A stretch of DNA of 37,568 nt from Proteobacteria bacterium UBA7821 (GCA_002480165.1 DLBP01000019.1:1-37568), one strand, 5' to 3'; positions 1 to 37,568 are shown, numbered from the stretch's first letter. Program-made: numbers and translations. Notes: a model not told the origin generated them from the sequence alone.

Positions 1-546
1 TATGGCGATGAGTAGAAAGATAGAGCCAATAAAAGTGTATAAAAAAAACTTTGTAGCAGCATAAGATCGGTTTGTAGAACCCCATATTCCAATACACAAA
101 TACATCGGAATTAACATCGCCTCAAAAAAGACAAAGAACAGCAGTGCATCTTGTGAGCAGAACAAACCGTTCATCAACCCCTGTAAAATCAGGAAAATGG
201 CACAATAAGCAGATTGCTGATGGTCAACTAGGGCTTTTGATGTGACCAGAACGGCCAAGGTTATCACAGAACTTAAACTAATCAGCATGAGTGCCAGACC
301 ATCACAAGCAAGGTGATAGTCGCTGTTTAACATAGGTAGCCAACGAATGACCTCGACAAACTGTAAGTCTGGTATGAGTGGATCAAATACGACGATGAGA
401 TAGCTGTTTGCAACAAGTGTGATCATTGCAGATAACATGGCCAGTCGATCATTCGATTGATGCGTGGCTGACCGGCGGCTTAAGAGCAGGATAGCAAAGG
501 CGATGGGCTGCCAAATCAACAAGCTTAGAACGGGGATACTTATCAT
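1..546 (-). CDS. nuoM: NADH-quinone oxidoreductase subunit M, N-terminal 182 codons (runs off window edge)
   Basis: Not in the ORF track because it is open to position 1. My minus-strand translation from ATG 546..544 gives MISIPVLSLLIWQPIAFAILLL...LFFVFFEAMLIPMYLCIGIWGS...KFFLYTFIGSIFLLIAI, typical of the NuoM/ND4 N-terminus. An AGGTG SD lies in the 12-nt gap after the nuoL stop, and the position after nuoL fits. Confidence 0.85.
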   Translation of the reverse strand, partial: MISIPVLSLLIWQPIAFAILLLSRRSATHQSNDRLAMLSAMITLVANSYLIVVFDPLIPDLQFVEVIRWLPMLNSDYHLACDGLALMLISLSSVITLAVLVTSKALVDHQQSAYCAIFLILQGLMNGLFCSQDALLFFVFFEAMLIPMYLCIGIWGSTNRSYAATKFFLYTFIGSIFLLIAI

Positions 547-558
547 CTGAAACACCTA

Positions 559-2505
559 TTAAAACAGTAACACTCTAATTAAAAACATAACCAGTATTGC
601 CGATGAGACTAGGTAAATCGTATACCTTAGATAGTCAAATAATTGACCACTCAATTGACTACTGGTTGATTTGGACTGTTCACGTAATAATCTACTGATG
701 CTTTCAACGGCAATTCGGTCGATTAATAATTGATCAAGCAAGCGACTAGCGCATCTAGCCAGGCATAGTACGGTCGCAGTGAGTGACTGATAGAGCCTAT
801 CAAAACCAAATTTGTTAACTAAAACCATATGGATCATGGCTATTAGACGACTATTAGTTGGTATGAAGCGACTGCCTTGGTGATATCTGATAACGGTCAG
901 ACTCGCGGTAATGATGACCAGCCACAAAATAGGCCCTTCAAACGCATGGAGCAGAACCTGGGATGGCTCACGAAAGTCAGCTAGGAATTGTTGTCTCGCT
1001 TGTAGATGAGATGGGGTGAGAAAGATAACCGCATTCAATTGACCCAAGAAGTCCATGCGATTTAGCCAGTAGCCCAATGCAACGCTCGGCACGGCTAGAA
1101 TAATGAGTGGTAGGGTGACCATTAAACCCGGCTCTTTGATAGTGTGTGTGTGACTAGAATTATGACCATGAAAGACAAGCGCTAGCAGTCTAAAGCTATA
1201 CAGTGCAGTGACAACGGCCGATGTCGATAGTAGCCATGATGCACTCGATGCCAGTGGTGCATGTGAGTGTGCAACAGCCATTAAAATTAAGTCTTTGGAA
1301 AAAAAGCCAGACAGTGGTGGTAGCGCCACCAATGACAAACTTCCGATTAAAAAACAAACATAGGTGATTGGTAATCGAGTCGCTAGCCCACCCATTTTTT
1401 CGATGTTTTGCTCATGGTGTAATGCGATAATCACAGAGCCACAGCCCAGAAATAACAGTGCCTTGAATGCAGCGTGAGTGGTTAAGTGAAAGATTGCAAG
1501 ATCGTATGCGGACACACCGGTTGCCGCTGCCATGTAGCCGAGTTGTGACAGTGTTGAATATGCGACAACGCGCTTAATATCAGTCTGGACTACAGCGACT
1601 AAACCAAGTGATAGCGCACCAACACTGCCTAAGATTAATATGATGGATTGGACATGGGGGGCTGATTCAAATAAAATAGACAGCCTTGCGATCATATAAA
1701 TACCCGCTGTGACCATAGTCGCAGCGTGAATGAGCGCAGAGATCGGCGTCGGACCTTCCATTGAATCGGGTAACCAGACATGCAATGGTATTTGTGCAGA
1801 TTTTGCCATAGCCCCCATAAACATACAAAAGGCCACTAGTTCAATCCCAGGTATTTGCTGGCCAAATAGTATCCAGCTTGAGTGTTGTTCAATCAATGGT
1901 AGAGCTTGGTTAATACTGTTGAAGTTTAGATCTCCGGAATGACTCACAATGATAGCCGTACCACAGATTAGACCAAAATCGCCTAGCCGATTGACCAGAA
2001 ACGCTTTTAGGCTAGCATTAGCAGCCGAATCCTTTTGATGCCAGAAACCAATCAGTAAATAAGAGACAACGCCAACGCCTTCCCAGCCAAAAAACAGTTG
2101 CAGAAAGTTATCAGCACAAACGAGTGTTAGCATCATGAATGTAAATAGTGATACCAGTGAGAAAAATCTCTGGTAGCCAAGGTCGTCTTTCATATAACCC
2201 ACGCTATAAATGTGGACTAATAATGAGACAAAGCTCACCACACATAGCATCGTTGCAGTTAGAACATCGACGTAGACTCGAATTGGCACGTTATCTAGCC
2301 AGTAAAATACAGTGGCCTCCATGTGTGTTTGGTCCATGTTGAGTAACATGGCTGTTAGTGTGAAGGCAATCACACAAGTCAGGCCCATTAGACTAATACA
2401 GATCCGGTGTGTTGTTGTGTGTGTGACAATCGGTTGCATGACCATCGCTTGGACACTAGATAGCAGTGGTAGGATGAGTAGTAACTTGAGTAGTAGAGTG
2501 CTCAT
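559..2505 (-). CDS. nuoL: NADH-quinone oxidoreductase subunit L
   Basis: 648-aa polytopic membrane ORF with ND5/NuoL-like motifs (FFGWEGVG, SAQIPLHVWLPDSMEGPTPISALIHAATMV). Operon position is between nuoK and nuoM. Confidence 0.93.
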   Translation of the reverse strand: MSTLLLKLLLILPLLSSVQAMVMQPIVTHTTTHRICISLMGLTCVIAFTLTAMLLNMDQTHMEATVFYWLDNVPIRVYVDVLTATMLCVVSFVSLLVHIYSVGYMKDDLGYQRFFSLVSLFTFMMLTLVCADNFLQLFFGWEGVGVVSYLLIGFWHQKDSAANASLKAFLVNRLGDFGLICGTAIIVSHSGDLNFNSINQALPLIEQHSSWILFGQQIPGIELVAFCMFMGAMAKSAQIPLHVWLPDSMEGPTPISALIHAATMVTAGIYMIARLSILFESAPHVQSIILILGSVGALSLGLVAVVQTDIKRVVAYSTLSQLGYMAAATGVSAYDLAIFHLTTHAAFKALLFLGCGSVIIALHHEQNIEKMGGLATRLPITYVCFLIGSLSLVALPPLSGFFSKDLILMAVAHSHAPLASSASWLLSTSAVVTALYSFRLLALVFHGHNSSHTHTIKEPGLMVTLPLIILAVPSVALGYWLNRMDFLGQLNAVIFLTPSHLQARQQFLADFREPSQVLLHAFEGPILWLVIITASLTVIRYHQGSRFIPTNSRLIAMIHMVLVNKFGFDRLYQSLTATVLCLARCASRLLDQLLIDRIAVESISRLLREQSKSTSSQLSGQLFDYLRYTIYLVSSAILVMFLIRVLLF

Positions 2506-2510
2506 ATTGA

Positions 2511-2819
2511 TTAGCCTTTTAACTGATTTAGGGTATCACTACTGATGTACTTAGGATTATCACTGTACAGTGCGATCAGTAAGCCAAGGCCAATCGCTGA
2601 CTCGGCAGCAGCGACAGTTAGATTAAAGAATACGAAAGCTTGACCATGGATGTTCTGGTGCAGCTGAGAGAATGCGATAAAGTTGGTGTTAATCGACAGG
2701 AGCATGAGTTCGATACACATAAAAAGCGAGATAAAATTACCACGGTTGTGGATCAACCCAATCAAACTCAGAGCGAATATAAGCATTGAAATGACGACTA
2801 GGTTTTGAATATCAATCAT
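2511..2819 (-). CDS. nuoK: NADH-quinone oxidoreductase subunit K
   Basis: 102-aa, 3-TM ORF (…CIELMLLSINTNF…AAAESAIGLGLL…), ND4L-like. Overlaps the nuoJ stop by 8 nt. Confidence 0.9.
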   Translation of the reverse strand: MIDIQNLVVISMLIFALSLIGLIHNRGNFISLFMCIELMLLSINTNFIAFSQLHQNIHGQAFVFFNLTVAAAESAIGLGLLIALYSDNPKYISSDTLNQLKG

Positions 2820-3429
2820 CGTTCTCCCTCAAATCTATTAATTGAATGCGCTGCTCATTTGAAGCATCAATCTGCTCGCTGATTGTCTGCCGCTTACCAC
2901 GGCTGCTGGGCTGTATATTGATGTGGCAAAGGCTCACACCTCCGATTGCAGCAATCAATAGTAATAGCCCACAGATGTGAAATTCAACGGATAGGTTGGT
3001 ATATAAAACCGCCCCCAATTGTTGGACATTGTTTTCCATGGTTAGCACCAAATCAGGTGATGGTTTAAATACAAGATAGAATGTCTCATTGGCTGCGTAA
3101 ATTAGTAAGGCAGCTGGAATAATCACGAATAAAAGCCCCCACGGAACGGCCTGATTGGTTGGGAATGTATTGAGATTGATCATCATGACAACAAACAGAA
3201 ATAACGTCATGACTGCACCAACGTAGACAAAGATCAGAAGGAGCCCTAAAAATTCAGCCTGTGTGAAAATCCACAGTATTGCTGCTAGAATAAAGGAGAA
3301 AATTAACGACATGACAGCAGTGACAGGCTTTCTAGAAAAAACAACGGTCAATGATGAGTATATAAGCGCGATTGCAAAACTATAAAATAAAAAGCTAGCT
3401 GGTCCCAGATTCTCAAACATAGGGTTCAT
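2812..3429 (-). CDS. nuoJ: NADH-quinone oxidoreductase subunit J
   Basis: Membrane ORF in the nuoJ position. I prefer the start at MNPMFENLG (ATG 3429..3427, or 3420) over the track start 3474, which would overlap nuoI by 62 nt. Confidence 0.85.
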
Positions 3430-3904
3430 TGTCCTGTCGGTTTTGGGCAATTTTCGACTCGTATGCGCGACCAATATTCAGTAGCATTTCCTTATCCATG
3501 ATATTATCACCTCGTCCTTTGATGGTGTAGTTTTGTAAGTCCGTCAGTACGATGGAGTCAACTGGACAGGCTTCTTGGCACAGACCGCAGTGTATGCATA
3601 AAAACGTATCGATATCAAAACGCGTTGTTCTGCGTGTGCCGTCTGATCTCATTTGTGACTCGATGGTAATCGCCAGAGCTGGACAAGTGACTTCACACAA
3701 GCGACAAGCAATACAACGTTCCTCACCAGTATCTGGGTACTCTCTTAGTGCTAAGGCGCCACGATTTCTTGGGGACTTGGGGATGGTTCCTTGCTCTGGG
3801 TATTGCAGTGTAACAGCTGGTTTGATGAAATTTCGCCCAGTCACAGCGAGGCCCTTGAGGAAATCAAAGAGCAACAGGTTTATGATCGATCTGATGATTT
3901 TCAT
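3413..3904 (-). CDS. nuoI: NADH-quinone oxidoreductase subunit I (2x[4Fe-4S] ferredoxin-type)
   Basis: Two CxxCxxCxxxCP motifs ([24 protein letters not shown]). Start chosen at MKIIRS (ATG 3904..3902), forming an ATGA overlap with the nuoH stop. The track start 3979 lies inside nuoH. Confidence 0.9.
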
Positions 3905-4914
3905 AGCCATCCCCCAAGTTGTAAATACAGAGAGATGATAAGAACCCAGGCCAGCGCAACCGGTATGAGTACTTTCCAACCAAGCGACATGAGTTGATCA
4001 TAACGGTATCTTGGGAATGTTGAACGAAACCACAAAAACAGAAATAGAAATAGGCATGTTTTGATAACAAACCAGAACAAACCGGGTACCCAAGATGTCC
4101 ATGTTTCTAGGAATACGATGCCTTGGAATGGGGAAAGCCAGCCGCCTAAAAATGCGGTTGTTGCCAGTGCCGACACCAAGGTCATATTGGCATACTCAGC
4201 TAAAAAAAACAGTGCAAACGTGATCCCTGAGTATTCAACTTGGTAACCAGCAACAATTTCTGACTCCCCTTCTGCCATGTCAAATGGTAAGCGATTGGTC
4301 TCAGCAACAGCGGATATCCAATAGACGATTAGGGCAGGAAATAAAGGCCATATATACCAGTTAAGTACACTGCCTGATTGCGCTAAGACGATGGTTGATA
4401 GGTTCATTGATCCACTCAGTAGTAAGACACTGACTAAAGCAAAACCCATTGCGATTTCATAGGAAATAACCTGGGCAGCACATCGCATTGAGCCCATGAT
4501 GGCATAGATCGAATTAGACGACCAACCAGACAATAAAAAGCCATATGCCCCGAGTGAGCTCATGGCCATCACATACAAGAGCCCGGCATTGATATCAGCT
4601 AATACCAGACCTTGATCAAATGGGATAACAGCCCAGGCAGCCAGTGCTGGCGCAATGGCCATCACTGGCGCAAGCAAAAAAAAGAAATGGTGAGAGCGTT
4701 TGGGTGAAATGATTTCTTTAAAGAGTAATTTGATGGCATCAGCGATGGGTTGGAGGCAGCCATTGTAACCCACTCGATTAGGACCAACACGACCATGCAT
4801 GTAGGCAATGACTTTTCGTTCAATCGTGGTGAGATAGGCCACGAATACAATCAGTGGAATAATGATGAGTAATATTTTAAACAAGATCCAAAGTAATAGA
4901 GTCACTTCTGTCAT
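3901..4914 (-). CDS. nuoH: NADH-quinone oxidoreductase subunit H
   Basis: 337-aa polytopic ORF, ND1-like (…[17 protein letters not shown]…, …[25 protein letters not shown]…). ATGA overlap with nuoG. Confidence 0.93.
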
Positions 4915-7289
4915 GTTTGGTCACCCTCAACCGATGATAGTGTGATGTGCCCAATCGCCGGGAGTGGTAACACGCTATCACATCCCTGGTGGATCGCACT
5001 ACAGCCAATGGGTATGCTGAGATTGAATTCACAGGGTAATTGAATTGTTTTGTACTGGGATTTGATAGTAACCACTTGCTTATTGCGTATCGCGTACTGC
5101 TTTGCTGTATCGGGGTGAATTAAGAGCTTAGATTGGTTTAGCGTCTGTTGCAGTGCAGAAGCTCGTCTAACTAGCGCGTCTGATTTAAAAGGCGACCAAT
5201 AGTTGTGGTTCATGAGTTTGTGGTTAAGGGGTTTAACAGACTCTGGCTCTTTGGTGGGTATGCGAGTGAATGATGGGGACATGGTGTTGAATTGATTGTT
5301 AATTGTCTGTGACAGTGTGGTAATGTCACTGACAATCGGGTGGTTATTGGACAACAGGTGACACAGTTTTTGAAGGACTACCCAGCCAGGGCGAGAATTA
5401 TAACGGTGTGGCATGGCTTGAGAGAAACTCTGCCACTGGCCGCAAATATTAATGAAAGTACCAGCGTTCTCAACGTGGCTCGACAGTGGTAGTATGATAT
5501 CGGCATGCTGTTCGAGAGACGGGCTACGATAACTATGGAAAGCGATGACACAATTGGCATGTTCAAGCGCTGACCTAGCTAGATGACCATCGAAGCAGTC
5601 TAAATCTGGCTCAACTTGGTATAGAATATAGTTTGCTGAACGCTGTTGCCAGGCATGTGTGATGTGTTGCCCAACGGTTTCAGGCGTTTGGCCAAATGGC
5701 TTTCGATGAGGAAGCATGCCAGTAATCCATGCTCCGGCAGTATTGGGCCCATCTGTGATTAGGATTAACTTTGAACCAGTTTTTTTAGCCAAACGCTTGG
5801 CAATTCGTCTAATCTGGCTAGATTGAGGATGCGATTGTGCGGATAATCCAAGCACGATCAAACTCTGATTAGACGCAGTCAGATCATCGATGATGGCTTG
5901 TCCAGATTTGCTAGATGAGTCAGGTAAGTTTGGAGCAACTTCATCTGATGCCAGCATGAGCCATCCAGACAAGGTGTGTGCGAATTGTTGTGGGCTGACA
6001 ATGCACCGATGACCTTGAGGATAGTTGGACTCAAAATCTAGCATGTTTAACTCATGAACTCGTGACTGATGTTGTTGGGTTGCCTGTCTTATTCGGTGGT
6101 TAAACAATGGTGCTTCAGCCCGAGTATTGCCACCGATCATTAAAATGGATTCCATCGTCTCAACCGCTTCGAGAGATAAATCCAGGCTGCCAGGATAGAG
6201 TGGCATCTCAGCTTGATCACTGAAGTCGCATTCTTTTAAACGGTGGTCGAAGTTGACGCATTGATAGTGATCTAGCCATTGTCTGAACAGATACATTTCT
6301 TCTAGCGTTGCCGTTGGGTTAATAATGCCATATAGGTTGTCTGGTGACACATGCTCGAGCTTAGCTTGTACAGCATACAGTGCGTTTTGCCAAGTTACTT
6401 CTTCCCATTTGCCAGATTTTTTCATCATGGGTTGTTTGAGTCTCTGATGGTGCTCAAGTCCCTGGTAGCTGAATCGATCTCGATTGCTAATCCAGTTTTG
6501 GTTGATTGTTTCGTTGGCACGGGGAACGACACGAGTAACGCGGTTTTTTTCTGACGACTTTTTGTCAACAATGTGATAATAAAGGTGACTTCCAACACAG
6601 TCGTGTGGCGAAATGCTATGGTGCTGCGTGTATTCCCATGAGCGTCCGTGATATCGATGGGGCTTTGATGTGAGAGCGCCGACAGGGCAGAGGTCAATGA
6701 CATTGCCAGACAGTTCTGATTCCATTGAATGCTTGAGATAGGTACTAATGCGAGTGTTTTCGCCTCGGCCAGTCATTCCAAGCTCTGGCATCCCGGCAAC
6801 TTCATCACCAAATCTCACACATCGAGAGCAGTGAATGCATCGCGTCATGTCTGTTGCGATGAGTGGGCCAAGGTTTTCATCGGCCACAGTTCGTTTCGCC
6901 TGTTGATAATCGGTCTCACCAAAACCATAGCCCATTGAGACATCTTGCAATTCACATTCACCACCTTGATCACAGATTGGGCAGTCTAGTGGGTGGTTGA
7001 TGAGTAAGAATTCCATGATGGCTCGTTGTGCCTCGATGGCCAGCTCTGATTTAGTTCTAACAACCATACCATCTGATACAATTGTTTTGCAGGCTGGTAG
7101 TGGTTTGTTGGACTGTTCAACATCAACCAGGCACATTCGGCAGCTTGCAACGACCGATAGCTTTGGGTGGTAACAGAATCTCGGGATTGATATCCCATGT
7201 CGATCAGCGGCAGCAATGACGCTTTCACCAGGCTGACACTGAACCGATTGGCCATTGATTTCAATTTGAATGGTTGGGTTATCGGTCAT
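4911..7289 (-). CDS. nuoG: NADH-quinone oxidoreductase subunit G (75-kDa Fe-S subunit)
   Basis: 792 aa. N-terminal 2Fe-2S/4Fe-4S cysteine motifs ([44 protein letters not shown]), followed by a molybdopterin-oxidoreductase-like domain. Confidence 0.93.
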
Positions 7290-8575
7290 GATTTTTTCCT
7301 ACCTTTAACCATTGAGTGTCCGTGCTCAGCGAAGTAGATGAATTCATCTGAAAAGTGTTGTAGAAAACTGGTCACAGGCCAAGCAACAGCCTCCCCAAAT
7401 GCACAGATAGTCTTCCCTTCTATATTGCCAGCTATGCGACATAGAGACTCAACGGCTGCAACGGAGCTTTTGCCATTAAGCAGTTCAATGAGTGTGCGAT
7501 AGATCCAAGGCGTTCCTTCTCGGCATGGTGTGCATTGGCCACATGATTCGTGCTTATAGAAGTTCATTAAACAGGTAAGTATTTCTACCATACAGCAAGT
7601 CTCATCCAGTACAATCACAGCGCCAGTGCCGATTGCCGATCCGGCCGCTTTAAGGCTGGCATAATCCATGTGAATATTGAGCATGACCTCAGCTGGTAGT
7701 ATCTTCATCGAGCTCCCACCAGGTATCACTGCTTTGAGACGATTGCCATCTCTAATACCACCGACTTTATCGAGTAGTTCTGTGAATGGTATACCGAGAG
7801 GTAGCTCCATGATTTTAGGTCGCATCACGTGCCCGCTAACGCAGAATATCTTGGTACCACCACTGTTTTCGCTATGGTAGTTTTTATACCAGGATGGTCC
7901 CTGTTGTATAATAACCGGTAAACTGGCAAGTGTTTCTGTATTGTTGATGGTAGTAGGACAGCCATACAGGCCACTCATGGCCGGAAATGGTGGTTTGGCT
8001 CTGGGATAGGCTCGTTTACCTTCGAGAGATTCAAGCATGGCTGTCTCTTCGCCAACAATATAGGAGCCAGCACCACTCACATTATAGATGTCAATAGTCA
8101 GTCCACTATTGAAAATATTCTGGCCAACGTAACCTTGTTCACGCGCTTCTTCAAGTGCTTTCTCCATGCGTTGATAGGGTACGTCAAATTCCCCTCGAAG
8201 GTAATTGTAAACAACACTGGCACCGATGGCATAAGCCGCAATTAATAACCCTTCGATTAGCTGGTGTGGATTTTCAGATAAAATGAACCGATCTTTACTG
8301 GTGCCGGGCTCGCCCTCATCGGAATTACAGACTAGATATTTAATGGTATCGGCAGATTTGGGCATGAATGACATTTTCAGCCCACTCGGAAATGCAGCGC
8401 CACCTCGCCCAACAAGACCGGATGCTTTGATTGCCTCAATGATTGTATCTGCAGGAGTCTGATTAGTAATGATGTCTTTAATGACCTCATAGCCACCGAT
8501 AGCCTGGTATGTGCTGAGGTGATGACTGTTGGGATAAGCCAGTGTTCTATAGCAAACAGGACCTGGTTCAATCAT
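7286..8575 (-). CDS. nuoF: NADH-quinone oxidoreductase subunit F (NADH/FMN-binding)
   Basis: 429 aa with GRGGAAFPSGLK, a GEPGT-type motif and the ESCGQCTPCREG 4Fe-4S motif. Confidence 0.95.
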   Translation of the reverse strand: MIEPGPVCYRTLAYPNSHHLSTYQAIGGYEVIKDIITNQTPADTIIEAIKASGLVGRGGAAFPSGLKMSFMPKSADTIKYLVCNSDEGEPGTSKDRFILSENPHQLIEGLLIAAYAIGASVVYNYLRGEFDVPYQRMEKALEEAREQGYVGQNIFNSGLTIDIYNVSGAGSYIVGEETAMLESLEGKRAYPRAKPPFPAMSGLYGCPTTINNTETLASLPVIIQQGPSWYKNYHSENSGGTKIFCVSGHVMRPKIMELPLGIPFTELLDKVGGIRDGNRLKAVIPGGSSMKILPAEVMLNIHMDYASLKAAGSAIGTGAVIVLDETCCMVEILTCLMNFYKHESCGQCTPCREGTPWIYRTLIELLNGKSSVAAVESLCRIAGNIEGKTICAFGEAVAWPVTSFLQHFSDEFIYFAEHGHSMVKGRKKS

Positions 8576-9074
8576 TTGGCACCTCGTTTGTTGTGAGCCC
8601 GTGAAGGATTTGATCCAGTTTGGTGGCAGTCACTTCTTCATGATAGACCGCATCATTGACTAGGATAGCAGGGGCTCCTGCACAGGCAGCAATACACTCT
8701 GTTTCCTCAAGTGTGAAGCGGCCACATGGTGTCGTCTCTCCCAGTTTTATCCCTAATTTTTTCTCACACAGATGGATTAAATCTTGACTCGCGCATAGAT
8801 AGCATGAAATGCTGTTGCAGACTTTGATAACATGTTTGCCTGGTTTCTTACGCCGATACAGACTATAGAATTCAACAACCTCATAGGCATAGATCCTGGG
8901 TAGTGATAGGTGATCAGCTACAGCATCAATAGCCTGTTCACTTAACCAGCCATACTCATCTTGAACAACGCGCAGGGCCATTAGTAATGCAGAACGTTTT
9001 TGATCGACTGGGAATTTACTCGAACAGTGATCAATTTTGTTAATCATGGCGGCTGTGAGTATGGGATTGCTCAT
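8568..9074 (-). CDS. nuoE: NADH-quinone oxidoreductase subunit E (2Fe-2S)
   Basis: 168 aa, thioredoxin-like ferredoxin pattern (C…SCYLC…CIAACAGAP). Operon position fits. Confidence 0.9.
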
Positions 9075-10327
9075 CGGTCAATCTCTCCGAATACAATATC
9101 AAGCGATGATAATATCGCGACAACATCAGCGAGCATGTGACCTTGGCAGAGTTCTTCTAAACACGATAGGTGTGTGAAGCCAGCAGGTCGAACCTTTAGG
9201 CGATAGGGTTTATTGCTACCATCTGACACTAAGTAAATGCCAAGCTCACCTTTGGGGTGTTCAACCGCTGCGTAAGTTTCTCCAGCAGGTAGTGTGATGC
9301 CTTCTGTGTAGAGTTTGAAATGGTGAATCATTGCTTCCATATTATTTTTTAAATCATAACGTGATGGTGGAGAGATTTTAGGGTCTTCCACCTTAATGGG
9401 TCCTGGGTTTAGACGAAGCCACTGGATGCATTGTTGAATGATTTTATTGGATTCACGCATTTCTGCCATTCTTACCAAATAGCGATCATAACAATCGCCA
9501 TGTTTGCCAACAGGGATTTTAAAATCGAGTTCATTGTAGCATTCGTACGGTTGTTTTCGTCTTAAGTCCCAAGCAACACCGGAGCCCCTCAGCATGGGTC
9601 CTGTCATGCCGACACGAATGGCACGATCAGCAGAAATCACACCAATATCAACCGTCCTTTGTTTAAACACGCGGTTATCGGTCAGAAGGTTTTCGTACTC
9701 ATCCACTTTACTGGGAAACTGTTGGCAAAATGATTCGATGAAGTCGAGTAGGCTGCCTTGTCGATTTTCGTTGAGTGCATCGAGTTTTTGATTGGATATC
9801 CAAGGCGTTTTTTCGTAATTTCTCATGCTATCGGGTAGATCTTGAGAGACACCGCCAGGCCGATAGTAAGTGGCATGCATGCGCGATCCTGAGACGGCTT
9901 CGTAGCAGTCGATTAACGTTTCTCTTTCTCTAAAGGCATACAAAAAAACGGCCATGGCCCCCAGATCAAGTGCATGTGACCCCAGCCAGAGTAGGTGGTT
10001 CATGATGCGTGTGATTTCATCAAACATCACTCGAATGTACTGTGCTCTAATTGGTACGGTTGTATTTAATAACTTTTCAATGGCCAATACGTAGGCATGC
10101 TCATTACACATCATCGACACATAATCCATGCGGTCCATGTAACCAATATTGTGATGGTAAGGTTTAGACTCAGCGAGTTTTTCGGTGCCTCTGTGTAGCA
10201 GTCCAATGTGTGGGTCCGCACGAACAACTGTCTCGCCATCAAGTTCTAAAATCAAACGCAACACACCGTGTGCTGCTGGGTGTTGTGGGCCAAAATTAAC
10301 CGTATAGTGTCTGAGTTGATGGCTCAT
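9071..10327 (-). CDS. nuoD: NADH-quinone oxidoreductase subunit D (49-kDa)
   Basis: 418 aa with [15 protein letters not shown] and a C-terminal …[13 protein letters not shown]. Separate from nuoC (not the E. coli-type C-D fusion). Confidence 0.95.
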
Positions 10328-11019
10328 TGTTCGGGGCTGCCTTTGCTGTGAGTGTATCGGCTATCATCGCGAATCGTTTTGCCGACAGATACTCTATTTT
10401 CGATGGTCACGGGTTGGTATACCACTCGTTTTTCACGAGCGTCGTAGCGCATCTCGGTTCTACCAATAAGCGGGAAGTCTTTACGAAATGGATAACCTTT
10501 AAAGCCATAATCTGTCAGTATCCGTCTTAAATCGGGATGTTGATGAAACACAATACCAAACATATCGTAGGTTTCGCGTTCAAGCCAATTTGCATTTGGC
10601 CACAGTGTTGTGATACTTGAGGTTTCTGGTGGGTTTTTGTTGAGGAGGGCATGAATTCTAATCCGCCAATTGTAGACCGTTGACAACAGTTGATACACGA
10701 CAACAAAACGTGTGTCTGGCTCAGTTGGGTGACTGCTGGCTTTAAGTGCTGTGGTTGCGCGACTGTAGCCTGTATTGGCGTTATCTGTTTTCCACTCAGA
10801 CTCACCGTAGTGGAGGTAGTCAACGGCAGTAATATCAATCAGCTGATTGAATTGACACGTCATTGATTCCTTGAGCCATTGGAGTAGAGCGAGTGTGTTG
10901 GATGCATGGATTTGGTAAGTTAGGTCAGTGGAAACCGTTAATTTGGTTGGTTTAAAAGGGCATTGCTGTGAGATGATTTGTTCCAGATCCGCATGGTGAT
11001 GTGGGTAATGCTTGCTCAT
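10324..11019 (-). CDS. nuoC: NADH-quinone oxidoreductase subunit C (30-kDa)
   Basis: 231 aa with …[41 protein letters not shown]…, typical of NuoC. Confidence 0.92.
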
Positions 11020-11504
11020 GATGAATGCCTATCGAAGTGGTAGTTACCCTTGATTTTTTCTTTGAGTTGTATGATTCCGTAGACCAGTGCTTCAGCAGTA
11101 GGTGGGCACCCTGGGACATAGATGTCGACTGGGATAATCCGGTCGCAGCCACGAACAACAGAATACGAGTAATGGTAGTAGCCACCCCCATTTGCACATG
11201 AGCCCATTGAGATGACGTATTTTCTTTCTGGCATTAAGTCATAGATTTGTCTAAGTGCAGGGGCCATTTTATTACACAGTGTTCCTGCAACAATCATCAC
11301 ATCTGACTGACGGGGGCTTGGTCGGTAGAAAACGCCAAATCGATCGGTATCAAGTCGTGGGCCCGCGGAATGCATCATCTCGACGGCACAGCATGCAAGC
11401 CCAAAGCTAACGGGCCACAGAGAGCCTGACTCGGCCCAGGCAATCAATTGATCAACGGTTGTTAATGCGTAGCCATTGTTACCGTCTTGGTTAGTCATGA
11501 CCAT
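11016..11504 (-). CDS. nuoB: NADH-quinone oxidoreductase subunit B (20-kDa, N2 cluster)
   Basis: 162 aa with [21 protein letters not shown] and VPGCPP motifs. The alternative start 11498 would give an ATGA overlap with nuoA. Confidence 0.95.
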
Positions 11505-11851
11505 TCAAGTGCTCCACGTTGCCATTCATAGATGAATCCAGCAATTAAGATGGCTAAAAAGCCAAGCATATTTAGGTAGCCGGTGAGGCCGATGGTATCA
11601 AGGCTAACCGCCCATGGAAATAAAAAGGACGTTTCAACGTCGAATAGTATGAATAAAATAGCCATGAGATAAAACTTAATATTGAATGGTGTTCTTGCAT
11701 TTTGTGAGGGTGGAAAGCCACATTCGTATGGTGCGGACTTTTGATCATTCGGGGCGGCTGGTGCGATGAGTTTTGCGATCAGAATTGGTATGATGCCAAA
11801 AGCGATGCCAACAAAAATCATGAGTAGTATCGCGAGGTATTCGGTTAGCAT
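11495..11851 (-). CDS. nuoA: NADH-quinone oxidoreductase subunit A
   Basis: 118-aa, 3-TM ORF with …YECGF…FDVE..FLFPWA…. First gene of the nuo block. Confidence 0.92.
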
Positions 11852-12531
11852 AGGCTCGCAATTTGGTTGATAATGTTAATGTCAAGAGACGCTCGACCGA
11901 TGAGCAGACCGTCAACCCATTGACTGTTAAGAAAATCAGTGCAATTCGTTAAATCCACGCTGCCGCCATACAGGACAGGGGTGTTTGAATGTGTTTGAGA
12001 TTTGATGAGCGAGTGTATGTGCTCAACTGCATCGGTTGAGGCAGCTTGTTTGCTACCAATTGCCCACACAGGCTCGTATGCAAATATGAGCTGATCAAAA
12101 TTGATCAGTGGTCTAAAACTATCGATTTGTTCGTTAATGACAGTTTCACTTTCGCCGGCACGCCTTTGTTCTTCTGTTTCACCTAGACAGATAATGGGTG
12201 TGATGTTGTGTTCTAGGGCACGTTGATACTGTTCTGATAACTGGTGTCGAGACTCGTGCCAGTGGGTTCGTCGTTCAGAGTGACCAATCAATGTGTATTG
12301 ACAGCCAGCGCTCGCAGCTATGTCTGCTGACAGCTCACCGGTATAGGAGCCTGAGGTGTGCGCAGAAATACACTGTGCACCAATGGTAATGGGGTAGTTA
12401 TTGAGTTGATGAAAGTAGGGTGAAGGTGGTAGGACAATCACGTTTGTGTGTTTTAAACTGCTGATGTATGAATCAACGCCGACAGTCGGCTTGTTCATTT
12501 TCCAGTTGCAAACAATTAACTTTTTTCCCAT
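11845..12531 (-). CDS. tpiA: Triosephosphate isomerase
   Basis: 228 aa with CNWKMN, IGHSERR, AYEPVWAIGS and YGGSV, so all catalytic motifs are present. Its stop overlaps the nuoA start by 7 nt. Confidence 0.93.
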   Translation of the reverse strand: MGKKLIVCNWKMNKPTVGVDSYISSLKHTNVIVLPPSPYFHQLNNYPITIGAQCISAHTSGSYTGELSADIAASAGCQYTLIGHSERRTHWHESRHQLSEQYQRALEHNITPIICLGETEEQRRAGESETVINEQIDSFRPLINFDQLIFAYEPVWAIGSKQAASTDAVEHIHSLIKSQTHSNTPVLYGGSVDLTNCTDFLNSQWVDGLLIGRASLDINIINQIASLC

Positions 12532-12545
12532 AGTTAGCCTTAATT

Positions 12546-12630
12546 TGCCGAAGGTCGGACTCGAACCGACACGATCATAAAGACCACTACCCCCTCAAGG
12601 TAGCGTGTCTACCAATTCCACCACTTCGGC
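12546..12630 (-). tRNA. leuU: tRNA-Leu (anticodon GAG), type II long variable arm
   Basis: Reverse complement reads GCCGAAGTGGTGGAATTGGTAGACACGCTACCTTGAGGGGGTAGTGGTCTTTATGATCGTGTCGGTTCGAGTCCGACCTTCGGCA. Acceptor stem GCCGAAG/CTTCGGC, anticodon loop TTGAGGG, and a GGTTCGAGTCC T-arm. The 5' half closely matches my recollection of E. coli leuU, which also follows secG. No encoded CCA. Confidence 0.93.
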
Positions 12631-12635
12631 GTTGT

Positions 12636-12923
12636 TTACTCAATTACATGTTGACTCCCACTATCGATTGGTAGGGATGATGTGCTAATGTCCTTGTTGA
12701 TGTAACCAATCAGTAGACTCGTCATGAAAAACATGGCGGCTAGAAAGGTCGTTAGTTTAACCAACCCATTGCCGCTGGTCTGCCCTTTGCTGAGAAGGCC
12801 CTGTGAGCTTCCACTGCCAAAGGCGATCCCTAGGTTAGCTCCTTTGCCTTTTTGTAATAAAACCAGTATCATCAGACTGACACAGACTGTGACGTGAGTG
12901 ATGTACAATATTGCTGTTCGCAT
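12636..12923 (-). CDS. secG: Preprotein translocase subunit SecG
   Basis: 95 aa with two TM segments flanking a Gly-rich loop (LLQKGKGANLGIAFGSGSSQGL). The tRNA-Leu(GAG) immediately downstream matches the classical secG-leuU arrangement. Confidence 0.85.
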   Translation of the reverse strand: MRTAILYITHVTVCVSLMILVLLQKGKGANLGIAFGSGSSQGLLSKGQTSGNGLVKLTTFLAAMFFMTSLLIGYINKDISTSSLPIDSGSQHVIE

Positions 12924-13022
12924 TAGGTGAATACCTTTATATCAGTTTACTCTCACTGATCATACGATAAGTAATGATTTATGTCAACAACTGATCTGTC
13001 TGATTCAAATAGTCAAAAGTGC

Positions 13023-13051
13023 TTGCAATGAGGCGGATTGCTGTTTATAAT
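13023..13051 (+). promoter_or_regulatory. Sigma70-type promoter for the rpsF operon (TTGCAA-N17-TATAAT)
   Basis: TTGCAA at 13023..13028, a 17-nt spacer, TATAAT at 13046..13051. GAGGAG SD at 13091..13096, 4 nt before ATG 13101. Confidence 0.6.
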
Positions 13052-13100
13052 AGATCGGTTTTGAGTCAACCATGTCGAGTTATTTAACCTGAGGAGTCGT

Positions 13101-13673
13101 ATGGCATTACAACAAGCAAACGCCAAAAAGCACTACGAGATAGTAGCAATTATACACCCTGATCACAGCGATCAGATCAGTGAGATCATCGATCGATACG
13201 CATTGATCGTTTCGGACAACAATGGAGCGATTCATCGGAAAGAAGACTCCGGGAGAAGGCGACTTGCCTACCCAATACAGAAAGTATATAAAGGTCATTT
13301 TATCCTCTTTAACATCGAAGCCGACATCGAGACGCTTGCCAAACTAGAGTACCAGTTCAAGTACAGTGATCTCGTGCTCAGGTCACTCGTTGTTAAGGTC
13401 GATAAGCCTGCTGTTGGTGATTCAGCTTTATTGAAAACAAATAAAGACAGCCCAAAATCAGGGTCAGAGCGTCAGAGTATCATCGCAAACGCAAGAAAGA
13501 ATGACTTGGACTACAAAGATTCGAGAGCCGTGTCGAAATTCATATTAGAATCGGGCCGCATTATTCCAAACCGCGTTTTAGGTCTGCCAGCTCGCCGTCA
13601 AAGACAAGTGTCAGTTGCTGTCAAGCGCGCTAGGTACCTGTCTCTGGTAGCATACTGTGACCGACATCAATAG
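13101..13673 (+). CDS. rpsF: Ribosomal protein S6 fused in frame to ribosomal protein S18 (single 190-aa ORF)
   Basis: Residues ~9-100 are S6-like (HYEIVAIIHPDHSDQ…RRRLAYPIQK…HFILFNIEA…). Residues ~130-190 are S18-like (LDYKD…ESGRIIPNRV.G…RRQRQV..AVKRARYLSLVAYCDRHQ). I re-translated 13383..13673 codon by codon and found no in-frame stop and no ATG between the two parts. Confidence 0.85.
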   Translation: MALQQANAKKHYEIVAIIHPDHSDQISEIIDRYALIVSDNNGAIHRKEDSGRRRLAYPIQKVYKGHFILFNIEADIETLAKLEYQFKYSDLVLRSLVVKVDKPAVGDSALLKTNKDSPKSGSERQSIIANARKNDLDYKDSRAVSKFILESGRIIPNRVLGLPARRQRQVSVAVKRARYLSLVAYCDRHQ

Positions 13674-13685
13674 TCACTGATTGCT

Positions 13686-14663
13686 ATGGTAGATCAAGCA
13701 GAAAAAAGTTACATCGTTCGTCTTGGAGAGTTCGTACTCAAAGACTACAGATACGCTATTCTAGTGACATTGACACTGGCTTTCTTAGATTACTACATGC
13801 CAATCCTTGGCAGTGTCGTGTGTGTTGTCCTTGGTCTGGTGGTGCTCAATAAGCCTGAACGAGAATCACTATTGTTATCTGTAATCGTAACGATATTGAC
13901 ACTGTTTACGACTTATTACGAACTCCAAGTGTTGCCACCATCCGCAGAAGCACTCAAGTTACCCATGATTCTCATGTCAGCATATGGGCCAGTTGCAACG
14001 TGGCTGGGTTGCTCGATTTTGAGAAAATATAAATCGTTTTCGCTGGTCATCGAAGGGCTAAGTATCTTGGCCATGGTACTGTTGCTGCTTATCTATATTG
14101 TCAATATCGACATTCAGTATGAACTGGCGACGTACATCAATCCTATGCTAAGAGAATTCGCCAACGCAAATCCCACTTATGATACAACCAATCTAAAGGC
14201 TTTGTTGGCTAACAGTCTCATCGGTATTGTCATGTTACCAAAGATGTTGATGGCAGTGATTTACATTGTGTTGGCGTACAAATGGTCATCAGGTCTTGTG
14301 GGTAAGCCGAAAAAGACAAGAGCACTGCTCAAGGTTGTCAAGTTGAGCTATCTATTTTATTTGACAGTCATCGTCGCCTTCCTGTTACTCACACTGCTGA
14401 ATATGATGAGTAACCATCCAGTCAATGCCGCTTTTGTATCGTGTGCTAATTTATTACCAGTTGTGACACTCACTTGCGCTTTCGGTGGGCTGTCCTTATT
14501 CTACCTCTATCTCGATACCACAAAGATGAAAAAGAAACAGAAGCTCATTGCTGAGTGTTTCTTCTACTTCTTTCTTTACATTATGCCCTATTTTCTGGTA
14601 GTGTTAGCAGTCTTGGGTATACTGGGTTCGGGGACGAGTCTGAGAAAAAAACTAACGAAATAG
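13686..14663 (+). CDS. Multi-pass inner-membrane protein of unknown function, possibly DUF2232/YybS-like
   Basis: 325 aa with about 8 hydrophobic segments and a Lys-rich C-terminus. It sits between rpsR and rplI, where Firmicutes carry the DUF2232 protein YybS. The family assignment is inference from context, not motif recognition. Confidence 0.5.
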   Translation: MVDQAEKSYIVRLGEFVLKDYRYAILVTLTLAFLDYYMPILGSVVCVVLGLVVLNKPERESLLLSVIVTILTLFTTYYELQVLPPSAEALKLPMILMSAYGPVATWLGCSILRKYKSFSLVIEGLSILAMVLLLLIYIVNIDIQYELATYINPMLREFANANPTYDTTNLKALLANSLIGIVMLPKMLMAVIYIVLAYKWSSGLVGKPKKTRALLKVVKLSYLFYLTVIVAFLLLTLLNMMSNHPVNAAFVSCANLLPVVTLTCAFGGLSLFYLYLDTTKMKKKQKLIAECFFYFFLYIMPYFLVVLAVLGILGSGTSLRKKLTK

Positions 14664-14673
14664 GAGATTTAAA

Positions 14674-15138
14674 ATGATAGAGCTTTTGCTTTGCGAATCA
14701 ATAGTTAATTTAGGTAGAGTCGGCGACAAAGTGTCTGTATCAGATGGCTACGCAAGAAACTATTTATTGCCTTATGGTAAGGCAGTGGACGTGACTCCGG
14801 AAAATCTAGTGATATTCGAAAAGAAACGCAAAGAGTACGAGAAGAAAGAGGCCGATATACTAGAACAAGCTAAAGTCCTCGCCAAAGCAGTTGAAGCGGT
14901 TGATCTCGTCTTTTCAGAGAAAGTGCTTGAGGATGATGAGTCAAGGCTTTATGGTTCAGTTGGTGGTGTTGACATTGTTCAACAATTCGTCAAACAGGGT
15001 GTTGATGTCAAGAAAAATCAGGTTAATATCGGTGTGGGCGTCATTAAAACAGTCGGTACCTTCGAGTGCTCAATCGCACTGCATTCGGAAGTAGTTGTTA
15101 AAAAAATCGTTACGGTTGAGGCTCTAGTACAAGACTAG
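14674..15138 (+). CDS. rplI: Ribosomal protein L9
   Basis: 154 aa with …VNLGRVGDKVSVSDGYARNYLLPYGKAV…. AGGAG SD upstream. Confidence 0.93.
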   Translation: MIELLLCESIVNLGRVGDKVSVSDGYARNYLLPYGKAVDVTPENLVIFEKKRKEYEKKEADILEQAKVLAKAVEAVDLVFSEKVLEDDESRLYGSVGGVDIVQQFVKQGVDVKKNQVNIGVGVIKTVGTFECSIALHSEVVVKKIVTVEALVQD

Positions 15139-15142
15139 CGCT

Positions 15143-16498
15143 ATGAATAATCCACTTCAACCGGCTACTGCACCACATTCAATAGAAGCAGAACGCTATG
15201 TGATCGGTGGGTTGATGTTGGATGCCGATGCTTGGGAAAGAATTTCTGGTAAAGTAGTCGAGTCAGACTTTTATATCCCCAAACATCAGGTCATATTTAG
15301 TAAAATTGAATCTCTGTATCAGGCGCAGAAGCCGTTTGATACATTAATGTTAGCAGAGTTTCTAAAAAGCCACGACTTACTTGATAAAGCTGGCGGCGAG
15401 TCCTACCTGATCACTTTGGCTAGTGAAACCCCATCGACAGCACACATAGAGGCCTATGCCGATTTGATTCGTGAACGATCAATCTGTCGACAAATAGCTG
15501 ATGTTTGCCAGCAAGGGGCCAAACTGGCTTACCGAATGGGCGACAACAGTTCGAATGATCTACTGAATGAGGTCGAAGCCAATATCTTTGCGATTGGTGA
15601 CCAAACCAGTTCAGTAAAAGGTCCAGAGCCAGTCCAACAAGTGTTAACCAGAACGACAGCAAAAATAGATGAATTGCATGCATCTGGCGGCACGTTTACT
15701 GGCCTCGAAACAGGATTTCGTGACCTCGATAAGCTCGTTCTCGGACTAGAGCCGGGTGATCTTGTTATCGTTGCTGGACGTCCCTCGATGGGTAAAACAC
15801 TGTTTGCAATGAACCTAGTTGAACAAGTTGCCATCAGTAAAAAGCAACCAGCGCTGATTTTCAGTCTTGAGATGTCTGCAGAATCTCTTGTTATGCGGAT
15901 GCTCTCATCCCTAGGCCGCATCCATCAGTCAAAAGTTAGGTCTGGCCAATTAGAAGATGAGGACTGGCCGCGGCTTACTTCAGCGGTTTCTATTGTTTCT
16001 CAGGCGCCCATTTTTATTGATGACATCGCATCCTTGTCACCAACCGAGCTGAGAGCGCGTGTGCGGCGAATGACTCGCAGACACGGGAAATTAGGGATTG
16101 TTGTCGTTGATTACCTCCAGTTAATGCACATGCCTGGTTCAAGAGAATCTAGAACCATTGAAGTATCTGAAATATCTAGAACGCTCAAGTGTGTGGCTAA
16201 AGAAATGGAAGTGCCAATTGTTGTGTTGTCCCAGCTGAATAGAAGTTTAGAGCAACGGCAGGACAAACGACCAGTCATGTCTGACTTACGAGAGTCTGGT
16301 GCAATCGAGCAAGATGCAGACATCATCAGTTTTATTTATCGTGATGAAGTCTACAACGAAGATTCACCCGATAAAGGTGCTGCCGAGATTATCATAGCAA
16401 AACAGAGAAATGGGCCCATCGGTAAGGTTAAATTAACATTTCTAGGCCAGTTTTGCCGTTTTGAAAACTTCAGCTCGATTAATGATGCATCAGTTTAA
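15143..16498 (+). CDS. dnaB: Replicative DNA helicase DnaB
   Basis: 451 aa with PHSIEAERYVIGGLM, Walker A GRPSMGKT, VVVDYLQLM, LSQLNRSLEQR and IIAKQRNGPIG. Confidence 0.95.
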   Translation: MNNPLQPATAPHSIEAERYVIGGLMLDADAWERISGKVVESDFYIPKHQVIFSKIESLYQAQKPFDTLMLAEFLKSHDLLDKAGGESYLITLASETPSTAHIEAYADLIRERSICRQIADVCQQGAKLAYRMGDNSSNDLLNEVEANIFAIGDQTSSVKGPEPVQQVLTRTTAKIDELHASGGTFTGLETGFRDLDKLVLGLEPGDLVIVAGRPSMGKTLFAMNLVEQVAISKKQPALIFSLEMSAESLVMRMLSSLGRIHQSKVRSGQLEDEDWPRLTSAVSIVSQAPIFIDDIASLSPTELRARVRRMTRRHGKLGIVVVDYLQLMHMPGSRESRTIEVSEISRTLKCVAKEMEVPIVVLSQLNRSLEQRQDKRPVMSDLRESGAIEQDADIISFIYRDEVYNEDSPDKGAAEIIIAKQRNGPIGKVKLTFLGQFCRFENFSSINDASV

Positions 16499-16754
16499 TG
16501 CCTCAGTACCAGGAAAAATTGTCTGGCGTGCACGTCGCGGTATTCTTGAACTAGACTGCCTGCTCGTTGCCTTTATCAATGAACATTACTCAACGTTTAC
16601 TGATGCTGAAAAGCAGGCGCTTGAAAATTTGCTAGAGGTGACGGATCCAGAGTTGTATGATTGGGTTGTCTCGTGCCAAGATAGCGGTAATTATCAGCAA
16701 CACACACTCATGATTGAGCGAATGAGAAGTGCTGCTAATGTTATCGATTCCTAA
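16482..16754 (+). CDS. sdhE: FAD assembly factor SdhE (YgfY/CptB family)
   Basis: …WRARRGILELDCLL..F…Y…EK.A.E.LL…D.ELYDW… matches the SdhE/DUF339 pattern. I prefer ATG 16482 (or 16485) over the TTG 16461 of the track. Overlaps the dnaB 3' end by 17 nt. Confidence 0.8.
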   Translation: MMHQFNASVPGKIVWRARRGILELDCLLVAFINEHYSTFTDAEKQALENLLEVTDPELYDWVVSCQDSGNYQQHTLMIERMRSAANVIDS

Positions 16755-16804
16755 TCGCATATACCCCAATGCTTCGCAAAAATACTCAGTCTAAGACCGA
16801 CCGA

Positions 16805-16834
16805 TTGAGCGTTTAATCAATACTGTGCTATAAT
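16805..16834 (+). promoter_or_regulatory. Sigma70-type promoter with extended -10 (TTGAGC-N18-TATAAT)
   Basis: TTGAGC at 16805..16810 and TGcTATAAT with TATAAT at 16829..16834, 15-30 nt upstream of the candidate starts of the secreted-protein ORF. Confidence 0.5.
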
Positions 16835-16848
16835 AGAAGTAACACACA

Positions 16849-17517
16849 GTGAGTATCGACAACATGTTGCACATAATAATAGCCATAGCCTGCCTAACGG
16901 CAACCGTCACAGCATCAAGCCCAATTGATCAGATGAAACAGGTCTTTCTTAATCAAATTGAGCGTGCTACAGTTGTGGACCTATTGCTAGAGCATTTATC
17001 GATACAATTCGTCAACGAACAGTCTGACATTGGTCTGACAGAGTATCAATATTGCTCTGAAATCCCCGGTGATTCTATCTGCTCAGGTAAATCACAAGCC
17101 GTGAATGACGCTGAAAAACAAGTCATTATCCGTACCATTCAGGCAGGGTTTGTTCAAGAAGATAGCATCTTCTCTGATGAAATGGTTGCTTTATTCTCTG
17201 GTAATCTCTGTCTGGTCGTACAATTTAAAAACAATACTGAATACACTGGCATATCACCGCTGATTGCATCTAAACAAATTGTTTTTTGTGCCAAGTCTAC
17301 TGGTGTTGGTCAAGAGTTAATCCATATCAGTTTATTGGGCGAGGTGAACCAAAATCCATCCCATGGTATGATTTCAGGTTGGCGATGCTTCAATAACCCA
17401 GATTTTGAACGCAATGATGGCTTAGCAATGGGCGATGTCGTGATTGATACTGAGGCATATGGTTTTCTTAATAATGCGAAGACCATCTGGAGCATTTGTT
17501 CACGTTCACCTGACTAG
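16849..17517 (+). CDS. Secreted hypothetical protein (Sec signal peptide, six Cys in the mature part)
   Basis: The track ORF starts at GTG 16849, but ATG 16864 (MLHIIIAIACLTATVTA|SSP) is the more likely start. N-terminal hydrophobic signal with a VTA-type cleavage site. I recognise no family. Confidence 0.6.
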   Translation: MSIDNMLHIIIAIACLTATVTASSPIDQMKQVFLNQIERATVVDLLLEHLSIQFVNEQSDIGLTEYQYCSEIPGDSICSGKSQAVNDAEKQVIIRTIQAGFVQEDSIFSDEMVALFSGNLCLVVQFKNNTEYTGISPLIASKQIVFCAKSTGVGQELIHISLLGEVNQNPSHGMISGWRCFNNPDFERNDGLAMGDVVIDTEAYGFLNNAKTIWSICSRSPD

Positions 17518-20303
17518 CCAATGTCTTTTTTTAAGCCAAACAAAGTGTGTCTCGCGATCTCGTAACTGGGTAGTCGAGAGCTTAGTTTCATATCAACAGG
17601 CTGATCATTGAGGATAATTCTCAACTCATATTGTTGTGTGGCTTGGTTCATATGGCGCATATTGGCAGATTCTAATAATCGAAATAAAGCCCAAGGCCCA
17701 CTAGTTGTTTTGAACAGTGTCTCGTCATCGCGTTTGGTTACTTGTAGGATGACTGTGTCCGCCGTTGTTGGTGCTGGCCAGTGAACACCAATTGATGTGC
17801 GTTGACTTGGGTATAACATGATATTTTTACGCTGACTAATGAGGTTAATGTGGTCAATCGTATCAGCACTGGTTGATGCAGTGATACCAAAATCAACCCC
17901 TGGGCGGTCACCCTGTTCATAAAAAGCACCCTGGATTAGCTTCACTTTTGCGCAGTAGTTATAGATGTAATCACTAACAGTGATAGATGGTCGTGTTGAG
18001 TCATTGGCAATCCAACTGCCATCTGTAAAAGTAAAGAATGGCTCGATGTAACGCTGCATGAAAATACTCGCAATACCACTGACTGGGTTGAAGTATGCAT
18101 CAAAGTCATCGATGCTCAGATCAAAGTGACTGTCAGTGTTAATTGGATACAGCTCATTGAGTTTTTCGAGATGATGCTTTTTGATAACATTAGTCCACAC
18201 TGTCTCGACGTGCTGTTTGGCATGCTGTGAAAACAACTCGGTTAAGTGTTGCTTGAGTGAGGTCAAGTATGCGTTAAAACGCTCATCTTCTGCCGTTGAT
18301 TTCATGAACTCGATATTCATACCAGTGGCTTGTTTTTTTGCGATTATAAAGCTTCTGTGATCTGTATTTTTATCGATTATATTCAAGACGACTCGCTGAT
18401 ATTCACTAAGCACTTCCCTGAATTTCTGTATAGTAGACGTTTCGTGGTGTTTCCTTAGCGTGTTTTTTACCAGCTCGTTATGATCATCGCTAAGCCAATC
18501 GGATGCATTGATGGTTTCTAGTCTATTTTCTGGTGACATGGAATCGATATTAGCGATCGTTGTCTCTAGTGCTGCTGCGATCGCCTGATAGCTACTGTCA
18601 TAAGTTGAAAGCTGAATGTTGTCGTGGTTTTGTTGTGAGATGTCAATAATCGCGCTGGTGATTCTGCGTTGATCATCGCTGGATTGGGTTTCAGTATACC
18701 AGCGTTGGAGCGTCTCAAAGAGTGAGGTCTCTTTGAGCTCAAGTGACAGAAGTAACTGGACTCGTTGATCCATATCACTGTGCTGAAATTGAGCGTTAAT
18801 GCTATTGATAAAGCTGGCTTCTTCTTCAGGTCTCGATGCTAAATAGTTCCCAAGCAGCTGGCTATCGGTTTGGTAACTGTGAAATAGGTGTGGTAAAACA
18901 TCACTTAGCGCGAGTGTTTTCTGCGAGACAAGTAGGCGTTTTAGGTCATCAAGGTCATCGCTGTCTTGGGTTAGTAGGTGATCAACCAAGCCCTGGGCAA
19001 GTAGTGGCAATGTATCGGATGATAAGGTCTGTTCAATCTGCTCTGCGAGTGGTTTAAGCGCTTTCAATTGAATGTCTTTGGTGTCAATAAGAGACAAGAG
19101 ACTGTTGTTTTTATCGCTTTGATTAATAGCACTGTGCATGATCTTTTGCTGAATTGTGTAATCTAGTCTTTTGTGTTGATAGGCCGCAAGACAATAAAAA
19201 GGGATGGCACTAATGGCAATGGTTAGCAGCCATTTCTTCTGAGATTTTGGAAGAGTCTTTGCTTGTTCAGTGAATTGATTATACAGGTAGGCAGGCCTCA
19301 GCTGATTAGCCGTTTGTATGGCAGGAAGGCTGTAGTTGACTTGCTGACTGTTGTCAATTAATTGGTCTTCAGTAAATTCTGATAAGTGAGTTAGCGTGAT
19401 TTGACGCAGGCTCGAAGTACCCATGTATAACACAAGGCGCTTGAGTGGTTGCATACAGGCAAATATTTGCCCCGGGAACTCAATCAGGTTGAACCTGGAT
19501 TTTTGTGTTCTAATTTGCGGTAGTCCTTTTTGGATTAAGGTGAACGTGTTGTTGGATTTAAAGTTAAATTGACGAATCAATTCAACAATTTGTTGTTCGG
19601 GAGTTCCCTGGTTGAGTGAGAAAGTTAGCTGTTCTTGTAGTAGATGTGGGTCGATATACTTATTCGCCTCGTGATAACCAATAATTTGGTCGGCATAGCT
19701 AATGACCACGTGGACAGCTGCTGGACACGTTTGAAAACTCTGTATCCAAGGTTGGATTTTATGATTGTTAGCGATGAGGTCAGGAAAGCGCGATACAATG
19801 ACAATTTGGGACAGTTTTTTTCCAACGATGTCGGAGATGATTTCGTGGCAACTGGTAATGCCTGAGCTCGTTTCATCTTGACTGCTGAGTTCTAGAATGA
19901 GTACCTTGTCACTGATGTAGGCTTGCAGTATGTGGGTCCTTTTGTCCTGACTCTGATGGACTTTTGGGCTATATCGCTGCATGATTAACGCTGTTTTTCC
20001 TGACTGGTGATTACCAATGACAAGCACAACAGACTCAATATCACGTTTATATAATTGAACGATCCCTTTGACTTCTTTAGCCAGTTTCTCTTGAAAGACC
20101 TCAGCCCGTCTCTGACGGTTACGTTTCGGATGCAGGTGATGTGTGATAACGCCATAACTGAATAAGCCGATTAAGACGGCAACTCGGCTGACTTCTGCAG
20201 CCAACGGTTGCCAACCATCAATGGCAATTAACGGGCCGTAAAACCAAGTGAATGTTGCGACGAGTAGTAAGCATGAAAGCCGTATAACTTGTATGAGGGT
20301 CAT
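17514..20303 (-). CDS. icmF: IcmF/TssM-family inner-membrane protein with Walker A NTPase domain
   Basis: Two N-terminal TM segments, then a cytoplasmic domain with Walker A GNHQSGKT. A third TM lies near aa 385-405 (WLLTIAISAIPFYCLAAY), followed by a ~545-aa periplasmic C-terminal domain, which is the IcmF/TssM architecture. It directly follows a DotU-like gene. Start chosen at ATG 20303 (ATGA overlap with the dotU stop); the track start is 20366. Confidence 0.65.
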   Translation of the reverse strand: MTLIQVIRLSCLLLVATFTWFYGPLIAIDGWQPLAAEVSRVAVLIGLFSYGVITHHLHPKRNRQRRAEVFQEKLAKEVKGIVQLYKRDIESVVLVIGNHQSGKTALIMQRYSPKVHQSQDKRTHILQAYISDKVLILELSSQDETSSGITSCHEIISDIVGKKLSQIVIVSRFPDLIANNHKIQPWIQSFQTCPAAVHVVISYADQIIGYHEANKYIDPHLLQEQLTFSLNQGTPEQQIVELIRQFNFKSNNTFTLIQKGLPQIRTQKSRFNLIEFPGQIFACMQPLKRLVLYMGTSSLRQITLTHLSEFTEDQLIDNSQQVNYSLPAIQTANQLRPAYLYNQFTEQAKTLPKSQKKWLLTIAISAIPFYCLAAYQHKRLDYTIQQKIMHSAINQSDKNNSLLSLIDTKDIQLKALKPLAEQIEQTLSSDTLPLLAQGLVDHLLTQDSDDLDDLKRLLVSQKTLALSDVLPHLFHSYQTDSQLLGNYLASRPEEEASFINSINAQFQHSDMDQRVQLLLSLELKETSLFETLQRWYTETQSSDDQRRITSAIIDISQQNHDNIQLSTYDSSYQAIAAALETTIANIDSMSPENRLETINASDWLSDDHNELVKNTLRKHHETSTIQKFREVLSEYQRVVLNIIDKNTDHRSFIIAKKQATGMNIEFMKSTAEDERFNAYLTSLKQHLTELFSQHAKQHVETVWTNVIKKHHLEKLNELYPINTDSHFDLSIDDFDAYFNPVSGIASIFMQRYIEPFFTFTDGSWIANDSTRPSITVSDYIYNYCAKVKLIQGAFYEQGDRPGVDFGITASTSADTIDHINLISQRKNIMLYPSQRTSIGVHWPAPTTADTVILQVTKRDDETLFKTTSGPWALFRLLESANMRHMNQATQQYELRIILNDQPVDMKLSSRLPSYEIARHTLFGLKKDIG

Positions 20304-36881: not shown

Positions 36882-37568
36882 ATGGATTCAGTATGGCCAA
36901 TTTGGAAACCTCCTTGGAAACGAGTCATTGGTTTTGTTGATTTTGATGCGTTCTTTGCATCTGTCGAGCAATTAGATAACCCCAAGCTAAAGAATAAGCC
37001 AGTGGTTGTTACCAATGGCCAGCAAGGTAGTTGTATTATCACTTGTTCATATGAGGCTAGATCGTTTGGTATTAAAACAGGCATGCGACTATCTGAAGCC
37101 AAACAATTATGTCCTCACCTATATCGTTGCGGCTCTAGGCCACAGCGGTATACAGATATATCGCGATCGGTTATGCTGGCTTTGACTGCGATCAGTCCCG
37201 ACATAGAGGTGTTTTCAATCGATGAGGCATTCATTGATTTAACCGATGTACATCACCTATATGACAGCCCTAATGCCCTAATCACAACCATTAGTGATTT
37301 GGTTTCGAAAGTGATCGATCTACCCATATCTATTGCCATAGCAAGCAATAAGACTTGTGCAAAATACATAGCTCAAGTATTAAAACCGAATGCACGTTGC
37401 GTGATACCAGCTGACTACAATCAACTATTTTTAAAGCGTGTCCCTGTTAGTCAGTTGTGTGGCATTGGTAAGAAAATAGCCATTTTTTTGTCTCGTTATG
37501 GTGTGCATACCTGTGGTGATATGCAGTCGATACCGATGTCTATATTGGCTAAGCGTTATGGTGCAAAA
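36882..37568 (+). CDS. dinB: Y-family DNA polymerase (DinB/Pol IV-like), N-terminal 229 codons (runs off window edge)
   Basis: Not in the ORF track because it is open to the 3' edge. My translation from ATG 36882 gives MDSVWPIWKPPWKRVIGFVDFDAFFASVEQLDNPKLKNKPVVV…SYEARSFGIKTGM…SIDEAFIDLTD…IAIASNK.CAK…LKPN…LCGIGKK…. It lies 25 nt downstream of lexA. Confidence 0.85.
   Translation, partial: MDSVWPIWKPPWKRVIGFVDFDAFFASVEQLDNPKLKNKPVVVTNGQQGSCIITCSYEARSFGIKTGMRLSEAKQLCPHLYRCGSRPQRYTDISRSVMLALTAISPDIEVFSIDEAFIDLTDVHHLYDSPNALITTISDLVSKVIDLPISIAIASNKTCAKYIAQVLKPNARCVIPADYNQLFLKRVPVSQLCGIGKKIAIFLSRYGVHTCGDMQSIPMSILAKRYGAK

What the first reader, a model, noticed from the sequence alone, without database searches (positions are those of the whole stretch)
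13101..13673. Ribosomal proteins S6 and S18 encoded as one in-frame fusion ORF
The first ~100 residues are a normal S6 fold signature. The last ~60 residues align with the conserved core of S18 through the terminal RARYLSL..Y.DRHQ. The two parts are joined by a ~30-aa Ser/Lys-rich linker (GDSALLKTNKDSPKSGSERQSIIANARKN). This linker replaces both the acidic S6 tail and the basic N-terminal ~12 residues of S18. I re-translated the junction codon by codon and found no stop, no frameshift and no internal ATG. No priB or separate rpsR lies between rpsF and rplI. S6 and S18 bind the 30S platform as an obligate heterodimer, so a covalent fusion is structurally conceivable, but I know of no described natural example. 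It could also be an assembly deletion.
Basis: partly seen in the sequence, partly recalled or inferred. Interest (0 to 1): 0.7.

Follow-up and report, generated by a model that had tools for sequence, protein, structure and literature searches.

The report
Natural fused S6–S18 ribosomal protein gene
Two ribosomal proteins that normally pair up as separate chains (S6 and S18) are encoded here as one continuous protein; the fusion is real, kept by selection, shared by a whole group of host-associated marine bacteria, and seems never to have been discussed in print.

Summary
Window 13101..13673 (+) is one stop-free 190-codon ORF with a full bS6 domain (Pfam E 2e-24) and a bS18 core (E 3e-15), joined by a ~31-aa linker. 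It is not an assembly artefact. Syntenic orthologs at 75% and 65% protein identity (~70% DNA identity) keep the same frame and linker length (±1 aa), with synonymous sites saturated and pN low. About 30 clusters at 50% identity of equally compact (168–204 aa) S6–S18 fusions exist in NCBI, ENA, JGI and Logan data. They lie on contigs up to 1.5 Mb, always followed by a membrane protein gene and rplI. One carrier is Candidatus Comchoanobacterales (GTDB UBA7916, Coxiella relatives). That lineage's published supplementary table assigns bS6 and bS18 to the same gene in both genomes, without comment. NCBI names these proteins "30S ribosomal protein S6". Other Gammaproteobacteria sampled, including Coxiellaceae and Francisella, keep separate genes. 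No solved structure has both domains in one chain. AlphaFold gives confident two-domain models (pTM 0.85). Most likely the fusion arose by loss of the rpsF stop and spacer, and serves as the cell's only S6 and S18. It is a real, apparently undescribed variant of a known system, of moderate interest.

The parts
13023..13051 (+). Sigma-70-like promoter candidate (TTGCAA, 17 nt, TATAAT) for the fusion operon
   Evidence: The consensus scan matches 10 of 12 positions. This is only a consensus match, and the number of such sites in the region is no higher than in shuffles. Its function is inferred.
13091..13096 (+). Shine-Dalgarno GAGGAG, 4 nt upstream of the ATG
   Evidence: Read directly from the sequence. 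AGGAG-type Shine-Dalgarno sites also precede the orthologous starts in L002, L003, L006 and L013.
13101..13673 (+). Fused rpsF-rpsR ORF encoding a 190-aa bS6-bS18 single chain (21.6 kDa, pI 9.75)
13128..13403 (+). bS6 domain, residues 10-101
   Evidence: Pfam PF01250 and TIGR00166. AlphaFold predicts a beta-alpha-beta-beta-alpha-beta fold with pLDDT 95-98. Foldseek matches bS6 chains at TM (target) 0.91-0.95.
13404..13496 (+). Linker, residues 102-132 (KPAVGDSALLKTNKDSPKSGSERQSIIANAR), net charge +3. It descends from the S6 C-terminal extension plus a decayed S18 N-terminus.
   Evidence: Junction mapping used HMMs built from unfused relatives. Linker pN is 0.30-0.46 against pS 0.78-0.92, and its length is conserved to within 1 aa across three lineages. 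The family range is 23-51 aa. Only residues ~111-120 have low pLDDT.
13497..13670 (+). bS18 core, residues 133-190, corresponding to stand-alone S18 positions 18-75. The basic N-terminal ~17 residues are absent.
   Evidence: PF01084 and TIGR00165. A custom S18 HMM aligns positions 18-75. PDB bS18 chains align to query residues 133/134-190.
13686..14663 (+). 325-aa multi-pass membrane protein (weak DUF2232 match), the conserved partner gene between the fusion and rplI
   Evidence: The Pfam match is E 4e-6, below the gathering score. A ~290-325-aa gene occupies the same position in L002, L003, L006, L104, L105 and L106.
14674..15138 (+). rplI (bL9)
   Evidence: Pfam L9_N and L9_C, and TIGR00158.
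15143..16498 (+). dnaB, the end of the conserved gene block
   Evidence: Synteny is shown.

Best explanation
This is a genuine, selectively maintained gene fusion. The result is one polypeptide: bS6 fold, then a ~31-aa linker, then the bS18 core. It is most likely the cell's only source of both proteins. It is probably built into the 30S platform as a pre-formed, obligatorily 1:1 'single-chain heterodimer' that binds the 16S central domain after uS15, as the normal S6:S18 dimer does. The linker is what remains of the S6 C-terminal extension and the S18 N-terminal tail. The acidic S6 tail has been lost. In this lineage the basic S18 tail has decayed beyond recognition. The fusion is shared by a diverse radiation of uncultured, host-associated Legionellales-like Gammaproteobacteria that includes Candidatus Comchoanobacterales. 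Shown here: the ORF, both domains, conservation under purifying selection, recurrence in many independent assemblies, and the restricted taxonomic distribution. Inferred: the origin by stop loss, incorporation as an uncleaved single chain, the absence of a second rpsR in this particular genome, and any functional advantage.
For: - **ORF and domains:**
- **Orthologs in independent assemblies with the same synteny:** L002 (75% aa, 69% nt) and L089 (65% aa, ~70% nt).
- **Selection:** pS is 0.78-0.93 (saturated). pN is 0.12-0.23 in the domains and 0.30-0.46 in the linker. The frame and linker length are kept.
- **Breadth:** an exhaustive phmmer search finds about 30 clusters at 50% identity of 172-204-aa proteins that match residues 10-190 in one stretch. 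The alignment shows one architecture.
- **Long-contig contexts** show the same fusion/membrane protein/rplI block: 1.5 Mb (L003), 216 kb (L006, Comchoanobacterales MAG GCA_049889175.1), 43 kb (L104), 170 kb (L105) and 12 kb (L106).
- **Published Comchoano genomes:** PF01084 and PF01250 are both assigned to Comchoano-1_280 and to Comchoano-2_1_267. Gene 280 is 552 nt and has transcript counts.
- **Vestigial basic S18 N-terminus** survives in the linkers of P0121/L013, P0126, P0283, P0140 and P0133, where S18 HMM homology starts at position 4-6.
- **No conserved internal SD plus start codon** before the S18 part.
- **AlphaFold:** pLDDT 91.7 and pTM 0.85 for the window protein, and 92.3 and 0.85 for a member with a 24-aa linker.
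- **Geometry:** the bS6 C-terminal extension and bS18 line one groove on the 30S platform (PMC7797042), so the fused ends are natural neighbours.
Against: - Only 37.5 kb of this genome is available, so a second rpsR elsewhere cannot be excluded for this organism.
- The Comchoano table lists one gene per Pfam family, so it does not strictly prove there is no weaker second hit.
- No protein-level evidence exists. Cleavage in the flexible linker (residues ~111-120) would go unseen.
I could not verify that the predicted inter-domain packing equals the native S6:S18 interface, and pTM is only an indirect indicator.
- A single origin is not established. The S6+S18 tree has no bootstrap support. In the DnaB tree L013 groups with unfused Coxiellaceae.
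Confidence: 0.8

Rival explanations
1. The fusion is an assembly or sequencing artefact: a deletion or indel removed the rpsF stop and the rpsR start, and the organism really has two genes.
For: Sporadic artefact-like fusions do exist in metagenome data. P0288/L007 lies on a frameshift-ridden long-read contig. P0284 and P0285 keep a complete S18, including its Met, behind a full S6 tail. L088 is 100% identical in DNA to the window, so it is not an independent confirmation.
Against: L002 and L089 are about 30% diverged in DNA yet keep the same frame, the same linker length and low pN. About 30 diverged clusters share the architecture. They come from different sequencing and assembly projects, including single-cell genomes.
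Confidence: 0.02
2. The ORF is real, but the cell still ends up with two proteins. Either the linker is cleaved after translation, or S18 is also made separately by internal initiation.
For: The linker has a low-confidence, Ser/Lys-rich stretch (residues ~111-120, pLDDT 66) that a protease could reach. The window has in-frame TTG codons at positions 111 and 136. Eukaryotic ubiquitin-r-protein fusions are cleaved (general knowledge).
Against: No start codon with an SD is conserved before the S18 part. L003, L006 and L089 have none in the linker, and the window's TTG at codon 136 has no SD, whereas the real starts have AGGAG. No conserved cleavage motif is visible in the very variable linkers. 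A cleaved product would lack the tails that normal S6 and S18 carry.
Confidence: 0.12
3. The fused gene is a decaying or accessory paralog, and the working rpsF and/or rpsR lie elsewhere in the genome.
For: Only a 37.5-kb window is available. Detectable S18 homology lacks the N-terminal 17 residues.
Against: Both domains are under strong purifying selection (pN 0.12-0.23 with saturated pS). The gene keeps the canonical operon position before rplI with a strong SD. In the published Comchoano genomes the S18 and S6 Pfam hits are this one gene, and it is transcribed. No second S18 occurs in any of the fetched flanks.
Confidence: 0.05

Closest known systems
Canonical bacterial bS6:bS18 heterodimer encoded by rpsF-(priB)-rpsR-rplI (E. 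coli, Pseudomonas, Thermus)
   Same: The two folds are the same, with the same N-to-C order as the gene order. The operon position upstream of rplI is the same. The conserved rRNA-binding core residues are kept: invariant R94, R158, Q167 and R178. PDB bS6 and bS18 chains align at E 1e-35 and 5e-16.
   Different: Here there is one polypeptide instead of two. The acidic S6 C-terminal tail is missing (the RimK substrate in E. coli, general knowledge). The S18 N-terminus is neither free nor basic (the RimI acetylation site in E. coli, general knowledge). The linker is 31 aa, whereas the two tails together total ~66 aa in unfused relatives. No S6:S18 leader is detectable. No PDB chain spans both domains.
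Comchoano-1_280 / Comchoano-2_1_267 and the NCBI 'MAG: 30S ribosomal protein S6 [Candidatus Comchoanobacterales bacterium]' protein (P0287)
   Same: The fused architecture and length class (182-184 aa) are the same. The block fusion/membrane protein/rplI/dnaB, followed by IcmF(-) and recR(-), is the same. In the DnaB NJ tree they are the window clade's sister group.
   Different: They share only ~31-35% identity with the window protein and lie on a very long branch. Their upstream neighbour differs (SpoU methylase instead of secG), and alr is present downstream. The fusion is recorded in a supplementary table but never discussed.
Bacteroidetes platform pocket formed by the bS6 C-terminal helix, bS18 and bS21, which sequesters the anti-Shine-Dalgarno sequence (PMC7797042)
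   Same: The lineage-specific remodelling affects the same part of the ribosome: the segment just after the S6 fold, and bS18, which line a groove for the 16S 3' tail. AlphaFold predicts helical segments in the window linker at residues 109-112 and 121-133.
   Different: In Bacteroidetes the proteins are not fused. Genes of the present lineage keep strong SD sequences, so anti-SD sequestration is not expected here.
Sporadic read-through-type S6-S18 ORFs in other Gammaproteobacteria (P0284, P0285, P0288, P0006)
   Same: A single ORF carries both Pfam domains.
   Different: They are 210-253 aa long. They keep the long acidic or Ala-rich S6 tail and, except P0006, a complete S18 with its own Met and FRRRKFC motif. 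They nest among unfused Lysobacterales- and Chromatiales-like sequences. P0288's contig shows frameshifts. They are likely errors or very recent events, and not part of the compact family.

Membership tests
bS6 (PF01250 / TIGR00166) | Full-length match to the S6 profile above the curated cutoff | tested here: met
   PF01250 matches model positions 1-90 of 90 at 85.9 bits against a cutoff of 27. TIGR00166 scores 79 bits against 42.9.
bS6 (PF01250 / TIGR00166) | Split beta-alpha-beta ferredoxin-like fold superposable on solved bS6 | tested here: met
   The AlphaFold model has secondary-structure elements E10-18, H20-39, E43-59, E62-74, H76-88 and E92-100. Foldseek TM (target) is 0.91-0.95 with rmsd ~1 A to bS6 chains. 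This rests on a predicted, not experimental, structure.
bS18 (PF01084 / TIGR00165) | Match to the conserved S18 core above the curated cutoff | tested here: met
   PF01084 matches model positions 2-51 of 52 at 56.6 bits against a cutoff of 21. TIGR00165 scores 62.1 bits against 38.75.
bS18 (PF01084 / TIGR00165) | Free, basic N-terminal tail (consensus MARFFRRKKFCRFTAEG in gammaproteobacterial relatives) | tested here: not met
   An HMM of 88 stand-alone S18 proteins aligns only positions 18-75 to the window protein. The corresponding stretch, SERQSIIANARKN, is not recognisably homologous. Some other fused members retain positions 4-17.
Canonical S6:S18 heterodimer system | Two separate polypeptides from separate cistrons | tested here: not met
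   There is a single ORF without a stop. No conserved internal start exists.
Canonical S6:S18 heterodimer system | Incorporation into the 30S platform next to uS15, uS11 and bS21 | not testable with these tools
   This needs ribosome purification or cryo-EM. There is only indirect support, from conservation and from AlphaFold pTM 0.85.
S6:S18-binding autoregulatory leader of rpsF (PMC4647458) | Structured 5'-UTR element recognisable by the Rfam model or as a stable conserved hairpin | tested here: not met
   No Rfam match even at E<=10 in 12900..13750. The leader folds no better than shuffles (z = 0.73). The upstream regions of the three orthologs are not conserved apart from the SD and an A-rich box.
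Candidatus Comchoanobacterales (GTDB UBA7916), as the source organism | Phylogenomic placement inside the order | tested here: inconclusive
   Three results favour membership. Extended synteny is shared, including IcmF and recR. A fused MFS-Aas gene is shared. The DnaB NJ tree places the window clade as sister to L003/L006. Against it, bootstrap support is weak, and DnaB identity to everything outside its own clade is only ~58-61%. No rRNA or multi-marker tree was possible.

The most novel reading that the evidence does not exclude
The fusion may be more than a neutral product of genome reduction. It could be an adaptive redesign of the 30S platform. Under this reading, replacing the acidic S6 tail and the basic S18 tail with one short tether changes the groove that handles the 16S 3' end and the mRNA exit. 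It also hard-wires 1:1 stoichiometry and so makes the lost S6:S18 autoregulatory leader unnecessary. The lineage would then have a distinct assembly and initiation regime. If the P0121/L013 type really lies within unfused Coxiellaceae, the fusion would also have arisen more than once.
Probability: 0.2. Interest if true: 0.7.

Novelty: new variant of a known kind. Interest (0 to 1): 0.55.

Why it matters
- **Ribosome assembly.** S6 and S18 are the textbook case of two ribosomal proteins that must bind rRNA together. A lineage-wide natural single-chain version is a ready-made experiment on cooperative 30S assembly, on the roles of the S6 and S18 tails, and on how r-protein stoichiometry is controlled without the usual leader.
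- **Annotation.** Pipelines call the protein 'S6', so S18 appears to be missing from these genomes.
- **Marker-gene workflows.** Phylogenomic pipelines with length filters would tend to discard fused proteins of this kind; the Comchoano study excluded proteins deviating by more than 30% from the median length. That could bias completeness estimates and trees for this group.
- **Taxonomic marker.** The fusion could serve as a simple synapomorphy-like marker for this poorly known group of protist-associated bacteria.

Tried and rejected
- **GTDB scan with the single protein** found nothing.
- **Two profile scans** failed because the alignments were too diverse. A narrower alignment worked, but only the best 80 of at least 600 loci were returned, so the taxonomic survey is incomplete.
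- **S6+S18 NJ tree:** the point estimate puts 35 of 36 compact fusions in one clade, but there is no bootstrap support (an earlier run timed out). The DnaB tree is only suggestive.
- **Rfam and folding** of the 5' leader gave nothing.
- **Literature searches** for a described S6-S18/bS6-bS18/rpsF-rpsR fusion found nothing relevant. Two queries were malformed.
- **AlphaFold coordinates** are not exposed. I could measure neither the distance spanned by the linker nor the inter-domain interface.
- **L018 (Francisella MAG)** looked fused by spacing but has a normal stand-alone S18.
- **L088** was rejected as independent evidence because it is 100% identical in DNA to the window.
- **The 'rpsR = 0' entry** in the Comchoano DNA-replication gene table was not used, because its meaning is unclear.

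Full report
**1. Observation**

Window 13101..13673 (+) is a single ORF of 190 codons with one Met, at the start, and no internal stop.
- Pfam finds Ribosomal_S6 over residues 11-99 (E 2.2e-24) and Ribosomal_S18 over residues 133-182 (E 2.7e-15).
- The NCBIfam equivalogs TIGR00166 (residues 10-101) and TIGR00165 (residues 128-187) both exceed their curated cutoffs.
- The gene has a strong Shine-Dalgarno (GAGGAG, 13091..13096) and a sigma-70-like promoter candidate at 13023..13051.
- It is followed after 12 nt by a 325-aa membrane protein (weak DUF2232 match), then rplI and dnaB.
- tblastn with E. coli S18 and PriB finds no other S18 and no PriB in the window.

**2. Real or artefact?**

The large protein database holds fused proteins at 99%, 75% and 62% identity. 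The 75% protein (P0002) lies on a Logan contig, L002, with the same gene order: secG(-), fusion, 325-aa membrane protein, rplI, dnaB. A metagenome scan added L089, at 65% identity. L089 is fused and also shares nuoA/B, tRNA-Leu and secG upstream. At DNA level L002 and L089 are only about 69-70% identical to the window.

Nei-Gojobori counts show:

| Region | pN | pS |
|---|---|---|
| S6 domain | 0.12-0.23 | 0.90-0.93 |
| S18 domain | 0.15-0.19 | 0.83-0.93 |
| Linker | 0.30-0.46 | 0.78-0.92 |

Synonymous sites are saturated, and linker length is constant to within one residue. The junction has therefore been kept in frame and translated under purifying selection through a long divergence.

L088 (TARA CESB01140015.1) is 100% identical in DNA to the window. 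It was not counted as independent.

**3. How widespread?**

An exhaustive phmmer search of 1.84 billion cluster representatives at 50% identity returned about 30 representatives of 172-204 aa. Each matches query residues 10-190 in one stretch. Their alignment shows one architecture: an S6 fold, a conserved 'A-x-T-x-x-S' segment, a variable linker, then S18 from '(I/V)DYK(N/D)' to 'LPYCDRH'.

Members sit on long contigs from independent projects:

| Locus or protein | Source | Contig length |
|---|---|---|
| L003 | ENA | 1.5 Mb |
| L006 | NCBI MAG GCA_049889175.1, named Candidatus Comchoanobacterales | 216 kb |
| L104 | NCBI GCA_028145415.1; its protein MDA9832596.1 is called '30S ribosomal protein S6' | 43 kb |
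| L105 | ENA | 170 kb |
| L106 | Logan | 12 kb |

All have fusion/~290-311-aa membrane protein/rplI. L003, L006 and the window further share dnaB, then IcmF(-) and recR(-).

Among the best 80 GTDB species representatives returned by a profile scan, only two are fused: L011 (uncultured Legionellales) and L013 ('Legionellaceae bacterium SAT2595'). Coxiellaceae MAGs, Francisella, Thiomicrorhabdus, Cardiobacterium, Pseudomonadales, Lysobacterales, Neisseria, Pasteurellaceae and the rest have separate genes. That scan kept 80 of at least 600 hits, so it is a sample and not a census.

**4. Is the fused gene the only S18?**

For this genome I cannot tell beyond the 37.5 kb. For the related Comchoanobacterales, the supplementary r-protein table of Needham et al. 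2022 (PMC9418006) lists PF01084/bS18 and PF01250/bS6 under the same gene in both genomes: Comchoano-1_280 and Comchoano-2_1_267. Gene 280 spans 294361..294912 (552 nt), lies between a SpoU methylase and L9/DnaB/IcmF, and has transcript counts similar to its neighbours. The main text contains no occurrence of 'S18', 'rpsF' or 'fusion'. The table gives one gene per family, so this is strong support but not formal proof.

**5. Anatomy of the junction**

HMMs built from 88 unfused neighbour loci show that in the window protein S18 homology begins at position 18 of the 75-residue stand-alone consensus (MARFFRRKKFCRFTAEG|VKEIDYKD...). The basic N-terminal tail is therefore not detectable. In P0121/L013, P0283, P0126, P0140 and P0133, homology begins at position 4-6, and the linkers still read like the tail (for example RFRRKKQSPF, FGRKKLSGF).

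Measured from the end of the last S6 strand to the residue before IDYK, linker length is 23-51 aa (median 33). Unfused relatives carry about 47 aa of S6 tail plus about 19 aa of S18 N-terminus. The strongly acidic S6 tail is gone, and linker net charge is about -5 to +7 (+3 here).

This pattern is what loss of the rpsF stop and spacer in an rpsF-rpsR adjacency would produce, followed by shrinkage and drift of the now-internal tails. That origin is an inference.

**6. One chain or two?**

No conserved internal initiation signal exists. L003, L006 and L089 have no in-frame ATG, GTG or TTG in the linker. The window's TTG at codon 136 lacks a Shine-Dalgarno, whereas the real starts carry AGGAG. 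Cleavage after translation cannot be excluded by sequence.

AlphaFold2 with the family alignment gives pLDDT 91.7 and pTM 0.85. Only residues ~111-120 are uncertain, and a helix is predicted at 121-133. A member with a 24-aa linker gives pLDDT 92.3 and pTM 0.85.

Sequence and fold searches of the PDB return only separate bS6 and bS18 chains, each covering about half of the query (TMq ~0.5). The F. johnsoniae ribosome paper shows that the bS6 C-terminal extension and bS18 line one groove on the platform (PMC7797042). The two fused ends are therefore neighbours in the ribosome.

**7. Regulation**

The S6:S18 complex represses rpsF through a leader that mimics its rRNA site (PMC4647458, found). 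No such element is detectable here:
- There is no Rfam hit, even at E<=10.
- The ~45-nt leader folds no better than shuffles.
- The three orthologous upstream regions share little beyond the SD.

A covalent fusion fixes S6:S18 stoichiometry by construction. Whether this replaced feedback control is speculation.

**8. Phylogeny and organism**

DnaB is 93% and 84% identical to two metagenomic relatives. It then drops to 58-61% against Legionella, Fluoribacter, Legionellaceae and Coxiellaceae. The source is therefore a deep, unnamed branch of the Legionellales sensu lato. GC content is about 43-44%.

A DnaB NJ tree groups the window clade with the Comchoanobacterales loci and L011, but places L013 with unfused Coxiellaceae. 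An S6+S18 NJ tree puts 35 of 36 compact fusions in one clade, without bootstrap support. One origin with wide inheritance is the simplest reading. Two origins cannot be excluded.

Separately, P0284, P0285, P0288 and P0006 are long, read-through-type ORFs nested among unfused Lysobacterales and Chromatiales. P0288 is visibly frameshifted. These are sporadic errors or very recent events and not part of the family.

**9. Comparison with the known, and novelty**

Functionally this should work like the canonical S6:S18 heterodimer. It fails two features that define that system: separate chains and the S18 basic tail. It also lacks the leader.

I found no paper describing a natural S6-S18 fusion. 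The data are public but labelled 'S6'. I rate it a new variant of a known kind. It is real, conserved and apparently unreported. It is also mechanistically unsurprising, being a Rosetta-stone fusion of obligate partners in reduced, host-associated genomes that also carry other fusions, such as MFS-Aas.

**10. Verdict**

The assembly-artefact alternative is rejected. Interest is 0.55. Confidence is 0.8 that this is the functional, sole S6/S18 gene of the lineage, and somewhat lower that it stays uncleaved in the ribosome.

Noticed in passing
window 26441..26538 (-) and ORF 24953..26527 (-): A bacterial small SRP RNA (RF00169, 52.8 bits) lies immediately upstream of dnaX. The mechanical dnaX ORF (TTG start) over-extends into it; dnaX homology starts at about residue 35.
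   Followed up: partly
window 26571..27962 (-): The glycyl-tRNA synthetase is the dimeric (alpha2) type (NF003211/TIGR00389). To my knowledge most Gammaproteobacteria use the two-subunit glyQ/glyS type instead (not tested here).
   Followed up: no
window 17514..20366 (-), with recR at 21656..22282 (-): An IcmF/TssM-like membrane protein lies next to small unannotated ORFs and recR. The same dnaB...IcmF(-)...recR(-) arrangement occurs in the Comchoanobacterales loci L003 and L006, which points to a Dot/Icm-type or T6SS-related remnant typical of Legionellales-like symbionts.
   Followed up: partly
window 31028..34447 (+): A 1139-aa fused transporter-acyltransferase matches the equivalog NF005291 (acyl-[ACP]--phospholipid O-acyltransferase) at 1354 bits. 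Needham et al. [quoted passage not shown]
   Followed up: partly
proteins P0004 (197 aa) and P0282 (226 aa), from metagenome data: These proteins consist of two tandem S6 domains (S6-S6) and no S18. They could be real duplications or assembly chimeras.
   Followed up: no
L001 (P0006), L007 (P0288), and proteins P0284 and P0285: These are sporadic long S6-S18 single ORFs in Lysobacterales- and Chromatiales-like contigs. All except P0006 retain a complete S18 with its own Met. L007 shows split genes typical of long-read indel errors. They show that metagenome protein sets contain artefactual fusions alongside the genuine family.
   Followed up: partly
window 12959..12987 (-) and 13023..13051 (+): Back-to-back promoter-like sites lie in the 177-nt secG / rpsF-rpsR intergenic region (11 of 12 and 10 of 12 consensus matches). 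An A-rich box (AAATAnTCAAAAGTG) is shared with the orthologous loci.
   Followed up: partly
Supplement of PMC9418006 (Comchoano-1 and Comchoano-2 r-protein table): uL30 is listed as 'Not found' in both Comchoano genomes, and bL36 as not found in one. This lineage's ribosomal protein set may be reduced in other ways too.
   Followed up: no
window 13686..14663 (+): The 325-aa membrane protein between the fusion and rplI is only weakly DUF2232-like (26.7 bits, below the gathering score). It is nevertheless conserved in position in every fused locus examined. Its link to the ribosomal genes is unexplained.
   Followed up: no
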